A DNA stretch of 63,750 bases, counting the filler. It is 4 parts of 4 records of this genome, joined end to end, with 100 filler letters (N's around TTAATTAATTAA, not from the genome) between each part and the next. Parts side by side here need not be neighbours in the genome. Positions count along the whole stretch, not along the records: positions 46,242 to 58,455 come from SRR20825019_940; 3 more parts are not named here. One strand, written 5' to 3'. This document shows, one piece after another, positions 1-63,750 of this stretch (its first letter is position 1; each line of letters opens with the position of its first letter). The position numbers and the translations under genes are program-made. The notes beneath the pieces are model-generated. The model was not told where the DNA came from. It searched no databases and saw nothing but the letters and a program-made list of their open reading frames with translations.

Positions 1-807
1 TTCCATTTGTTCAAACTCACGCATTCTAAATATAAACTGTCTTGCAACAATTTCGTTTCTAAAGGCTTTTCCTGTTTGCGCAATACCAAACGGAATCTTC
101 ATGCGCCCAGACTTCTGTACATTTAAAAAGTTTACAAATATACCTTGTGCTGTTTCTGGTCTTAGGTATAAGTCTGTAGCCGTTTCTGCATCTGCGCCTA
201 ACTTTGTGCCAAACATAAGGTTAAACTGTCTTACGTCTGTCCAGTTTTTAGATCCCGAAGCAGGACAAGCAATGCCAAGCTCTTCGATTAAAAGCTTTAC
301 ATCTGCTAAGTCTCCATCTGTTAAGGACTTTGCAAGGCGTTCTAAAATTTCTTTCTGTTCTTGTCTGTATCTTAATACGCGTGGGTTTGTTGTTACAAAC
401 TCTTCTTCATTAAAAGCATCACCAAAACGTTTCTTAGCTTTTGCAATTTCTTTTTCGGCTTTTTGGTGTATTTTTTCTGCGTAATCTTCAACTAAAACAT
501 CTGCACGGTAACGTTTTTTAGAGTCTTTGTTGTCTATCAAAGGATCGTTAAATGCATCTACGTGACCAGAAGCCTTCCAGGTAGTTGGGTGCATAAGTAT
601 AGCAGCGTCTAAACCTACAATGTTTTGATGCATTTGTACCATACTCTTCCACCAGTATTCTCTGATGTTTTTCTTTAGTTCAACTCCATTTTGACCATAG
701 TCATAAACAGCGTTTAAACCATCATATATTTCGCTTGAACTAAAAATATACCCATACTCTTTAGCATGAGAAATTACATTCTTAAATGTTGTGTCTTGGT
801 TTGCCAT
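1..807 (-). CDS. glyQS: Glycine--tRNA ligase (alpha2 type), N-terminal part, cut by the window edge
   Basis: Not in the ORF track; manual translation from ATG at 807 gives MANQDTTFKNVISHAKEYGYIFSSSEIYDGLNAVYDYGQNGVELKKN...HPTTWKASGHVDAF...FNLMF...YLRPETAQGIF, class II GlyRS motifs. Confidence 0.95.
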   Translation of the reverse strand, partial: MANQDTTFKNVISHAKEYGYIFSSSEIYDGLNAVYDYGQNGVELKKNIREYWWKSMVQMHQNIVGLDAAILMHPTTWKASGHVDAFNDPLIDNKDSKKRYRADVLVEDYAEKIHQKAEKEIAKAKKRFGDAFNEEEFVTTNPRVLRYRQEQKEILERLAKSLTDGDLADVKLLIEELGIACPASGSKNWTDVRQFNLMFGTKLGADAETATDLYLRPETAQGIFVNFLNVQKSGRMKIPFGIAQTGKAFRNEIVARQFIFRMREFEQME

Positions 808-811
808 AGCG

Positions 812-819
812 CAAAAATA
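812..819 (-). promoter_or_regulatory. Bacteroidota housekeeping sigma -7 element (TATTTTTG) for glyQS
   Basis: Matches TAnnTTTG, 4 nt upstream of the ATG. Confidence 0.65.
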
Positions 820-874
820 GAAAGTTGATTATAAATACAATTCTGAAACCTTGAATATTTCAGAGATGGATAGA

Positions 875-1759
875 TTATTTTAATGTAAAGGAAGTTGTTG
901 CCAGTAAATCTGCATCCTGAAAAATATTAACCTGATAAACGCCAGAGATAATGTTATTCTCATCTGCATCAACAAGAATACAAATGTCTAACTCTTCATT
1001 TTCATAAAATACTTTAGTAGTAGCACTGTACATAAGAACTTTTTCTTCAAACATTTCTTGTTTGTTATCTCCAATAAGGTTGTTCTTAGGGTTTATAATT
1101 TGTGCGTATAATTTCTTTTCGCCAGGTTCTGCTATTAGGTTTTTAGCAATAGTAAAGCAGGTTCTTATTTTATCTGCTCTGCGATGCCTTTTTGTGTTAG
1201 CAATATCACCAGAGTTTTTAATGATAACACCTTCTGCAGATAATTTTGTAAGCTGCATTTTAGAACCAGCAGCAACTTTTTCGTTTAAAATTTCATTTTG
1301 CTGTACTAAAGAGTCAGTTAGTACAATGCGTTCTTTAAGTACAGAGTTTGTACTGTCTACAGCTGTTGCTAATCTTTGGTTTTGTCTGCTTAAGCTGTCA
1401 ACAGTTTTAAATAGTTTATCCTTTTCTCGTTCTAGTTTTTTAATTTGAGATCTAAAGCGACTAATAGCTGCATAATTTGTGTTATCTAATCCTTTAATGG
1501 AATCTAACAGACGCTCAATGCGCTGCTTAGCTTCATAAAGGTCTTTGGCCATGACATCATTCTTTGAAATTGCAGTATCGTATTTAATGATAAGTTCGCT
1601 AAGGTCTGACTCAAGATCTGCTTTTTCATTTTCCAGCCTAGAAATTGTTTGCTGGTTTTCATTGTAAAACTTCATGGTATAAACACCAAGTGCAATTATT
1701 CCTATAGTGAGTACCGCAGTAAGTATTTTTAATGCCTTGCTGTTCTTTTCTTCAGTCAT
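875..1759 (-). CDS. Membrane-anchored coiled-coil protein with C-terminal beta domain, function unknown
   Basis: N-terminal TM helix, long heptad region, no Walker A motif. Confidence 0.75.
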   Translation of the reverse strand: MTEEKNSKALKILTAVLTIGIIALGVYTMKFYNENQQTISRLENEKADLESDLSELIIKYDTAISKNDVMAKDLYEAKQRIERLLDSIKGLDNTNYAAISRFRSQIKKLEREKDKLFKTVDSLSRQNQRLATAVDSTNSVLKERIVLTDSLVQQNEILNEKVAAGSKMQLTKLSAEGVIIKNSGDIANTKRHRRADKIRTCFTIAKNLIAEPGEKKLYAQIINPKNNLIGDNKQEMFEEKVLMYSATTKVFYENEELDICILVDADENNIISGVYQVNIFQDADLLATTSFTLK

Positions 1760-1830
1760 TTATGATGATGGTTGCTTTATTAGGATGCTAAAAGTAATGA
1801 ATTTAAGGTAAAGTTGTATTATTGTTATTG

Positions 1831-2511
1831 ATGATAAACGATTTTATTCAGCTTTTATTTCCTGATGCATGTGTGGTCTGTAATGCAACTTTGCCTAAAG
1901 ACCTTAATACGTTGTGTGTGGCGTGTAGTGACGACCTTCCTGAAGCTCCAATGTTTTACAATAGTCCAACTCAGGTTGAGAAAATGTTTTATGGAAGACT
2001 ACCTTTGGAACATGGAGTTTCACTTTTAACCTTTGAGAAAAAAGGAACAACTCAAAAGTTAATGCATCAGCTTAAGTACAGAGGTGATGAACAAATTAGC
2101 GAATACTTAGGTAAATGGATGGCTCAAAAGCTTTTAAAAACAGAATGGCACAAGACAATAACTGCAGTGGTTCCTGTACCAATACATCCTAAACGTAAAA
2201 AGAAAAGAGGTTACAATCAAGTTACATTATTTGGAAAAGCTATAGCATCTGCGTTAAACGTTCCTTACGAAGATCAAATTTTAATAAAAACAGGAATTAC
2301 TAAGACTCAGGTGTTTAAAAAAAGAATTGCACGTTGGGGACAATTGGATAACACCTTAACAATTAATGATTTAAATGCTTTAAAAGGACAGCACGTACTT
2401 TTAGTAGATGATATTATTACAACGGGTGCTACTATTGAAGCTTGTGGTGCTAAACTTTTAGAAACAGAAAACTTAAAACTTAGTGTGGCTACTATGGCAA
2501 TTACATTATGA
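1831..2511 (+). CDS. comF: ComF family phosphoribosyltransferase-like protein
   Basis: CxxC...CxxC zinc motif, RGYNQ, LLVDDIITTGAT PRT motif. Confidence 0.92.
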   Translation: MINDFIQLLFPDACVVCNATLPKDLNTLCVACSDDLPEAPMFYNSPTQVEKMFYGRLPLEHGVSLLTFEKKGTTQKLMHQLKYRGDEQISEYLGKWMAQKLLKTEWHKTITAVVPVPIHPKRKKKRGYNQVTLFGKAIASALNVPYEDQILIKTGITKTQVFKKRIARWGQLDNTLTINDLNALKGQHVLLVDDIITTGATIEACGAKLLETENLKLSVATMAITL

Positions 2512-2568
2512 CATCTCAAAATAGATAGTTAAAAAATGCGTTTCTTTGTCATGTATATTTACACGATT

Positions 2569-4182
2569 ATGAGCGTTTTTTTTAGGTTTATTTTTACGGT
2601 TGTTTTGTTGTCTGCTGTGTTAGTTTCATGTGCTAAACGTGGCTCGCCGTCTGGTGGAGATAAAGATGAGACACCTCCCAAGTTTGTGAAGGCAAATCCA
2701 GAACCGTTTACCACAAACTTTAATGAAGATGAAATTAGAATATTTTTTAATGAATATGTTAAGCTTAAAAACTCTCAACAGCAAATAATAATTTCTCCAC
2801 CAATAGATCCTGCACCATATATTACTCCTTTAGGTAGTCCTAATAAAGTTGTTAAGATTAAATTTAATGACTCTGTCTTAAAACCAAATACAACGTACAC
2901 GGTAAATTTTGGCAGAAGTATAGAAGACAATAATGAAGGTAATCCGCTTGAGTTTTTTAAATACGTTTTTTCAACAGGAGCTTATATAGATTCATTAAAG
3001 CTTGAAGGCTCTGTTAAAGATGCATTTAAAAGAGTGCCAGAACAATTTATTACAGTTGCTTTATATGAGCTTAATGAAAACTACAAAGACTCTATTATTT
3101 ATAATGAAATACCACGTTATATAACCAACACGTTAGACAGTGCAACAACATTTCAATTTGAAAATCTTAAAGAAGGCACCTATAAATTAGTAGCGTTTAA
3201 GGACAATAACAACAATTATAAATTTGAACCTAAAGTAGATAAGGTCGCATATTTACAAGACACTATAACTTTACCTACAGATAAAACCTATGAACTAACC
3301 GTTTTTAAAGAAGAACTCGATTTAAAATTTTTGAAACCTAAACAAATAGGGAAGCAACATGTACTTTTTGGTTATGAAGGTAGACCAAGCAATACTAATA
3401 TTACATTGCTAACAGATACACCTGATAATTTTGAATATAGAGTATTAAAAGATAGAACTACAGACTCCTTACATTATTGGTTTAAACCCTTTTTAGAAGA
3501 AACAGATAGTTTGGTGTTTAAGGTTGAAAGCGGCACATATAATGATACGTTAATTACTCGATTTAAAGATCAGTTTGCAGATACTTTAGAAATAGCAAAA
3601 GCCGATAAAATAAATATATTATTAAACAAAGCTTTTACAGTAAGTGGCAATACGCCTTTAGCTTTAATAAATCCAGAGTTAATCTCTGTTGTAGATAAAG
3701 ACACTTTAAACATACCTTTTGAAGCTTCTCTGGATACAATAAAGAATACTGTAAATGTAAATTTTGAACCTACAGAAAGTAATAGATACCAGATAACATT
3801 TCTACCTGAGGCTATAACAGATTTTTTTAACGCTACTAATGATAGTTTAAGTTATAGTGTGCCAACAAAAGAATTTTCAGATTATGGCGATTTATTCTTA
3901 ACCGTTCAGAATGTAAAATCTTATCCAATAATTGCTCAGCTTTTAAACAATAAAGGTGAAGTTATTTATGAAAAATATAAAGAGACAGAAAGCGTTTTCG
4001 AGTTTACTAAAATAGACCCTAAAAAGTATTTTATTAGAATTATTTACGACACAAACGCTAACGGTTATTGGGATACCGGAAGTTATTTAGATAAAAGACA
4101 GCCAGAACCCGTAGTATTTTATCCTGAAGAGATTGAAATTAGAGCAAATAGTGAAATTTACCAGACGTTTATTTTAAAGTAA
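2569..4182 (+). CDS. Ig-like (Big_5-type) domain lipoprotein
   Basis: Lipobox LVSC followed by AKRGSPSGGDKDETPP; C-terminal DxNxNGxWDxG motif. Confidence 0.8.
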   Translation: MSVFFRFIFTVVLLSAVLVSCAKRGSPSGGDKDETPPKFVKANPEPFTTNFNEDEIRIFFNEYVKLKNSQQQIIISPPIDPAPYITPLGSPNKVVKIKFNDSVLKPNTTYTVNFGRSIEDNNEGNPLEFFKYVFSTGAYIDSLKLEGSVKDAFKRVPEQFITVALYELNENYKDSIIYNEIPRYITNTLDSATTFQFENLKEGTYKLVAFKDNNNNYKFEPKVDKVAYLQDTITLPTDKTYELTVFKEELDLKFLKPKQIGKQHVLFGYEGRPSNTNITLLTDTPDNFEYRVLKDRTTDSLHYWFKPFLEETDSLVFKVESGTYNDTLITRFKDQFADTLEIAKADKINILLNKAFTVSGNTPLALINPELISVVDKDTLNIPFEASLDTIKNTVNVNFEPTESNRYQITFLPEAITDFFNATNDSLSYSVPTKEFSDYGDLFLTVQNVKSYPIIAQLLNNKGEVIYEKYKETESVFEFTKIDPKKYFIRIIYDTNANGYWDTGSYLDKRQPEPVVFYPEEIEIRANSEIYQTFILK

Positions 4183-4945
4183 ACGCATCTCTGTCCTGTA
4201 AAAACTTTAAATGAGATCTAGTCTTATTTATATGAGACTTTTCTAAGGTTACTGTTTGCAACAAGTCTGTCTCTAGTTCTTCTGATGATACTAGTTCACC
4301 TAGTGTATTGTAAACAGCTGAATGTCCAATATATTCATAGCCATTGCCGTCTAGGCCTATTCTATTTACACCTATGCAGTAACTAATATTTTCTATTGCT
4401 CTAGCTTTTAAAAGTGTATCCCAAGCGTGCGTTCTTATCTTAGGCCAATTGGCAACATAAATTAAAGCATCATAATCTTCTGTATTTCTTGCCCAAACAG
4501 GAAACCTTAAATCATAACACACCAACGGACAAATTTTCCACCCTAAATACTCAACAATTAAGCGTTCTTTACCAGCATTATAAGTATGGTGCTCATTAGC
4601 AAGAGTAAATAAATGCTTTTTGTCATAGGTTTTAAAGCTGCCATCTGGGTATACAAAATAAAGTCTGTTGTAATAGTTCCCATTTTCATTTACAGCAACA
4701 CTGCCAGTAATAGCAGCGTTTATTCTTTTTGCCCATTGTTGTAGCCAAGCTAAAGTTTCACCTTCAGAAATTTCTGAAGCCTGTTCTGCATTCATAGTAA
4801 AGCCAGTAGTAAACATTTCTGGCAACACCACTAAATGTGTGTCTTTTAAACTTTTTAAAAGCGTATCAAAATGAGAACGGTTCTCAATTGGGTTTTCCCA
4901 AGCTAAATGGGTTTGTATGATGGTAACATTTAGGGAGTCTTGCAC
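4169..4945 (-). CDS. Nitrilase-family amidohydrolase (YafV/omega-amidase-like)
   Basis: LPEMF, YDKKHLF, VCYDLRFP (E-K-C triad). Confidence 0.92.
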   Translation of the reverse strand: MQDSLNVTIIQTHLAWENPIENRSHFDTLLKSLKDTHLVVLPEMFTTGFTMNAEQASEISEGETLAWLQQWAKRINAAITGSVAVNENGNYYNRLYFVYPDGSFKTYDKKHLFTLANEHHTYNAGKERLIVEYLGWKICPLVCYDLRFPVWARNTEDYDALIYVANWPKIRTHAWDTLLKARAIENISYCIGVNRIGLDGNGYEYIGHSAVYNTLGELVSSEELETDLLQTVTLEKSHINKTRSHLKFLQDRDAFTLK

Positions 4946-4995
4946 AGCACAAGTGTTTTTAAATTCAGTTTAAATATAATAAACTAAAAACACTA

Positions 4996-6927
4996 TTAAC
5001 TAAATTGCTCTAGCTCTAGTTGTATTGTTTCCCAATCTTGCATGTAGGTGGTTAGTTTTTTCTTTTTTGCCTGGTAGTTGTCAAAGAAATTATCTTGAGC
5101 AATGGTTTTGTCGTAATTAAGCTCTAGTTCAAGATCTATAGCTTTAATTTCTTTCTCTAATTGGTTAATATTCTTTTCAACCTTGCTTAGTCTGTTAGAA
5201 AGCGACTTTACCTTTTTTTGGTCTTCGTAAGATTGTTTGTTGTCTTGAGAAGCAGTAGTATCATCTGTATTTTTAGAAGCTGTAGGTTGCTTGTCTCTTT
5301 TTTCGACAGCACGCATATCCTCAACCTTTCGTTCACTTAAGTAATAGTCTATATCTCCTAGGTATTCTTTTATCCTATGATCTTTAAACTCATAGATAGA
5401 AGATGTGAGTCCTTGCAAAAAGTCTCTATCGTGAGAAACTAAAAGTAACGTGCCTTCAAAATTTTCTAAAGCATCTTTTAAAACATTCTTAGATTTAATG
5501 TCTAAGTGGTTTGTTGGCTCATCCATAACCAAGACATTAAATGGTGATAAAAGCATTTTGGCTAATGCTAGCCTGTTACGTTCACCTCCAGAAAGTACAC
5601 GAACGTATTTATCTACTTCTTCACCTCTAAATAAGAATGACCCTAAAATGTCTCTTACTTTGGTACGGTTCTTTTCATTAGCAGCATCTTCCATAGTTTG
5701 GAGTACTGTTTTAGTGCCGTCTAAATAATCTGCTTGGTTTTGGGCAAAATATCCTATCTGTACATTATGTCCAAGCTTTAAATGACCCTGATGAGAAATC
5801 TCATCGACTATAATTTTTGCTAATGTGGTTTTTCCTTGTCCGTTTTGACCTACAAATGCTATTTTACTTTCACGCTCTACAAGTAAATCTATATTCTTAA
5901 GTACCTGTTTGTCGCCGTAACTTTTTGAAATGCCTTCTGCTTCAATTACAACTTTTCCTGGTCTTACAGATACAGGGAAGCTAACAGTCATAACAGAGTT
6001 GTCATCTTCATCTACCTCAATACGCTCAACCTTGTCTAATTTTTTAATTAGAGATTGTGCCATTGTAGCTTTAGATGCTTTTGCTCTAAATTTTTCAATT
6101 AGCTTTTCGGTGTGCTCAATTTGTTTTTGTTGGTTTTTTTGAGTGGCCAACTGTTGTTCACGTAACTCTTTACGTTGTACTAAGTATTTTGAATAGTAGG
6201 TATTGTAGTCGTAAATCTTACCTAAAGATATTTCAATAGTCCTATTAGTTACATTATCTAAAAACATCTTATCGTGAGAGACTACGACCGCAGCTCCAGA
6301 AAATTGTTTTAAGAAAGATTCAAACCATAGAATACTTTCTATATCTAAGTGGTTTGTAGGCTCATCCAGAAGCATGATGTCATGGTTTTGCAATAAGAGC
6401 TTTGCCAGCTCTATGCGCATACGCCAACCTCCAGAAAACGTGTCTGTTTTTTTGTTGAAATCTTCCCGTTTAAATCCTAATCCTTGTAAGATGCGCTCTG
6501 TATCTCCTTGATAATTATAACCACCAATTATTTCATATTGATGTTGTATATCATTAAGATCTATCATTAACTGCTCGTAACCTTGACTTTCGTAATCTGT
6601 ACGTTCAGCGAGCTGTGTGTTAATGTCGTCTATTTGTTTTTCGAGGCGCTTTATCTCTTCAAAAGCTTGATAAGCCTCTTCTAATACAGTTCGGCCTTCT
6701 ACAAAATCTATATCCTGTCTAAGAAACCCAATGCTTATGTCTTTCTCAATTGCAATTTGACCAGTGTCTGGTTCTAAATCTTTTGATAAGATTTTGAGCA
6801 TTGTAGATTTTCCGGCGCCATTTTTACCAACTAAACCAACGCGATCTCCCGCATTAAGCCTAAAAGTTATGTCCTCGAAAAGGAATTCGCCTTGAAATGA
6901 TATAGATAATTCGTGAATGTTAAGCAT
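4996..6927 (-). CDS. ABC-F family ATP-binding protein
   Basis: Two ABC domains (GKNGAGKST, FSGGWRMR, GQNGQGKT, LSGGE, DEPTNHLD twice), no TM segments, C-terminal coiled coil. Confidence 0.95.
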   Translation of the reverse strand: MLNIHELSISFQGEFLFEDITFRLNAGDRVGLVGKNGAGKSTMLKILSKDLEPDTGQIAIEKDISIGFLRQDIDFVEGRTVLEEAYQAFEEIKRLEKQIDDINTQLAERTDYESQGYEQLMIDLNDIQHQYEIIGGYNYQGDTERILQGLGFKREDFNKKTDTFSGGWRMRIELAKLLLQNHDIMLLDEPTNHLDIESILWFESFLKQFSGAAVVVSHDKMFLDNVTNRTIEISLGKIYDYNTYYSKYLVQRKELREQQLATQKNQQKQIEHTEKLIEKFRAKASKATMAQSLIKKLDKVERIEVDEDDNSVMTVSFPVSVRPGKVVIEAEGISKSYGDKQVLKNIDLLVERESKIAFVGQNGQGKTTLAKIIVDEISHQGHLKLGHNVQIGYFAQNQADYLDGTKTVLQTMEDAANEKNRTKVRDILGSFLFRGEEVDKYVRVLSGGERNRLALAKMLLSPFNVLVMDEPTNHLDIKSKNVLKDALENFEGTLLLVSHDRDFLQGLTSSIYEFKDHRIKEYLGDIDYYLSERKVEDMRAVEKRDKQPTASKNTDDTTASQDNKQSYEDQKKVKSLSNRLSKVEKNINQLEKEIKAIDLELELNYDKTIAQDNFFDNYQAKKKKLTTYMQDWETIQLELEQFS

Positions 6928-6971
6928 AGCCGTGCAAAGATGATTATTTTTGTATTGTAAATCAAAAGGGA

Positions 6972-7358
6972 ATGAAACTATTTAAAGGCACAAAGATCTA
7001 TTCTATTTTAGGAGGCGTTTGCCCTGTTTGTCATGAGGAATCTATGTACAAGGAACCTAACCCGTATAAGATTACAAAAATCATGCATATGCACGAGCGT
7101 TGCTCTAATTGTGGTACAAAATATAAAATAGAACCATCCTTTTTTTATGGCGCTATGTATGTAAGTTACCCAGTTGGTATTGCATTTGCAACAGCTGCAT
7201 TTGTAATAGCATATTATATGCTTAACGTAAGTTTACTAAACTCATTCTTTGTAATTGTTGCTACAATGATTGTTTTTATGCCTTTAATAATGCGTTTGTC
7301 TAGAAACATCTGGATTAATTTTTTCTTTAGCTACGATAAACAAAAAGCAAAACACTAA
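6972..7358 (+). CDS. DUF983-like zinc-ribbon membrane protein
   Basis: CPVC...CSNC, EPSFFYGAMYVSY, two TM helices. Confidence 0.8.
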   Translation: MKLFKGTKIYSILGGVCPVCHEESMYKEPNPYKITKIMHMHERCSNCGTKYKIEPSFFYGAMYVSYPVGIAFATAAFVIAYYMLNVSLLNSFFVIVATMIVFMPLIMRLSRNIWINFFFSYDKQKAKH

Positions 7359-7681
7359 TGGATATTAAGATTACCATTATAGATAGAGAAGGTGAAGCTC
7401 ATGTGGTAGATGCGCCTACAGATATGAATATGAATCTTATGGAGGTTTGTAAAATGCATGAATTGCCAGTTGAAGGAACTTGTGGTGGTATGGCAATGTG
7501 TGCTTCTTGCCATTGCTATATCTTAGATAAAGCACACGTCTTACAAGAAAAAAGCTATGATGAAGAAGATATGCTAGATCAAGCATTTTTTGTTGAAGAT
7601 AATAGTAGGTTAGGCTGCCAGATACCTATCACAAAAGAGTTGGATGGTATGGAAATAAAATTGGCACCTCAAGCAGACTAA
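7358..7681 (+). CDS. 2Fe-2S ferredoxin (adrenodoxin type)
   Basis: CGGMAMCASCH...SRLGCQI. Confidence 0.93.
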   Translation: MDIKITIIDREGEAHVVDAPTDMNMNLMEVCKMHELPVEGTCGGMAMCASCHCYILDKAHVLQEKSYDEEDMLDQAFFVEDNSRLGCQIPITKELDGMEIKLAPQAD

Positions 7682-7729
7682 TGTCGTCGGTTTTAAATTC
7701 TGTATTTTTATATCCTTAAAACTAACATT

Positions 7730-8119
7730 ATGGTCTCAATTTTCACTAAAATTATAAATGGAGAAATACCGTCTTACAAAATTGCAGAAGATGAAAATTT
7801 CTTTGCATTTTTAGATATTAACCCAAATGCTAAAGGTCACACACTTTGTATTCCTAAAAAGGAAGTTGATAAAGTTTTCGACTTAGATGAAGAAACGTAC
7901 AATGGGTTAATGTCATTCTCTAGAAAAGTAGCAATTGCTCTTGAAAAAGCTATTAACTGCAAGCGTGTTGGTGTAGCGGTGATAGGGTTGGAGGTTCCTC
8001 ATGTTCATGTACACCTTATACCTTTAAATGATATGAAAGAGATGACCTTTAAACATAAAGTCTCTTTGGAGGAAGATGAGTTTAAAGCTATAGCAGAACG
8101 CATAAGAACTTTCTTGTAA
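7730..8119 (+). CDS. HIT family nucleotide hydrolase
   Basis: SIFTKII, HVHVHLIP histidine triad. Confidence 0.95.
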   Translation: MVSIFTKIINGEIPSYKIAEDENFFAFLDINPNAKGHTLCIPKKEVDKVFDLDEETYNGLMSFSRKVAIALEKAINCKRVGVAVIGLEVPHVHVHLIPLNDMKEMTFKHKVSLEEDEFKAIAERIRTFL

Positions 8120-8532
8120 TGTCTGCTGAAAAATTTCCGTTAACCCTAACCTTAAGGATAGACTGGAGTGAAACAGATGCTTATAAGCATGTAAATAATG
8201 TAACATTCATTAAATACATGCAATCTGCTAGAGTTAATTTCTGGGAAGAAACAGGACTTGCAACTTACCATACAGATACTAATAAAGGACCAATGTTGGT
8301 CTCTACAAAATGTGATTTTAAACAACAATTAACCTATCCAGGAAATGTAATTATTAAAACAAGGGTTACTCATATAGGCACTACAAGTTTTAGTTTAGAA
8401 CACTATATTTTAAATGAATCAAATCAAGTTAGTGCCATAGGTCAAGATGTAGCTGTTTGTTTTGATTTTAATACTCAAAAAACCTTTGAAATTCCAGATT
8501 GGTTGCGTGAAAAGATGGAAGAGTTCTCCTAA
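8119..8532 (+). CDS. Acyl-CoA thioesterase (4HBT/YbgC hotdog fold)
   Basis: ETDAYKHVNN motif. Confidence 0.88.
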   Translation: MSAEKFPLTLTLRIDWSETDAYKHVNNVTFIKYMQSARVNFWEETGLATYHTDTNKGPMLVSTKCDFKQQLTYPGNVIIKTRVTHIGTTSFSLEHYILNESNQVSAIGQDVAVCFDFNTQKTFEIPDWLREKMEEFS

Positions 8533-8547
8533 TTTTCACATTAGAAA

Positions 8548-8663
8548 GTATAACCGTTAGAAACGGGTTAAATTCGCGATTATTTTAGGTTTGTACATAC
8601 TTTAGTAATTACGAGTGGATTCGGGAGTAGTAGAATCCGCTATAATTTCGGTAATACGTTATT
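8548..8663 (-). repeat. Degenerate attC-like palindromic element downstream of the orphan gene
   Basis: Outer imperfect inverted repeat GTATAACCG (8548-8556) / CGGTAATAC (8649-8657); inner hairpin GGATTC (8617-8622) / GAATCC (8633-8638); AAATAAC directly after the stop codon on the minus strand. Confidence 0.5.
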
Positions 8664-9092
8664 TTAACTCAGCCATTTCTTAATCAAATTTGGAATTGTA
8701 AAATCAGAAAAATCGTTATCTAGAACTTTGGGATTTGTTTTTAATAATTTAGAATAATATTCCAAATTTTTATCACCTTGGTCTTTTATTCGAATACTAT
8801 CTCTTATTTTATTTTTAGGATCCAAAAATAATCCGATATTATAAACTTTAAATTCAGAGCTTTTTAGAGCTCTCCATCTTATTTTATCAGGCTCTATTTT
8901 TTTAAAATCAGTTTTTAATTTCACCAGTTTTGTTAGAAATTCATAACCGGGTTCATATGTTATATTGATTATTGATTTTTTTGAAATGTAATCAAAATTT
9001 ACTTCCGGTCCATTAAGATAAATTATTGGACCATAGAAATTATAATCATTAATGAAATTAAAATGTTTCCTTATTTCATTCCAGTTTTCCAT
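8664..9092 (-). CDS. Hypothetical protein, AT-rich, probable gene cassette
   Basis: 142-aa ORF, visibly more AT-rich than neighbours, no recognisable motif. Confidence 0.65.
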   Translation of the reverse strand: MENWNEIRKHFNFINDYNFYGPIIYLNGPEVNFDYISKKSIINITYEPGYEFLTKLVKLKTDFKKIEPDKIRWRALKSSEFKVYNIGLFLDPKNKIRDSIRIKDQGDKNLEYYSKLLKTNPKVLDNDFSDFTIPNLIKKWLS

Positions 9093-9101
9093 TCAAGTGC
9101 A

Positions 9102-9452
9102 TTACACCATAGCAATAAACGCGTAGGCTGCTATACCGCCTAAGGCAACTAAACTTAAGCCAACAGCTATATATAAATTTTTTGAAGGCTTAAAATAAGA
9201 AGGTTTTGGAGGTGATGCTTTTCTTTGGTATTCATAAACGCGCTCAATATCTTCATCCCAATCAACAGGAAAAATTTGCTGATTACATGTATTGCAGAAT
9301 AACGTACTAGTTACTTCGTCTGTACGTTTGTTGTACCACATTGTCTTTAAGTGCTTTTGTTTAAAGGTAACCTGCAGGCCATCTCTTGAAAAACATTTAG
9401 GGCAATGATTATTTAGCGGAGCTTCTCGTAATGTTGAAAATAATTCTTTCAT
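9102..9452 (-). CDS. Hypothetical zinc-ribbon protein with C-terminal TM anchor
   Basis: CPKC...CNTC and hydrophobic C-terminus; directly follows the kinase gene. Confidence 0.75.
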   Translation of the reverse strand: MKELFSTLREAPLNNHCPKCFSRDGLQVTFKQKHLKTMWYNKRTDEVTSTLFCNTCNQQIFPVDWDEDIERVYEYQRKASPPKPSYFKPSKNLYIAVGLSLVALGGIAAYAFIAMV

Positions 9453-9478
9453 AGCTGTTAACTGCAACAATAGTTGAC

Positions 9479-10642
9479 TTATACTTTTCTCAATTTTATG
9501 CCAAAGGTAGTACCTTTTCCGAGATCACTTTTTAAAACTTTAATGTTTCCATTGTGGTATTCTTCAATAATACGTTTTGCAAAAGATAATCCTAATCCCC
9601 AACCTCTTTTTTTGCTGGTATAACCGGTTTCAAAAACCTTTTTAAATTTACTTTTAGGAATTCCTTTGCCAGTATCAGAAATTTCGATCTTCACTACTTT
9701 TTGATCTTCAATAAGACGAAGTGAGAGTTGCCCTTTTCCTTTCATAGCATCTATAGCATTCTTAACTAAATTTTCAATAGTCCAACTAAACAGAGGTTCA
9801 TTTAGCATAACTTCAATTGAGCTATTAGGAATCTCACTTTTAAATTCAATTAATTTAGAGCTTCTGTTTTTTAAGTAGCCAAAAGTTTCTTCGGTTACTT
9901 TAACAATATCGACCTTGGATAGGGTTGGCTTACTGCCAACTTTACTAAATCTGTCTGTAATAACTTTTAGCCGTTCAATATCCTTTTCTATCTCCTCAAT
10001 ATACTCAGGATTAACATGTTCGGTTTTTAAAATTTCTGTCCAACCTACTAATGAACTTAATGGCGTACCAATTTGGTGTGCGGTTTCTTTGGCCATTCCT
10101 GCCCATAATTTATTTTGCTCACTTGATCGTGCAGTTCTGTAAAAGAAATAGATAACTCCTATAAGTAATAACAAGAATACTATTAATGCTAGAGGATAGT
10201 ATTTTAAGCGATTTAGAGTAGGACTGTTGCCGTAATACACATATTGAATTTCGCCATCGCCTAAATTTACTTTTATAGGGTCATTTTCAGACTTCATTTC
10301 TAAAAGTATACGCTGCATACGATCTGGGTTGCTTTCATCTTCTTCAGAAATATTTGCAGACTGCATAATGTTACCGTTGCCATCTGTGTTTATAGATGGT
10401 ATTGTAACGTTGCTTGTTACAATTTCTGTAACTAAATCTAGGTTGGCGCCATCATTAGGATTGTCTATATCAAAACTTATAAATTCTTCTAGAGCCATAG
10501 CCCAGATTCGCATTTTATTACGCTCATCATTTTTTAGCTGCTGAAAAAATAAAGAGGCATTAAAAAAGATAAGGCCAATAAACACTAAGGCAGAGACAAG
10601 AATAAGCCAGCGTTGTATATTACGTTCGTTAGAAAAGTTCAT
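9479..10642 (-). CDS. Sensor histidine kinase
   Basis: Two TM helices, H-box ETAHQIGTPLS, N-box ENLVKNAIDA, DTGKGI, GWGLGL. Confidence 0.95.
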   Translation of the reverse strand: MNFSNERNIQRWLILVSALVFIGLIFFNASLFFQQLKNDERNKMRIWAMALEEFISFDIDNPNDGANLDLVTEIVTSNVTIPSINTDGNGNIMQSANISEEDESNPDRMQRILLEMKSENDPIKVNLGDGEIQYVYYGNSPTLNRLKYYPLALIVFLLLLIGVIYFFYRTARSSEQNKLWAGMAKETAHQIGTPLSSLVGWTEILKTEHVNPEYIEEIEKDIERLKVITDRFSKVGSKPTLSKVDIVKVTEETFGYLKNRSSKLIEFKSEIPNSSIEVMLNEPLFSWTIENLVKNAIDAMKGKGQLSLRLIEDQKVVKIEISDTGKGIPKSKFKKVFETGYTSKKRGWGLGLSFAKRIIEEYHNGNIKVLKSDLGKGTTFGIKLRKV

Positions 10643-10726
10643 AGTTGATTAAAAAGACCAAGTTACTTATAAACGTGTTCACATCAAATTATTGTGTGTT
10701 CGGTTTTAAAACGCATTTGCAATTGT

Positions 10727-10734
10727 TACCTTTG
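10727..10734 (+). promoter_or_regulatory. Bacteroidota -7 element TACCTTTG
   Basis: TAnnTTTG match 4 nt before ATG 10739. Confidence 0.6.
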
Positions 10735-10738
10735 CCGT

Positions 10739-11617
10739 ATGGAGAACATCTTGTCTATAGACCCTAAAAATGAAACTGTTGGTACAGTTCATGGCCACTT
10801 ACTAAGTGCCATTAGTCCACGTCCAATTGCATTTGCAAGTACTGTAGATGCTCAAGGAAGACCAAATTTATCTCCATTTAGTTTTTTTAATGTCTTTGGT
10901 GCAAATCCGCCAATAGTTATTTTCTCTCCTGCAAGACGAGTAAGAGGTAACACCACTAAGCATACCTTAGAGAATGCTAAAGAAGTAGATGAGGTTGTTA
11001 TCAATATTGTAAATTATAATATGGTGCAACAAATGTCTCTTAGTAGTACAGAGTATGCAGAAGGTGTAAATGAATTTGAAAAAGCAGGACTTACAATGCT
11101 TAAAAGTGACTTGGTTAAACCGTTTAGAGTAGCAGAGTCTCCAGTACAATTAGAATGCAAGGTGAAACAGATTGTTGAAACCGGAACTGAAGGTGGCGCA
11201 GGTAACCTTATTATTTGTGAAGTAGTGAAAATACATATTAATAAAAATGTGTTAGATAAAAACGGAAGCATAGATCAACATAAAATTGATACTGTAGCTA
11301 GAATGGGTGGTAATTGGTACTCTAGGGCAAATATGGGAATGTTTGAAGTTGAAAAACCACTTCGTACACTAGGAATTGGAGTAGATAATTTACCGCAAAC
11401 TATTAGAGAAAGTAAAATTTTAACCGGTAATGATTTAGGTAGACTTGGAAATGTTGAAACGCTACCAACTAAAGAATTAATTGAAGATTATATTATAAAA
11501 AATAGCTTAGGAGAGTTTGTGAAAAATGCAACAGTAGAAGATTTGCACAAGCAAGCCAAGCAACATTTAGAAAACAATAACACCACATATGCGTGGTATA
11601 TTTTATTAGCAAAATAA
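10739..11617 (+). CDS. Flavin reductase-like (DIM6/NTAB) protein
   Basis: PRPIAFAST, NLSPFSFFN, KHTLEN, ESPVQLEC, ARMGG. Confidence 0.9.
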   Translation: MENILSIDPKNETVGTVHGHLLSAISPRPIAFASTVDAQGRPNLSPFSFFNVFGANPPIVIFSPARRVRGNTTKHTLENAKEVDEVVINIVNYNMVQQMSLSSTEYAEGVNEFEKAGLTMLKSDLVKPFRVAESPVQLECKVKQIVETGTEGGAGNLIICEVVKIHINKNVLDKNGSIDQHKIDTVARMGGNWYSRANMGMFEVEKPLRTLGIGVDNLPQTIRESKILTGNDLGRLGNVETLPTKELIEDYIIKNSLGEFVKNATVEDLHKQAKQHLENNNTTYAWYILLAK

Positions 11618-11626
11618 CAGAAGAAG

Positions 11627-12013
11627 ATGGAAGTACAAGGAACAGTTAAGTTAATTAACGACACACAAACATTTGGTAGCAATGGCTTTAGAAAAAGAGA
11701 GATTGTTGTTACTACAGAAGAGCAATATCCTCAACATATAATGATTGAGTTTGTTCAAGACAAAACTAATTTGTTAGATAACTTTAATGTTGGACAACAG
11801 GTAAAAATTAGTATTAACTTAAGAGGTCGTGAGTGGGTAAACCCTCAAGGAGAAACTAAGTACTTTAACAGTATTCAAGGTTGGAGAATAGAAAACTTGC
11901 AGCCGCAAAACAATGCAGGTTCTAGTAATGCAGCTCCAATGCCACCAGTTGATGAATTTGAGCCAGCTGGAAACAATTTAAATCAAGATGATCACGATGA
12001 TTTACCGTTTTAA
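11627..12013 (+). CDS. DUF3127 family OB-fold (SSB-like) protein
   Basis: GFRKRE, EQYPQ, NLRGREW, YFNSIQGWRI, acidic DDLPF tail. Confidence 0.88.
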   Translation: MEVQGTVKLINDTQTFGSNGFRKREIVVTTEEQYPQHIMIEFVQDKTNLLDNFNVGQQVKISINLRGREWVNPQGETKYFNSIQGWRIENLQPQNNAGSSNAAPMPPVDEFEPAGNNLNQDDHDDLPF

Positions 12014-12041
12014 TACGATAAATTAAAGTTGTTTTATAAGT

Positions 12042-12081
12042 AAGACACCCAAAGCATTTTGTAGTGCTTTGGGTGTTTTTT
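12042..12081. terminator. Intrinsic terminator between convergent genes
   Basis: ACACCCAAAGCA-loop-TGCTTTGGGTGT followed by T run. Confidence 0.85.
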
Positions 12082-12550
12082 ATATTTTTATTTGTCGTTC
12101 TATCTGTTGTTCTAAAGAGATAAATGTTTCTGTTCTGGATACTCCAGAAATAGCTTGTATTTCTTTATTTAAAACCTCCATTAAATGGGAGTTGTCCCGA
12201 CACAGAATTTTAAGAAAAATAGACCAGTTTCCAGTGGTGTAATGGCACTCTATTACTTCTGGTATCGCCTCTAACTGTTTTACAGCCTTTGGGTTACTCA
12301 TAGCTTTATCTAAAAACACCCCAATAAAAGCCATTGTATGATAACCTAGAACTTTAGGGTTTATAACAAATTTAGAACCAGCAATAAGCCCACTTTTTTC
12401 TAATTTTCGTAGTCGCTGATGAATTGCAGCACCACTTATACCAACATTTCTTGCAATCTCTAAAATAGGTGTACGCGCATCGGAGATTAAAGAGCGAAGT
12501 ATTTTTTTATCAATACCATCAATAACAACTTGTTCGTTTTTTAGTTTCAT
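12080..12550 (-). CDS. Lrp/AsnC family transcriptional regulator
   Basis: IDKKIL...DARTP..EIARNVGIS HTH and RAM domain ending RTETFISL. Confidence 0.93.
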   Translation of the reverse strand: MKLKNEQVVIDGIDKKILRSLISDARTPILEIARNVGISGAAIHQRLRKLEKSGLIAGSKFVINPKVLGYHTMAFIGVFLDKAMSNPKAVKQLEAIPEVIECHYTTGNWSIFLKILCRDNSHLMEVLNKEIQAISGVSRTETFISLEQQIERQIKI

Positions 12551-12595
12551 CAGCTTTCAGTTTAAAACCGAAATATAAGAATTAATTAAAAAACA

Positions 12596-13966
12596 TTATG
12601 CAGAAACGCCATCTGGATTATAACCTAAATATTTTCTTTCTGTTTCTTTAAAGGTAATTCCGTGCTCTTCCAGTTCTTTTAAAATTGGTTCATATACCTC
12701 TTTAGTAATTGGTATTTGAACACCAGGCGTGGTAATTTCTTTATTTAATATTTTTAGTGCTGCTATAGCTACTGGTAAGCCAACTGTTTTAGACATAGCA
12801 GTATAGGTTTGATCTTGCCCCAAAGCTACCATTGTTGAGTCTATTTGATGTTTTTTGCCATCTAACTCAAAGCCAAACTTATGATACATAACAATCATAT
12901 CCTTATCATCTGGTGCTAAAGACCATTTTTCCATTAATATCTTCTGAAGAATTTGGGCAGGTGTAGCACTTTTTAATCCTATTTTCTTTTTGTCGTTAAA
13001 TAGGTCAAGCTCTAATAATTTATCCCACATAATATCATCTTGATCTATCTTAAGACTATGTCTCATTTTTAGCTCTACAGAATCTGATGGAGAATACGGA
13101 AGAAAAGAGTTAACAAACTCTCTGTAGCTCATATCCATAGTATCTTCCATGGTGTAGCTATCGTCTGTCATACCAAGTTGAACAAACATATTCCAGGCTT
13201 TACTAAACCCTACGCGACGCATAGTACCTCTATATAATGTAAGAGCGTCTTCTAATTTATAAATACTTCTATATTTTAAAGAGTTTCTATTGGCATAAGC
13301 TTCAAACCTGCCATACCCATCAACTTCTAAAAATTCTGTTCTTCTAAAAAGTTTATTATAAGGGATGTATTTATATTGGCCTTCTTGAATAAACTCTGCG
13401 ACACCACCTTGGCCGGCCACAACAACATTTCTTGGATTCCAGGTAAACTTATAATTCCATAAATTGTTATCACTTTCTGGAGCCACTAAGCCTCCTGTAA
13501 AAGATTCAAACAACAGCATTTTTCCGCCTTTGTCTCTTATTCTGTCAATTACCTGCATAGCACTCATGTGGTCTATACCTGGATCTACACCTATTTCATT
13601 CATAAACACCAACCCTTTATTTATTGCAGATTGGTTTAAGCTTTCCATTTCTTGGCTTACATAAGATGCGGTAACCATATGTTTTCCAAAGGTTATACAG
13701 TCTTTTGCAACTTCAATATGATAGCGTGCAGGAAGCATAGATATAACAAGGTCTACTTGGTCTATTGCTTCTTGTCTGTTTTTTTTGTTGAAGACATCAA
13801 GAGTTATAGCTTTGGCATGTTTATGATTTCCTATAGCTTTTTGAGCATTAGCTACATATAAATCTCCTACAGTAATTTCTAATTGTTCTTTCTCTGCATG
13901 ATCTAACAAGTAAGACATTAAATAACTTGTAGATTTTCCTGCTCCTATAATTAATATTTTACGCAT
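12596..13966 (-). CDS. Saccharopine dehydrogenase family protein
   Basis: IIGAGKS, TASYVS, NEIGVDPGIDHM, YKFTWNPR, TAMSKTVG. Confidence 0.93.
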   Translation of the reverse strand: MRKILIIGAGKSTSYLMSYLLDHAEKEQLEITVGDLYVANAQKAIGNHKHAKAITLDVFNKKNRQEAIDQVDLVISMLPARYHIEVAKDCITFGKHMVTASYVSQEMESLNQSAINKGLVFMNEIGVDPGIDHMSAMQVIDRIRDKGGKMLLFESFTGGLVAPESDNNLWNYKFTWNPRNVVVAGQGGVAEFIQEGQYKYIPYNKLFRRTEFLEVDGYGRFEAYANRNSLKYRSIYKLEDALTLYRGTMRRVGFSKAWNMFVQLGMTDDSYTMEDTMDMSYREFVNSFLPYSPSDSVELKMRHSLKIDQDDIMWDKLLELDLFNDKKKIGLKSATPAQILQKILMEKWSLAPDDKDMIVMYHKFGFELDGKKHQIDSTMVALGQDQTYTAMSKTVGLPVAIAALKILNKEITTPGVQIPITKEVYEPILKELEEHGITFKETERKYLGYNPDGVSA

Positions 13967-14035
13967 TTAGTTTAGTTGGTTAGATTTGTAGTAAGACGAA
14001 AGTAATGAATTGGCTACAACCTAAAAAATTTAAAC

Positions 14036-14425
14036 ATGGATAAAAGATTTCTTATTGCAGGTTCCTTTTTTGGACTAACAGCTGTAATTATAGGTGCTTT
14101 TGGAGCTCACGCTTTGCAAAAAGTATTAGATGTGGCACAATTAAATACATTTGAAACAGGAGTGAAATACCAAATGTATCATGCATTACTTTTAGTTTTT
14201 TTAGGATTGTTTAGTGTAAAGACATCTAAATCTAAAACTGTATTGCTTTGGTTATTAATTATAGGAGTAATTTTATTTTCGTGGTCAATTTTTGGGCTTG
14301 CCACAAATAGCTTGACAGGCTTTAATTTTAAAAAAATCGCAATTTTAACACCATTAGGAGGTACATTGCTCATAACAGCTTGGGCACTCATATTTTACAA
14401 AGCATTAACGTTAAAAAATCAATAA
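14036..14425 (+). CDS. DUF423 (YgdD/TMEM256) membrane protein
   Basis: GAFGAH, FETGVKYQMYHA, TPLGG. Confidence 0.9.
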   Translation: MDKRFLIAGSFFGLTAVIIGAFGAHALQKVLDVAQLNTFETGVKYQMYHALLLVFLGLFSVKTSKSKTVLLWLLIIGVILFSWSIFGLATNSLTGFNFKKIAILTPLGGTLLITAWALIFYKALTLKNQ

Positions 14426-14461
14426 ATAGAATTTAATTCTCTTGGTTAGGAGTGATTTCTG

Positions 14462-14469
14462 TACTTTTG
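14462..14469 (+). promoter_or_regulatory. Bacteroidota -7 element TACTTTTG upstream of pckA
   Basis: TAnnTTTG match. Confidence 0.6.
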
Positions 14470-14503
14470 CTTTATAAACAAAACACAACTTCAAAACCTA
14501 GTT

Positions 14504-16114
14504 ATGGTTACAAATACCAACACTACGAAATCGATTTCGCTAGAACCTTACGGAATCAAGGACACAACGACCCATTATCAACTTACGCCATCACAATTAC
14601 ATGAGACAGCAATAGCAAACGGCCAAGGCCAAGAAGCTAGCAGCGGCGCTCTTGCAATTAACACTGGCGAGTTTACTGGACGTTCTCCTTTAGACCGTTT
14701 TATCGTTAAAGACGATGTTACTAAAGATGAGATTTGGTGGGGAAATATAAATATCCCTTTTGATGCAGATAAGTTTGATGCACTTTATGATAAAGTCACA
14801 GATTACTTATCTGGAAAAGAAGTTTTTGTGCGAGATAGCTACGCTTGTGCAGATGAAAAATATAAATTAAATATTCGTGTTGTAAACGAATATCCTTGGA
14901 GCAATATGTTTGCCTATAATATGTTTTTAAGACCTTCAGAAGATGAGCTTAAAAACTTTAAAGAAGAATGGCTTATTGTAAATGCACCAGGTTTTATGGC
15001 AGATCCTGAAGTAGATGGAACACGACAGCACAACTTTGCAATTTTAAATTTTGGAAAGAAAATAGCGCTTATTGGTGGTACTGGATATACAGGTGAAATT
15101 AAAAAAGGGATTTTCTCTGCGCTTAATTTTATATTGCCAGTACAAAAGGAAACTTTACCAATGCACTGCTCTGCTAATGTAGGAGAAGATGGAGATACTT
15201 CAATCTTTTTTGGTCTTTCTGGAACAGGTAAAACTACATTGTCTGCAGATCCTAATAGAAAACTTATTGGAGATGATGAGCACGGCTGGACAAAAGAAGA
15301 TACCATCTTTAATTTTGAAGGCGGTTGTTATGCAAAGGTTATAAACCTCTCAAAAGAAAACGAACCAGATATTTATAATGCAATTAAACCAGGAGCTATT
15401 CTTGAAAACGTTGTGTTAGATGAAAATGGAGATGTAGATTTTGCTGATACTAGCATTACTCAAAATACAAGAGTTAGTTACCCAATTTATCATATAGATA
15501 ATATTCAGGAGCCTTCAATAGGAAAGAATCCTAAAAACATATTTTTCTTAACCGCAGATGCTTTTGGTGTACTGCCTCCTATTAGTAAGCTATCTCCAGG
15601 TCAAGCTGCTTATCACTTTATTAGTGGTTATACGGCAAAGGTTGCTGGTACAGAAGCTGGTGTAGATGAGCCAATGCCATCGTTCTCTGCGTGTTTTGGA
15701 GCACCATTTATGCCTTTACACCCAACACGTTATGCAGAAATGCTAAGTCAGAAAATGAAAGATTCTGGCGTAAATGTTTGGTTGGTAAACACAGGTTGGA
15801 CTGGCGGTCCTTATGGTGTTGGAAAACGTATGGCTTTAAAGTATACTAGAGCTATGATTTCTGCTGCTATGGATGGTTCTTTAGAGGAAGCAAATAAAGA
15901 TAATTACCACACACACTCAGTATTTGGCGTTAAACAACCAAGAACTTGTCCTAACGTGCCAACAGATGTTTTAAGTCCTCGTAAGACTTGGAATAATGAT
16001 CAAGGATACTACAAAAAGGCTTATACTTTAGCAGAAAGCTTTAGACAGAACTTCTTAAAATTTGAAGAGTACGCTAATGAAGAAATATTAGCAGGCGCTC
16101 CAAACGTTAAGTAA
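14504..16114 (+). CDS. pckA: Phosphoenolpyruvate carboxykinase (ATP)
   Basis: TGRSP, GEIKK, MHCSAN, FGLSGTGKTTLS, LIGDDEHGW, NFEGGCYAK. Confidence 0.97.
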   Translation: MVTNTNTTKSISLEPYGIKDTTTHYQLTPSQLHETAIANGQGQEASSGALAINTGEFTGRSPLDRFIVKDDVTKDEIWWGNINIPFDADKFDALYDKVTDYLSGKEVFVRDSYACADEKYKLNIRVVNEYPWSNMFAYNMFLRPSEDELKNFKEEWLIVNAPGFMADPEVDGTRQHNFAILNFGKKIALIGGTGYTGEIKKGIFSALNFILPVQKETLPMHCSANVGEDGDTSIFFGLSGTGKTTLSADPNRKLIGDDEHGWTKEDTIFNFEGGCYAKVINLSKENEPDIYNAIKPGAILENVVLDENGDVDFADTSITQNTRVSYPIYHIDNIQEPSIGKNPKNIFFLTADAFGVLPPISKLSPGQAAYHFISGYTAKVAGTEAGVDEPMPSFSACFGAPFMPLHPTRYAEMLSQKMKDSGVNVWLVNTGWTGGPYGVGKRMALKYTRAMISAAMDGSLEEANKDNYHTHSVFGVKQPRTCPNVPTDVLSPRKTWNNDQGYYKKAYTLAESFRQNFLKFEEYANEEILAGAPNVK

Positions 16115-16133
16115 AGCTCAATTAAGTAAAAAC

Positions 16134-16170
16134 AAAAAACCCGATGATATTTTTATCATCGGGTTTTTTT
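16134..16170. terminator. Bidirectional intrinsic terminator
   Basis: AAAAAACCCGATGATA-loop-TATCATCGGGTTTTTTT. Confidence 0.9.
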
Positions 16171-16193
16171 ATGTTTAAAAGTTAGTGAAGTAA

Positions 16194-16940
16194 TTACTTC
16201 TTATTAACTTCTGTAATGTATTTCTTTAAAGCCATTGTCATAGATGGTGTTTCTGGTGAAGGTGCTTTAATGTTTACCTTTAAGCCGTGATCTTCTGCAG
16301 CTTTAATTGTAGTGTTTCCAAAAACAGCAATGCGTGTATTGTTTTGCTGATAATCTGGAAAGTTTTCAAATAAAGACTTTATGCCGCTTGGGCTAAAGAA
16401 TACTAAGATGTCATAAAATACATCTCTTAAATTAGAAAGGTCACTAACTACAGTTTTGTAGAAAATAGCTTGTTTCCAAGAAACACCTAGTTCATCTAAT
16501 GTTTCTGGAACCATTGGTTTTAGCATATCTGAAGAAGGTAATAAAAACTTCTCGTTTTTATGTTTCTTAATAAGAGGAGTTAACTCTTGAAATGTTCTTT
16601 TACCAACATAGATTTTTCGTTTTCTATACACTACATATTTTTGTAGGTAATAGGCAACAGCTTCACTTTGGCAAAAATACTTAAGAGAATCTGGTACAGT
16701 GTATCTTAATTCTTCAGCTATTCTGAAAAAATGATCTACTGCATTTCTACTAGTAAGTATAATTGCTGTGTAATTCTTTAGATCAACCTTTTGTTGTCTT
16801 ACATCTTTAGAAGAGACGCCTTCAACATGTATAAAAGGAATAAAATCTATTTTTACTTTTTGCTTTTCCTCAAGCTCAAAGTAAGGTGAATTTTCTATTT
16901 TAGGTTCAGGTTGGGAAACCAAAATTGTTTTCACTTTCAT
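16194..16940 (-). CDS. hemD: Uroporphyrinogen-III synthase family protein
   Basis: ILVSQP, IILTSRNAV, FFSPSGI HemD motifs. Confidence 0.85.
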   Translation of the reverse strand: MKVKTILVSQPEPKIENSPYFELEEKQKVKIDFIPFIHVEGVSSKDVRQQKVDLKNYTAIILTSRNAVDHFFRIAEELRYTVPDSLKYFCQSEAVAYYLQKYVVYRKRKIYVGKRTFQELTPLIKKHKNEKFLLPSSDMLKPMVPETLDELGVSWKQAIFYKTVVSDLSNLRDVFYDILVFFSPSGIKSLFENFPDYQQNNTRIAVFGNTTIKAAEDHGLKVNIKAPSPETPSMTMALKKYITEVNKK

Positions 16941-16958
16941 AGACGGTGTTTAAATACG

Positions 16959-17630
16959 TTAATTCAAAATTGTTACTACTTTATATAGAATAAAATAGGG
17001 GGCAATTTCAAATGCGCAAAGATATAAAATAAAATAGAATAAATTATTGAAAATTAGAAGTCCCTTTTTTCTATAATATTTTAAGATAAATAATAGGTTA
17101 ATTATTAAAAATGCAACGGAAATTATTAAAAACGCGTAACCTCCTAAAAGATGCGTATATACGTCTATAATACACAGTGGAAATATAGCAAGTGCTAAAT
17201 AATGTCTGTGGCTAAACTTGAAGAATAGGTAATCCTCGATAATGTTTTCCATTAAAAAAAGATTAGCCAACATTTTCTCTGCAAAATACTTTACAAGCAT
17301 TAAAACGCCAAAACCAAATACTACCTGAATAAAAAAAATAAATTCCCGAGTAAGTAATTCAGGATAATGATCTCTTGCAATAAGATTTAAAACAATACCA
17401 GCAACCAAACAGTTAAATGTGAACAGTAATGTATTAAATAGAAAACTTAATTTATGTTCGTTCTTTTTTATGATGAAATATCTTGGCTCTATAGGTAATG
17501 CTAAAAACCTTAAAAAGCGTTCTTCATATAATATCTTACAAAGACAAATAAGGCCAAGACATATCATTATAGATGCTGTGATCCATAAATTTGTGGGTTC
17601 TTGAAGAGGAATTGCCTGTAAATCTTTCAT
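16959..17630 (-). CDS. DUF4271-like multi-pass membrane protein
   Basis: Multiple TM helices, C-terminal FYFILYLCAFEIAP, adjacent to hemD. Confidence 0.8.
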   Translation of the reverse strand: MKDLQAIPLQEPTNLWITASIMICLGLICLCKILYEERFLRFLALPIEPRYFIIKKNEHKLSFLFNTLLFTFNCLVAGIVLNLIARDHYPELLTREFIFFIQVVFGFGVLMLVKYFAEKMLANLFLMENIIEDYLFFKFSHRHYLALAIFPLCIIDVYTHLLGGYAFLIISVAFLIINLLFILKYYRKKGLLIFNNLFYFILYLCAFEIAPYFILYKVVTILN

Positions 17631-17722
17631 TGTTGCAAAAGTAATGTAATGAAAAAGACTATTGCAATTTCTTAGATGTTTACGGTAGTTATTTTAAGTA
17701 CATTTGCAAAAAAAAAGCTTTT

Positions 17723-18442
17723 TTGAAAAGTTTAGTCATTATACCAACTTACAATGAGAACCTTAATATAGAAAGGTTGTTGCGTAACATTTTTTCTCAA
17801 CAAAGAAAATTTGATGTGTTGGTGGTAGATGACAATTCACCAGACGGCACTGCAGCTACAGTTAAGTTTTTAATGGAAGAGTTTCCAAATCAATTATTTA
17901 TTGAGGAACGCCAAGGAAAACTAGGTTTAGGAACAGCATACATACATGGCTTTAAGTGGGCGCTTAAAAGAGATTACAATTTAATCTTCGAAATGGATGC
18001 AGACTTTAGTCACAACCCAAACGATTTACACAGACTGTATAATGCTTGTGTAAAACAGCAGGCAGATCTGGCTATAGGTTCTCGTTATGTTACAGGAGTT
18101 AATGTTGTAAATTGGCCTATGTCAAGAGTTTTGCTTTCCTACATTGCTTCAAAGTATGTAAGGTTCATTACTGGTATGAATATTCATGATACTACAGCAG
18201 GATTTGTTTGTTATACAAGAAATGTACTTGAAACGATAGATTTGGATAAGATTGCTTTTGTAGGCTATGCATTTCAAATAGAGATGAAGTTTAAGGCCTA
18301 TTTAAAAAAGTTTAAAATAGTAGAGGTTCCTGTCATTTTCACAGACCGAACAAAAGGAGAATCAAAAATGAGTGGCAATATTATATATGAAGCTGTTTTT
18401 GGGGTATTTAAAATGAAGTTTAAAAGCCTGTTTAAAAAATAA
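17723..18442 (+). CDS. Polyprenol monophosphomannose synthase (GT2, DPM1-like)
   Basis: IIPTYNE, VDDNSPDGT, EMDADFSH, GSRY, GYAFQIE; TTG start. Confidence 0.92.
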   Translation: MKSLVIIPTYNENLNIERLLRNIFSQQRKFDVLVVDDNSPDGTAATVKFLMEEFPNQLFIEERQGKLGLGTAYIHGFKWALKRDYNLIFEMDADFSHNPNDLHRLYNACVKQQADLAIGSRYVTGVNVVNWPMSRVLLSYIASKYVRFITGMNIHDTTAGFVCYTRNVLETIDLDKIAFVGYAFQIEMKFKAYLKKFKIVEVPVIFTDRTKGESKMSGNIIYEAVFGVFKMKFKSLFKK

Positions 18443-18444
18443 CA

Positions 18445-19785
18445 ATGGATAAGATTTTAATAAAGAATGCACATATTGTTTCAGACGGTAAAATCCTTTT
18501 AGGAGATGTTTACATAGAGTCTGGTATTATTAAAGAAGTTGCAGATCACATAAGTGCAAAATCTCCAGATGTAAATGTTTTCGATGCAGAAGGAAATTAC
18601 CTTTTGCCAGGAGTTATAGATGATCAAGTTCATTTTAGAGAGCCAGGTCTTACTCAAAAAGAAAACATACACACAGGCTCTAAAGCTGCTGTGGCTGGAG
18701 GAATTACATCATTTATGGAAATGCCAAATACTAATCCTCAAACTACAACTATTGAAAAGCTTGAGGAGAAATTTGAGATAGCAGCAAAAACCTCTTATGC
18801 AAACTATTCATTTATGTTTGGTGGGACTAATGACAATTTAGATGAAATTGTTAAGGTTAACCCTAAGACAACAGCTGCTTTAAAATTATTCCTAGGTTCA
18901 TCAACAGGTAATATGCTTGTAGATGATGAAACTGTTTTAGAAAAAATATTTAAAAACAGTCCTTTAATGATTTGTGCTCATTGTGAAGATGAAGATGCAA
19001 TTAAAGCAAATCTGGCCACATATACAGAACGCTATGGTGATGATATTCCAATTGAGTTTCATCCTATAATTAGGTCTGAAGAAGCTTGTTATAAATCATC
19101 TTCTAGAGCTGTAGAATTAGCTAAGAAAACCGGCGCTAAATTACACGTATTTCACGTTTCTACCGCAAAAGAACTGGAGTTGTTCGACTCTAAAAAGCCA
19201 TTAAAAGATAAAAAAATAACAGCAGAGGTTTGTATTCATCACCTTTGGTTTAATGATAGCGATTATGACGCTAAAGGCACACTAATAAAATGGAATCCTG
19301 CTGTAAAGACTAAAAAAGATCAAGATGCACTTTTAAAAGGGTTGTTAGATGGTAAGTTAGATGTTTTAGCTACAGACCACGCACCTCACACTAAAGAAGA
19401 AAAAAAGAACCCTTATACAAAAGCACCAAGTGGTGGTCCTTTGGTACAACATGCATTACCGGCAATGCTTGAATTTTATCATGAAGGTAAAATTTCATTA
19501 GAGAAAATTGTAGAGAAAATGTGCCATAATCCAGCAATACTTTTTGATATTGAACAAAGAGGATATATAAAAGAAGGATATAAAGCAGATTTAGTAATGG
19601 TAGATCTAAATGCACCTTGGACAGTGCAGGAAGACAACATCTTTTCTAAATGTGGTTGGTCTCCTTTTGAAGGCTCTACGTTTAGATCACGTATTACTCA
19701 CACATTTGTAAATGGTAATCTGGTATATAAGAATTTTAGACATTATGACGTTTTAAAAGGTGAACGTTTAACTTTTGACCGTTAA
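18445..19785 (+). CDS. pyrC: Dihydroorotase
   Basis: DDQVHFREPG, EMPNT, HVST, ATDHAPH. Confidence 0.9.
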   Translation: MDKILIKNAHIVSDGKILLGDVYIESGIIKEVADHISAKSPDVNVFDAEGNYLLPGVIDDQVHFREPGLTQKENIHTGSKAAVAGGITSFMEMPNTNPQTTTIEKLEEKFEIAAKTSYANYSFMFGGTNDNLDEIVKVNPKTTAALKLFLGSSTGNMLVDDETVLEKIFKNSPLMICAHCEDEDAIKANLATYTERYGDDIPIEFHPIIRSEEACYKSSSRAVELAKKTGAKLHVFHVSTAKELELFDSKKPLKDKKITAEVCIHHLWFNDSDYDAKGTLIKWNPAVKTKKDQDALLKGLLDGKLDVLATDHAPHTKEEKKNPYTKAPSGGPLVQHALPAMLEFYHEGKISLEKIVEKMCHNPAILFDIEQRGYIKEGYKADLVMVDLNAPWTVQEDNIFSKCGWSPFEGSTFRSRITHTFVNGNLVYKNFRHYDVLKGERLTFDR

Positions 19786-20261
19786 TGAAATATAAACTCA
19801 TCATATTATGTGCTGCTCTGGCAGTGTCTTGCCAATCTATAGAGCGTTCCTCTAAGCCAGACAAGCTTATTGCCGAAGATAGGATGGTAGATATATTTTA
19901 CGACTTAAGTTTAATTGAAGCATCAAAGCGTTTAGGAAATCATGATGTAGATGTAAAAGAATTAGACCTTAATACATTTATATATGAGAAGTATGATATA
20001 GATAGTACACAACTTGTTCAGAATACAACGTACTATTCAGATAACATACCCAAATTTAAAAGTGTTTTTGCACGAGTAGAAAACCGCTTAAAAGTCTTGA
20101 AAACAGAATTAGATTCTCTTAGGTCTAAAGAAAACAGAAAAAAAGACTCCTTAAAAAGAGCTGCGGAAAATGTTAGAAAAGACTCGCTTTCCAGTTCTTT
20201 AGAAATTGCTAAAAAGTTAAATTCCAAAATTTCTAATTCAGAAGGTAGAGACCGCAATTAG
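19785..20261 (+). CDS. DUF4296-like lipoprotein
   Basis: Lipobox AVSC, KPDKLI, KYDIDS...YY. Confidence 0.78.
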   Translation: MKYKLIILCAALAVSCQSIERSSKPDKLIAEDRMVDIFYDLSLIEASKRLGNHDVDVKELDLNTFIYEKYDIDSTQLVQNTTYYSDNIPKFKSVFARVENRLKVLKTELDSLRSKENRKKDSLKRAAENVRKDSLSSSLEIAKKLNSKISNSEGRDRN

Positions 20262-21259
20262 TAGTGTGCTGCAGTATCTTTGATACTTTCATCTATTAAT
20301 TTAAAATTATAATTTAAGGCATCTTTAAGTTTGTTGTTTGAGTAAACACTTTTGCTAAAAACACCTTTTATTGAGTCGTAGGTTATAGTTTTTTTAGTGT
20401 TAAAAAGTGTATGTCCTATACTTTGAAATGCCCAACCCATAAATACCATCCAAGACTCAAGTGTCTTTTTTGGTGGTTGTTTTTGTAGGGCATTTGCTAT
20501 TTTATTTACAACACTATCAAAACGCAGACTTTCCGAAACCAGTATGTAGCGTTCTTTTTGATAATTGCTTTCCATTAAGGAAATCATAGGTTTTACAACA
20601 TCAAAAACATCTACAAATCCTGTAGTGAGTATAGGTGTATATTTTAAGCCATTGGCAACTTTTGTAAATAAAAGGCCACTTCCAGATTTCCAAAAACCAG
20701 GACCAATAACAACACCAGGATTAACAATTAGAACATTTAATCCTTCTTGAGAGCCGCGCCAAACTTCCATTTCACCACCATATTTAGACCAAGCATAATG
20801 AGAATGAGATAATTCTGGGTTCCAAACAGTATCTTCTGTTATAGGTTTATCGTTAATAGTAGACCCTATAGCAGCTATTGAGCTTACATGACAAAGTTTT
20901 TTAATATCATGGTGTAAGCATAGGTTAACAACATTTGCTGTGCCTTCAATATTTATACGACGCATGATTTTGGCGTCTCTCACATCATATGATATAAAGC
21001 CAGCGCAATGATATACATGCGTAATACCTTTAAAAGCTTCAGACAAAAGTGGTATATCAAGTATATTTGCTTCTGCCCAATCTATTTTTTTAAATAGCTT
21101 TTCTGCTTGTTCTTCATCATACAATTTAAAAACAGACAATACGTGCTCTAAGTTACTGTCCTGTCTGTGTATGGCTCTTATAGTCTCGGTTGAGTTTTGT
21201 AAAAGCTGAAATAATAAATGAGAACCTACTAAGCCTGTTCCTCCTGTAACTAAAATCAT
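20258..21259 (-). CDS. NAD-dependent epimerase/dehydratase family protein
   Basis: ILVTGGTGLVG, HVSSIAA, YAWSK, NPGVVIG. Confidence 0.92.
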   Translation of the reverse strand: MILVTGGTGLVGSHLLFQLLQNSTETIRAIHRQDSNLEHVLSVFKLYDEEQAEKLFKKIDWAEANILDIPLLSEAFKGITHVYHCAGFISYDVRDAKIMRRINIEGTANVVNLCLHHDIKKLCHVSSIAAIGSTINDKPITEDTVWNPELSHSHYAWSKYGGEMEVWRGSQEGLNVLIVNPGVVIGPGFWKSGSGLLFTKVANGLKYTPILTTGFVDVFDVVKPMISLMESNYQKERYILVSESLRFDSVVNKIANALQKQPPKKTLESWMVFMGWAFQSIGHTLFNTKKTITYDSIKGVFSKSVYSNNKLKDALNYNFKLIDESIKDTAAHY

Positions 21260-21341
21260 ATTTCGAAGATAGTTTTTCTGCACCTAACAATGCGTTATCG
21301 AAATTGGATTTTTATCTTTGTCTCCTTAAAAAAATTATATA

Positions 21342-22637
21342 ATGAAGACCAATTTTGTAGCCGAAATGACTTGGAGAGGTATGTTGCATGATGTTATGCC
21401 AGGTACCGAAGAACAACTTTTAAAAGAACCAACTGCGGCTTATATTGGATTTGATCCTACTGCAGACTCTTTACACATAGGGAGTTTAGTGCAAATTGTA
21501 ATCTTAATGCATTACCAACGCGCTGGGCACATTCCTATTGCGCTTGTGGGTGGTGCTACAGGTATGATTGGTGATCCTTCAGGAAAATCTGCAGAACGTA
21601 ATTTGCTAGATGAAGAAGCATTAGCTAAAAACGTAGCAGGAATAAAAGAGCAACTGTCTCGCTTTTTAGACTTTAGTGAAAATTCTGAAAATAAAGCAGA
21701 GCTGGTAAATAATTACGACTGGATGAAAGATTTTAGTTTTATAGAGTTTGCTAGAGATATAGGAAAGCATATTACCGTAAACTATATGATGGCTAAGGAT
21801 AGCGTGAAAAAACGCTTAAGTTCTGAGTCTACTGTAGGAATGAGTTTTACAGAGTTTACCTACCAATTATTTCAAGGCTATGATTTTCTTCACCTTTATA
21901 GAGAGAAAAATTGTTTGTTACAATTAGGAGGTAGTGACCAATGGGGAAATATTACCACAGGTACTGAGTTGGTGAGACGTGTGGCTGGAGGCAAAGCTTA
22001 TGCTATGACATCTCCATTGTTAACTAAAGCAGATGGTACAAAGTTTGGAAAAACTGAAGGAGGTAATGTTTGGTTAGATAAAAACAGAACATCGCCTTAT
22101 AAATTTTACCAATATTGGGTAAATGCAACAGATGAAGATGCAGAAAATTTCATTAAAATCTTTACATTTTTAAGTCAGGAAGAAATTTCAGAGTTGGTTT
22201 TAAAACATAATGAGGCTCCACATTTAAGACTATTGCAAAAAACTTTAGCAGAGCATGTAACTAAAATGGTACACGGTCAAGAAGATTTAGACAATGCAAT
22301 TAAAGCGAGTCAAGTTTTATTTTCAAAAACCTTTAAAAACGATATTTCACAATTAGATGAAGCAACGTTTTTAGATGTGTTCGAAGGTGTGTCTCAAACT
22401 GAAATCTCTAAAGCTAAATTAGAAGAAGGTTTAGATATGATTGCAGCACTCTCTGCAGAAACTAACTTCTTAAAGAGTAATGGTGAAGCAAGAAGAGCTT
22501 TAAAAGCAAATTCTGTTGCTGTAAATAAAGAAAAGGTAACAGAAGCCTATACACTTACTACAGATGATATTATTAATGATAATTATGTGATATTAAATGT
22601 AGGTAAGAAGAATACCTATATTTTAAAAGTAAGCTAA
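21342..22637 (+). CDS. tyrS: Tyrosine--tRNA ligase
   Basis: [28 protein letters not shown]-terminal S4 domain; -7 element TATCTTTG at 21313-21320. Confidence 0.97.
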
Positions 22638-22664
22638 GAAATACTAACTCATTAAACAACTCAT

Positions 22665-23138
22665 TTGAAAGCAGCCACTGTTAAACAACTAAAAGACGAA
22701 TTGGAGATGCGCTCTCCAGTGGAGTTAATGCAGTTAACATTGAGGCTTTCTAAATTTAAGAAAGAAAATAAAGAACTGCTTACTTATTTGTTGTTTGAAG
22801 CTGCAGATGAAGAAGAGTATATTAAAGAAATAAAAGTTGAGGTAGACGAAGCTTTTTCAGAAATTAATACGTCTCGAGGTTATTTTATAAAGAAGGGAAT
22901 CCGGAAAATATTAAAACGACTTAAAACTTATATTCGCTATTCTGGCAAGAAAGAGACAGAAGCAGAGTTGTTAATATATTTCTGTAAGAAGATGAAAACA
23001 TTTTCTCCTTCTGTATTTAAGAATAGAGTTTTAGCAAACACATATGAGCGGCAATTAACTATGGCATTAAATGCAATAGATAAACTACACGAAGACTTAC
23101 AATATGATTATCGGATTCTTATTGAAGAATTAGATTAA
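22665..23138 (+). CDS. Conserved hypothetical helical protein
   Basis: LRLSKFKKENKELLTYLLFE...LHEDLQYDY; TTG start. Confidence 0.75.
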   Translation: MKAATVKQLKDELEMRSPVELMQLTLRLSKFKKENKELLTYLLFEAADEEEYIKEIKVEVDEAFSEINTSRGYFIKKGIRKILKRLKTYIRYSGKKETEAELLIYFCKKMKTFSPSVFKNRVLANTYERQLTMALNAIDKLHEDLQYDYRILIEELD

Positions 23139-23143
23139 AACAC

Positions 23144-23172
23144 AAAAAATACCCTTTATTGGGTATTTTTTT
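23144..23172 (+). terminator. Intrinsic terminator
   Basis: AAAAAATACCC-TTTATT-GGGTATTTTTTT. Confidence 0.8.
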
Positions 23173-23301
23173 ATGTCTTATATGAGCGTAAGTTTACACT
23201 ATAAGTTTAAGTAAAAATTTCTTATAATTTGACTAGACGAGCCTTATTATAACGATTTTGGAAAATTGGGGCTTTTCAAAATTTAAATAATATTAGGTCT
23301 T

Positions 23302-23330
23302 AAAACAGCTACCATCGGTAGCTGTTTTTT
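23302..23330. terminator. Intrinsic terminator
   Basis: AAAACAGCTACC-ATC-GGTAGCTGTTTTTT. Confidence 0.8.
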
Positions 23331-23353
23331 ATGTTTAATATATAGGAAGTAAG

Positions 23354-23725
23354 TTATCTTCTGTCAAATCCAAATTTACCAGGACCCATTAATGCGATAG
23401 CTGTAAAAGCTAACAAGTAAACAAGACCAAGTTCTTTAGAGCCTATAGGGTCATTTAAGTGTACTACAAACACTGCAACCAGCATTGTAACAATTAAAGG
23501 GATGCACGCCAATCTTGTCTTATAGCCTATAAGTACAAGAATTGAGCAAACAAATTCTGCGAACACAGTAAGAAAGAAAGAGATAGTAGCGCCAATGCCT
23601 AATGGATCTCCAAAAGAAAAATCTCCTTGTACAAGTTGTAAGAATTTAGGGATGCCGTGAGTTAGCATCAGTGCAGAAAAGCCTACTCTCAAAATAAATA
23701 GACCAATGTTGTAATATGATTTCAT
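23354..23725 (-). CDS. DoxX family membrane protein
   Basis: LR...HGIPK, AEF...LIGYKTRLA, GPGKF. Confidence 0.9.
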   Translation of the reverse strand: MKSYYNIGLFILRVGFSALMLTHGIPKFLQLVQGDFSFGDPLGIGATISFFLTVFAEFVCSILVLIGYKTRLACIPLIVTMLVAVFVVHLNDPIGSKELGLVYLLAFTAIALMGPGKFGFDRR

Positions 23726-23819
23726 AGGGGTATGGTTGGTTTAATTTTTAAAATTAATAAAGTTGTTTCAATTTTATTTCATCTAAAGTTGTTTATTTAC
23801 AAGACATCGTAGGAAATAG

Positions 23820-25046
23820 ATGAGAAAAACAATTCTTTTTGTCATAGCGCTATTGATTATCAGTAATGTATTATCTGCTCAAAATGTTGATAATTTATAT
23901 TACTTGTCTCCAGAAATCTTAGTTGGAAAAACACTTCCAGCCAATACAGACTTTCCTAATACAAATTTACAGACAGCTTTATTTTTTAGTTTCGGAACGT
24001 ACAATTTAGATAACGAGCAAGAATGGGCTGTAAGATTAAACTACCCTAAAACAGGACTTTCTTTAGCTGTTATAGATTTTGGTAACCCAGATCAAGTTGG
24101 TCAAGCAATTACTGTTATGCCATTTGTTGAGTTTTCTGTGTTTAAAAAATATTCAGACAACTTTAATCTCAACGTTGGTTATGGAGCCTCATATATGAAC
24201 ACCCAATATGATTTTGAAACAAACCCATTAAATAGAGCAATTACAACTAAAGTTAATTGGTCATTTAGATCATTTTTATATTACAATGTATTAAAAGATA
24301 AACTTACCAACTGGCGTCTAGGTTTAGGGTACATTCACCACTCAAATGGCCACACGCGCTTACCTAATCAAGGATTAAATTCTTTGTTAGCAAGTGTGTC
24401 TGCTACTATTAACACTTCAAAAGTAGAGAGTGTAAAACCACACAAACCCAAACTTGAGCAAAAAAGCGAAACATACACATCAAGTAGATTTGGATTAGGT
24501 TATAACACACTTTCAGACTCAATAAACACCAAGAAAGAAGTATATACAGTGGCTTTTGAAATAGGAAAAGTAATTAATAAAACCTTTAAATTTGGCGGTG
24601 GTTTTTATGCGCGTTATTATCAACATTTCTATGATTATATTAAAGATGAAGAAGCTTTAATTAATAGTCAATACCCAAATTTTAAAGACAACGCTTTTGC
24701 TTATTCAACAAATTATGGAGTATTTGGAACTGCAGAGCTACTTCTAGGTCATTTTGGTGTAGAGCTAGATCTGGGTTTAAATCTATATAAACCGTTTTAT
24801 AAGCTAGAGTGGCAAATTACACAAGGTTACAGAGCAGATAGCGGAAATTATGTATATGCAGATTTAGATTCGTATTATGAATTAAAACGAACCATTTCAA
24901 GTAGGCTAGGTGTAAAATATTATTTGATTACTAATAACAAGTCGCCACAACATAACTTGTTTTTGTCTGCACATATTAATGCGAACTTAGGGCAGGCAGA
25001 TTTTTCTGAAATTAGCCTAGGTTATACTTATAGGTTTAAAAATTAA
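23820..25046 (+). CDS. Acyloxyacyl hydrolase (PagL-like lipid A deacylase) outer-membrane barrel
   Basis: Signal peptide, HHSNGHTRLPNQGLN motif, aromatic C-terminal strand. Confidence 0.8.
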   Translation: MRKTILFVIALLIISNVLSAQNVDNLYYLSPEILVGKTLPANTDFPNTNLQTALFFSFGTYNLDNEQEWAVRLNYPKTGLSLAVIDFGNPDQVGQAITVMPFVEFSVFKKYSDNFNLNVGYGASYMNTQYDFETNPLNRAITTKVNWSFRSFLYYNVLKDKLTNWRLGLGYIHHSNGHTRLPNQGLNSLLASVSATINTSKVESVKPHKPKLEQKSETYTSSRFGLGYNTLSDSINTKKEVYTVAFEIGKVINKTFKFGGGFYARYYQHFYDYIKDEEALINSQYPNFKDNAFAYSTNYGVFGTAELLLGHFGVELDLGLNLYKPFYKLEWQITQGYRADSGNYVYADLDSYYELKRTISSRLGVKYYLITNNKSPQHNLFLSAHINANLGQADFSEISLGYTYRFKN

Positions 25047-25159
25047 GGTTTAACAACCGTTAAATGCTAATGAAGCCTTGGGGTTTTAGGATAACATTAA
25101 CAATTCTGCATTAAACCCTCTTTATTTTTACACATCTAAGCTTCAAAGACCAACTATAC

Positions 25160-26332
25160 ATGCGTAAAACTATATTATATATTATAGCAGGAGTGCTCTT
25201 AATTGCTGCATTCTTTGCTATGAGAGCTATTGCCGATAGTAAAGACAAAGAGGCTCCTAAAACAAAAAAAGTAGTAAAAACAGTTTTTGTAGATACTATT
25301 AAAAACACAGATGTCCCTATAATTATACCAGCTAATGGTAATTTAGTGGCTAAGCGTAGAGTAGAGCTTTATGCAGAGGTACAAGGTATATTTAAGAACA
25401 GCTCTAATTTATTTAAAGCTGGTCAAGAATATAAAAGAGGTCAAACTTTAATTAGTATAGATGCTTCAGAATATTATGCATCTGTTCAATCTTCAAAAAG
25501 TAATTTATACAATCAAATCACGGCAATTATGCCAGATTTGCGATTAGACTATCCAGATGTGTTTCCTAAATGGGAAGCGTATTTAAATAGTTTCAACATA
25601 AATGAAACAACGCCTAAACTACCAGAGATTTCCAACGATAAAGAAAAATATTTTATAAATGGGCGTGGTATCCTAACAACATATTACAACGTAAAAAACT
25701 TAGAGCAGCGTTTAGGCAAGTATAGAATTTCAGCACCTTTTACAGGTGTGCTTACAGAAGCTTTAGTAACAGAAGGAACACTAATTAGAGCTGGACAAAA
25801 ATTAGGTGAATTTATAGATACAAGCACTTATGAATTACAAGTATCCTTAAATAAAGATTATGCAGATTTACTTGAAGTTGGAGAAAATGTAGAGCTATCT
25901 AACATTAATAAGACAAAAACATATAAAGGAAAAGTAAGTAGAGTAAATGCTAGTATAGATCAAGCAACACAAACAGTTAGTGCATTTATCGAAGTGTCTA
26001 ATAATACATTGAAAGAAGGCATGTATTTGCAAGCTGAATTAGAAGCAAGAACTATTAAAAATGCAATATCTATAGATCGTGGTTTAGTTAATGACCGTAA
26101 TGAAATTTTTACAGTAAAAGATAGCACATTAGTTAGCCTAACTGTTAACCCAGTTTATTTTTCAGATAAAAAGGCAGTAGTGAAAGGTGTTCCAAATGGC
26201 GAGGTTATTTTGTCTAAACCAGTATCTGGAGCTTATAATGGTATGCTTGTAAAAGTAGTGTCTAATGAACCTTCTGCAGAAACAAATAGTGTAAAACAAG
26301 ATTCTCTAACTGTTACAGAAACAACTAAGTAG
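25160..26332 (+). CDS. RND efflux periplasmic adaptor subunit
   Basis: N-terminal anchor, AEVQG, ISAPFTG, precedes RND permease. Confidence 0.9.
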   Translation: MRKTILYIIAGVLLIAAFFAMRAIADSKDKEAPKTKKVVKTVFVDTIKNTDVPIIIPANGNLVAKRRVELYAEVQGIFKNSSNLFKAGQEYKRGQTLISIDASEYYASVQSSKSNLYNQITAIMPDLRLDYPDVFPKWEAYLNSFNINETTPKLPEISNDKEKYFINGRGILTTYYNVKNLEQRLGKYRISAPFTGVLTEALVTEGTLIRAGQKLGEFIDTSTYELQVSLNKDYADLLEVGENVELSNINKTKTYKGKVSRVNASIDQATQTVSAFIEVSNNTLKEGMYLQAELEARTIKNAISIDRGLVNDRNEIFTVKDSTLVSLTVNPVYFSDKKAVVKGVPNGEVILSKPVSGAYNGMLVKVVSNEPSAETNSVKQDSLTVTETTK

Positions 26333-26334
26333 TT

Positions 26335-29300
26335 ATGAGAAATGTCATAAGTTACTTTATAAAGTATCACGTTGCGGTGAATATAATGATCATCGCATTT
26401 ATCATTTTTGGTGTTGTAGGCATGCTAAGAATGCAGTCCTCATTTTTTCCGTTATTAGAATCTGAAATTATAACAATAAGTGTAACGTATCCTGGTGCAG
26501 CGCCAGAGGAAATTGAGGAAGGTATTGTTTTAAAAATTGAAGACAACCTTAAAGGCTTGGTAGGTGTAGATCGCGTTACCTCTACATCTCGAGAAAATGG
26601 AGGTAGCATTACTGTAGAGATAGATCCAGATGAGAATATAGACGTCATGCTCTCTGAAGTTAAGAATGCTGTAGATCGTGTTCCTAATTTTCCAACGGGT
26701 ATGGAACCTTTAGTGGTTGCAAAACAGGAAAATATAAGAGAAACAATAGATTTCTTTATTAGTGGAGATGATGTAGATCTTGCAACGTTAAAACAAATTG
26801 CAAGACAGGTAGAGTATGATTTACGTGCAATGGATGGCTTGTCACAAATAACTATCGATGGTTACCCAGACGAGGAAATTGAGATTGCAGTTAGAGAGAA
26901 TGATTTGCTAGCCTACAACTTATCGTTTGCAGAAGTTGCAGACGCTGTTTCTAGAGCTAACATAATTACAACTGGTGGTAATATAAAAACAGATGCTGAA
27001 GATTTTCTTATTAGAGCAGACAATCGATCTTACTACGGTAATGAGTTAAATAAACTAATTGTAAAATCTCAACCTAACGGCACACAGATATACCTGGAAG
27101 ATGTTGCCACGGTAAAAGACCGGTTTTCAGAAACTCCAAATGCTTCGTATATAAATGGAAGGGTTGCAGTAAGTGTAAATATTTCAACCACAAATAATGA
27201 AGATTTAATTTCTGCAGCAGAAAAAGTAAGAGCTTATACAGAAGAGTTTAATGAAAAATATACAGCACTTCAAATTATAATTGAAGATGACAGAAGTATT
27301 ACATTAAACCAAAGAACACAGCTTTTAATTGAGAATGGCGCAGTAGGTATTTTGCTGGTATTGTTTTTCCTGTCTTTATTTTTAAATACGAGACTCGCAT
27401 TTTGGGTAGCTTTCGGGTTGCCAATTGCATTTTTAGGAATGTTTATGTTCGCTGGATCATTTGGGGTTACTATTAATGTATTATCATTATTCGGGATGAT
27501 TATCGTTATAGGTATTCTTGTAGATGATGGTATTGTTATTTCAGAAAATATTTACCAGCATTATGAAATGGGTAAAAAGCCTGTACAAGCAGCCATAGAT
27601 GGAACTTTAGAGGTGTTGCCACCAATACTATCTGCTATAATTACCACTATTTTAGCATTTTCTACATTCTTGTTTTTAGATAGTAGAATAGGCCAGTTTT
27701 TTGGAGAAGTTTCTACCGTTGTAATCCTAACACTTGTGGTGTCGTTGGTTGAAGCACTAATAATCTTACCGGCACACATAGCCCATTCAAAAGCATTAGT
27801 TAGAGAGACTGAAGAAGAAAAGCGCAATAAGAAAGGTATAGCAAAATTCTTTCTTAAAATGCGAAAGTTTAATGAGTATGGTGATAAGTTTATGAGCTAT
27901 TTGCGTGATAAACTTTACGAACCTGTATTAAGAGCAACACTAAAAAATCGCTTCTTAAGTTTCGCCATTTTAGGGACGTTGTTATTATTAACTATTGGTT
28001 CCTTAATGGGAAGTGTTGTAAAAGTTACACTTTTCCCAAGTATAGCTAGTGATCGTGTTAGCATAAACTTATTAATGCCAGAAGGCACAAATCCAAGAAA
28101 GACAGATAGTATTATTTCTTTGGTTGAAGATGCTGCCTGGAGAGTAAATGAAGAATTTACAAAGCGACAAACAGGAAATATAGATGTGGTTAAAAACATT
28201 GTACGTCGAGTAGGTCCTGGAAATAATAAAGCTTCGCTACGGGTAAACTTATTGCCTGGCGAAGAACGTGATTTTGGTTCTCCAGAAATAACAAATGCTA
28301 TAAGAGATGAAGTTGGCGAAGTTTATGGTGTAGAGCAACTAACCTTTGGTTCTGGCGGTAACTTTGGCGGAAGCCCTATTTCTGTATCACTCTTAGGAAA
28401 TAATTTGGAAGAATTAGAGGGCGCCAAAGAAGAGTTAAAGACAATTCTTCAAGAAAAATCTACTTTAAAAGATGTTACAGATACAGATCCAGAAGGAATA
28501 AAAGAAATAAGTATCACATTAAATGATAATGCTTATGCTTTAGGCCTTAATTTAAGAGAAGTTATGAGCCAAGTTCGAGCTGGTTTCTTTGGTCTGCAAG
28601 CACAACGTTTTCAACGTGGGCAAGATGAAATTAAAGTTTGGGTAAGGTATGATCGAGAAAACAGAGAGTCTATAAATGATTTAGATGATATGCGCATTAT
28701 AACCCAAGATGGTAATAGAGTGCCGTTTGGTGAAATTGCAGATTATACAATTAGAAGAGGAACAGAATCTATAGCTCACTTAGAAGGTTTAAGAGAAATT
28801 CAGGTAAATGCAGATTTGGGTGACCCAAATGCTAGTGCAACAGATATTCTTGCAGATATAGATGAAAATATTTTACCAGATATTCTCTCTAAGTATCCAA
28901 GTGTTTCAGTGTCTTATGAAGGTCAAAATAGAGAAGCAGAAAAGTTAACTAATTCAGCTATAAATGTATTTCCAGTTATCTTGTTTTTAATTTATGCTGT
29001 TATAGCATTTACCTTTAGAAGTTATAGCCAACCCTTGCTACTTATAATTATGATTCCGTTTAGTATAATTGGAGTTGCTTGGGGTCATTACCTACACGGT
29101 TTCCCTGTAAATATTTTATCACTATTAGGAATAATTGCTTTAGTTGGTATTATGGTGAATGACGGCTTGGTGTTAATAGGTAAATTTAATAGTTATTTAC
29201 GGGAAGGCATGTCTTTTGATAAAGCACTTACAGAAGCAGGTAAATCTCGTTTTAGAGCTATTTTCTTAACATCACTTACAACTATAGCAGGTATTGCACC

Positions 29301-29601
29301 TTTATTAATTGAGAAAAGTAGACAAGCCCAGTTTTTAAAACCAATGGCAATATCTATCTCTTATGGTATTTTTATTGCAACATTCCTCACGTTATTAATT
29401 TTGCCACTATTAATCTCTTTAACCAATTCAGCAAAGACAAAAGGGAAATGGTTGCTTACAGGGAAAACGTACAGTAAAGAATCTGTTGAGCGAGCAATAA
29501 TGGAAAAGAATGATGAAGAGAAAAGGCAAAAAGAATTAGATGAGGCAAACGGTAACAGTATTTCAGAACGCAATACTAATACAAATGATGAGGTACAATG
29601 A
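26335..29601 (+). CDS. RND efflux permease (AcrB family)
   Basis: YPGAAPEEIEE, GILVDDGIVISENI, RFRAIFLTSLTT, 12-TM layout. Confidence 0.95.
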   Translation: MRNVISYFIKYHVAVNIMIIAFIIFGVVGMLRMQSSFFPLLESEIITISVTYPGAAPEEIEEGIVLKIEDNLKGLVGVDRVTSTSRENGGSITVEIDPDENIDVMLSEVKNAVDRVPNFPTGMEPLVVAKQENIRETIDFFISGDDVDLATLKQIARQVEYDLRAMDGLSQITIDGYPDEEIEIAVRENDLLAYNLSFAEVADAVSRANIITTGGNIKTDAEDFLIRADNRSYYGNELNKLIVKSQPNGTQIYLEDVATVKDRFSETPNASYINGRVAVSVNISTTNNEDLISAAEKVRAYTEEFNEKYTALQIIIEDDRSITLNQRTQLLIENGAVGILLVLFFLSLFLNTRLAFWVAFGLPIAFLGMFMFAGSFGVTINVLSLFGMIIVIGILVDDGIVISENIYQHYEMGKKPVQAAIDGTLEVLPPILSAIITTILAFSTFLFLDSRIGQFFGEVSTVVILTLVVSLVEALIILPAHIAHSKALVRETEEEKRNKKGIAKFFLKMRKFNEYGDKFMSYLRDKLYEPVLRATLKNRFLSFAILGTLLLLTIGSLMGSVVKVTLFPSIASDRVSINLLMPEGTNPRKTDSIISLVEDAAWRVNEEFTKRQTGNIDVVKNIVRRVGPGNNKASLRVNLLPGEERDFGSPEITNAIRDEVGEVYGVEQLTFGSGGNFGGSPISVSLLGNNLEELEGAKEELKTILQEKSTLKDVTDTDPEGIKEISITLNDNAYALGLNLREVMSQVRAGFFGLQAQRFQRGQDEIKVWVRYDRENRESINDLDDMRIITQDGNRVPFGEIADYTIRRGTESIAHLEGLREIQVNADLGDPNASATDILADIDENILPDILSKYPSVSVSYEGQNREAEKLTNSAINVFPVILFLIYAVIAFTFRSYSQPLLLIIMIPFSIIGVAWGHYLHGFPVNILSLLGIIALVGIMVNDGLVLIGKFNSYLREGMSFDKALTEAGKSRFRAIFLTSLTTIAGIAPLLIEKSRQAQFLKPMAISISYGIFIATFLTLLILPLLISLTNSAKTKGKWLLTGKTYSKESVERAIMEKNDEEKRQKELDEANGNSISERNTNTNDEVQ

Positions 29602-30956
29602 TGAAGTATAAAAACATGTCAGCATTTCTGTTATTAACTATAACATTTACTGTAACAGGTTATAGTCAGGACTTGTTGAGTAAGGAAGAAGCTATATCTC
29701 AAATGCTAGTTAATAATTTTGGGATTAAAATTGCTGAAAATCAAGTAGAGGTTGCAGATAACAACCAAAGTGTTTTAAACTCAGGATACTTACCAACACT
29801 TACAGGAAATGCTAATGCTCAATATGATAGGTCTAATGAAACAAGAGAGTTTCCAGGTGCCTTCAATGAAGATGGTAGTCCTAGACCTAATACAGAGATA
29901 GAAGGAGCAGAATCACAAAGCTACAATGCATCACTTAATGTAAATTATTTGCTTTTTGATGGGTTAGGACGTTTTTATAACTACAAGCAACTTAAAGAAA
30001 CTTACAATTTAACAGAGCTTCAAGCGCGCGAAACTATTGAGAACACAACCTTGCAATTATTTTCGGTTTATTTTGATGTAGCTAGATTAACAGAAAACTT
30101 AGAAGTATTTAAACAAGCCTTAGAAATTTCTCAAAAACGCGTTACACGATCACAATATGGGTTCGATTATGGGCAAAGTACCAAGTTAGAAGTCCTCCAA
30201 GCAGAAGTAGATGTAGTAACAGACTCTGTAAATGTCTTAAATGCAAAACAACAGTTATTAAATGCAAAAAGAGATTTAAATGTTGTGCTTAACCGCGAAT
30301 TAGAAACTATAGGTTTTCAAGTAGACACATTAGTGGAGTTTGAAAACGATTTGCTTTTAGAAAGTTTTGTTGAAAAAGCAGAATTTAATAATGTAACGCT
30401 ATTACAAGCTGAAAGCCAAACACGAATTAGCGAATTTGAAATTAAAGCGAATAAAGCCTTGTTGTTACCTAGTGTGGGCTTAACAGGAAGTTACGGTTGG
30501 AACAGAGTTAACAGTCCAGCATCAGCTTTTTTTCCAGGTTCTGTATCTAGAGGAAACAATTTAACTGTAGGCGCAAACTTAACCTGGAACTTATTTGATG
30601 GTGGTAGAAGCATTGTAGGTATAAAGAACGCTAAGATTTTAAATGACTCTCAAAAACTGCAAGAACAGCAATTTGAATTACAGGTAAATAGAGATATTGC
30701 AAATGCTTTAGGAAATTATAGAAACCTTCTGAAAATTTATAAGATACAAGAGCAAAACGTTGAGACCAATCAAAATAACCTTGAGCGCTCCAGAGAACGT
30801 TTAAATCTGGGTCAAATTTCTTCTATTGAATTTAGACAGGCACAAATAAACTTAATAAACGTACAGACCAATAAAAACTTAGCGAAATATGATGCTAAGT
30901 TAGCCGAGCTAGAGCTGTTAAGGCTTACTGGTCAACTTTTAAATGTAGAGTTTTAA
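29598..30956 (+). CDS. TolC family outer membrane efflux protein
   Basis: Signal peptide, repeated YLPTL/LLPSV and LFDG OEP motifs; third gene of RND operon. Confidence 0.92.
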   Translation: MMKYKNMSAFLLLTITFTVTGYSQDLLSKEEAISQMLVNNFGIKIAENQVEVADNNQSVLNSGYLPTLTGNANAQYDRSNETREFPGAFNEDGSPRPNTEIEGAESQSYNASLNVNYLLFDGLGRFYNYKQLKETYNLTELQARETIENTTLQLFSVYFDVARLTENLEVFKQALEISQKRVTRSQYGFDYGQSTKLEVLQAEVDVVTDSVNVLNAKQQLLNAKRDLNVVLNRELETIGFQVDTLVEFENDLLLESFVEKAEFNNVTLLQAESQTRISEFEIKANKALLLPSVGLTGSYGWNRVNSPASAFFPGSVSRGNNLTVGANLTWNLFDGGRSIVGIKNAKILNDSQKLQEQQFELQVNRDIANALGNYRNLLKIYKIQEQNVETNQNNLERSRERLNLGQISSIEFRQAQINLINVQTNKNLAKYDAKLAELELLRLTGQLLNVEF

Positions 30957-30985
30957 GTGTCTTATTTTATTCATAACTTTAAGAT

Positions 30986-31168
30986 ATGTACGAACACTTC
31001 TTTCAATGCCCTTATTGCTGGGAAACAATTTCAATGCTCTTAGACACTTCTGTAAGACAGCAAGTTTATGTTGAAGATTGCGAGGTTTGCTGCAACCCTA
31101 TTGAAGTCGAAGTGAAGTTCGAAAATCACGAATTAGTACAATTTGAGCCTCAAAATTTAGGGCAATAA
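30986..31168 (+). CDS. CPXCG-motif cysteine-rich protein
   Basis: CPYCW...YVEDCEVCCNPI. Confidence 0.88.
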   Translation: MYEHFFQCPYCWETISMLLDTSVRQQVYVEDCEVCCNPIEVEVKFENHELVQFEPQNLGQ

Positions 31169-31217
31169 TATTTTCAAAATAATAGTCAAAATATTTCGTC
31201 AGATTGCGAATAGGTTG

Positions 31218-31225
31218 TATATTTG
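31218..31225 (+). promoter_or_regulatory. Bacteroidota -7 element TATATTTG upstream of the tRNA
   Basis: TAnnTTTG match about 90 nt before the tRNA 5' end. Confidence 0.65.
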
Positions 31226-31312
31226 CCATCCCAATCAAACGAAAGGGAATTGTTTTTTGTCAAGCTTATGATTTGAAGGTTGCAAAATCAAGTAAAAAAC
31301 AGACATACAAAT

Positions 31313-31340
31313 CGCGGGATAGAGCAGTAGGTAGCTCGTC
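31313..31340 (+). tRNA. tRNA 5' fragment, probably initiator tRNA-fMet, cut by the contig end
   Basis: CGCGGGATAGAGCAGTAGGTAGCTCGTC has the acceptor-stem 5' strand and D-arm typical of tRNA-fMet; anticodon not visible. Confidence 0.8.
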
Positions 31341-31440
31341 NNNNNNNNNNNNNNNNNNNNNNNNNNNNNNNNNNNNNNNNNNNNTTAATTAATTAANNNN
31401 NNNNNNNNNNNNNNNNNNNNNNNNNNNNNNNNNNNNNNNN
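31341..31440. other. Artificial contig linker
   Basis: N run with TTAATTAATTAA (stops in all six frames) at 31385-31396. Confidence 0.99.
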
Positions 31441-31453
31441 ACAGGTGGCACCA

Positions 31454-31912
31454 TCACTCCGAAATAGCCATAATGTTCTTGAACGTGTGAAATTTGTCAT
31501 CCTCGCCCAATAACAGCACGTTGGTGCTCTGAGTTTGGTTGATCACAAAATCCGTAATGCTTTCCCCAAAAATGCCCAATTTGGGCCTGCGCTTGCCCAA
31601 AACCAAAATATCAGGTTTTTGTAGGGCCAAATAGTCCCGCACGCGATGCTTTACGCGGCCATACTTCACTTTGTAACTGATGGGCAATTGTTCCTCCGCT
31701 CCCATTTTGTTGATCAATGCCTCGATTTCGGTTTGTGTAGCTACGTATTTGGGATTGGCTTGCCGACTTGCTTTCGAAGGTTGCACATGAAACACTTCTA
31801 CGGCTCCATCCATCTGTTTGGCCAGTTCCAAGGCACTGGTCAATACAAAGGCGGAATTTTTGGACATATCCAGCAATACCGCAATGCGGTATTTTTTCTG
31901 TGTAGGTTCCAT
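31454..31912 (-). CDS. Universal stress protein (single Usp domain, possibly truncated)
   Basis: IAVLLDMS, VFHV, PDILVLGKRR...GESITDFVI. Confidence 0.8.
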   Translation of the reverse strand: MEPTQKKYRIAVLLDMSKNSAFVLTSALELAKQMDGAVEVFHVQPSKASRQANPKYVATQTEIEALINKMGAEEQLPISYKVKYGRVKHRVRDYLALQKPDILVLGKRRPKLGIFGESITDFVINQTQSTNVLLLGEDDKFHTFKNIMAISE

Positions 31913-32045
31913 AGGCGTTTATTTATTGTGGTCACTTCTAAAGTTAGCATCAAACTACCTATGGGTCAGTGATTTAACGTTTGTTTGGCAAAAAAATATC
32001 AATTTGTCAAAAATCAACGTCCACAATTAATGGTTTGTCATCCCT

Positions 32046-33416
32046 TTAAAACAAATGTTTGATTTTTTTGACCAAATCCATGGAAATCGAATAGGGTGCG
32101 TAACGCAGGGGTACATCCAGCCAAGTGCCTCTTTTGGCAACGGATTTATGGTGGGAGAACAGCCCAAACGTATGTTTTCCGTGGTATCCCCCTATCCCCG
32201 ATGCCCCAACGCCGCCAAAGGGCAAATCCTTGTTGCTGATGTGCACCACCGTATCGTTAATGGCGCCCCCACCAAAGGAATAGCTGTTCATCAAACGTTT
32301 TTGAAACGTTTTGTTTTCCGAAAACACATAAAACGCCAACGATTTTGGGTACTTGGAAATATAGGTGTCCAGCTCGCTTTCCTCCGTATAACTGATAATG
32401 GGCAAGATGGGGCCAAATATTTCCCCTTGCATGATGGTACTGTCCAGTTCGGGTTCATCCACTAAAGTGGGCGCTATATATCGGTCTTTATCGGTAAAAG
32501 TGCCCCCAAACAGTACGGGCTGCCCTTGGAGCATCGCTTTAAGCTCCTCGTAGTGTTTGTCGGTAGCAATACGGGCAAAATCGCGGGAAGTTTCCATGTT
32601 TTCCCCATAAAAATCCGTGATATGCTGTTTTAGGTGCTTCACTAGTCCATCTTTCACGTTTTTGTGCACCAAAATGTAATCGGGAGCAATACAGGTCTGC
32701 CCGGCATTGATAAATTTCCCCCACGCAATGCGCTTGGCCGCCAATTTTATGGAGGCGGTATCATCCACAATACAGGGGTTTTTACCGCTCAGTTCCAAGG
32801 TTACGGGAGTCAAGTGTTTCGCAGCACTTTTATAGACGATCTTGCCCACTTTGGTGCTGCCCGTAAAAAAGATATATTCCCATTTTTCGGCCAGCAATTG
32901 TTGGGAGACCTCTACTCCACCCTCCACCACGGTCACATATTCGGGCGGAAACACTTTACGGATAATCCGGGCCAATATTTTGGAAGTATGTGTACTGAAC
33001 TCGGACGGTTTTAGTATGGCGGTGTTCCCGGCTGCCAAGGCACCTATCAATGGGGAAATGGCCAGCATAAACGGATAGTTCCAAGGCGAAATAATGAGCA
33101 CGTTGCCATAAGGTTCGGGCTGGATCCATTCCTTGGATGGAAAATTGGACCATGAAGCTGAAACCCGCTCGGGTTCGCTCCAGGATTCCACGTTTTTAAT
33201 GGCATGCTTCAGTTCCGAAAGTGCAAATTGGGTCTCGGTGGCAAGACTCTCAAACTTTGGTTTTTTAAAATCGGCATACAGCGCATCACAAATCGCATCT
33301 TCCTGATCTATGATCTCTTGTTGCAGTTTTTTGAGATACTGTTTTCTAAAGCTGACATCCTTGGTTTTCTGTGTGGCAAAAAAGTCGTTCTGAGCAGCTA
33401 CCAATTGCTTCACCAT
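32046..33416 (-). CDS. Aldehyde dehydrogenase (class 3-like)
   Basis: PWNYP, LKPSE, FTGS, LELSGKNP, GQTCIAPD, EIFGP, PFGGVG. Confidence 0.95.
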   Translation of the reverse strand: MVKQLVAAQNDFFATQKTKDVSFRKQYLKKLQQEIIDQEDAICDALYADFKKPKFESLATETQFALSELKHAIKNVESWSEPERVSASWSNFPSKEWIQPEPYGNVLIISPWNYPFMLAISPLIGALAAGNTAILKPSEFSTHTSKILARIIRKVFPPEYVTVVEGGVEVSQQLLAEKWEYIFFTGSTKVGKIVYKSAAKHLTPVTLELSGKNPCIVDDTASIKLAAKRIAWGKFINAGQTCIAPDYILVHKNVKDGLVKHLKQHITDFYGENMETSRDFARIATDKHYEELKAMLQGQPVLFGGTFTDKDRYIAPTLVDEPELDSTIMQGEIFGPILPIISYTEESELDTYISKYPKSLAFYVFSENKTFQKRLMNSYSFGGGAINDTVVHISNKDLPFGGVGASGIGGYHGKHTFGLFSHHKSVAKRGTWLDVPLRYAPYSISMDLVKKIKHLF

Positions 33417-33472
33417 AAACTGATTGTTTCTTTAAATATAGGCAAACTTGGGAACAGCATCTTCCATAAAAC

Positions 33473-33502
33473 AAAAAAGCATCGGGATTACCGATGCTTT
33501 TT
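33473..33502 (-). terminator. Intrinsic terminator
   Basis: AAAAAAGCATCGG-GATTA-CCGATGCTTTTT. Confidence 0.85.
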
Positions 33503-33522
33503 CATTACGTTGCTTAGTGTGT

Positions 33523-34314
33523 TTAAAGGGAAATCTCTTCGGTAGCCCCGTTTGGATAAATAAGCGTGGCCACATCGTCGCATTCACCATTTCCAAAGTC
33601 CACGGTAACGGCCAATCCATTTTTGGAAACCACCATGGTTCCGGTGGTCATATGCTCACAAGCTGCGCTACCTTGAAGGTCTTCCAAAGTTTCAACGGCA
33701 TAAACGTTTCCATCGGCTTCTACGTTCCAACTTCCGGAGATGGAAATCATGGTTCCCTCCAAGCTGTCACCAAAAGCAATGGTAAATGTTTTGGTACCGT
33801 TTTCGGAAATAACGGAGCCATCTTCCATTTCTATGGACATATCGCTGATAATGGAGAACGAAACCGAGGTTTGCTCTGTACTTGAGGAAATCTCAAATGT
33901 CCTGGTTCCATTTACTTTGATGTTCCCAACATAAAAATCTTGGTATGTGGCGGTAAAAGTAGTCATCTCGCTCCCTACTTCGTAGGTGGCAGTAACGGTT
34001 CCGTTTATGTTATCGGTACCATTGAGCACACAATTGTTGAAAGTTGCCACAAAACCTGTTTCGGTATATTCAGTGGAATAGCACTCACCTTCCTTGCCAA
34101 CGGTGGCACTTTCGTCCGAATCCCCGCCAATTATTTCCGCTAGGGCCGTATCAACAGCTCCGGCAATATCGTCGGTATTCAAAATAGTCTGTAATTCTGC
34201 TTGTGAAAGGGTTTCTCCATCACCGGACATCCCATCTTCGCTACACGATTGAAAGCCAAGAAAGGCAATGGTCAAAAAGGCGATGCTTAAATTTCGTAGA
34301 TTAAATTTCTTCAT
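33523..34314 (-). CDS. Hypothetical acidic beta-rich lipoprotein
   Basis: Lipobox FQSC-SED, C-terminal DFGNGECD. Confidence 0.8.
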   Translation of the reverse strand: MKKFNLRNLSIAFLTIAFLGFQSCSEDGMSGDGETLSQAELQTILNTDDIAGAVDTALAEIIGGDSDESATVGKEGECYSTEYTETGFVATFNNCVLNGTDNINGTVTATYEVGSEMTTFTATYQDFYVGNIKVNGTRTFEISSSTEQTSVSFSIISDMSIEMEDGSVISENGTKTFTIAFGDSLEGTMISISGSWNVEADGNVYAVETLEDLQGSAACEHMTTGTMVVSKNGLAVTVDFGNGECDDVATLIYPNGATEEISL

Positions 34315-34458
34315 GTTATTTGGTTATAGATGTGTTGGTAGAACAACGAAACACGTTCATTTTTAGTGTGAAGGAGCTTCTTCAATTCGATGAAATGCAG
34401 AGCGGATTGAACCTATTTCCTTGAAATTGTCTTAATTTCATCGAGCTAAAACAATCCC

Positions 34459-34935
34459 ATGGAAAAAATCAAATTACCTATCTTATTGATATTTATACTT
34501 GTATTGATGATGTCCTGCAGTGAGGATGGTGACAATGGTCAATCCGGATTTTCCAATGCAGAACTTGTAGGCACTTGGGTATTGGTAGAGGTTAATTTAA
34601 GTAGCGAAGTCGATGTGGATGGTGATGGCCAGGCATCTACTAATTTGATGGAAGAAGAGGATTGTGTGTCGGGGAGCCTAGTTTTTAATGCAGATACCAC
34701 CTACCAGTTTGAGCAATCTAGTTTTACCATCAATTCCATCACCAATAACAGGTATTATGTGGATTGTACCGGAACCAATCTTGCTACAGGTGCCTGGGCA
34801 AGCGATGGTTCCAATGTAGCTTTTCAAGGAAGCAGTATATTGAACAGCAATTTTGAATTGATGGGAGGCCAGCTCATTTGGAACAAAGATGAAGAATTGC
34901 CAGGAGTGTCATCCTATATCTATGAAAAACAATAG
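34459..34935 (+). CDS. Lipocalin-like lipoprotein
   Basis: Lipobox MMSC, LVGTW motif, DVDGDG loop. Confidence 0.75.
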   Translation: MEKIKLPILLIFILVLMMSCSEDGDNGQSGFSNAELVGTWVLVEVNLSSEVDVDGDGQASTNLMEEEDCVSGSLVFNADTTYQFEQSSFTINSITNNRYYVDCTGTNLATGAWASDGSNVAFQGSSILNSNFELMGGQLIWNKDEELPGVSSYIYEKQ

Positions 34936-34974
34936 TGTTGACTTGCCGCCCTAAGAAACACTAACCTTTTGCGT

Positions 34975-35613
34975 ATGGCTAAGTTATCGGCTTTAAGAGA
35001 TGAGATCAAAGAACATTTATTGCAGCAGATTCAAAATGGGGAATTACAAGAGGGCAAGACGATTAATTTGGCCGCTCTCTCCCGGGCAACGGGCATTAGT
35101 GTAACGCCCATTCGTGAAGCTTTGACCCAATTGGAGCAAGCCCAGGTGATACAAGCGGTGCCCAATCGTGGTTTTGTCATAGCCAAGCTTTCCAAACAAG
35201 AAGTCAAGAACTTAATTGAAATTGTGGCCCAATTGGAAGTGATGGCCTTGGAGAATTCAAAGTTTGAACCTGATGAAATGGATGCTTTGGCCAGAATGCA
35301 GTCCGAACTTGAAGCAACTACAACCATTCCAGAAGGATTACGGGCCAGATTCAATTTTCACAACCATTTGGTACAGCATTGCCCAAATAAAGTGCTCTTA
35401 CAAATTTTAAAGGACCTGAAAGTTCGGCTTCATTTTTATGAACACGATTTTATTAAAGATCATGGATTCTTCAAAAAACTAAGTACACAGACGCGTTCCG
35501 TGGTAGATGCCATACAAGAGGATAATGTTCCAACCGCTGCATTGATATTACGGATGCACTGGATGTCCATTTTGGAACATATTGAAGCGCAAATCAATGT
35601 TAAAAATGGTTAA
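34975..35613 (+). CDS. GntR family transcriptional regulator (FCD domain)
   Basis: GISVTPIREAL...PNRGF, FH...N, H-containing FCD helix. Confidence 0.92.
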   Translation: MAKLSALRDEIKEHLLQQIQNGELQEGKTINLAALSRATGISVTPIREALTQLEQAQVIQAVPNRGFVIAKLSKQEVKNLIEIVAQLEVMALENSKFEPDEMDALARMQSELEATTTIPEGLRARFNFHNHLVQHCPNKVLLQILKDLKVRLHFYEHDFIKDHGFFKKLSTQTRSVVDAIQEDNVPTAALILRMHWMSILEHIEAQINVKNG

Positions 35614-35671
35614 TCTTCTGATTGTCATACTAAAATAATTCTAATTTCGTTTTTAGGTAAAATAATTCACC

Positions 35672-35818
35672 ATGAATTACTTGAACAAAGAAATAGAATC
35701 ACGCACAAAAAGGAAGAAATCCAAATCACTGGTGAAAAGACAGATTTCTTGTGGAACTTTCCAAGATTTTGAAACCTTAGATCTGGACAATCATAAAAGG
35801 GCATTTCCAAAAAACTAA
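35672..35818 (+). CDS. Putative 48-aa small basic protein
   Basis: Manual translation MNYLNKEIESRTKRKKSKSLVKRQISCGTFQDFETLDLDNHKRAFPKN; fills the GntR-mobA gap. Confidence 0.4.
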   Translation: MNYLNKEIESRTKRKKSKSLVKRQISCGTFQDFETLDLDNHKRAFPKN

Positions 35819-36447
35819 CCTCCCTCCTGCTCCTTTAGCTTACTTTTTACAAATTTATAGTCCGACAATGAGTTGGCATTGAACAACACTTGCTTATTTT
35901 TAGGCTGAACAAGTAAAATCCCAGCATCCATTAGAAATTGTTTTGGGCTTGGATAATCGGAATTCTTTAGAAAATCAAGAGCTTCCTTCAATCCTTTCGG
36001 TTCCCAAATACAGCACAGGGGTTCAGGATTGCCCGTATCGGGGTTTTTAAAGGCGGTTGCAGATTTTTCAGAGTTTCTTTTCCCTATCAATTGCTGTAAC
36101 GACGGTAGGTCCATGAACGGTAAATCACAGGCAATCACCAACCATCCAACATTTGGGTGGGCGTCAAAAGCGCTCATTATACCATTAAAGGGACCGTTGT
36201 ATTTATCTTGGTCCACAACGGTCTTAAAGCTTGTTGGAGTTTCTGGTAACTGTTCTTGTCGTATACTCAGAAAAACACTATCGCAGACCTTTTTTAACAG
36301 GAAGTACAAATATTCCCGCTGAGGAGTTCCATGATAATTTACAAGTCCCTTGTCCTTGCCCATTCTTGAACTTTTGCCGCCGGACAGCACCAGCCCAAAT
36401 AATTGGGGCGCATGGTTTGCGGTTTTGGTGCTGTCTTCTGGATTCAA
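35815..36447 (-). CDS. mobA: Molybdenum cofactor guanylyltransferase
   Basis: LSGGKSSRMGKDK, GPFNGI, ACDLP, EPL, FNANS; TTG start. Confidence 0.88.
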   Translation of the reverse strand: MNPEDSTKTANHAPQLFGLVLSGGKSSRMGKDKGLVNYHGTPQREYLYFLLKKVCDSVFLSIRQEQLPETPTSFKTVVDQDKYNGPFNGIMSAFDAHPNVGWLVIACDLPFMDLPSLQQLIGKRNSEKSATAFKNPDTGNPEPLCCIWEPKGLKEALDFLKNSDYPSPKQFLMDAGILLVQPKNKQVLFNANSLSDYKFVKSKLKEQEGG

Positions 36448-36463
36448 GATTTTGTTTTAACTA

Positions 36464-36715
36464 TCATACCTGCGGTGGCGGTATCAGTGCAATTTCGTCA
36501 TACGAATTGATTTTGTCACCATCCGATGCGTAATTTTGATTCACGGCAACGGTCACCTGCGGTATGGATTTGAGTTCTGGATACGTATTTTCCAAAAATT
36601 TTTTGAGTTCACCTACAGTATTGGGTATTTTTTTTCCGGACAAGCTTGCCGTGGGCACGGACAACGTTGGAGTTCCAATAATATCTTTGGTAGCCCCGAA
36701 CAATAGTATAGTCAT
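36464..36715 (-). CDS. moaD: MoaD/ThiS family protein lacking the C-terminal Gly-Gly
   Basis: ILLFG...TVGELK...YPEL...VAVNQNYA...DEIALIPP, ending PQV* rather than VSGG*. Confidence 0.8.
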   Translation of the reverse strand: MTILLFGATKDIIGTPTLSVPTASLSGKKIPNTVGELKKFLENTYPELKSIPQVTVAVNQNYASDGDKINSYDEIALIPPPQV

Positions 36716-36924
36716 AATATCAACCTATTAGCGTTATTGTTTGTTTTGAATCTTGGTTAGATAGGCTGGTAGGTTATATTAAAAGGTGAAAATATTAAAA
36801 ATTGCCCGAACGCCTGTCATTTTAACAAGCAGGAATTTCTTTTAACTTTTCTTTAATTTAATTCTGGCCGTCATACATACTTTTCCTTTAAATTCGGCGT
36901 TTTGCATGCAGAACCTTAACTTAT

Positions 36925-38013
36925 ATGAAAATGAAAAATATACTTCGATTTACTTTCCTTATATCCCTTGGACTTATTTTATTCTCTTGTGGAAATGCTG
37001 ACGACGATGTGAGTTTTGACATTGATGACAGGGAGCTTGGTCTTGGAGAAGAGCCGGATGATTGCCTAGGTTTTGATGAAAATGAGATTCTATTGTCCAT
37101 TCAGGATGAATATACCACCCAACCCGGTAAGGTCTCTGTTCTTTTTAGAGTGTCCGACCTTATGGGCAATCCTATTTCGGGTCTATCCGCTGACCAATTC
37201 TCGATTTATGAACAAGGTAGGAACGATGATTGTTTTAACTCCATATCATCATCGGAGTCCTTCGCACGGATTTCCCCTAATTCACAGGTGTTCAACAACA
37301 ATACCCTCTTGGTATTGGATTTGAGCAACAGTGTTTTGGAAAGTAGTCTGGATGAATTAAAAGTAGCTACCACAAGTTTTATCAATAATGTAATGCCCGC
37401 GTCTGGTTCAGAATCCTTCAGAATGGCCATTTATTGGTTTGATGGAGAGGATGAACTTCACCTATTGAACCCATTGACGTTTTCTGTTGAAGAACTAATC
37501 GCTTCTGTGGACGGAATCACAACGGACATCAGCAGTGACCCATCAACAGATTTGTATGGTGCGGTAATCAAATCAACAAACATTGCCGAGGATTTACTGG
37601 ATGAAAATTCTGATGTGATCAACGCTGCTTCCGTGGTATTATTCACCGATGGTACCGACCAAGCCTCTCGTTATAGGGAGTCCGACGCCCTTCGTGCCGT
37701 AGAGGAAGCGGATAGAAACATTTCTTTCTTCTCTATTGGACTTGGTGCCGAAATCGACACCGAAGTTTTAGAGCAAATCGGGAAAACAGCCAGTGTGTTC
37801 GCCAGCAACTCCGAAGAGTTGGAAAACACTTTTAACGATATATCCGAACGCGTAGAGGAACAAGCTGGAAGCTATTATCTGTTCGAATATTGTACACCAA
37901 AACGTGATGGTAGTGGCGAAAGCAACTTGGTTATTCAGCTTACCCACAATGGCTTACAGGGAGCTGTACAGACCAGATTCAGCGCTAAAGGCTTTACGGG
38001 AGGTTGCGAGTAA
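36925..38013 (+). CDS. vWA domain lipoprotein
   Basis: Lipobox LFSC, MIDAS LVLDLSNS, STDLYGA, LFTDG, FSIGLG. Confidence 0.85.
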   Translation: MKMKNILRFTFLISLGLILFSCGNADDDVSFDIDDRELGLGEEPDDCLGFDENEILLSIQDEYTTQPGKVSVLFRVSDLMGNPISGLSADQFSIYEQGRNDDCFNSISSSESFARISPNSQVFNNNTLLVLDLSNSVLESSLDELKVATTSFINNVMPASGSESFRMAIYWFDGEDELHLLNPLTFSVEELIASVDGITTDISSDPSTDLYGAVIKSTNIAEDLLDENSDVINAASVVLFTDGTDQASRYRESDALRAVEEADRNISFFSIGLGAEIDTEVLEQIGKTASVFASNSEELENTFNDISERVEEQAGSYYLFEYCTPKRDGSGESNLVIQLTHNGLQGAVQTRFSAKGFTGGCE

Positions 38014-38085
38014 ATCAGCTGACTTGCCTGAACAGCTAATTTTAGGATTATACGTATCTTGTTCAGCAATAAACTGAACATAACT

Positions 38086-39033
38086 ATGATTAACCCTAGA
38101 AAAACGATTTACACCTTCATTTGCACCCTATTCTTAGGTTTTGCGAGTAGTCTTTATGCCCAACACATCAGTCCGTTAGAGGGACGGTGGGATTTGGAAA
38201 CGGATTTTATGGGCAAGACCTCCCCTTCTTGGTTGGAAATTAGACACTCCGGAAACGCTACTTTATTGGGGCGTTTTGTGTTTGCTTTTGGTAGCGCACG
38301 ACCCATTGCCGAAGTGGAAACCTATGGAGAAAACAAATTCACTTTTAGTATCCCCAATCAGTGGGAACCAAAAGGCAGCGATATGATTTTCCATGGTGAA
38401 TTGGATGGTGAAGAATTGAAAGGTACAATGATCTACACCGATGGTTCCATCATCAATTGGACCGGAGTTAAGGCACCTGAACTGGCTTATACCGAAAATC
38501 CAAAATGGGGAAAAACTATTGAGGTGTTCAACGGAAAGGATCTTACGGGCTGGCATGTAGATGGCGAAAAGAACCAATGGGTGATAAAGGATGGTATTTT
38601 AACTAGTCCAGAATCAGGTTCCAATTTAATTACTGATGAAAAATTCCAAGACTTTAAACTACATGTAGAATTCCGTTACCCAGAAGGTAGCAATAGCGGG
38701 GTTTATTTGCGCGGTCGCTACGAAGTTCAAATTGTGGATAGTGAAGGTTTGGAACCTGCCGATATCTATTTGGGCGGTGTTTACGGCTTTTTGGAACCCA
38801 ATCAGAATGCGTCCAAACCAGCAGGTGAATGGCAGACATACGATATTACCTTGATAGGACGAAGGGTAACGGTAACGCTTAACGGGAAAACCGTTATTTC
38901 CGATGCCACTATTCCCGGGATTACAGGAGGAGCTTTGGACAGTAAAGAAGGTGAGCCTGGCCCATTCATGATTCAGGGAGATCACGGACCTATTGAGTAT
39001 AGAGCTTTTGAAGTGACCCCATTAAAGAATTAA
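38086..39033 (+). CDS. DUF1080 (3-keto-disaccharide hydrolase-like) protein
   Basis: FNGKDLTGW, NSGVYLRG, GEWQ, IQGDHG. Confidence 0.9.
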   Translation: MINPRKTIYTFICTLFLGFASSLYAQHISPLEGRWDLETDFMGKTSPSWLEIRHSGNATLLGRFVFAFGSARPIAEVETYGENKFTFSIPNQWEPKGSDMIFHGELDGEELKGTMIYTDGSIINWTGVKAPELAYTENPKWGKTIEVFNGKDLTGWHVDGEKNQWVIKDGILTSPESGSNLITDEKFQDFKLHVEFRYPEGSNSGVYLRGRYEVQIVDSEGLEPADIYLGGVYGFLEPNQNASKPAGEWQTYDITLIGRRVTVTLNGKTVISDATIPGITGGALDSKEGEPGPFMIQGDHGPIEYRAFEVTPLKN

Positions 39034-39050
39034 GAATTCAGCATTCATAT

Positions 39051-39089
39051 AAAAAAAGCCCGATTATAGCAATCGGGCTTTTCTTTTTT
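39051..39089. terminator. Bidirectional intrinsic terminator
   Basis: AAAAGCCCGATT-loop-AATCGGGCTTTT between convergent genes. Confidence 0.88.
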
Positions 39090-39090
39090 C

Positions 39091-39690
39091 TTAATCCAAG
39101 GGGATAAGTTCTATGTTTCGCCATTTTACGCGAATACCACCTCCATCATGGATCTGTAATGCGATGGCACCTTCGCCCTCTCCAATTTTTTCATCTTCCA
39201 GATGAACCATTTCAACTCCATTGAGCCAAGAAGTTACCTCGGGACCTTCCACACGGATTTTCATGGTGTTCCACTCCCCCATTTTTAGGGCTTTGTCTTT
39301 TTCTGGGTCGGGCTTTATCAACCAACCACGACCGTAAGATTCGTAGATTCCACCAGTATCTTTTCCTGGAGGGGCAACCTCTACTTGCCAACCGGTTACT
39401 TTGGTACCTTCAAAAGTGGAACGGATAAAAACACCACTGTTACCGTCTGCCTCTTGTTTAAACTCCAAGGTCAACTCAAAATCCTTGTAGAATTTGTCTG
39501 TGGACAAATAGCCATATTCACCCTTAGGACCGCTTTCGCAGATGAGCTCTCCATCTTCCACAAACCACTTTTCTTCTCCATGATTGATCCAACCATCGAG
39601 GTTTTCACCGTTAAAAAGAGTAATGGACTCTTGTGCAAAAGTCAATTGTGCTGCCAACAGGCATAATCCTACTAAAATCTGTTTCTTCAT
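39091..39690 (-). CDS. DUF1080 (3-keto-disaccharide hydrolase-like) protein
   Basis: LFNGENLDGW, NSGVFIR, GEWN, IALQIH, WRNI. Confidence 0.9.
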   Translation of the reverse strand: MKKQILVGLCLLAAQLTFAQESITLFNGENLDGWINHGEEKWFVEDGELICESGPKGEYGYLSTDKFYKDFELTLEFKQEADGNSGVFIRSTFEGTKVTGWQVEVAPPGKDTGGIYESYGRGWLIKPDPEKDKALKMGEWNTMKIRVEGPEVTSWLNGVEMVHLEDEKIGEGEGAIALQIHDGGGIRVKWRNIELIPLD

Positions 39691-39728
39691 TTTTATGTGC
39701 TAAAAGGGTTATTTACTATTTCTAAAAT

Positions 39729-41177
39729 CTATTTGCCGTTAATCAGGCCGTTTCCTGTATTCTGTTGTTCCAAAGGCTTGGAAAGGTCTATCAAAAATCC
39801 ATTGACCACGGCATGGGTCAACTTTCCATCTTTCTTTAGAAAGAATGTCGGGTTTGCTCCCGGTTGCATGCTAAAACTTTTTAATTCAAATTTCTCATCT
39901 ACCAATATCAACGGAAAGTGTACAAAAGTGCTTTTTTCCGGCTTCTCCGTTTTTACATAGGCCACACCATCCTGCAACAACTGCATGGGATTATCGATTC
40001 GTGCCACCTTGGCCACCTTAGGCTGAACAATGGTATAACCTTCCGCATCAAAGGTTTTGTAGGCGTAATAAGTTGATAAATCTCCTTGGTCGGCAACCGA
40101 ACTTTTGTAATAGAACTCGTTGTGGTCTTTTAAATCTACCTCGTAGTTAATTATCCCCAAATCAATAATATAGTCATTGCCCAAAAGCTCATAGGTAACG
40201 TTCTCTATCTTCAAATCGAACAACATACGATTGTTGTGGGGAATTTTTTCGTAATCCTCAATGGGAATACCCTTGTACGATTGGTTGGCAATAGTGTACA
40301 AGGCCGAAAGAATGGAAACGTAGTTAAGCTTACGGATTTCTTGTTTCTCTGGGTCGCCGGGATAACCTCCGGATTCGATTAAAATAAGGCTAGTGCCCCA
40401 TTTGGCAATGTTGTCACCGAAGGCACGTGGCTCAAAATCATCGCTGTATCTTCCAACTTGCCCCGGCGCATAATTTTGAATGATCTTATCCATAAAAACA
40501 ATCACTTTCATGGCATTGGCCCTAACATCGTTGATGTCCTTCTCGTAATTATACGCTGTGGCGAGATAGGAAATAGTCGCCGGCTTATCGGTCCGTTCCG
40601 CATTGTAGTACTTGCTCTGATCATGAAGGTTAAAACCAAAATCGGCATCCAAACTATCTCGGAGACGCTTCAACGTTTGCCCTTCGGGCGACTGTAACCG
40701 CAGAGCATCCCGATTGATATCGATTCCCAAGGCATTTCTTCTCGTAAATACTTCGGCGCCATCTGGGTTGAGCATTGGTAAAAAGTGAAGTTTTAACTTG
40801 GATAGGATTGCTTCCTTCTCTTCCTTGAATTCAGGGGCATCCAAAAAATTAAGGATGTCAAAAATAGCTTGGGTGGCCGTGGGCTCGTCACCGTGCATTT
40901 GGGACCATAAAAATATATTGCTGTCCCCGGAACCAATGCTTACCAAGTGTAAATCCCGCCCTTGAATGGACTCTCCTACTTTTTGGACTTCAAATTTAGG
41001 GTTCGCCTTGAATTTTTCGATCAAGGGTTGAATGTCGGCGTGTTTTATCCTCCGTTTCCCGATGCTCGATTCTTTGTAATCATCATATGTTTCGTATAGC
41101 TTGGAGGTAAGTTCGTCCTGAGCCTGCACATTACAAACTAGAAGGAAGACAGCCGAAAGAAAAAGTTGCTTTATCAT
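39729..41177 (-). CDS. M14 family zinc metallopeptidase
   Basis: GESIQGR, MHGDE, NPDG, RRNA..DINRD, NLHDQ. Confidence 0.9.
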   Translation of the reverse strand: MIKQLFLSAVFLLVCNVQAQDELTSKLYETYDDYKESSIGKRRIKHADIQPLIEKFKANPKFEVQKVGESIQGRDLHLVSIGSGDSNIFLWSQMHGDEPTATQAIFDILNFLDAPEFKEEKEAILSKLKLHFLPMLNPDGAEVFTRRNALGIDINRDALRLQSPEGQTLKRLRDSLDADFGFNLHDQSKYYNAERTDKPATISYLATAYNYEKDINDVRANAMKVIVFMDKIIQNYAPGQVGRYSDDFEPRAFGDNIAKWGTSLILIESGGYPGDPEKQEIRKLNYVSILSALYTIANQSYKGIPIEDYEKIPHNNRMLFDLKIENVTYELLGNDYIIDLGIINYEVDLKDHNEFYYKSSVADQGDLSTYYAYKTFDAEGYTIVQPKVAKVARIDNPMQLLQDGVAYVKTEKPEKSTFVHFPLILVDEKFELKSFSMQPGANPTFFLKKDGKLTHAVVNGFLIDLSKPLEQQNTGNGLINGK

Positions 41178-41836
41178 TATTTTTTTGTTGGAACAGGTTT
41201 AAAGTTAAATTTTTTAGTGGCATTTCGAACCTTTTCAACAAAATCCATTCCTGGATCTGTCTTTTCGGTACGATAACCATCATCAACTTCCAACCAAAGT
41301 GGATGTCCTTCAAAAAGCGTGTATTCTTGGTGACCGATTACATAATCAATGTCATATTTTGATGCTAAATAGTTCACCAGATAAATATTGGAGCGCAACT
41401 GTTTTTTGGTCAATGGCAATCCTTCTGTACCTCCAACATTCTCTATTCCTATGGCACAATGGTTCAATCCAATAGTGTGCCTTGCCATGGTGGTTTCCGG
41501 CATCAATCGGTAAATGGTCCCATCTTGGTCCACCAAAAAATGGGAGCTTACATTTAGTCCGCTCACGTTTACCAAATCGGGGCGCCAGTTGGGTAAGGTA
41601 GACCGGTTGAAAGCTTCGAACGATTTTTTTAAGGATGGAATAGCCGTCCAATGTAGCACTACCATTTTAGGCGTGATTTCCGGGGTGTCCTGCTTTAACT
41701 CGTACCTGTTCAACAAGTATTCTTTGGTCAGTTCCACGCGTTGTTCATCAAAAATAATGGGAATATCCACAATCTCCTTTTGGATGGAACATGCTCCCAA
41801 GGCCAAGGCCCATACAATTAAACTAGTCTTTTTCAT
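41177..41836 (-). CDS. N-acetylmuramoyl-L-alanine amidase (Amidase_2) lipoprotein
   Basis: Lipobox LGAC, VVLHWT, SSHF, HTIGLN..AIGIE, GHQE. Confidence 0.88.
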   Translation of the reverse strand: MKKTSLIVWALALGACSIQKEIVDIPIIFDEQRVELTKEYLLNRYELKQDTPEITPKMVVLHWTAIPSLKKSFEAFNRSTLPNWRPDLVNVSGLNVSSHFLVDQDGTIYRLMPETTMARHTIGLNHCAIGIENVGGTEGLPLTKKQLRSNIYLVNYLASKYDIDYVIGHQEYTLFEGHPLWLEVDDGYRTEKTDPGMDFVEKVRNATKKFNFKPVPTKK

Positions 41837-42260
41837 TCGGAGTATTTATAGAATCAATGGGAACGGCGTAGCAAATGATCAGTTTTTTTCTGCCCCATTC
41901 CCTAGCTTTTTTTACATCTTTTCCCATGTAAATATCAATGCGGTTTCGCCAACGCCAATGCATTTTGTCCTTCACGTAAAAGGTATCTGGGAACGTATCA
42001 ATTTTAACCATGGTATTGTGTGTAAATCCTTTTTTGATCAGGTCCCTGGATACTGCGATGACTTTCATGCCAGGTTTTAAGGTATCTCCCCAAGCCGCAA
42101 CGGAAGGGTTGATACTATCCGTTTGCCAAAATACGGAGTTATAGGCAGAAGCCGTGACTTCATGTCCGTACCAATCATATTTTTTTTTGGGCTTTGTTTC
42201 ATCTTCTTTTGATGAACATCCCGCCAGAATAATGATCAGTATGAAAACACAGTTTTTCAA
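41823..42260 (-). CDS. 3D domain (MltA-related) lipoprotein
   Basis: TASAYNS..QTD, IAVSRDL, VKD, RIDIYM; TTG start overlapping the upstream TGA. Confidence 0.85.
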   Translation of the reverse strand: MKNCVFILIIILAGCSSKEDETKPKKKYDWYGHEVTASAYNSVFWQTDSINPSVAAWGDTLKPGMKVIAVSRDLIKKGFTHNTMVKIDTFPDTFYVKDKMHWRWRNRIDIYMGKDVKKAREWGRKKLIICYAVPIDSINTPNEKD

Positions 42261-43738
42261 TGCAATAAATTTTCCAAGAGCATAATGTCCACATTGGTGT
42301 TGTTCCATCGATCGGACAACACATCGGGAACCGGCGTGAAGCCCAAGGTCAATGAACTAAGTACAATATCCAGGTCACCGTCATCATCAATGTCCGAAGC
42401 ATCCATCAAAAACCAACGCGCCAAAGCGGGGTCTTCCAATATTTTTGTAGAAAACTCATACGCATCCGAGTCCTTGTTTTCCAAATACACGAAGGAGCGT
42501 TCTGGAAACTCCATATAATTGGGAAATGTACTGATCAGGGCAAAATCTATGTCACCGTCTTGGTCAAAATCCCTAGAAAGCACTCTTGTAGCGCCGTACA
42601 TTGGGTAAAAATAGGACTCAGCGTACTCGTTGCCTCCCTTGTTAAGGTAGATTCGCATTCCATGGTAGGGTTTGTGAACATACGAAATATCCGCATTATC
42701 CCCTTGAACTGTTATGATATCGTCCAGTCCATCCCCATTATAATCTACTATTTCGAACCAACTTGTTCCGAACAAAGGACTAAACTCCAAAAGTTTTTTA
42801 GCTTCAAACACTAAATCTTCAGTCTGATGGAAAACCGTAATGCTCTCGTTACTTTGGGTCATTAAGGCTACAATATCGAGTTTGCCATCATTGTTCATGT
42901 CCTTTGCCACAGTACGTATGGCACCAGGGAGGTTGAGCAATACTTTTTTGTCATACCCTCCAGATTCGTTCTCGATCAAAAGTGACAACCGACCGGATTC
43001 ATTGCCGAACTCGCTCACGACGATTTCATTTTTGCCGTCACCGTTCAAATCTTCCAATAAAGTATGGACGGGCCTATGAAAACTTTGATCCACAGCTAAG
43101 GTATCCGTTCCAATTTTGCGAAGTATTTTTCCTTTTTCCAATTCGGATGGACGGATGATTCCTACCTCACTGATAATTTCCATGGAATCTTTTTTACTGT
43201 ACCAAGTTATAGGTGTCTTGCCTTGATAGATTTGTTCAGAGGCTTCTTGGTCAAAATTAAAAGACCCTAAAGTTCCGGTGAGATCTCCGTAGTGGACTTG
43301 GTTATTATCCTCAAGAAATTCCAAATAAGTGATCATACCACCATTTTGTTCATCAACGGCATATGGCTTGGCCACAAATTGGTTCAAGGTATCTGCCTTG
43401 GGTACATCTATCGCTTCCAAATGTTCGGGCGCATTGGATAGTACGTAGGTCTGAATCTGCACCCATTCTTCAAAGGTGAGTTTTGGTCTAAAGCCTGGTG
43501 CTCCAGCATTTGCACCTTCATTGATCCCTTCTACTTCCATACGCTCCAGCATGGCTGGAAGCACTGACTTTTTCCATATTTCTTTGGGCAGTTCGTCCAA
43601 TTTAGGAGCTAAGTGGCAACTGGCGCAGTATTTTGTATAGAGCTCAGCCTCCGGGGATTTTGGTGTTTCTTTTTTACAGGAAGAAATAAAAATTAAAAGT
43701 AATAAAAGTAGTGGGGTAATACTTGGTCTGTTCGGCAT
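42257..43738 (-). CDS. Cytochrome c plus FG-GAP/VCBS repeat lipoprotein
   Basis: Lipobox ISSC, CASCH heme motif, repeated DxNxDG/DxDxDG loops. Confidence 0.85.
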   Translation of the reverse strand: MPNRPSITPLLLLLLIFISSCKKETPKSPEAELYTKYCASCHLAPKLDELPKEIWKKSVLPAMLERMEVEGINEGANAGAPGFRPKLTFEEWVQIQTYVLSNAPEHLEAIDVPKADTLNQFVAKPYAVDEQNGGMITYLEFLEDNNQVHYGDLTGTLGSFNFDQEASEQIYQGKTPITWYSKKDSMEIISEVGIIRPSELEKGKILRKIGTDTLAVDQSFHRPVHTLLEDLNGDGKNEIVVSEFGNESGRLSLLIENESGGYDKKVLLNLPGAIRTVAKDMNNDGKLDIVALMTQSNESITVFHQTEDLVFEAKKLLEFSPLFGTSWFEIVDYNGDGLDDIITVQGDNADISYVHKPYHGMRIYLNKGGNEYAESYFYPMYGATRVLSRDFDQDGDIDFALISTFPNYMEFPERSFVYLENKDSDAYEFSTKILEDPALARWFLMDASDIDDDGDLDIVLSSLTLGFTPVPDVLSDRWNNTNVDIMLLENLLH

Positions 43739-43779
43739 TGGTCGGTTCTGTCTTAAAATTTAAGCGAGTTGGTTTATCT

Positions 43780-44652
43780 TTAGTTGGGTAATGGCACATA
43801 GGTGTTGTCGTTTTCCATCATGGGAAAGGTTTTATCGGCCCATGCTTTTTTTGCTTGTTCCAGTTTTTCCTTACTGGAAGAAACAAAATTCCAATAAATA
43901 TAGCGTTCCTCTGGAAAAGGTTCGCCCCCGAACAACATTAAATGTGTATTTGGTTTTAGTTTTATGTTGCAGGTATCTTCTACTTTTGACACCAGAATAT
44001 TTCCTTCGCCAACCGTTTCTCCGCAGGCTTCAATGCCGCCTTCGACGATACAAATACCAATTTCACCTTTTAGGTTACCGTTTACATTCAAGGAATACGC
44101 TTCCTTTGCCATTACTTCTACCATAAAAAGATTGGAATGCACGGGTACCGGGGATTTTTTTCCGTAACCTTCGCCCGCAACTAATTTAAATTCCGTACTG
44201 CCATCGGTCCATTTGGGAATGTCTTCGCCATCAATATGATGGAATTGAGGTTCCATGTCCTCCAATTCTTTTGGCAATGCTACCCAAATTTGATAACCAT
44301 GCGCTGTAAACGTATTGCCGTTGCGCAAATCTTGTGGTGTTCTCTCGGTATGGGTGACCCCCTTCCCTGCCGTCATCCAGTTAACGGAACCGGGTTTAAT
44401 ACGTTGATGGGTCCCAAGGCTATCTTCGTGGTTGATCTCACCTTCCAACATAAATGTCAAAGTGGAAAGACCCATGTGCGGATGCTGGTCCACGTCCATA
44501 TACTTTTCAGGTCCTAATTTTGTAGGCCCCATATGGTCGATAAAAATAAAAGGGCCGATCATACGCTTCTTGCGGAAAGGAATCAATCTTCCTACCAAAA
44601 AATCGCCAATATCCCTACTACGCTCTTCAATGATCAATCCAATGTTGGACAT
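43780..44652 (-). CDS. Pirin family protein
   Basis: GPFIFIDH, HPH, HEDSLG, WMTAGKGVTHTE, QIWVALP. Confidence 0.95.
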   Translation of the reverse strand: MSNIGLIIEERSRDIGDFLVGRLIPFRKKRMIGPFIFIDHMGPTKLGPEKYMDVDQHPHMGLSTLTFMLEGEINHEDSLGTHQRIKPGSVNWMTAGKGVTHTERTPQDLRNGNTFTAHGYQIWVALPKELEDMEPQFHHIDGEDIPKWTDGSTEFKLVAGEGYGKKSPVPVHSNLFMVEVMAKEAYSLNVNGNLKGEIGICIVEGGIEACGETVGEGNILVSKVEDTCNIKLKPNTHLMLFGGEPFPEERYIYWNFVSSSKEKLEQAKKAWADKTFPMMENDNTYVPLPN

Positions 44653-44703
44653 AGGTTAAATGTTTATATTTAGAAGCAGAAAGTTACAAATACATCCTAT
44701 ATC

Positions 44704-46038
44704 ATGAAACTACTTAAACGTGTTTTGCTGCTCCTTGTCGTAATCATAGGGGTTGTCGTTTACCTAAATTATCCCAAATTGAACATTATCTCCGGTTATG
44801 CTGCAAAAAATGTGGCATCTGGTGTTTTCTTGGCGCATCGTTCCGCTGCCAGTATGAATCAATATGACAATAGTGCTCCCTTAATTGAAATAGCATCTAC
44901 TGAGATTAATGAGAGTGAGCAATCCGCATCTTCAACCGTTTATGGGATGATGGAGCGTACCGCAGTTTATCGTGATGGTCTTGGAGCCGTTTTGATCAAT
45001 GATGATTACGACCCCAAAGCGTTAACAATAAAACCTCAAAGAAACCAACCTGTCGACACCATTCCTTACCCGTATGGACAAGCGGCTCCATTGGATACCG
45101 TATTGGCTGATGTGGATATGGATCAAATCAACAAGGCCATCGCCATGGCCTTCGCCGAGCCTGAAACTCAAAAAACACGAACCTTTCTAATTCTGTACAA
45201 AGGACATTTGATCGCCGAAAAATATATTGATGGGTTCGATAAGGATACGCCTATTTTGGGATGGTCCATGACCAAAAGTGTGTTGGCCACTTGCTATGGA
45301 ATTTTGGAACACCAAGGAAAGTTGGAAATGGATTGGCCCGCTCCCATTCCTGAATGGAAGGATGATGAGCGAAAGAACATTACCCTAGATCATTTACTCC
45401 GCATGCAAAGCGGATTAGCGTGGGACGAGGATTATACCGGAATATCGGATGTTACTCGAATGCTGTTTTTGGACAGTGATATGACCCAGGCCCAACGTGA
45501 CAAAAAAGCGATAGCAAAACCAACGGAAATATGGAACTACTCTTCAGGGACCACAAATTTGCTTTCGGGAATACTAAAGCAGCAATTTAGGAGCCATCAA
45601 GAGTATTTGGACTTCCCCTACTCCGCTTTAATCGATAAAATAGGGATGTATTCCATGGTTATGGAAGCTGATATTGCAGGGAATTATGTGGGCTCCTCCT
45701 ACGCATGGGCGAGTACACGGGATTGGGCACGTTTTGGACAATTGCACCTGGATAAGGGGAATTGGAACGGGAAACAACTGTTTGATGCTTCTTGGATTGA
45801 TTACATTACAACTCCAACTGTAAATTCCAACGGTACTTACGGTGCTCATTTTTGGTTGAATGCAGAAGGGAAATATCCGGATGTGCCCAGGGATATGTTT
45901 TCTTGCAATGGTTTTGAAGGTCAACATGTGTTCATGATTCCCTCCAAAGACTTGGTGGTTGTGCGTACAGGTTTGGCCGAGGAACCGTATTTTGATGTGA
46001 ACGGAGTACTGTCGAACATCGTAAAAGCGGTACCGTAA
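44704..46038 (+). CDS. Serine hydrolase (beta-lactamase/AmpC family)
   Basis: WSMTKS (SxxK), LLRMQSG, NYSSG, RDWARFG. Confidence 0.9.
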   Translation: MKLLKRVLLLLVVIIGVVVYLNYPKLNIISGYAAKNVASGVFLAHRSAASMNQYDNSAPLIEIASTEINESEQSASSTVYGMMERTAVYRDGLGAVLINDDYDPKALTIKPQRNQPVDTIPYPYGQAAPLDTVLADVDMDQINKAIAMAFAEPETQKTRTFLILYKGHLIAEKYIDGFDKDTPILGWSMTKSVLATCYGILEHQGKLEMDWPAPIPEWKDDERKNITLDHLLRMQSGLAWDEDYTGISDVTRMLFLDSDMTQAQRDKKAIAKPTEIWNYSSGTTNLLSGILKQQFRSHQEYLDFPYSALIDKIGMYSMVMEADIAGNYVGSSYAWASTRDWARFGQLHLDKGNWNGKQLFDASWIDYITTPTVNSNGTYGAHFWLNAEGKYPDVPRDMFSCNGFEGQHVFMIPSKDLVVVRTGLAEEPYFDVNGVLSNIVKAVP

Positions 46039-46141
46039 ATCGATGAGATATATCAAAATACTTGAAAAACCACAGAATCAAGACACTTCACAACAATAAT
46101 TTCGTTTACGGGAACTCTCGTAGTAGTTTTACTATGTAATA

Positions 46142-46241
46142 NNNNNNNNNNNNNNNNNNNNNNNNNNNNNNNNNNNNNNNNNNNNTTAATTAATTAANNN
46201 NNNNNNNNNNNNNNNNNNNNNNNNNNNNNNNNNNNNNNNNN
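46142..46241. other. Artificial contig linker
   Basis: N run with TTAATTAATTAA at 46186-46197. Confidence 0.99.
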
Positions 46242-46999
46242 GTGCGGATCTCGTGGCTCATATTGGCCAGAAATTCACTCTTGGCCTGTGAGGCCGCATG
46301 GGCGGCCTGGGTGGCGGCTTCAAGATCCTGGGTGCGGGCGGCAACAAGATGCTCCAGGTTTTCATTGGTGGCGCGCGTTTCGTTTAACGCCTTCTCGCTG
46401 CGCCGATGGGCCGACTGGATCAGGCTGATCATCGTCAACCCCAGGGCGAAGACAAATCCGAGGGACATAAACCCGTCCCGAGCCAGAGTGTCGGCGGCAT
46501 AGTCAGCTGAGCCTGCCGCCGGGTGGGCCTGGAGAATCCACTGATAGAACCCAATGTGTCCGAAGATGATGATCGCAAAGACGGTGTAGGCGATACGACG
46601 GCTTGCGAAGATCGAGGCCATGAGCACAAACACGAGATCGTAGGCAAAGAGCTGGATTCCCGTGCCGAGGGGTTCGACCATGGTGCCCGGGTATAACAGC
46701 ACCAGATGCACCGGCACGACCAGACCGAGCACGAGGGTGTTGCCCGCCGCATCGATGCGTCCGCGCCGCACCAGGATGAATGAGGCGTAGGCTGCCGCCG
46801 TCAGCACAAGATTCATCAAAAGCCGGATGCCCATCTCCGGAGATTGCACCCAGATCAACTTCATGACGTTGATCGGCATAAACCCGAGCACGAGAAGATT
46901 CAGGGACATCAGGAGCTTCGCCATCACCCGCACGAAATACGGTTGATTGTGATAAGTGGTATCCAACCGTGAAAACCAAGTGGTGAAGGGACGAATCAT
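46242..46999 (-). CDS. Membrane sensor histidine kinase, N-terminal part, cut by the contig end
   Basis: Several TM helices, coiled coil, AKSEFLANMSHEIR H-box typical of hybrid kinases. Confidence 0.9.
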
Positions 47000-47176
47000 G
47001 AACCGCGCGAAATTAGTTACTAAGCCCTATGCAGCGATAGTAAATCACCCGACTAGGGAATATACCCTGCGTGCAGAAGTAAACTGTTTACAGAAGGAAG
47101 GATGGCTACACGCGAAGTATAAATTTTGATAGCAAGCGACCGCTTCAAAAAGGCTCAGCGATTTGGGAAAACGGGA

Positions 47177-47266
47177 TCACTTTGCAGACAGTAGCCCAAT
47201 CCGCCGAAAGCGGTAGAGGAGACGATTGCGATTCTTGTTGGTCAGCTCGTGCTCCCAGATGCGAAA
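47177..47266 (-). pseudogene. vsr: 3' remnant of a Vsr very-short-patch-repair endonuclease
   Basis: Manual translation FRIWEHELTNKNRNRLLYRFRRIGLLSAK*; RIWEHEL is the Vsr C-terminal motif; in-frame TGA a few codons upstream and no start codon. Confidence 0.65.
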
Positions 47267-47423
47267 GAGAAAAGTTCAAAATCAATCGAACAGAAGAATA
47301 GAACTCATGTGGATCGTCTGATGGAAGTGAGCTTAAGATTCCTCCCAGCGATAGTTAAGCAGCTGATTACAATAAAGAATTTAAGCGTCTTTATATTTGA
47401 ATTTTTATTGTTAGGTCTTGCTC

Positions 47424-48221
47424 ATGGCTACCGGTAAGCGTTGGACCCAAGCAGAACTTTTGATCGCACTTAACCTCTACCATAAACTGTCGTTTGGTCA
47501 GATGCATGGCCGTCATCCAGCCATTGTTGCCTTGGCTCAAAAGATGGGACGTGGAGCCAACAGTCTCGCAATGAAACTCAGTAATCTCGCCTCATTAGAT
47601 CCTGCTTTGAAAATTCGAGGAATCAAAGGACTGACGGGAGCCAGCGCGCTAGATCGTGCGGTATGGAAGGAGTTTCATGACAATCCTGAAGAAGCTATCC
47701 CAGCCAGCGAACAAGCCTTTCGTGCTATTTTTGAGGCGGATGAATCGAAGGAGGTTGATGTCCTTCCCCAAGAAGGGGTTCGAGTGAGAGCAGTTCCCAC
47801 TGGTCCGACGACAATTCGAACCACAGTAAAAATCCGCCGAGGCCAGGAGTATTTCCGTCAAGCGGTGCTAAACAATTTTGGAGGAATGTGCGGAGTCACG
47901 GGGTTGTCAGTGCGGGAGCTTCTTATCGCTTCACATATCTTGCCTTGGGGGAGCCACGAATCCGAAAGATTAAATGTCCGTAATGGGCTCTGTCTTTCAA
48001 GATTACACGATGCTGCCTTTGATACCGGACTAATTACATTTGATGAAAATTTGCGGCTTAGATTGTCCCAGAAATTGAAATCCGCACTTCCTCAGAAAAC
48101 AGTAAACGATAATTTTTCGTTTTATGAAGGTGAGCCATTAGTTCTTCCCGAGGATTCATTCCCTCCTGATTCTAAGCTCTTAGCTGTTCATAATTCGAAG
48201 ATCTTCGTAGGGGATGTTTGA
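47424..48221 (+). CDS. HNH endonuclease, putative restriction/defence nuclease
   Basis: N-terminal WTQAELLIALNLY...MKLSNLASLDP domain; RRGQEYFR, CGVTG, ASHILPW, NGLCLSRLHDAAFDTG. Confidence 0.9.
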   Translation: MATGKRWTQAELLIALNLYHKLSFGQMHGRHPAIVALAQKMGRGANSLAMKLSNLASLDPALKIRGIKGLTGASALDRAVWKEFHDNPEEAIPASEQAFRAIFEADESKEVDVLPQEGVRVRAVPTGPTTIRTTVKIRRGQEYFRQAVLNNFGGMCGVTGLSVRELLIASHILPWGSHESERLNVRNGLCLSRLHDAAFDTGLITFDENLRLRLSQKLKSALPQKTVNDNFSFYEGEPLVLPEDSFPPDSKLLAVHNSKIFVGDV

Positions 48222-48314
48222 ATAATTTAGATGCGCCGAAATTGCTGCAGTCCGAGTCTGACTATCAAAAAGTTCAAATTATGGGAGCGAACTATTGAGT
48301 AATATCGTCAGGAA

Positions 48315-48656
48315 TCATTTTGGCAGCCCCAGACGCGTAGCAATTCGACGACAATCATGGCTGTCGAAATCTCGTAGATTTTCGGGAAGTAAAATAGACA
48401 AGCATTCGGTGCCGAATTTATCCTCAAGCAGGTAAGGCCAAGTGACGTCTAAATCGGTGAAATCGATATGCTGACATGTCCAATTTTCGAAAGTCATCGC
48501 GATGTTCACAACGACCCTCATGAGATTATCCATCCCACGATAAGCGTCACTTAGATCTAGAGATTTGTCATTTTCTTCGCATTTGAGGCATGCCTGCCAC
48601 AATGATGAGGAAGCGGCGAATAGGGCCGCTGGATCGGCAGTTTTCGTGGATTTCAT
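48315..48656 (-). CDS. Hypothetical protein
   Basis: 113-aa ORF with globular composition (WPYLLEDKFG); no family recognised. Confidence 0.7.
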   Translation of the reverse strand: MKSTKTADPAALFAASSSLWQACLKCEENDKSLDLSDAYRGMDNLMRVVVNIAMTFENWTCQHIDFTDLDVTWPYLLEDKFGTECLSILLPENLRDFDSHDCRRIATRLGLPK

Positions 48657-48754
48657 GTATTGCCATACTATCCAATAATACGAAGCGCTTCCACGGACGA
48701 TGAGTCACATCCCAAGGAAAATGGGTCGGATCTTTATCTAGATTCCCGTGCTCG

Positions 48755-49357
48755 TTAAGAGTCTGGGCTTCGTTCCTTATGATGTTCTTTCATCATGGCC
48801 TTGAGCACACCTTGACCTTTGAGCGAGCCACGGGCCTCTTTTAGGCAAGAGCGCAACAGTTCCAATTCGACGCCACGACGGGCACGGAAGCGACGCTGAC
48901 GTTCGGCGTTTTTTTGGCGCTTGTGTTCGTCGGAAACGGGTGGACGGCCGGCGCGCAGGCGGATCGGCAGATCAACCTTGGGTGTGAAAAGGTTGCGATT
49001 TTTGAAGGGAGGCGGGCTGTCGCGCAGGGCGAGGAGGCGTTCGTCAGGAGCTTGCACGCTGAACCATGGCTCTGCCAAGTGGCGCCTTGAATCATGGGTC
49101 CATGCAGGGACTGACAATTTGGCCTGATTAGCCAAGTGTTCGGCATAGGCTGCGAGCCAGGCGTCGGCCGCGTGACCTTCAGGGAATCGATCAGCAATCA
49201 ACGTGGGTTCCTCATGAATGCTTTGCGCGAGGGCCGGCCGCTGCCGGATGGCCCGGATCGTGTGCAACCAATCCTGAAGTTCCAAACCAAACGTGCGCTG
49301 ATCGTCGGCACGATCAGCAACTTCGGCGAGGGTTTGAGGGCGTAGATTCAGGTTCAT
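48755..49357 (-). CDS. Putative antitoxin / partner of the DUF6036-like nucleotidyltransferase, with C-terminal basic region
   Basis: DAWLAAYAEHLA...PAW...EPWF...SPPPFKNRNLF core; ATGA overlap with the NTase stop; RAGRP and KRQKNAERQRRFRARR tail. Confidence 0.7.
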   Translation of the reverse strand: MNLNLRPQTLAEVADRADDQRTFGLELQDWLHTIRAIRQRPALAQSIHEEPTLIADRFPEGHAADAWLAAYAEHLANQAKLSVPAWTHDSRRHLAEPWFSVQAPDERLLALRDSPPPFKNRNLFTPKVDLPIRLRAGRPPVSDEHKRQKNAERQRRFRARRGVELELLRSCLKEARGSLKGQGVLKAMMKEHHKERSPDS

Positions 49358-49922
49358 TGATCGGAGACTTTAGGAAGGGAAATTTCAGCGAGAATACGCG
49401 CGACCATCTTTTGGGCGAATTCGTGGGGAATTTCTCCGGGGAAAAATTGTTCGTAAATTTCGTCCACCGCTTCGTTGCCAGACGGTTTGATTTTGTGGAG
49501 GAGAAATCGGATGTCAGGTTCGTCTCCCTTGTATCCGAACATCGGGGGACGGGCGGCTTTCAGTTTGAGTGCGAGGAGGTAGTTTGCGGTGGGGATGGAG
49601 ATACTTAAACTCGGTTCGAATTCCTTGGAGGGATAGGGGCGGCGCTGATCGAAAGGGGAAAGGAACTGCTGCACGTTGCCGTTGAGCCAGTCTTCGGGGA
49701 GATCCTGTTCGTGGGCGACTTTCGCCACCAGCCTGGCACCGGTTTCTGCGGGTTTGATGATCGCATCTACATCGCGGGTCGTGTCGCGTGAGCCGTAAAC
49801 GAGGGTGAAGACAGCTCCCCCGTAGAGGGCTACTTCGAGCACAATGCCTCGGCCGTTGCCAATTCGGAGAGGCGACGGAGGGCTGCGCGGAGGCGTGCGG
49901 GACTGAGATTTTCGTATGGAAT
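49354..49922 (-). pseudogene. DUF6036/AbiEii-like nucleotidyltransferase (putative toxin), frameshifted near the 5' end
   Basis: YGGA...TRDVD, WLN, LLALKLKAAR...D..DIRFL in 49354-49842; N-terminal helix ENLSPARLRAALRRLSELATAE lies in another frame; one G missing at about 49847. Confidence 0.75.
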
Positions 49923-49930
49923 AAATAAAA

Positions 49931-49957
49931 CGTTACGTAATGAATAATAATTTACAA
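49931..49957 (-). promoter_or_regulatory. Putative promoter with overlapping palindromic operator for the NTase-partner operon
   Basis: Minus strand TTGTAA-N16-TAACGT; palindrome TTACGTAA at 49933-49940 within CGTTACGTAATG. Confidence 0.5.
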
Positions 49958-50160
49958 GTCGTGAAACGCATCTGAATAAGTCAACTAATAGTTGACGTGC
50001 AGATTCGGGCGAGGATAGGGGAGATGGATTTGCCTGCAAAGCAGAGTGGGGCCGAATTGGGCAGCGCGCAGCTGACGGTTGATCGCTTTCAACCTACAGC
50101 TGACCGGGTTAACCCCTGAATGCTTACCGCTTAGGACTTAATGCTGCACGCTCTCGTGTG

Positions 50161-51093
50161 CTAACACACGCGGCCGCGTTTGATGGCGGCACTATTGGCC
50201 ATGGGATTGTCACCGACCCAGCGTTCATCGACGGGTTGGCTGGCGCGTTGGTAGCGGGTATCGGTGGAGATGCGCATGCGATCCGTCAAATTATCGAGAC
50301 CACCGTGAATCATGGTCATGCCAAAGGTGATGAAATCGCCCATCTTCCATTCGGGAGCGGTCAGCCAGCGTCCGCCGATTTTCTCGCGGAGCGTGGCGGG
50401 GTTTTTGCTGAGATAGCCGGGGTGGCTCCAGCCGACATCGACTTTGAGTTTTTCGAGATCGCGGGGGCGGTTGCTGCAATAGGCATCCACATCGACTTCG
50501 AGGTAGTTCTTGATGCGGTCGGATTTCTGATGCGAATCCTCAAGCAGCATGACGCCACCGGTTTCGAGCGAGGTGTCACCGTAAGGGACCCAGCAGGTGT
50601 AGAGTTGGTGGGTGCCGCGACCCATGTAAACGATATCGCAATGGGGCGTGGAGCCCTGGCCGCGACTCATGGCGCGAAACCAGGTGTAGTCGAAATGGCG
50701 CACGGGTTCTCCGAAGAGATTGGTGTAAAACTCGATCAGTTCCGGACCGTAAACGACGCGCTCGACTTCCTTATTATTGCGGGCGGGTTCGCGGTTGAAG
50801 TTGCTGGTCTCGTTGGGATGAGCGACCGCTTCGATGCTGGGGTAAGCGGGATCGAGCTTGCCGGCTTGGGCGAGGCGATCGCAGACAGAGGCCCGGGCGG
50901 CGTGCACGAGATCGCGATCGAAGAAGCCGGGAAGATAAAGGTAGCCGTCGTCTTCGAGCCGCTGGCGCAGCACTTCGGGTTGATCGACATAGTCGGCGGA
51001 ACTGCGCACGAAACCAAAGGCCTCGTCGGACATATCGAGGGCATGGCCGCAGGAAGAGAGGGCGTGAGTAGCTACCGGGGCGGGGAGGGGCAT
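50161..51093 (-). CDS. Phytanoyl-CoA dioxygenase (PhyH) family Fe(II)/2OG oxygenase
   Basis: DGYLYLPG, HCD (HxD), WVPYGD...GG, IHG..DN...RISTDTRYQ. Confidence 0.9.
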   Translation of the reverse strand: MPLPAPVATHALSSCGHALDMSDEAFGFVRSSADYVDQPEVLRQRLEDDGYLYLPGFFDRDLVHAARASVCDRLAQAGKLDPAYPSIEAVAHPNETSNFNREPARNNKEVERVVYGPELIEFYTNLFGEPVRHFDYTWFRAMSRGQGSTPHCDIVYMGRGTHQLYTCWVPYGDTSLETGGVMLLEDSHQKSDRIKNYLEVDVDAYCSNRPRDLEKLKVDVGWSHPGYLSKNPATLREKIGGRWLTAPEWKMGDFITFGMTMIHGGLDNLTDRMRISTDTRYQRASQPVDERWVGDNPMANSAAIKRGRVC

Positions 51094-51238
51094 GGGAAAT
51101 GGCTTAAGGGAGAAAACGGTGGCTGGAAAGCCAGAATCACATGGAGTAAATCGAGTGGATGAGAATGACCAGTTTTGTCGGTTGGATTTATTCTCAAGGG
51201 AGTTTGCCGTGGCCCGGTTCAGGGGGCAGTCGGAGCTG

Positions 51239-51751
51239 ATGAACGGGATTGAAACCGAGCGATTGAAACTCCGGCGTTTCCGGGAAACCGATGCAGGGTT
51301 CGTTCGCGAGTTGGTAAACGATGCGGGTTGGCTGCGCTCTATCGGAGATCGTGGTATCCGGACCAATGAGCAGGCGCTTACGTATATTGGGTAGCTGAAG
51401 ACCGTGTGGGAGCAATACGGATACGGTGCCTGCTAGATTGAAGTGAAGGCATCGGGCTTGCCTGTCGGGATCGCGGGTTTGTTTCGGCGGGAAGGACTGA
51501 ACGATCCGGATATCGGGTTTGCGCTGTTGGCTGAATATTGCGGGGCAGGCTACGCGCCGGAAGCCTCTGCCGCGGTGATGGAATTTGCCCGGGAGGGGGT
51601 GGATTTATCGCGGATCGCCGCGGTCACCGTGCCGGAGAATCAGGCCTCGATTCGCCTGTTGGAAAAATTGGGACTCGAATTTGTGCAGAAGGTCAGATTG
51701 CCGGGAGGCGTGGAGGATCTGGCGGTTTATGCGATCGAGCGTCTGTCTTAA
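51239..51751 (+). pseudogene. RimJ/RimL-type GNAT acetyltransferase interrupted by two in-frame TAG codons
   Basis: IETERLKLR...IGDRG...YIG*LKTVWEQYGYGAC*IEVK...DIGFALL...GAGYAPEA...NQASIRLLEKLG; TAG at 51392-51394 and 51434-51436 in the same frame. Confidence 0.85.
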
Positions 51752-51814
51752 AAGCACGGTATCTCCGCATGTTTACGTATATTCGGGTGCAGCGAAAAAC
51801 CGTATGATGATGGC

Positions 51815-52429
51815 ATGTCTGCAATCACGACAGAACAGGAGAGTCTGCCGCCGCATCTGGACGCGGAATCACAATACGCGACGCGTAACAACGCGTTGAC
51901 GCCTGCGGTTGTGTGGAAATTGCGGAGCGGAAGTTTACTGCGGGAAGACGGTAAGGGTCCGCCCCGCGAGGTGGGGCTTGAGGACATTCAATCGGTGCAG
52001 CTGGAATATGTGCCCACGCGACCTGAGCCGAATCGCTATCGTTGCCGGATCACGTTGGCCAATGCCACCCGGTTGGAGATCTTCAATCGCACTTACCGTG
52101 GCGTCTATGATTTTGCCGATACGAGTGCGGGGTATGTTGAATTTGTGCGAAACCTCCACACGGCCTTGGCGCAGCACTCGCCGCGGTGCCGCTTCGTGGC
52201 CGGAGCCTCGGCGACGAGCTATGCGGTCAACCTCGGCGTGTTGATGCTCGTCTGCGCGGTGGTCCTGGGAGCGTTGGCGTTTTTCGTATTGGCGGGAATG
52301 CTCTGGGTCGTGTTGATCAAAATTCTGCTGATCCTCTTTTATCTGCCCACGGCTTTCAAATGGGCGCGCCGTAATAAGCCGCGGGCCTATCCGCCCCACG
52401 CGATTCCCGAGAATGTGCTGCCGCGTTGA
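51815..52429 (+). CDS. Hypothetical membrane protein
   Basis: Soluble beta-rich N-terminus, two C-terminal TM helices, ends NKPRAYPPHAIPENVLP. Confidence 0.75.
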   Translation: MSAITTEQESLPPHLDAESQYATRNNALTPAVVWKLRSGSLLREDGKGPPREVGLEDIQSVQLEYVPTRPEPNRYRCRITLANATRLEIFNRTYRGVYDFADTSAGYVEFVRNLHTALAQHSPRCRFVAGASATSYAVNLGVLMLVCAVVLGALAFFVLAGMLWVVLIKILLILFYLPTAFKWARRNKPRAYPPHAIPENVLPR

Positions 52430-52446
52430 TTCTAGCGCGCGACGTT

Positions 52447-53214
52447 CTATCGGCGTCGATATGAGGTCAGGGTAAGTAGCGTGAGGCCGAGCGCCAAAAG
52501 CAGAGCGGTCGAAGGTTCGGGCACGGCGGCCCACTCGATGGAGTTGTGCAGCATCAAAGCGTAGTGGGTGTTGCCCAGTTCGTTGGGACCCACGACGGTC
52601 GAGATTTGCAGCACCCGGCCCGCACCGACTTCCCAACCGACCACTCCGGCACCGTTGGCTCCACCGGAACTCGAATAAAAAACCGTGGCCCCGGATTTCG
52701 CGGTGAACATGGATTCCACGCCAGCGAAACTGTCAGTCGAGAAGGCAAAGGCCGTGGGCAGGCCGTCATTGATGACCGGATCGGCCGTGACCTGGGTGTA
52801 ACTGAGGGTTGATCCGCCGGTGTATTGAGTGGTGGCGACGACGGGCAGGATGTCGCTGAGATTGGAGAACAATCCCCGGGCGTTCATCCAGTTGGTCCAC
52901 TCGCTGGTAATCAGCCCGCCCCCATTACTGACGAAATCCTTCAATGCGGTTTGCGCGGTGAGCGGCATGTCCACGCTACTGCTCCAATTGTTGTTGGGGA
53001 AAAGCATCACGACATCGATCCCCGCCAGTTCGGAGGCATTGAATGAGCTATATGCACTGCCGATGGTCACGGAGTAACCGGCGTTCTGCAGCGAGGTCTG
53101 AGTCGTGTTGTTGAGCGAAGTCGAGCCCGTGGAGAGTAACAGCACCGTCTGTCCGTGCGCGCTCCATGGAAGGAGCACGAGCAACGTGAAGGTAAAGCAG
53201 GCCCAAGATTTCAC
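52447..53214 (-). CDS. PEP-CTERM sorted surface protein
   Basis: Signal peptide; VPEPST, TM helix and RRR at the C-terminus; ALKDFVSNGGGLI suggests a class I glutamine amidotransferase-like fold. Confidence 0.9.
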   Translation of the reverse strand: MKSWACFTFTLLVLLPWSAHGQTVLLLSTGSTSLNNTTQTSLQNAGYSVTIGSAYSSFNASELAGIDVVMLFPNNNWSSSVDMPLTAQTALKDFVSNGGGLITSEWTNWMNARGLFSNLSDILPVVATTQYTGGSTLSYTQVTADPVINDGLPTAFAFSTDSFAGVESMFTAKSGATVFYSSSGGANGAGVVGWEVGAGRVLQISTVVGPNELGNTHYALMLHNSIEWAAVPEPSTALLLALGLTLLTLTSYRRR

Positions 53215-53275
53215 AGTGCTGTGCCTAGGGCGTGGGAGGATTTACGCAAGTCGATTACAAGACTGATGGAAACAC

Positions 53276-53307
53276 AAAGCCCTGCGCCGGTGAGGGCTCG
53301 GGGCTTT
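53276..53307 (-). terminator. Degenerate hairpin/terminator, copy of 54183-54214
   Basis: AAAGCCCTGCGCCGGTGAGGGCTCGGGGCTTT. Confidence 0.65.
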
Positions 53308-53330
53308 ATTAACGGTGAAGCTTTCTTTGA

Positions 53331-53816
53331 TCAGTCAGAAGGCGAGGTCCAATGAAGTTGTAGGGATCGACCCGATTCCAGAAGGGTTTTCAAACTGCTG
53401 ATGATCCCCGGCCATCCCATACTTACTCCGTGGATGATCTGACTGTCGGCGGGGAAATCTTCATGAATCACGGTGAATTTCACCGCGTCGCCGGTGGGGC
53501 CGATCGGCGGTTGCTGCGCTGCTTCGATCAGGTAGGTGACGCGGGAGGCCGGTTCGTGACGGTCCTCAACGCGAAAGGTATAAACGAGTTTATGAGGCGG
53601 TTCGCTCGCGATGACTTCCCCGTCCCAATCAAGCGTGCCATCCTCTTGGTCGAAGCTTTCAACTTTTGAGCCGGGTTTCCAGTCGGAGCAGACTTTGTTA
53701 CCGAACCAGAAGGCGGGGATGGTTGTCTCAGTGGTGAGCGTTGCCCAGAGCTTTTCCGGGGTGGTGTGAATGTAGGTCACGTAGACGAACTGAGGTTTGG
53801 AATCAGAGGTATTCAT
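53331..53816 (-). CDS. SRPBCC (AHSA1/START-like) domain protein
   Basis: YVTYIHTTPEKLW..LT, SDWKPGS, EPPHKLVYTF, GWP.I.SSLKTLLE; ATGA overlap with the ArsR stop. Confidence 0.92.
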   Translation of the reverse strand: MNTSDSKPQFVYVTYIHTTPEKLWATLTTETTIPAFWFGNKVCSDWKPGSKVESFDQEDGTLDWDGEVIASEPPHKLVYTFRVEDRHEPASRVTYLIEAAQQPPIGPTGDAVKFTVIHEDFPADSQIIHGVSMGWPGIISSLKTLLESGRSLQLHWTSPSD

Positions 53817-54133
53817 GTTTTGTTCCTTGGGTTTTCGAGTGCTGATTTGAGATCGCTGATGGCTTGTAGACCGGAGGCTTCGAAGGACTTGATCCACCGG
53901 CGTGAAATGTCGTGGATTGGGACAGGATTGAGGTAGTGGAGCTTTTCCCGACCGCGGAAGATTGAGGTGACCAGATTCGCTGATTGGAGAATGGCGAGGT
54001 GTTTGGTGACGGCTTGGCGGCTCATTTCCAGCGGAGCGGAGAGTTGTGTAAGCGTCTGTCCGTTGTCTTCCCGCAGACGGTCCAAAATCCGTCGTCGATT
54101 GGCATCGGCCAGTGCCTTGAACACCTCATCCAT
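53813..54133 (-). CDS. ArsR/SmtB family transcriptional regulator
   Basis: MDEVFKALADANRRRIL...MSRQAVTKHLAIL...GREKLHYLN; likely start is ATG 54133, not the longer ORF-track start. Confidence 0.93.
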   Translation of the reverse strand: MDEVFKALADANRRRILDRLREDNGQTLTQLSAPLEMSRQAVTKHLAILQSANLVTSIFRGREKLHYLNPVPIHDISRRWIKSFEASGLQAISDLKSALENPRNKT

Positions 54134-54144
54134 GCGAAGAATAA

Positions 54145-54169
54145 ATGCAACTATATGGTTGCATGTCAA
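54145..54169 (-). promoter_or_regulatory. ArsR autoregulatory operator with -35 box
   Basis: ATGCAAC-N6-GTTGCAT inverted repeat (54145-54164) abutting TTGACA (minus strand, 54164-54169). Confidence 0.75.
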
Positions 54170-54179
54170 GGGCGAGCGC

Positions 54180-54214
54180 AAAAAAGCCCCGTGCCGGTGA
54201 GGGCACGGGGCTTT
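54180..54214 (-). terminator. Intrinsic terminator of ppdK
   Basis: Stem AAAGCCCCGTGCC / GGCACGGGGCTTT with a T run on the minus strand. Confidence 0.88.
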
Positions 54215-54245
54215 GAAAAAATGGCGGTGTAAAGACCGCTCCGAC

Positions 54246-57029
<2,784 letters not shown>

Positions 57030-57201
57030 GTGCGTTGTTTTGGTTAGTGAAAGTATTAGATGCGTGGTGACGCAAAGGCCCATGGAATTAGCAAACGATG
57101 GACACGACTGTCAACGGTGGAGGCGATGGGGAGGGTTTGAGAACTTGAAATCACGGGAATCGCGGAGTTGCGGATAGGTGGTGAGCGACTACCAACAAGT
57201 A

Positions 57202-58401
57202 ATGCGATCCGGATCATGGCAGGGTAAACTTGTGGGGGGAGCGGGTTTTTTGTTCATCCTCGGAATAGGATTTGCGGCGAACACGCCGGCGCAGATCGCG
57301 GCGTGGAGGGAGGCTGCTTCTTCGGGTGACGTGAAGGCGCAATGGAATCTGGCCAGGGCTTACGAAAATCGTGATGGGGTGGAGAGCGATCCGGGCCGTG
57401 AACTCACCTGGAAGCACGGTGCGGCGGAGGGAGGGGTGGCTGAAGCGCAATACTCGCTCGCCGCAAATTACTTCCAGGCTGAGCTGGGACTCTCACGGGA
57501 TGTGCGCACTGCGGTGATGTGGCTACGTCGCGCCGCCCTGCAGGGGCATATTGAGGCGAGTTACCGGTTGGGAGAAATCCATTTTCATGGGTTGGGCGGA
57601 GTGAAGGTTAATTATGCCCAGGTGGCCGCTGCGATGAAGAAACCGGCGCAGGAGAATTATCGCGATGCGGGGATGTATTTGGGTTACCTGAAGTTTACCG
57701 GTCTCGGGATGGCGAAAAATCAGGAGGCAGGCGCGGCGCTCCTGCGGGCTTCGGCGAAGGCGGGTCATGAGCAGGCGGAGGAATTGATGTGGGAGGCATA
57801 CGAGGCCGGGACACTTGAACCCATCGATGAACAGGAAAAGCTGCGTTGGATTGAAGCGGGGAGTCGCCAAAACGATCCCCGCGCGAAAGAGCGCCTCGGG
57901 CTGGCGTTGTTTGTGGGGCAGGGTATCGCACAGGACCGCGGTCGGGCACGGCCGTTGCTTTGGGAGGCGGCCCAACGTGGATCGGTGCCGGCGGCGACCG
58001 CACTCGCTCAGGAAATCGGAGAGCAACTCTCAACCGAATCGGCCGTGCTGAGTGAGCAACAACGGCAGGCGTTGATTTTGGAATACAATCGGATGGCCCA
58101 TCTGATCGCGGTTTCCGGAGGAGTGGCGGGCATGGAAACATACATTCGGGCGATGACGCATTTGCGGCCGATGGAAAAACTGGTGGCGAGGATGGATAAC
58201 CGGTTGAGTGTCGGGGAAGAACTCATCGAAGCAATGGCCTGGGGGCGCATCTATCATGCGGAGAACGGAGGCGATGCGGCGGTGCTCGCCTGGTCGGATG
58301 CGGCCGAGCTCTGGTTGATGAAGCATCCACCGGCGGTATTGAAAGTGCGTCAAAAGATGACGGAGTTAATCGAGAGCATCGCTTCGGCCCGAAGAAAATA
58401 A
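57202..58401 (+). CDS. SEL1-like repeat exported protein
   Basis: Signal/TM region; repeats such as AASSGDVKAQWNLA, AAEGGVAEAQYSLA, AALQGHIEASYRLG. Confidence 0.85.
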   Translation: MRSGSWQGKLVGGAGFLFILGIGFAANTPAQIAAWREAASSGDVKAQWNLARAYENRDGVESDPGRELTWKHGAAEGGVAEAQYSLAANYFQAELGLSRDVRTAVMWLRRAALQGHIEASYRLGEIHFHGLGGVKVNYAQVAAAMKKPAQENYRDAGMYLGYLKFTGLGMAKNQEAGAALLRASAKAGHEQAEELMWEAYEAGTLEPIDEQEKLRWIEAGSRQNDPRAKERLGLALFVGQGIAQDRGRARPLLWEAAQRGSVPAATALAQEIGEQLSTESAVLSEQQRQALILEYNRMAHLIAVSGGVAGMETYIRAMTHLRPMEKLVARMDNRLSVGEELIEAMAWGRIYHAENGGDAAVLAWSDAAELWLMKHPPAVLKVRQKMTELIESIASARRK

Positions 58402-58455
58402 ACGATTTCGAGGTAAGAGATCGCACTTCCGTTTTGACGCAATCCGCGCAGCATG

Positions 58456-58555
58456 NNNNNNNNNNNNNNNNNNNNNNNNNNNNNNNNNNNNNNNNNNNNT
58501 TAATTAATTAANNNNNNNNNNNNNNNNNNNNNNNNNNNNNNNNNNNNNNNNNNNN
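58456..58555. other. Artificial contig linker
   Basis: N run with TTAATTAATTAA at 58500-58511. Confidence 0.99.
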
Positions 58556-59675
58556 TCCACAGTGCCATCGCACACGCATCCGTTAGATTTACCCCCCTGA
58601 TGCAGTCCTCGGTAAGAGTGATGGTACTGGTCTTGTCCCCTGCAAATGTTACAGCTCCGCTCGCCTTTTTCGTGGGTCGTTGGAACAGCTCTGGGGTCCG
58701 CGTGGCGACGGGGAATGTGAACTTCACATCGCTATCGAACATGCTCAGCGTTGGGCTCTCCTTGAGGCCGTACTGCGTGGTGTCGAGGTTGGGAAGAGAC
58801 CACACAATTTTCAGATCCGCATCGATATCCACCAGCCTCGTGACGGACCGTGGTACGTATATGCTTAGCTTCTGGGGGGCCGTATCGTTGAGTGAGACGT
58901 AGCTGGGGTTGTTCTTGATGCTGTTGAACCAAGTGCATCCTGCTGCTATGGTGCTCGTGCAGGATAGACCATTGAGAAGCACTGCCTTTTTCGATACGTC
59001 CCACACATCTCCAAAAATCACCAAATTCAGCGTAAAGCCATAATCGCGCATGATGATCTCACTGAGGGGAACGGGGCTTATGCTGAGGGCAACTGCCTTA
59101 CCAGTAGCATCGACAGTTTCGAGTCGACCACGAATAAGCGACGCCTCAGAGGTGATTTGGAAAGAGACGGTTCTATCTCCTGAACTTAGCGATCCGGCCT
59201 TAATGTAGTTCGTTCCACTTGATCCTGTAATCGCGACTGAGCACGATACTGTTTCCGTCTCTGTTGGCGAAAAGCCATCTACGGCCTGGAGGCGTAATTG
59301 TATATTACTACCACTGACGTACACGGATTCGAATAAGCGATCTTTGTACTTCTCCCAACCATACTTATTGAGAGACTTGGAAATACAAGCAGCGGGGAAA
59401 ATAGTCCTGTCATTTGACATGGCGTCGAGGAATTGGACCTCATCATGAGTCATTGTAATTCGGACGAGGGACGATGATCCACCTGTTGAAAGTGTCTTTT
59501 CCCAAGAGCCGATAACATTAGCGACATCGACACTCCAAGCTGCCTCTCCGAAATTGACGATGTTGTTGCTGTAGGAGGAGGAGGCAATTAGCAACATCAA
59601 CATCATGGTTGTAGCAAGTACCTTCGCCACCACCACCGTACGGCATCGGTGTGGAACACTGCTACTTTTCATCAT
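58556..59675 (-). CDS. Eukaryotic secreted/surface protein, N-terminal part, cut by the contig end
   Basis: Hydrophobic signal peptide, S/T-rich beta-type sequence, no introns apparent. Confidence 0.7.
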
Positions 59676-60264
59676 TGATATGCGTGTTTGTTGCTGTTGA
59701 TTGTATTCTTGCTGCTGATGTTGTTGATTGTAATGTTTGCTTTTTTGGCTGTTTTCGTGTTCCTTTTTTAGTTTAAAACTTCAGAAATGATTGAGGTGGG
59801 TGTATAAATAATGGGGTACAAAGGTTTATATGTGCAGGTTTTAAGATAACAATGCATCATTCACAGGAAAAGCGCATCGTCTAACATTTGTGTGTTTTTA
59901 GTTTGAGAAGTGTGAAGATTTAATTTGAACAGTCAGTGTTGTTGTTGTTTTCGTGAGTAGTTGTAAGTGATTTTGTGATATTTTTTGATACATTACTCGG
60001 TTGCAAACACGACCGTTGAAAAACGGCGATGTTTAGGGATACATAGATAGAAAATAACTAGCAAATCGGTGCAGTAGTGTATTTCCTTCCCCTTTAAAAA
60101 ACCCTGTGTGGTCGATTGTTGTTGTTGTTGTGTTGGTGTAGTGTTGATGGTTGCTGAAACGAAAAGTGAAGCGTATTGCACCACTGCCATAATCATCCTC
60201 TCATCTACCAACATCCCCCTCCATCAATCCATCCTATTTATCAGAGTACAACTACTTCCCCTTT

Positions 60265-62991
60265 TTAGTAATGGCGGCGTACATGTGTCGCCTCATCATG
60301 GGCTCGCACATGTGATGGCTCCTTTGATTTCTTGTACCCATATTGTGGAGACCTCTCCGCATCCGACGTCCCACCAGATGAGTACAGCAGGATCCGCTTC
60401 CCAGTAGCGGGGTCGATAGCGTACTGCCCACCATAGATTCCATCGAGGATAGATCGGTACATATAACGTGGAAAGAAACTATCAAATAGTCCCCGATTTG
60501 AACCCCCTCCTCCTCCCTCATACTCATCCCAAAAACTCCCGTCTAACCATCCCACCAAATACGCCAGGATAAATGCAAGCGCAACCGCAAAGACGCATAG
60601 GGATGATATTCTGAGGGACAGCCTCCAGCGGCGGGAGATGTCTTGGTCCTTCTTGGCACGGGCATCGATGAGGGCAGTAGCATCGCGTTCAATCATCGCC
60701 TTGAGGGCCTCCCCATCAGGAATATCCTTGAAAACCGTATCGGCATCCCAATTACACTGGGAGAGCTTCTTTAACCACAAAAGCGCCTTCGAGACATGAA
60801 AATGCGTCAATTGACGAATCTTGGTCTCGCGGTCCATTTTCGCAAATCCATTGATTGCACCACCGCTGTTCATGGTGAGCTTATTTCTGGAGGCGGCAGC
60901 GTTGGGTGCGATTTGGGAGAGAGATGCTCCTGATGTAGTGGTGGGGTCATCCTTCTTCTTGGGGGGAACCTTAGCCGCGTCCAACACTTCCTGGGATTTA
61001 TCCGAGGGGTTCTTATCAACAATTGTATCCGCCTCGAATGCCATGGACAGGTGCAATCTTGCCAACGTTAATGCCGCCTTACTGTGCCCGTACTTACATG
61101 CTCGCTCCAACCACGAACAGGCCTCGTCCGTTTCCCTCAAGCTCAAGAAACACATACCCATATCGTACTGGGCATGTGCCAATCCACTCTCCGCCAACGG
61201 CATCATGGCTGCAATAAATGTGGTGTCGTCCCAGTCCATGCTATCGTCGAGATAGATGAGGTGGTATTGAGCATACCGACTTTGGAAGGGAATACTTCCC
61301 CCTGTTGCCACCGCCGCTGGTGGTGCTGCTCCTTTTCCCAGCGAGGATGAAGGGGCAGAAGTAGTAGGGACTGCCTTGCTTTTGTTGGTTGCCCGCTTCA
61401 ACATTGTGATAAGACGGCCAGGGGTAGTGGTACCGGCTATATCGGCCATTGAGGTGGTACCAGGCTGGATACGCTCCACCGTCCCAGGAGTCCCAAGCCC
61501 ATCCCCAATTATAATATTATCCGCATTCCCACCAACCGCTGCGTGTACGAACTGGTACAGGCCAACGGGGTTGGTAGGGGTCAGGGTGTCGATGTGGTGG
61601 ACGGTGGCTAAATCCTTGGCATGGAGTGCAGCATGGTGATGACACGCAAAGGTCGTAGGGACTCGCTTCCTGATAGTATCGGTAGTACTACTACTGATAC
61701 TACTAGCCTCCAACGCAACACTGCTACTATTATTGTTGTTGTTGTTGTTGGCAGTGGGGGAGGGGGAGAACGCGCACTCGAAATCCTGAGGGGGTCGATG
61801 CAGTTGATCTGCAGATAATGATGATGTTGGGGCGATCATGTCATTCTCACGCATGGAACCCGACATACTATCAATCTGTGCGTGGGAGAGGCTACAGCTT
61901 GCACTACTACCCCTCCTTGATGCCGATGCTGCATTGCTATTTTTATTGTTGGATACCGATGTTGTTGTGGGAAGTGGGGAGGTGGAGACTTGGGATAGCA
62001 GCGAGCACACCAACGATGCCACAAAGTACTCCCTCAGGGGCATCAGCATGGAGTCGAGGAACGCAACTGTCTGAGGGCTACCCTGCGCAGATGGTGGCAG
62101 GGATGCTAGGACTTGGGCACGGATGGCGGTGTCCTGTGCGCGCACACCCTGGCGAATGGTTGATAGCTTTTTAAGGTCCTCAGTGGATAAAACATCCTCC
62201 TCCTTGATGGGGGTGGTAGTATCACCATCATCGCTCTCAGATCGACGGCGGCGGATTGCGGCCTTCAGCTCCTCCTCTTGATCGTACAGCTCCCCCTTCT
62301 TCACTAGCATGTCTATCCACTCCAAAACGTGTGCACGTTGTAGTGGGAGGTCGAAGGAGACGAATCGGAGCGCCTTGTGCCACGGATGTTCTGGTAGATT
62401 AGACTTTACATCGTCCACGGCCTGGAACACAAAGCGTTGTAGTGACGAGATGGTCATGGGTCTACGAGAGCCTGTTGTTGAGCGGGAACTTGTCGACACG
62501 TCTGATCGGATTGACGACTCACACACATCCCCTCCTCCCTTCTTTCCTCCACCTCCCTCCTCCTCTTCTTCATCGTCACTATTACTGCCAAGTAGACCAT
62601 CGAGATCATCATCATTAGGGGGATGGGGGAACTTGCGGCGCCAGGAGGATGCAACCTCCACCCTATGGTCCTCCAGCAATGCCAACACCTCCCCCACCTT
62701 CTTTTTATAAGAGGGGTGCCTCCATCGTACACGGAGCGCTGTGCAGAGAGGCTTGCAATCAAATAATGAAGATGCACCACCAGATGGCGATGTGGGGGAC
62801 ACCTTCCTCGAAGATAGTGTGGGCTGTACTGATGCAGTGGCCGTAGTAGTAGTAGTAGTGGCGGATGTTGGTGTTGCTTGGTGGGGGGACTTGGGCATAT
62901 TATGATTTTTCTCGTCCCCACTTAACTTTGCTGATGGAGGTACGACAGTGGTAGTCGTAGGTTTTTGGGCAGAGCCCGATTTCTTCGGCAT
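60265..62991 (-). CDS. Eukaryotic low-complexity protein with SEL1-like repeat and C-terminal TM helix
   Basis: Poly-T/E/N/S tracts; LAESGLAHAQYDMG...WLERACKYGHSKAALTLA; TM LCVFAVALAFILAYLVGWL. Confidence 0.75.
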   Translation of the reverse strand: MPKKSGSAQKPTTTTVVPPSAKLSGDEKNHNMPKSPHQATPTSATTTTTTATASVQPTLSSRKVSPTSPSGGASSLFDCKPLCTALRVRWRHPSYKKKVGEVLALLEDHRVEVASSWRRKFPHPPNDDDLDGLLGSNSDDEEEEEGGGGKKGGGDVCESSIRSDVSTSSRSTTGSRRPMTISSLQRFVFQAVDDVKSNLPEHPWHKALRFVSFDLPLQRAHVLEWIDMLVKKGELYDQEEELKAAIRRRRSESDDGDTTTPIKEEDVLSTEDLKKLSTIRQGVRAQDTAIRAQVLASLPPSAQGSPQTVAFLDSMLMPLREYFVASLVCSLLSQVSTSPLPTTTSVSNNKNSNAASASRRGSSASCSLSHAQIDSMSGSMRENDMIAPTSSLSADQLHRPPQDFECAFSPSPTANNNNNNNSSSVALEASSISSSTTDTIRKRVPTTFACHHHAALHAKDLATVHHIDTLTPTNPVGLYQFVHAAVGGNADNIIIGDGLGTPGTVERIQPGTTSMADIAGTTTPGRLITMLKRATNKSKAVPTTSAPSSSLGKGAAPPAAVATGGSIPFQSRYAQYHLIYLDDSMDWDDTTFIAAMMPLAESGLAHAQYDMGMCFLSLRETDEACSWLERACKYGHSKAALTLARLHLSMAFEADTIVDKNPSDKSQEVLDAAKVPPKKKDDPTTTSGASLSQIAPNAAASRNKLTMNSGGAINGFAKMDRETKIRQLTHFHVSKALLWLKKLSQCNWDADTVFKDIPDGEALKAMIERDATALIDARAKKDQDISRRWRLSLRISSLCVFAVALAFILAYLVGWLDGSFWDEYEGGGGGSNRGLFDSFFPRYMYRSILDGIYGGQYAIDPATGKRILLYSSGGTSDAERSPQYGYKKSKEPSHVRAHDEATHVRRHY

Positions 62992-63013
62992 GAAAATAAA
63001 AGGGGTATTGACT

Positions 63014-63060
63014 CTAAGGAGAATATTTTAAAAATATGAGAGGGGAGCGGGAAATTGAAA
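63014..63060 (-). promoter_or_regulatory. Putative polypyrimidine tract and trans-splice acceptor AG
   Basis: Minus strand TTTCAATTTCCCGCTCCCCTCTC...TTCTCCTTAG, ending about 22 nt before ATG 62991. Confidence 0.5.
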
Positions 63061-63185
63061 TAATAACATACATTTTAAAGTAATACTCAATTTTAATAAA
63101 CACTTCAAAAATTTGTCATTTTGGTAACTAACTAACTTCGTAAACATTCTCCTCTCCCTTTTCTGTTTTGGTCTGGTCTACTTTT

Positions 63186-63704
63186 TTAGTAAACACGGAA
63201 CTCGAAGTCAAGATTTTTTGGGGGAGAGTTGGCCTTGTACAAGTCAGCAGGCTGCTGAATCTTGTTGAACAACGGCTGGCGTCTGTGTCGGGTAAGCTCT
63301 GCATTTGTTGCCCGTAGCTCCATGGGCATCTTCTCGTTAAAAGCCCTGTTGCGGGTACGGAGCTTCGACATGTAGAGCTTCTGGGAGTGCTGCTCGATGG
63401 GTCTCCAGTAGTAACGGAGATCCTTCTGGGAGTCCGAGCGGCCGATTCTACGACGCCTCATGCGCCCTCCTAGTGCCACCCACACACGATCCAGCTTGCT
63501 GCCCATCTCCTTAAAACGATACTGCCAAACCTTCTGCCTGTGGTCTCCTGATCCAAGATTACGAGCAGTAACAGGGGCGATACGACGGCCCATGTTGGTG
63601 GTCTCCTTCTCGCCGTATAGGGGGTACCTGATGGTGGAGGAGTGGAACATGCCCAGTGCAACAGGGGTCGCCTGGAACATACTAGGGACACAACGACGGA
63701 GCAT
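63186..63704 (-). CDS. Mitochondrion-targeted basic protein, bL35m-like mitoribosomal protein
   Basis: MLRR targeting peptide; FKEMGSKLDRVWVALGGRMRRRRIGR aligns without gaps to the bL35 pattern MKTxKGAAKRFKVTGSGKIKRRRAGK. Confidence 0.6.
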   Translation of the reverse strand: MLRRCVPSMFQATPVALGMFHSSTIRYPLYGEKETTNMGRRIAPVTARNLGSGDHRQKVWQYRFKEMGSKLDRVWVALGGRMRRRRIGRSDSQKDLRYYWRPIEQHSQKLYMSKLRTRNRAFNEKMPMELRATNAELTRHRRQPLFNKIQQPADLYKANSPPKNLDFEFRVY

Positions 63705-63750
63705 CTTACTTGTACTTTTGTGCAGATGTTGATTGTTTTCTATTTTAAAA

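Follow-up and report, generated by a model that had tools for sequence, protein, structure and literature searches.

Layout of the module and decay of the NTase gene

Two genes lie on the minus strand at this locus of the window (the whole stretch of DNA that was analysed, 63,750 nucleotides with filler included), where an ORF check placed a nucleotidyltransferase (NTase)-like gene ahead of the gene for a 200-residue partner protein.

49354-49922, minus strand: NTase-like gene, broken, as judged from alignment to the related loci L003, L007, L002 and L014
48755-49357, minus strand: partner, 200 aa, the proposed antitoxin and autorepressor, from its ORF and homologues

The surviving NTase-like ORF (49354-49842) stops at a TGA within the ATG of the partner, and these coordinates bear out the ATGA coupling of an NTase to a 200-residue partner that an earlier note on this DNA had described. 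We collected 80 related Opitutaceae loci, all of them via the partner. Directly upstream of the partner, 68 of these carry a full NTase match, 6 a partial match and 6 none, such that NTase sequence is found at 74 of the 80. The NTase gene comes first in all 68 full-match loci, as it does in the window, and the two genes overlap by 4 nt in 48 of the 64 intact pairs. Neighbouring genes around the module are not conserved among the loci; an HNH restriction-like gene lies near it in the window and in L025. The two protein families are similar in size, with 585 partner proteins versus 535 NTase proteins. Judged from sequence, the module is a self-contained two-gene unit of the Opitutaceae (Verrucomicrobiota), laid out like a toxin-antitoxin pair.

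Comparison with relatives upholds the earlier description of the window NTase as broken. An ATT occupies the former start codon (49920-49922), at which 67 of the 68 full-match loci have ATG, GTG or TTG (the 68th, L001, has lost its NTase start codon), and one G is missing at 49847-49848, a 1-base deletion. The window ORF is still open from a GTG at 49842. Several database NTases likewise begin at MLEVALYGG, so the short form might be maintained, not dead; we nevertheless regard the window NTase as already dead, with the partner and the core operator remaining.

Intact NTase relatives are 180-188 aa long, with the N-terminus MPYE. The AF2 model of the L003 homologue (pLDDT 92.8) shows a Pol-beta-type NTase fold and matches Pol lambda and Pol mu structures in the PDB with E values of about 5e-3 (5uvd, TM 0.46); the 50 PDB structure matches listed for this model include no MenT and no AbiEii. 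The label "DUF6036-like", given in the earlier note, proved to be sub-threshold: in Pfam searches DUF6036 (PF19502) did not match the window NTase ORF and matched 4 of 5 intact homologues with E values of 0.024-0.24 and 11.6-14.9 bits, below the 23.6-bit gathering cut-off. Pfam AbiEii (E 0.026, in 1 of the 5 intact homologues) and the PADLOC AbiEii model (E 0.0021) were likewise sub-threshold, and the NTase reached no family cut-off in Pfam or PADLOC, toxin families included.

Besides the window, NTase decay or loss affects L001, L011, L012, L075, L019, L073, L060, L008, L037, L032, L040, L068 and P0315. The partner is intact in 12 of the 13 loci (window included) in which the NTase is broken or gone, and among the loci only L008 has an in-frame stop in the partner. 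In L037 the NTase ORF has been precisely deleted, with the operator and start context fused to the partner ATG, and L008 is similar. We conclude that the operator travels with the partner. Looking for fused or extended versions of the partner, we found one 372-aa ORF, P0315, which we rejected as a true fusion; an internal deletion has there brought half an NTase and the partner together.

From this asymmetry of gene decay, in a sample that is biased by the collection of loci via the partner, we infer the roles of toxin for the NTase and antitoxin for the partner. Small size, a 4-nt overlap, a variable neighbourhood and repeated decay are typical of toxin-antitoxin modules, and these features speak against a rather unlikely alternative, according to which the NTase is an ordinary enzyme or a defence or stress effector and the partner its transcription factor or sensor, or the roles are reversed, the NTase being the antidote as in MntA-HepT. 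What lends that alternative some weight is the NTase-first gene order seen in MNT-HEPN modules, in which a small NTase gene likewise precedes the gene of an all-helical partner, together with the NTase falling under every toxin-family cut-off, the indirect nature of the case for NTase toxicity and the HNH restriction-like gene nearby in the window and L025. Reversed roles fit poorly, however, with a partner that stays intact after NTase loss, which would be lethal were the partner the toxin and is the opposite of what a HEPN toxin allows. The partner, unlike that of MNT-HEPN modules, is also without a HEPN domain: it has no HEPN match in Pfam or NCBIfam, and no HEPN structure is among its Foldseek matches.

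A palindrome ahead of the NTase gene

The following features lie ahead of the former NTase start codon.

49933-49940, no strand: core palindrome TTACGTAA, an 8-mer that 36 of the 68 full-match loci share at this offset
49924-49949, no strand: operator footprint expected by homology, 26 bp about the dyad, from the relatives' consensus ATAaAaCGTTACGTAACGtTTTATc
49952-49957, minus strand: -35-like hexamer TTGTAA, a putative role; its TTG is conserved 17 nt before the core in the 69-row alignment
49930-49935, minus strand: putative -10-like hexamer TAACGT, overlapping the gene-proximal half-site, from its 16-nt spacing to TTGTAA and half-site conservation

In the window alone, TTACGTAA occurs at chance level (1 match versus 1.10 expected, and at least 1 in 70 of 100 shuffles), and what makes it significant is that relatives keep it at a fixed offset, not the window count. 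Specifically, 38 copies were found in 520,116 b, about 2.2 being expected; 36 of the 38 share a single offset, preceding the NTase start by 10-12 nt, and only 1 of the 38 in the 520 kb lies away from any module promoter. Thus, the earlier caveat that one 8-mer can arise by chance is correct for the window taken by itself and gives way before the fixed offset in 36 of 68 loci.

We aligned the promoters in 69 rows, in which the palindrome proposed for homologous operons is present at a fixed offset. A palindrome of 24-26 bp, ATAAAACGTTACGTAACGTTTTAT, is built around TTACGTAA. Arm positions 1, 2, 4, 5 and 6 are symmetric in 61-68 of the 69 rows and position 3 in 60; symmetric positions average 10.6 of 13, and 10 of the 69 rows are symmetric at 13/13. 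The outer AT arms are symmetric as well, the sequence being AT-rich on both sides of the core. In the window, the core and gene-proximal arm (CGTTTTAT) fit this pattern and the distal arm differs (...ATTATTCA). Across the alignment, too, the gene-proximal half-site is better conserved than the distal half-site. The partner has been kept with no operator in L032, L040 and L068 (700 nt upstream) and in L073 and L019 (region searched).

Only 7 nt separate the putative -10-like hexamer from the former start codon, which would give an mRNA with little or no leader. A consensus promoter scan did not call the proposed promoter, and its two calls fall within coding sequence. Hence, of the earlier statement that the palindrome overlaps a putative -10 box, the palindrome stands, at 49933-49940, and the box was not called by the scan.

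That the conserved sequence simply serves as context for a promoter, a leaderless start or ribosome entry, or binds a host-wide regulator, with the likeness of the tail to Pap1 due to chance, appears quite improbable. The gene-proximal half and TTTTAT do stand at the place of a -10 element or start context and vary less than the distal half, and the window by itself has no more copies of the 8-mer than chance would give; part of the conservation of the gene-proximal half-site and T-tract may be owed to a promoter or start function. A promoter has no need of dyad symmetry, yet 60-68 of the 69 rows are symmetric and the outer AT arms follow suit; moreover, the centre was switched symmetrically from CG to GC in one clade, and the site remains with the partner after NTase deletion. 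A host-wide regulator would be expected to have more sites, and only 1 of the 38 copies is off module promoters.

Scarcely credible is a reading of the palindrome as an RNA hairpin at the 5' end of the transcript. Any perfect palindrome folds if transcribed, yet the window region reaches -2.1 kcal/mol with a z of +1.11, 176 of 200 shuffles fold as well, and there is no Rfam match. The palindrome is conserved as sequence, not merely as pairing, with no compensatory stem changes and with its sole paired change at the centre, the would-be loop. In addition, the conserved TTG 17 nt upstream means that most of the palindrome precedes any likely transcription start. We therefore treat the palindrome as a candidate operator in what follows.

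The partner protein and its basic tail

Relatives of the partner number 585 at E<=0.001, the named ones being from Verrucomicrobiota, and those in the module are roughly 175-200 aa long. The partner has no Pfam or NCBIfam match at E<=1, and none in PADLOC or PHROG; thus, no HTH is detected, in agreement with the earlier remark that none was evident. Its AF2 model (pLDDT 92.3) has no structural relative in the PDB (best E 1.3) or the viral BFVD (best E 1.1), and an Atlas search with the N-terminal domain returned unnamed clusters only (best score 0.85). A homodimer prediction scored 0.00 in a run without controls, and we counted it neither way. The protein is divided as follows.

48983-49357, minus strand: helical N-terminal domain, residues 1-125, with AF2 helices at 10-16, 20-36, 40-48, 61-78 and 104-113
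48941-48949, minus strand: GRP, an AT-hook-like core (G137 R138 P139), invariant in 78 of 78 tails
48875-48922, minus strand: basic region K146-R161 (KRQKNAERQRRFRARR), from conservation in the 78 tails and the match to Pap1
48854-48865, minus strand: mini-zipper L165-L168 (ELEL-L), from Leu conservation

The tail of the window partner reads RAGRPPVSDEHKRQKNAERQRRFRARRGVELELLRS. We compared 78 tails, and found the tail to be the most conserved portion of the protein, above the N-terminal domain; the earlier note had staked its proposal on such conservation. As that note had read from the letters, RAGRP is followed by NAERQRRFR (48884-48910, minus strand), and N150, R158 and L168 provide N-x7-R-x9-L, the spacing that defines bZIP proteins. 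In addition to GRP, five residues are invariant in all 78 tails, namely the Asn itself, R(+3), Q(+4), R(+6) and F(+7). The residue at +8 varies: 58 tails have R there, 19 have Q and 1 has H. Ahead of the Asn, 73 of the 78 tails carry K or R at -4, and 76 carry R at -3.

The GRP is always found 11-13 residues ahead of the Asn, in most tails with an R two residues before it and a K two after. It sits in the sole lower-confidence linker of the partner model (pLDDT about 72), and beyond this flexible linker the basic region lies within one long predicted helix, 143-195. AT-hooks have a GRP core with basic flanks and bind the minor groove of AT-rich DNA; Pfam AT_hook has no match in the partner or the 78 tails. 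We infer that the GRP contacts the minor groove of the AT-rich outer operator arms. Downstream of the basic region, Leu is found at +15 in 60 of 78 tails and at +18, the R-x9-L position, in 68. A leucine zipper of several heptads is absent, as only these two positions are consistently Leu, giving about two heptads at most, and a median of 19 residues separates +8 from the protein end, which sustains the earlier caveat that the zipper is short. Since the zipper is too short, pairing of the tails must come from elsewhere, from either the N-terminal domain or the NTase.

Profile methods did not connect the tail to bZIP proteins. In a Pfam search of the 78 tails at E<=10, bZIP_1 matched only 2 (best E 0.19), the other matches being scattered and at chance level, and PDB sequence searches with the window tail and with the 78-tail profile (E<=10) did not find bZIP. 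We rejected the only PDB match, PA1624 (E 1.4), which aligns to a C-terminal extension specific to the window. The tail module also occurs at the N-terminus of, or inside, other DNA-acting proteins, including phage replication-initiator-like and endonuclease VII-like proteins, and as tandem pairs.

The likeness to fungal bZIP proteins resides in particular residues. According to the part of PMC7261193 used here, Pap1 has the signature RxxxNxxAQxxFR. Five of its residues, N86, A89, Q90, F93 and R94, make contact with the TTAC half-site, and a sixth, R82, with the G beside it. As the earlier note had stated, and in agreement with these contacts, the partner tail matches N, Q, F and R, which are 4 of the 5 base-contacting residues, and replaces the Ala with an invariant Arg; this Arg could force a different register. 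The spacings N-x3-Q-x2-F-R and N-x7-R-x9-L are shared with S. pombe Pap1 and S. cerevisiae Yap1-8 (Pap1-DNA structure 1GD2; PMC7261193 and PMC8450079, each in part). The partner tail is likewise basic 3-4 positions before the Asn, and the site adjoining its gene is TTACGTAA with a flanking G: of the 53 Arg-class promoters, 30 have the form CGTTACGTAACG (G-TTACGTAA-C) and 35 have the core TTACGTAA. A bZIP dimer grips a single major groove at two abutting half-sites, and two TTAC half-sites make up the conserved palindrome. A further parallel concerns the segment N-terminal to the basic region, which in Yap8 is reported to face AT-rich flanks.

For Yap1, the part of PMC8450079 available states that the signature Arg favours a central CG, and in the partner family, as in Pap1/Yap, the signature Arg goes with a central CG. 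In a clade of 20 rows (SH-aLRT 99) this position is Gln or His, and 12 of its 14 rows with an operator visible have TTAGCTAA, in which GC symmetrically replaces the central CG. Arg was also replaced by Gln a second time, independently, in L027, where the operator is still TTACGTAA, with the CG kept. By our reading the co-switch is one evolutionary event, and an independent-pairs sign test of tail against operator centre has only 2 pairs and is thus without power.

These data bear on whether the tail reads the palindrome at all. We consider it unlikely that the partner regulates at the palindrome in some way that is not bZIP-like, for example with the N-terminal helical domain reading the sequence and the basic tail and GRP serving as a non-specific DNA clamp, or binding and neutralising the NTase or its nucleic-acid substrate. 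Such a partner would account for the want of profile similarity between tail and bZIP, the invariant Arg where Pap1 has a contacting Ala, a palindrome whose 24-26 bp exceed the length of a bZIP site, the unaltered operator of L027 beside its altered signature Arg, and the very short zipper. It fares less well with an N-terminal domain that has no detectable DNA-binding family or fold and is less conserved than the tail, and with a tail module that by itself heads unrelated DNA-acting proteins; on this view, chance would have had to produce four matching residues, the N-R-L spacing and an identical 8-mer complete with the flanking G.

Proposed mechanism and relation to known systems

Taken together, we think it probable that this is a toxin-antitoxin-like module in which the partner autorepresses by means of a bZIP-like basic helix and in which the NTase is probably toxic. 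The partner would be the autorepressor of the module, its tail comprising the AT-hook-like GRP, a basic helix of the pattern K/R-R-x2-N-A-x-R-Q-R-R-F-R and one or two leucine heptads. This tail would lie in the major groove of the palindrome centred on TTACGTAA, between the -35-like TTG and the start codon, with two tails reading the two TTAC half-sites in the manner of the fungal Pap1/Yap basic regions. The outer bases would fall to Asn, Gln and Phe and the central CG to the last Arg, and the GRP segments would reach the AT-rich outer arms. The N-terminal domain or the NTase may supply the pairing of the tails, and the bound dimer would block RNA polymerase. The predicted specificity code joins Arg with CG and Gln with GC, in the sites CGTTACGTAACG and CGTTAGCTAACG, respectively. 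The module could do without the NTase, which is probably toxic, and the partner would serve as its antidote.

A broader proposal, which we hold tentatively and with more doubt than belief, is that the tail is a portable bZIP-type DNA-reading head of bacteria and phages with the same residue-to-base code as Pap1/Yap. The head would consist of a GRP hook, an N-A-x-R-Q-R-R-F-R helix and a mini-zipper, and would direct Asn, Gln and Phe to TTA and Arg to the central CG, with Gln going with a central GC. Pairing would come through a partner domain or a tandem duplication, with no long zipper.

There are clear differences from the fungal proteins. The partners are bacterial, the Ala of NxxAQxxFR is an invariant Arg, a real leucine zipper is missing, and profile-level similarity of the tail was not seen; furthermore, the helix follows a helical domain of 125 residues as its C-terminal tail, and the operator is 24-26 bp long. 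In the part of PMC4803016 available, antitoxins and small bacterial repressors are described as reading DNA with HTH, ribbon-helix-helix, AbrB-type or Phd/YefM-type domains. Basic regions of the bZIP type are regarded as eukaryotic, and the accessible text of PMC12255303 cites the view that they originated in the last eukaryotic common ancestor.

That paper also describes a bacterial precedent, RptR. This small protein represses a defence island in E. coli and is called bZIP-like by its authors (PMC12255303, here in part). Two splayed helices of the RptR dimer straddle one major groove at the palindrome TAGCTA, which recurs at the centre of the TTAGCTAA operators in the Gln clade. Like the partner, RptR does without a long zipper, and it autoregulates its operon, which includes a toxin-antitoxin system, much as is proposed for the partner. 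Unlike the partner, it is an 11-kDa four-helix protein that contacts DNA via Thr57-Lys61, binds direct repeats of its site and is tied to type I restriction in Gammaproteobacteria, and the available portion of PMC12255303 does not mention the N/Q/F/R signature or GRP. No sequence relation of RptR to the tail was seen in PDB searches, in a copy that may lack entry 9R2Z.

The two-gene layout has a counterpart in AbiE/MenAT (DUF1814; PMC7450476, in the part available), also a small module of a Pol-beta-type NTase and an autoregulating partner, as is proposed here, and the NTase is weakly similar to AbiEii at the catalytic motif and KLxA region. In those systems the antitoxin gene is upstream, unlike here, where the NTase gene comes first. 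The NTase is also shorter (about 182-188 aa) and below every family cut-off, and the partner is without the winged-HTH (AbiEi), COG5340 or MazE-like domain. The archaeal antitoxin aRelB (review PMC4803016, citing Takagi et al. 2005) partners a RelE-type toxin and is set apart by that description; the text of PMC4803016 at hand mentions neither an operator match nor the bZIP signature. Literature searches on bZIP-like bacterial antitoxins found RptR (PMC12255303) and not the partner family, and those on bZIP in prokaryotes (titles and abstract openings) and on antitoxins with a leucine zipper, basic region or operator yielded nothing on the family. Searches combining AT-hook, antitoxin and nucleotidyltransferase yielded nothing related, and no paper was found for DUF6036.

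The module gives a first handle on two unannotated Opitutaceae protein families. In one of these, a whole bacterial family of 585 partners has a helix with the Pap1/Yap signature and adjoining it the site which that signature reads, and its clades supply a natural specificity switch, Arg with CG and Gln with GC. If the portable head is true, either the bZIP basic region was invented independently a second time, or a domain supposed to have been born in eukaryotes has a prokaryotic relative here; the tail would then also form a new class of antitoxin DNA-binding domain. The family thus bears on whether the bZIP code can work without a zipper and arise twice, with dimerisation outsourced to another domain.

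The NTase–partner pair and its operator

The 200-aa partner, the proposed antitoxin and autorepressor, matches no family of Pfam, NCBIfam, PADLOC or PHROG. Our searches found 585 relatives at E ≤ 0.001, typically of 170 to 180 aa, the named ones being from Verrucomicrobiota. For the locus analyses we used the best 80 of 108 coding relatives found by scanning one genome per species, nearly all titled Opitutaceae, Opitutales or Verrucomicrobiota. Immediately upstream of the partner, 68 of the 80 loci carry a full match to the nucleotidyltransferase-like gene (NTase), intact in 64 (180 to 188 aa) and broken in four (L001, start lost; L011, stop at codon 3; L012, 133 aa; L075, 101 aa). In six loci the match is partial, being cut by a contig end in four and truncated inside the contig in two (L019 and L073), and six have none (L008, L032, L037, L040, L060 and L068). 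The ATGA coupling pointed out in the earlier note is present in the window and corresponds to a 4-nt overlap in 48 of the 64 intact pairs; 12 pairs lie 5 to 6 nt apart. The window's other neighbour genes recur in only three loci, and the pair is therefore a self-contained unit. Its NTase family (535 proteins, every named entry "hypothetical") is similar in size to that of the partner.

Paired N runs at 31341-31440, 46142-46241 and 58456-58555 cut the window into four segments with GC of about 0.33, 0.42, 0.55 and 0.48, so that it consists of contigs joined together, probably those of a bin. The module-bearing one, 46242-58455 (12.2 kb, roughly 55% GC), is the sole segment belonging with the finding.

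Module elements in the window
49952-49957, minus strand: -35-like hexamer TTGTAA, the most upstream module element
49933-49940: palindrome TTACGTAA, between the -35-like hexamer and the NTase-like gene
49354-49922, minus strand: NTase-like gene
48755-49357, minus strand: partner ORF, 200 aa, ATGA overlap with the NTase stop

Several genes surround the module. Upstream lies a PhyH-type dioxygenase gene (50161-51366, minus strand; Pfam PhyH, E 8e-10); it has no relation to the module and is missing from all of the 80 loci. Directly 3′ of the partner and on the same strand is a 113-aa ORF (48315-48656, minus strand); searches of Pfam, NCBIfam and PADLOC assigned it to no family, and none of the 80 loci contains a homologue. 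An HNH endonuclease gene (47418-48221, plus strand, 267 aa; PADLOC HNH PDLC04132, E 6e-85; Pfam HNH_2, E 6e-11), with a sub-threshold match to a phosphorothioate-DNA restriction enzyme, is convergent with the module from the downstream side; a homologue (48% identity) adjoins the module in L025 only among the 80 loci. The ORF at 46190-46999 (minus strand) has membrane-like segments and a C-terminal …SHEIR, judged by eye to be a histidine-kinase-like phosphoacceptor motif, and runs into an N run, being a gene cut at a contig end.

Over the 80 loci (520,116 b), the palindrome TTACGTAA occurs 38 times, versus about 2.2 expected from composition. The lack of a conserved palindrome upstream of homologues, which the earlier note named as a refuting outcome, did not occur: 36 of the 38 copies sit at one offset, the 8-mer ending 10 to 12 nt before the NTase start, and, of the remaining two, one directly precedes the orphan partner of L008 and only one lies elsewhere. 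Alignment of 69 promoters on the site (68 loci plus the window) gave the consensus cTTG-(14 nt)-ATAaAaCGTTACGTAACGtTTTATc, with arms symmetric at a mean of 10.6 of 13 positions and 10 rows forming perfect 26-bp palindromes. The core is TTACGTAA in 37 rows, TTAGCTAA in 12, CTACGTAA and TCACGTAA in 4 each, TTATGTAA in 3, and TTACGTAT and TGACGTAA in 2 each, with five singletons. The window's own site is CATTACGTAACG, its distal arm non-symmetric. Deviations fall mostly in the promoter-distal half; the almost fixed proximal half, GTAACGT, fits a double role, as we infer TAACGT, 16 nt downstream of the TTG hexamer, to be a -10-like element within this half-site. A promoter consensus scan did not call the proposed TTGTAA/TAACGT promoter. 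An RNA role for the palindrome is unlikely, because the region folds weakly (-2.1 kcal/mol, z +1.11), has no Rfam match and keeps sequence rather than pairing.

Loci that lost the NTase suggest that the operator stays with the partner. L037 shows an exact deletion of the NTase ORF, by which TTGATT, the palindrome and the TTTATCCATG start context have come to adjoin the partner (MQARPTTLAEVA...; L037 290-345). Independently, L008 (3960-4310) underwent a similar exact loss, with promoter and palindrome at the start of a partner that contains an in-frame TAA. In L060 the promoter survives together with half an operator and a 5′ remnant of the NTase, and no recognisable operator was found at the partner in L032, L040, L068, L073 and L019.

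The partner tail and the Pap1/Yap basic region

The AlphaFold2 model of the partner (118 sequences, pLDDT 92.3) consists of a helical domain (1-125), a lower-confidence linker with the GRP, and a single helix (143-195) bearing the tail motif.

Tail residues, numbered from Asn (0 = N150 in the window), counted over 78 tails
-13 to -11: G-R-P, 78/78
-4: K or R, 73/78
-3: R, 76/78
0: N, 78/78
+1: A, 77/78
+3: R, 78/78
+4: Q, 78/78
+5: R, 74/78
+6: R, 78/78
+7: F, 78/78
+8: R / Q / H, 58 / 19 / 1 of 78
+11: R, 76/78
+15: L, 60/78
+18: L, 68/78

The resemblance to fungal Pap1/Yap bZIP factors drawn in the earlier note, with N, Q, F and R the same and A replaced by R, holds over the 78 tails, +8 being R in 58. 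The tail also matches Pap1 R91 (tail +5), has K/R-R at the place of R82 and keeps the bZIP spacing N-x7-R-x9-L; its conserved adjacent site, G-TTACGTAA-C, is likewise Pap1-like in sequence. In the portion of PMC7261193 available, Pap1 R82 touches a flanking G, Q85, R87, R91 and R96 touch phosphates, and the N-terminal tail of Yap8 meets AT-rich flanks. In contrast to Pap1, the Ala position is an invariant Arg, and, as the earlier note cautioned of a short zipper, the chain runs on for a median of 19 residues past +8, leaving no real zipper. Because no profile method (family and PDB sequence searches, the 78 tails included) connects the tail to bZIP, we regard it as bZIP-like in its presumed working, not as a bZIP family member; in that working, the Pap1/Yap basic region comes closest to it.

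Yap1 simulations, as excerpted from PMC8450079, assign the outer TT to Phe and the TA step to Gln, and have the Arg favouring the central CG. In a tree built on the N-domain alone, tail columns left out, all but one of the proteins with Gln or His at +8 fall within one clade (20 rows, SH-aLRT 99). Its 14 operators with a visible promoter are TTAGCTAA (12), TTATATAA (1) and TTAGATAA (1), the centre having changed on both strands at once with the dyad kept. Overall, Arg accompanies CG in 50 cases and Gln or His a non-CG centre in 14; the exceptions are three Arg/non-CG cases, all with the one-arm change TTATGTAA, and one Gln/CG case (L027). The tree contains only two Arg-to-Gln changes, one with an operator change and one without, and the association therefore has no statistical power. 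In the Pap1/Yap code, the centre is assigned to the residue that changed in this clade.

Decay of the NTase

Relative to four close loci and to 67 relatives (start codon ATG in 49, GTG in 17, TTG in 1; N-terminus MPYE), the window NTase has ATT at its start position (49920-49922), and alignment with the four close loci shows one G missing at 49847-49848. These two lesions break the gene. Only a 162-aa ORF, from GTG 49842, remains open, and in the fold modelled for the intact homologue of L003 it would be missing the first helix. This short form may be maintained rather than dead, as its MLEVALYGG start is shared by five database proteins (P0201, P0206, P0211, P0218 and P0223; 157-161 aa; 72-84% identity to the window ORF); these entries would reflect either a lesion common to a lineage or an upstream part missed by gene callers.

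The earlier note called the NTase DUF6036-like. A Pol-beta-type NTase fold is confidently predicted for the intact homologue (pLDDT 92.8). Matches to DUF6036, as to AbiEii and DUF2204, are all sub-threshold, and PDB structure matches are weak (Pol lambda/mu, E about 5e-3; fungal NTase-like protein 5uvd, TM 0.46). For DUF1814 toxins, MenT3 among them, the part of PMC7450476 available describes a block of tRNA charging.

The window, 12 loci and P0315 each have a dead or missing NTase, and the partner is broken in L008 only, a count biased by the gathering of loci through the partner. This asymmetry argues that the partner by itself would do no harm and that the NTase would be the member that is dispensable or costly, as in toxin–antitoxin pairs. 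P0315 (a predicted protein of 372 aa) joins the N-terminal half of an NTase to a full partner; we rejected it as a true fusion, since it appears to derive from an internal deletion, which would be a further way for the NTase to decay.

The tail motif beyond the partner family, and its precedents

A profile of the 78 tails matched 74 representatives at E ≤ 0.001 among 1.84 billion. Among the 21 matches listed, several are partner-family members or fragments and the rest have different architectures. Specifically, the motif lies inside a protein matching phage replication-initiation families (P0190; phrog_2509, E 1e-18), at the N-terminus of an endonuclease VII-like protein (P0187) and at the N-terminus of small proteins (P0183, P0184 and P0191); small motif-bearing proteins belong to the unknown PHROGs 10506, 9651 and 23279. 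P0161, P0192 and P0194 carry two tandem copies within a single chain. In the motif proteins searched, Pfam has no family that spans the motif. The GRP + NAERQRRFR module is found outside the partner family.

The closest bacterial precedent is RptR, a zipper-less dimer straddling one groove at TAGCTA, whose residues differ from those of the partner tail (PMC12255303, in the text available). A review footnote mentions archaeal aRelB as a possible leucine-zipper antitoxin (PMC4803016, excerpt). The partner is predicted to bind DNA and dimerise, and the NTase to be toxic. Our literature search found no paper on the partner family or tail motif, and we therefore rate the pair as a candidate autoregulated toxin–antitoxin-like operon whose predicted DNA-reading head is of a type for which antitoxins offer no described example.
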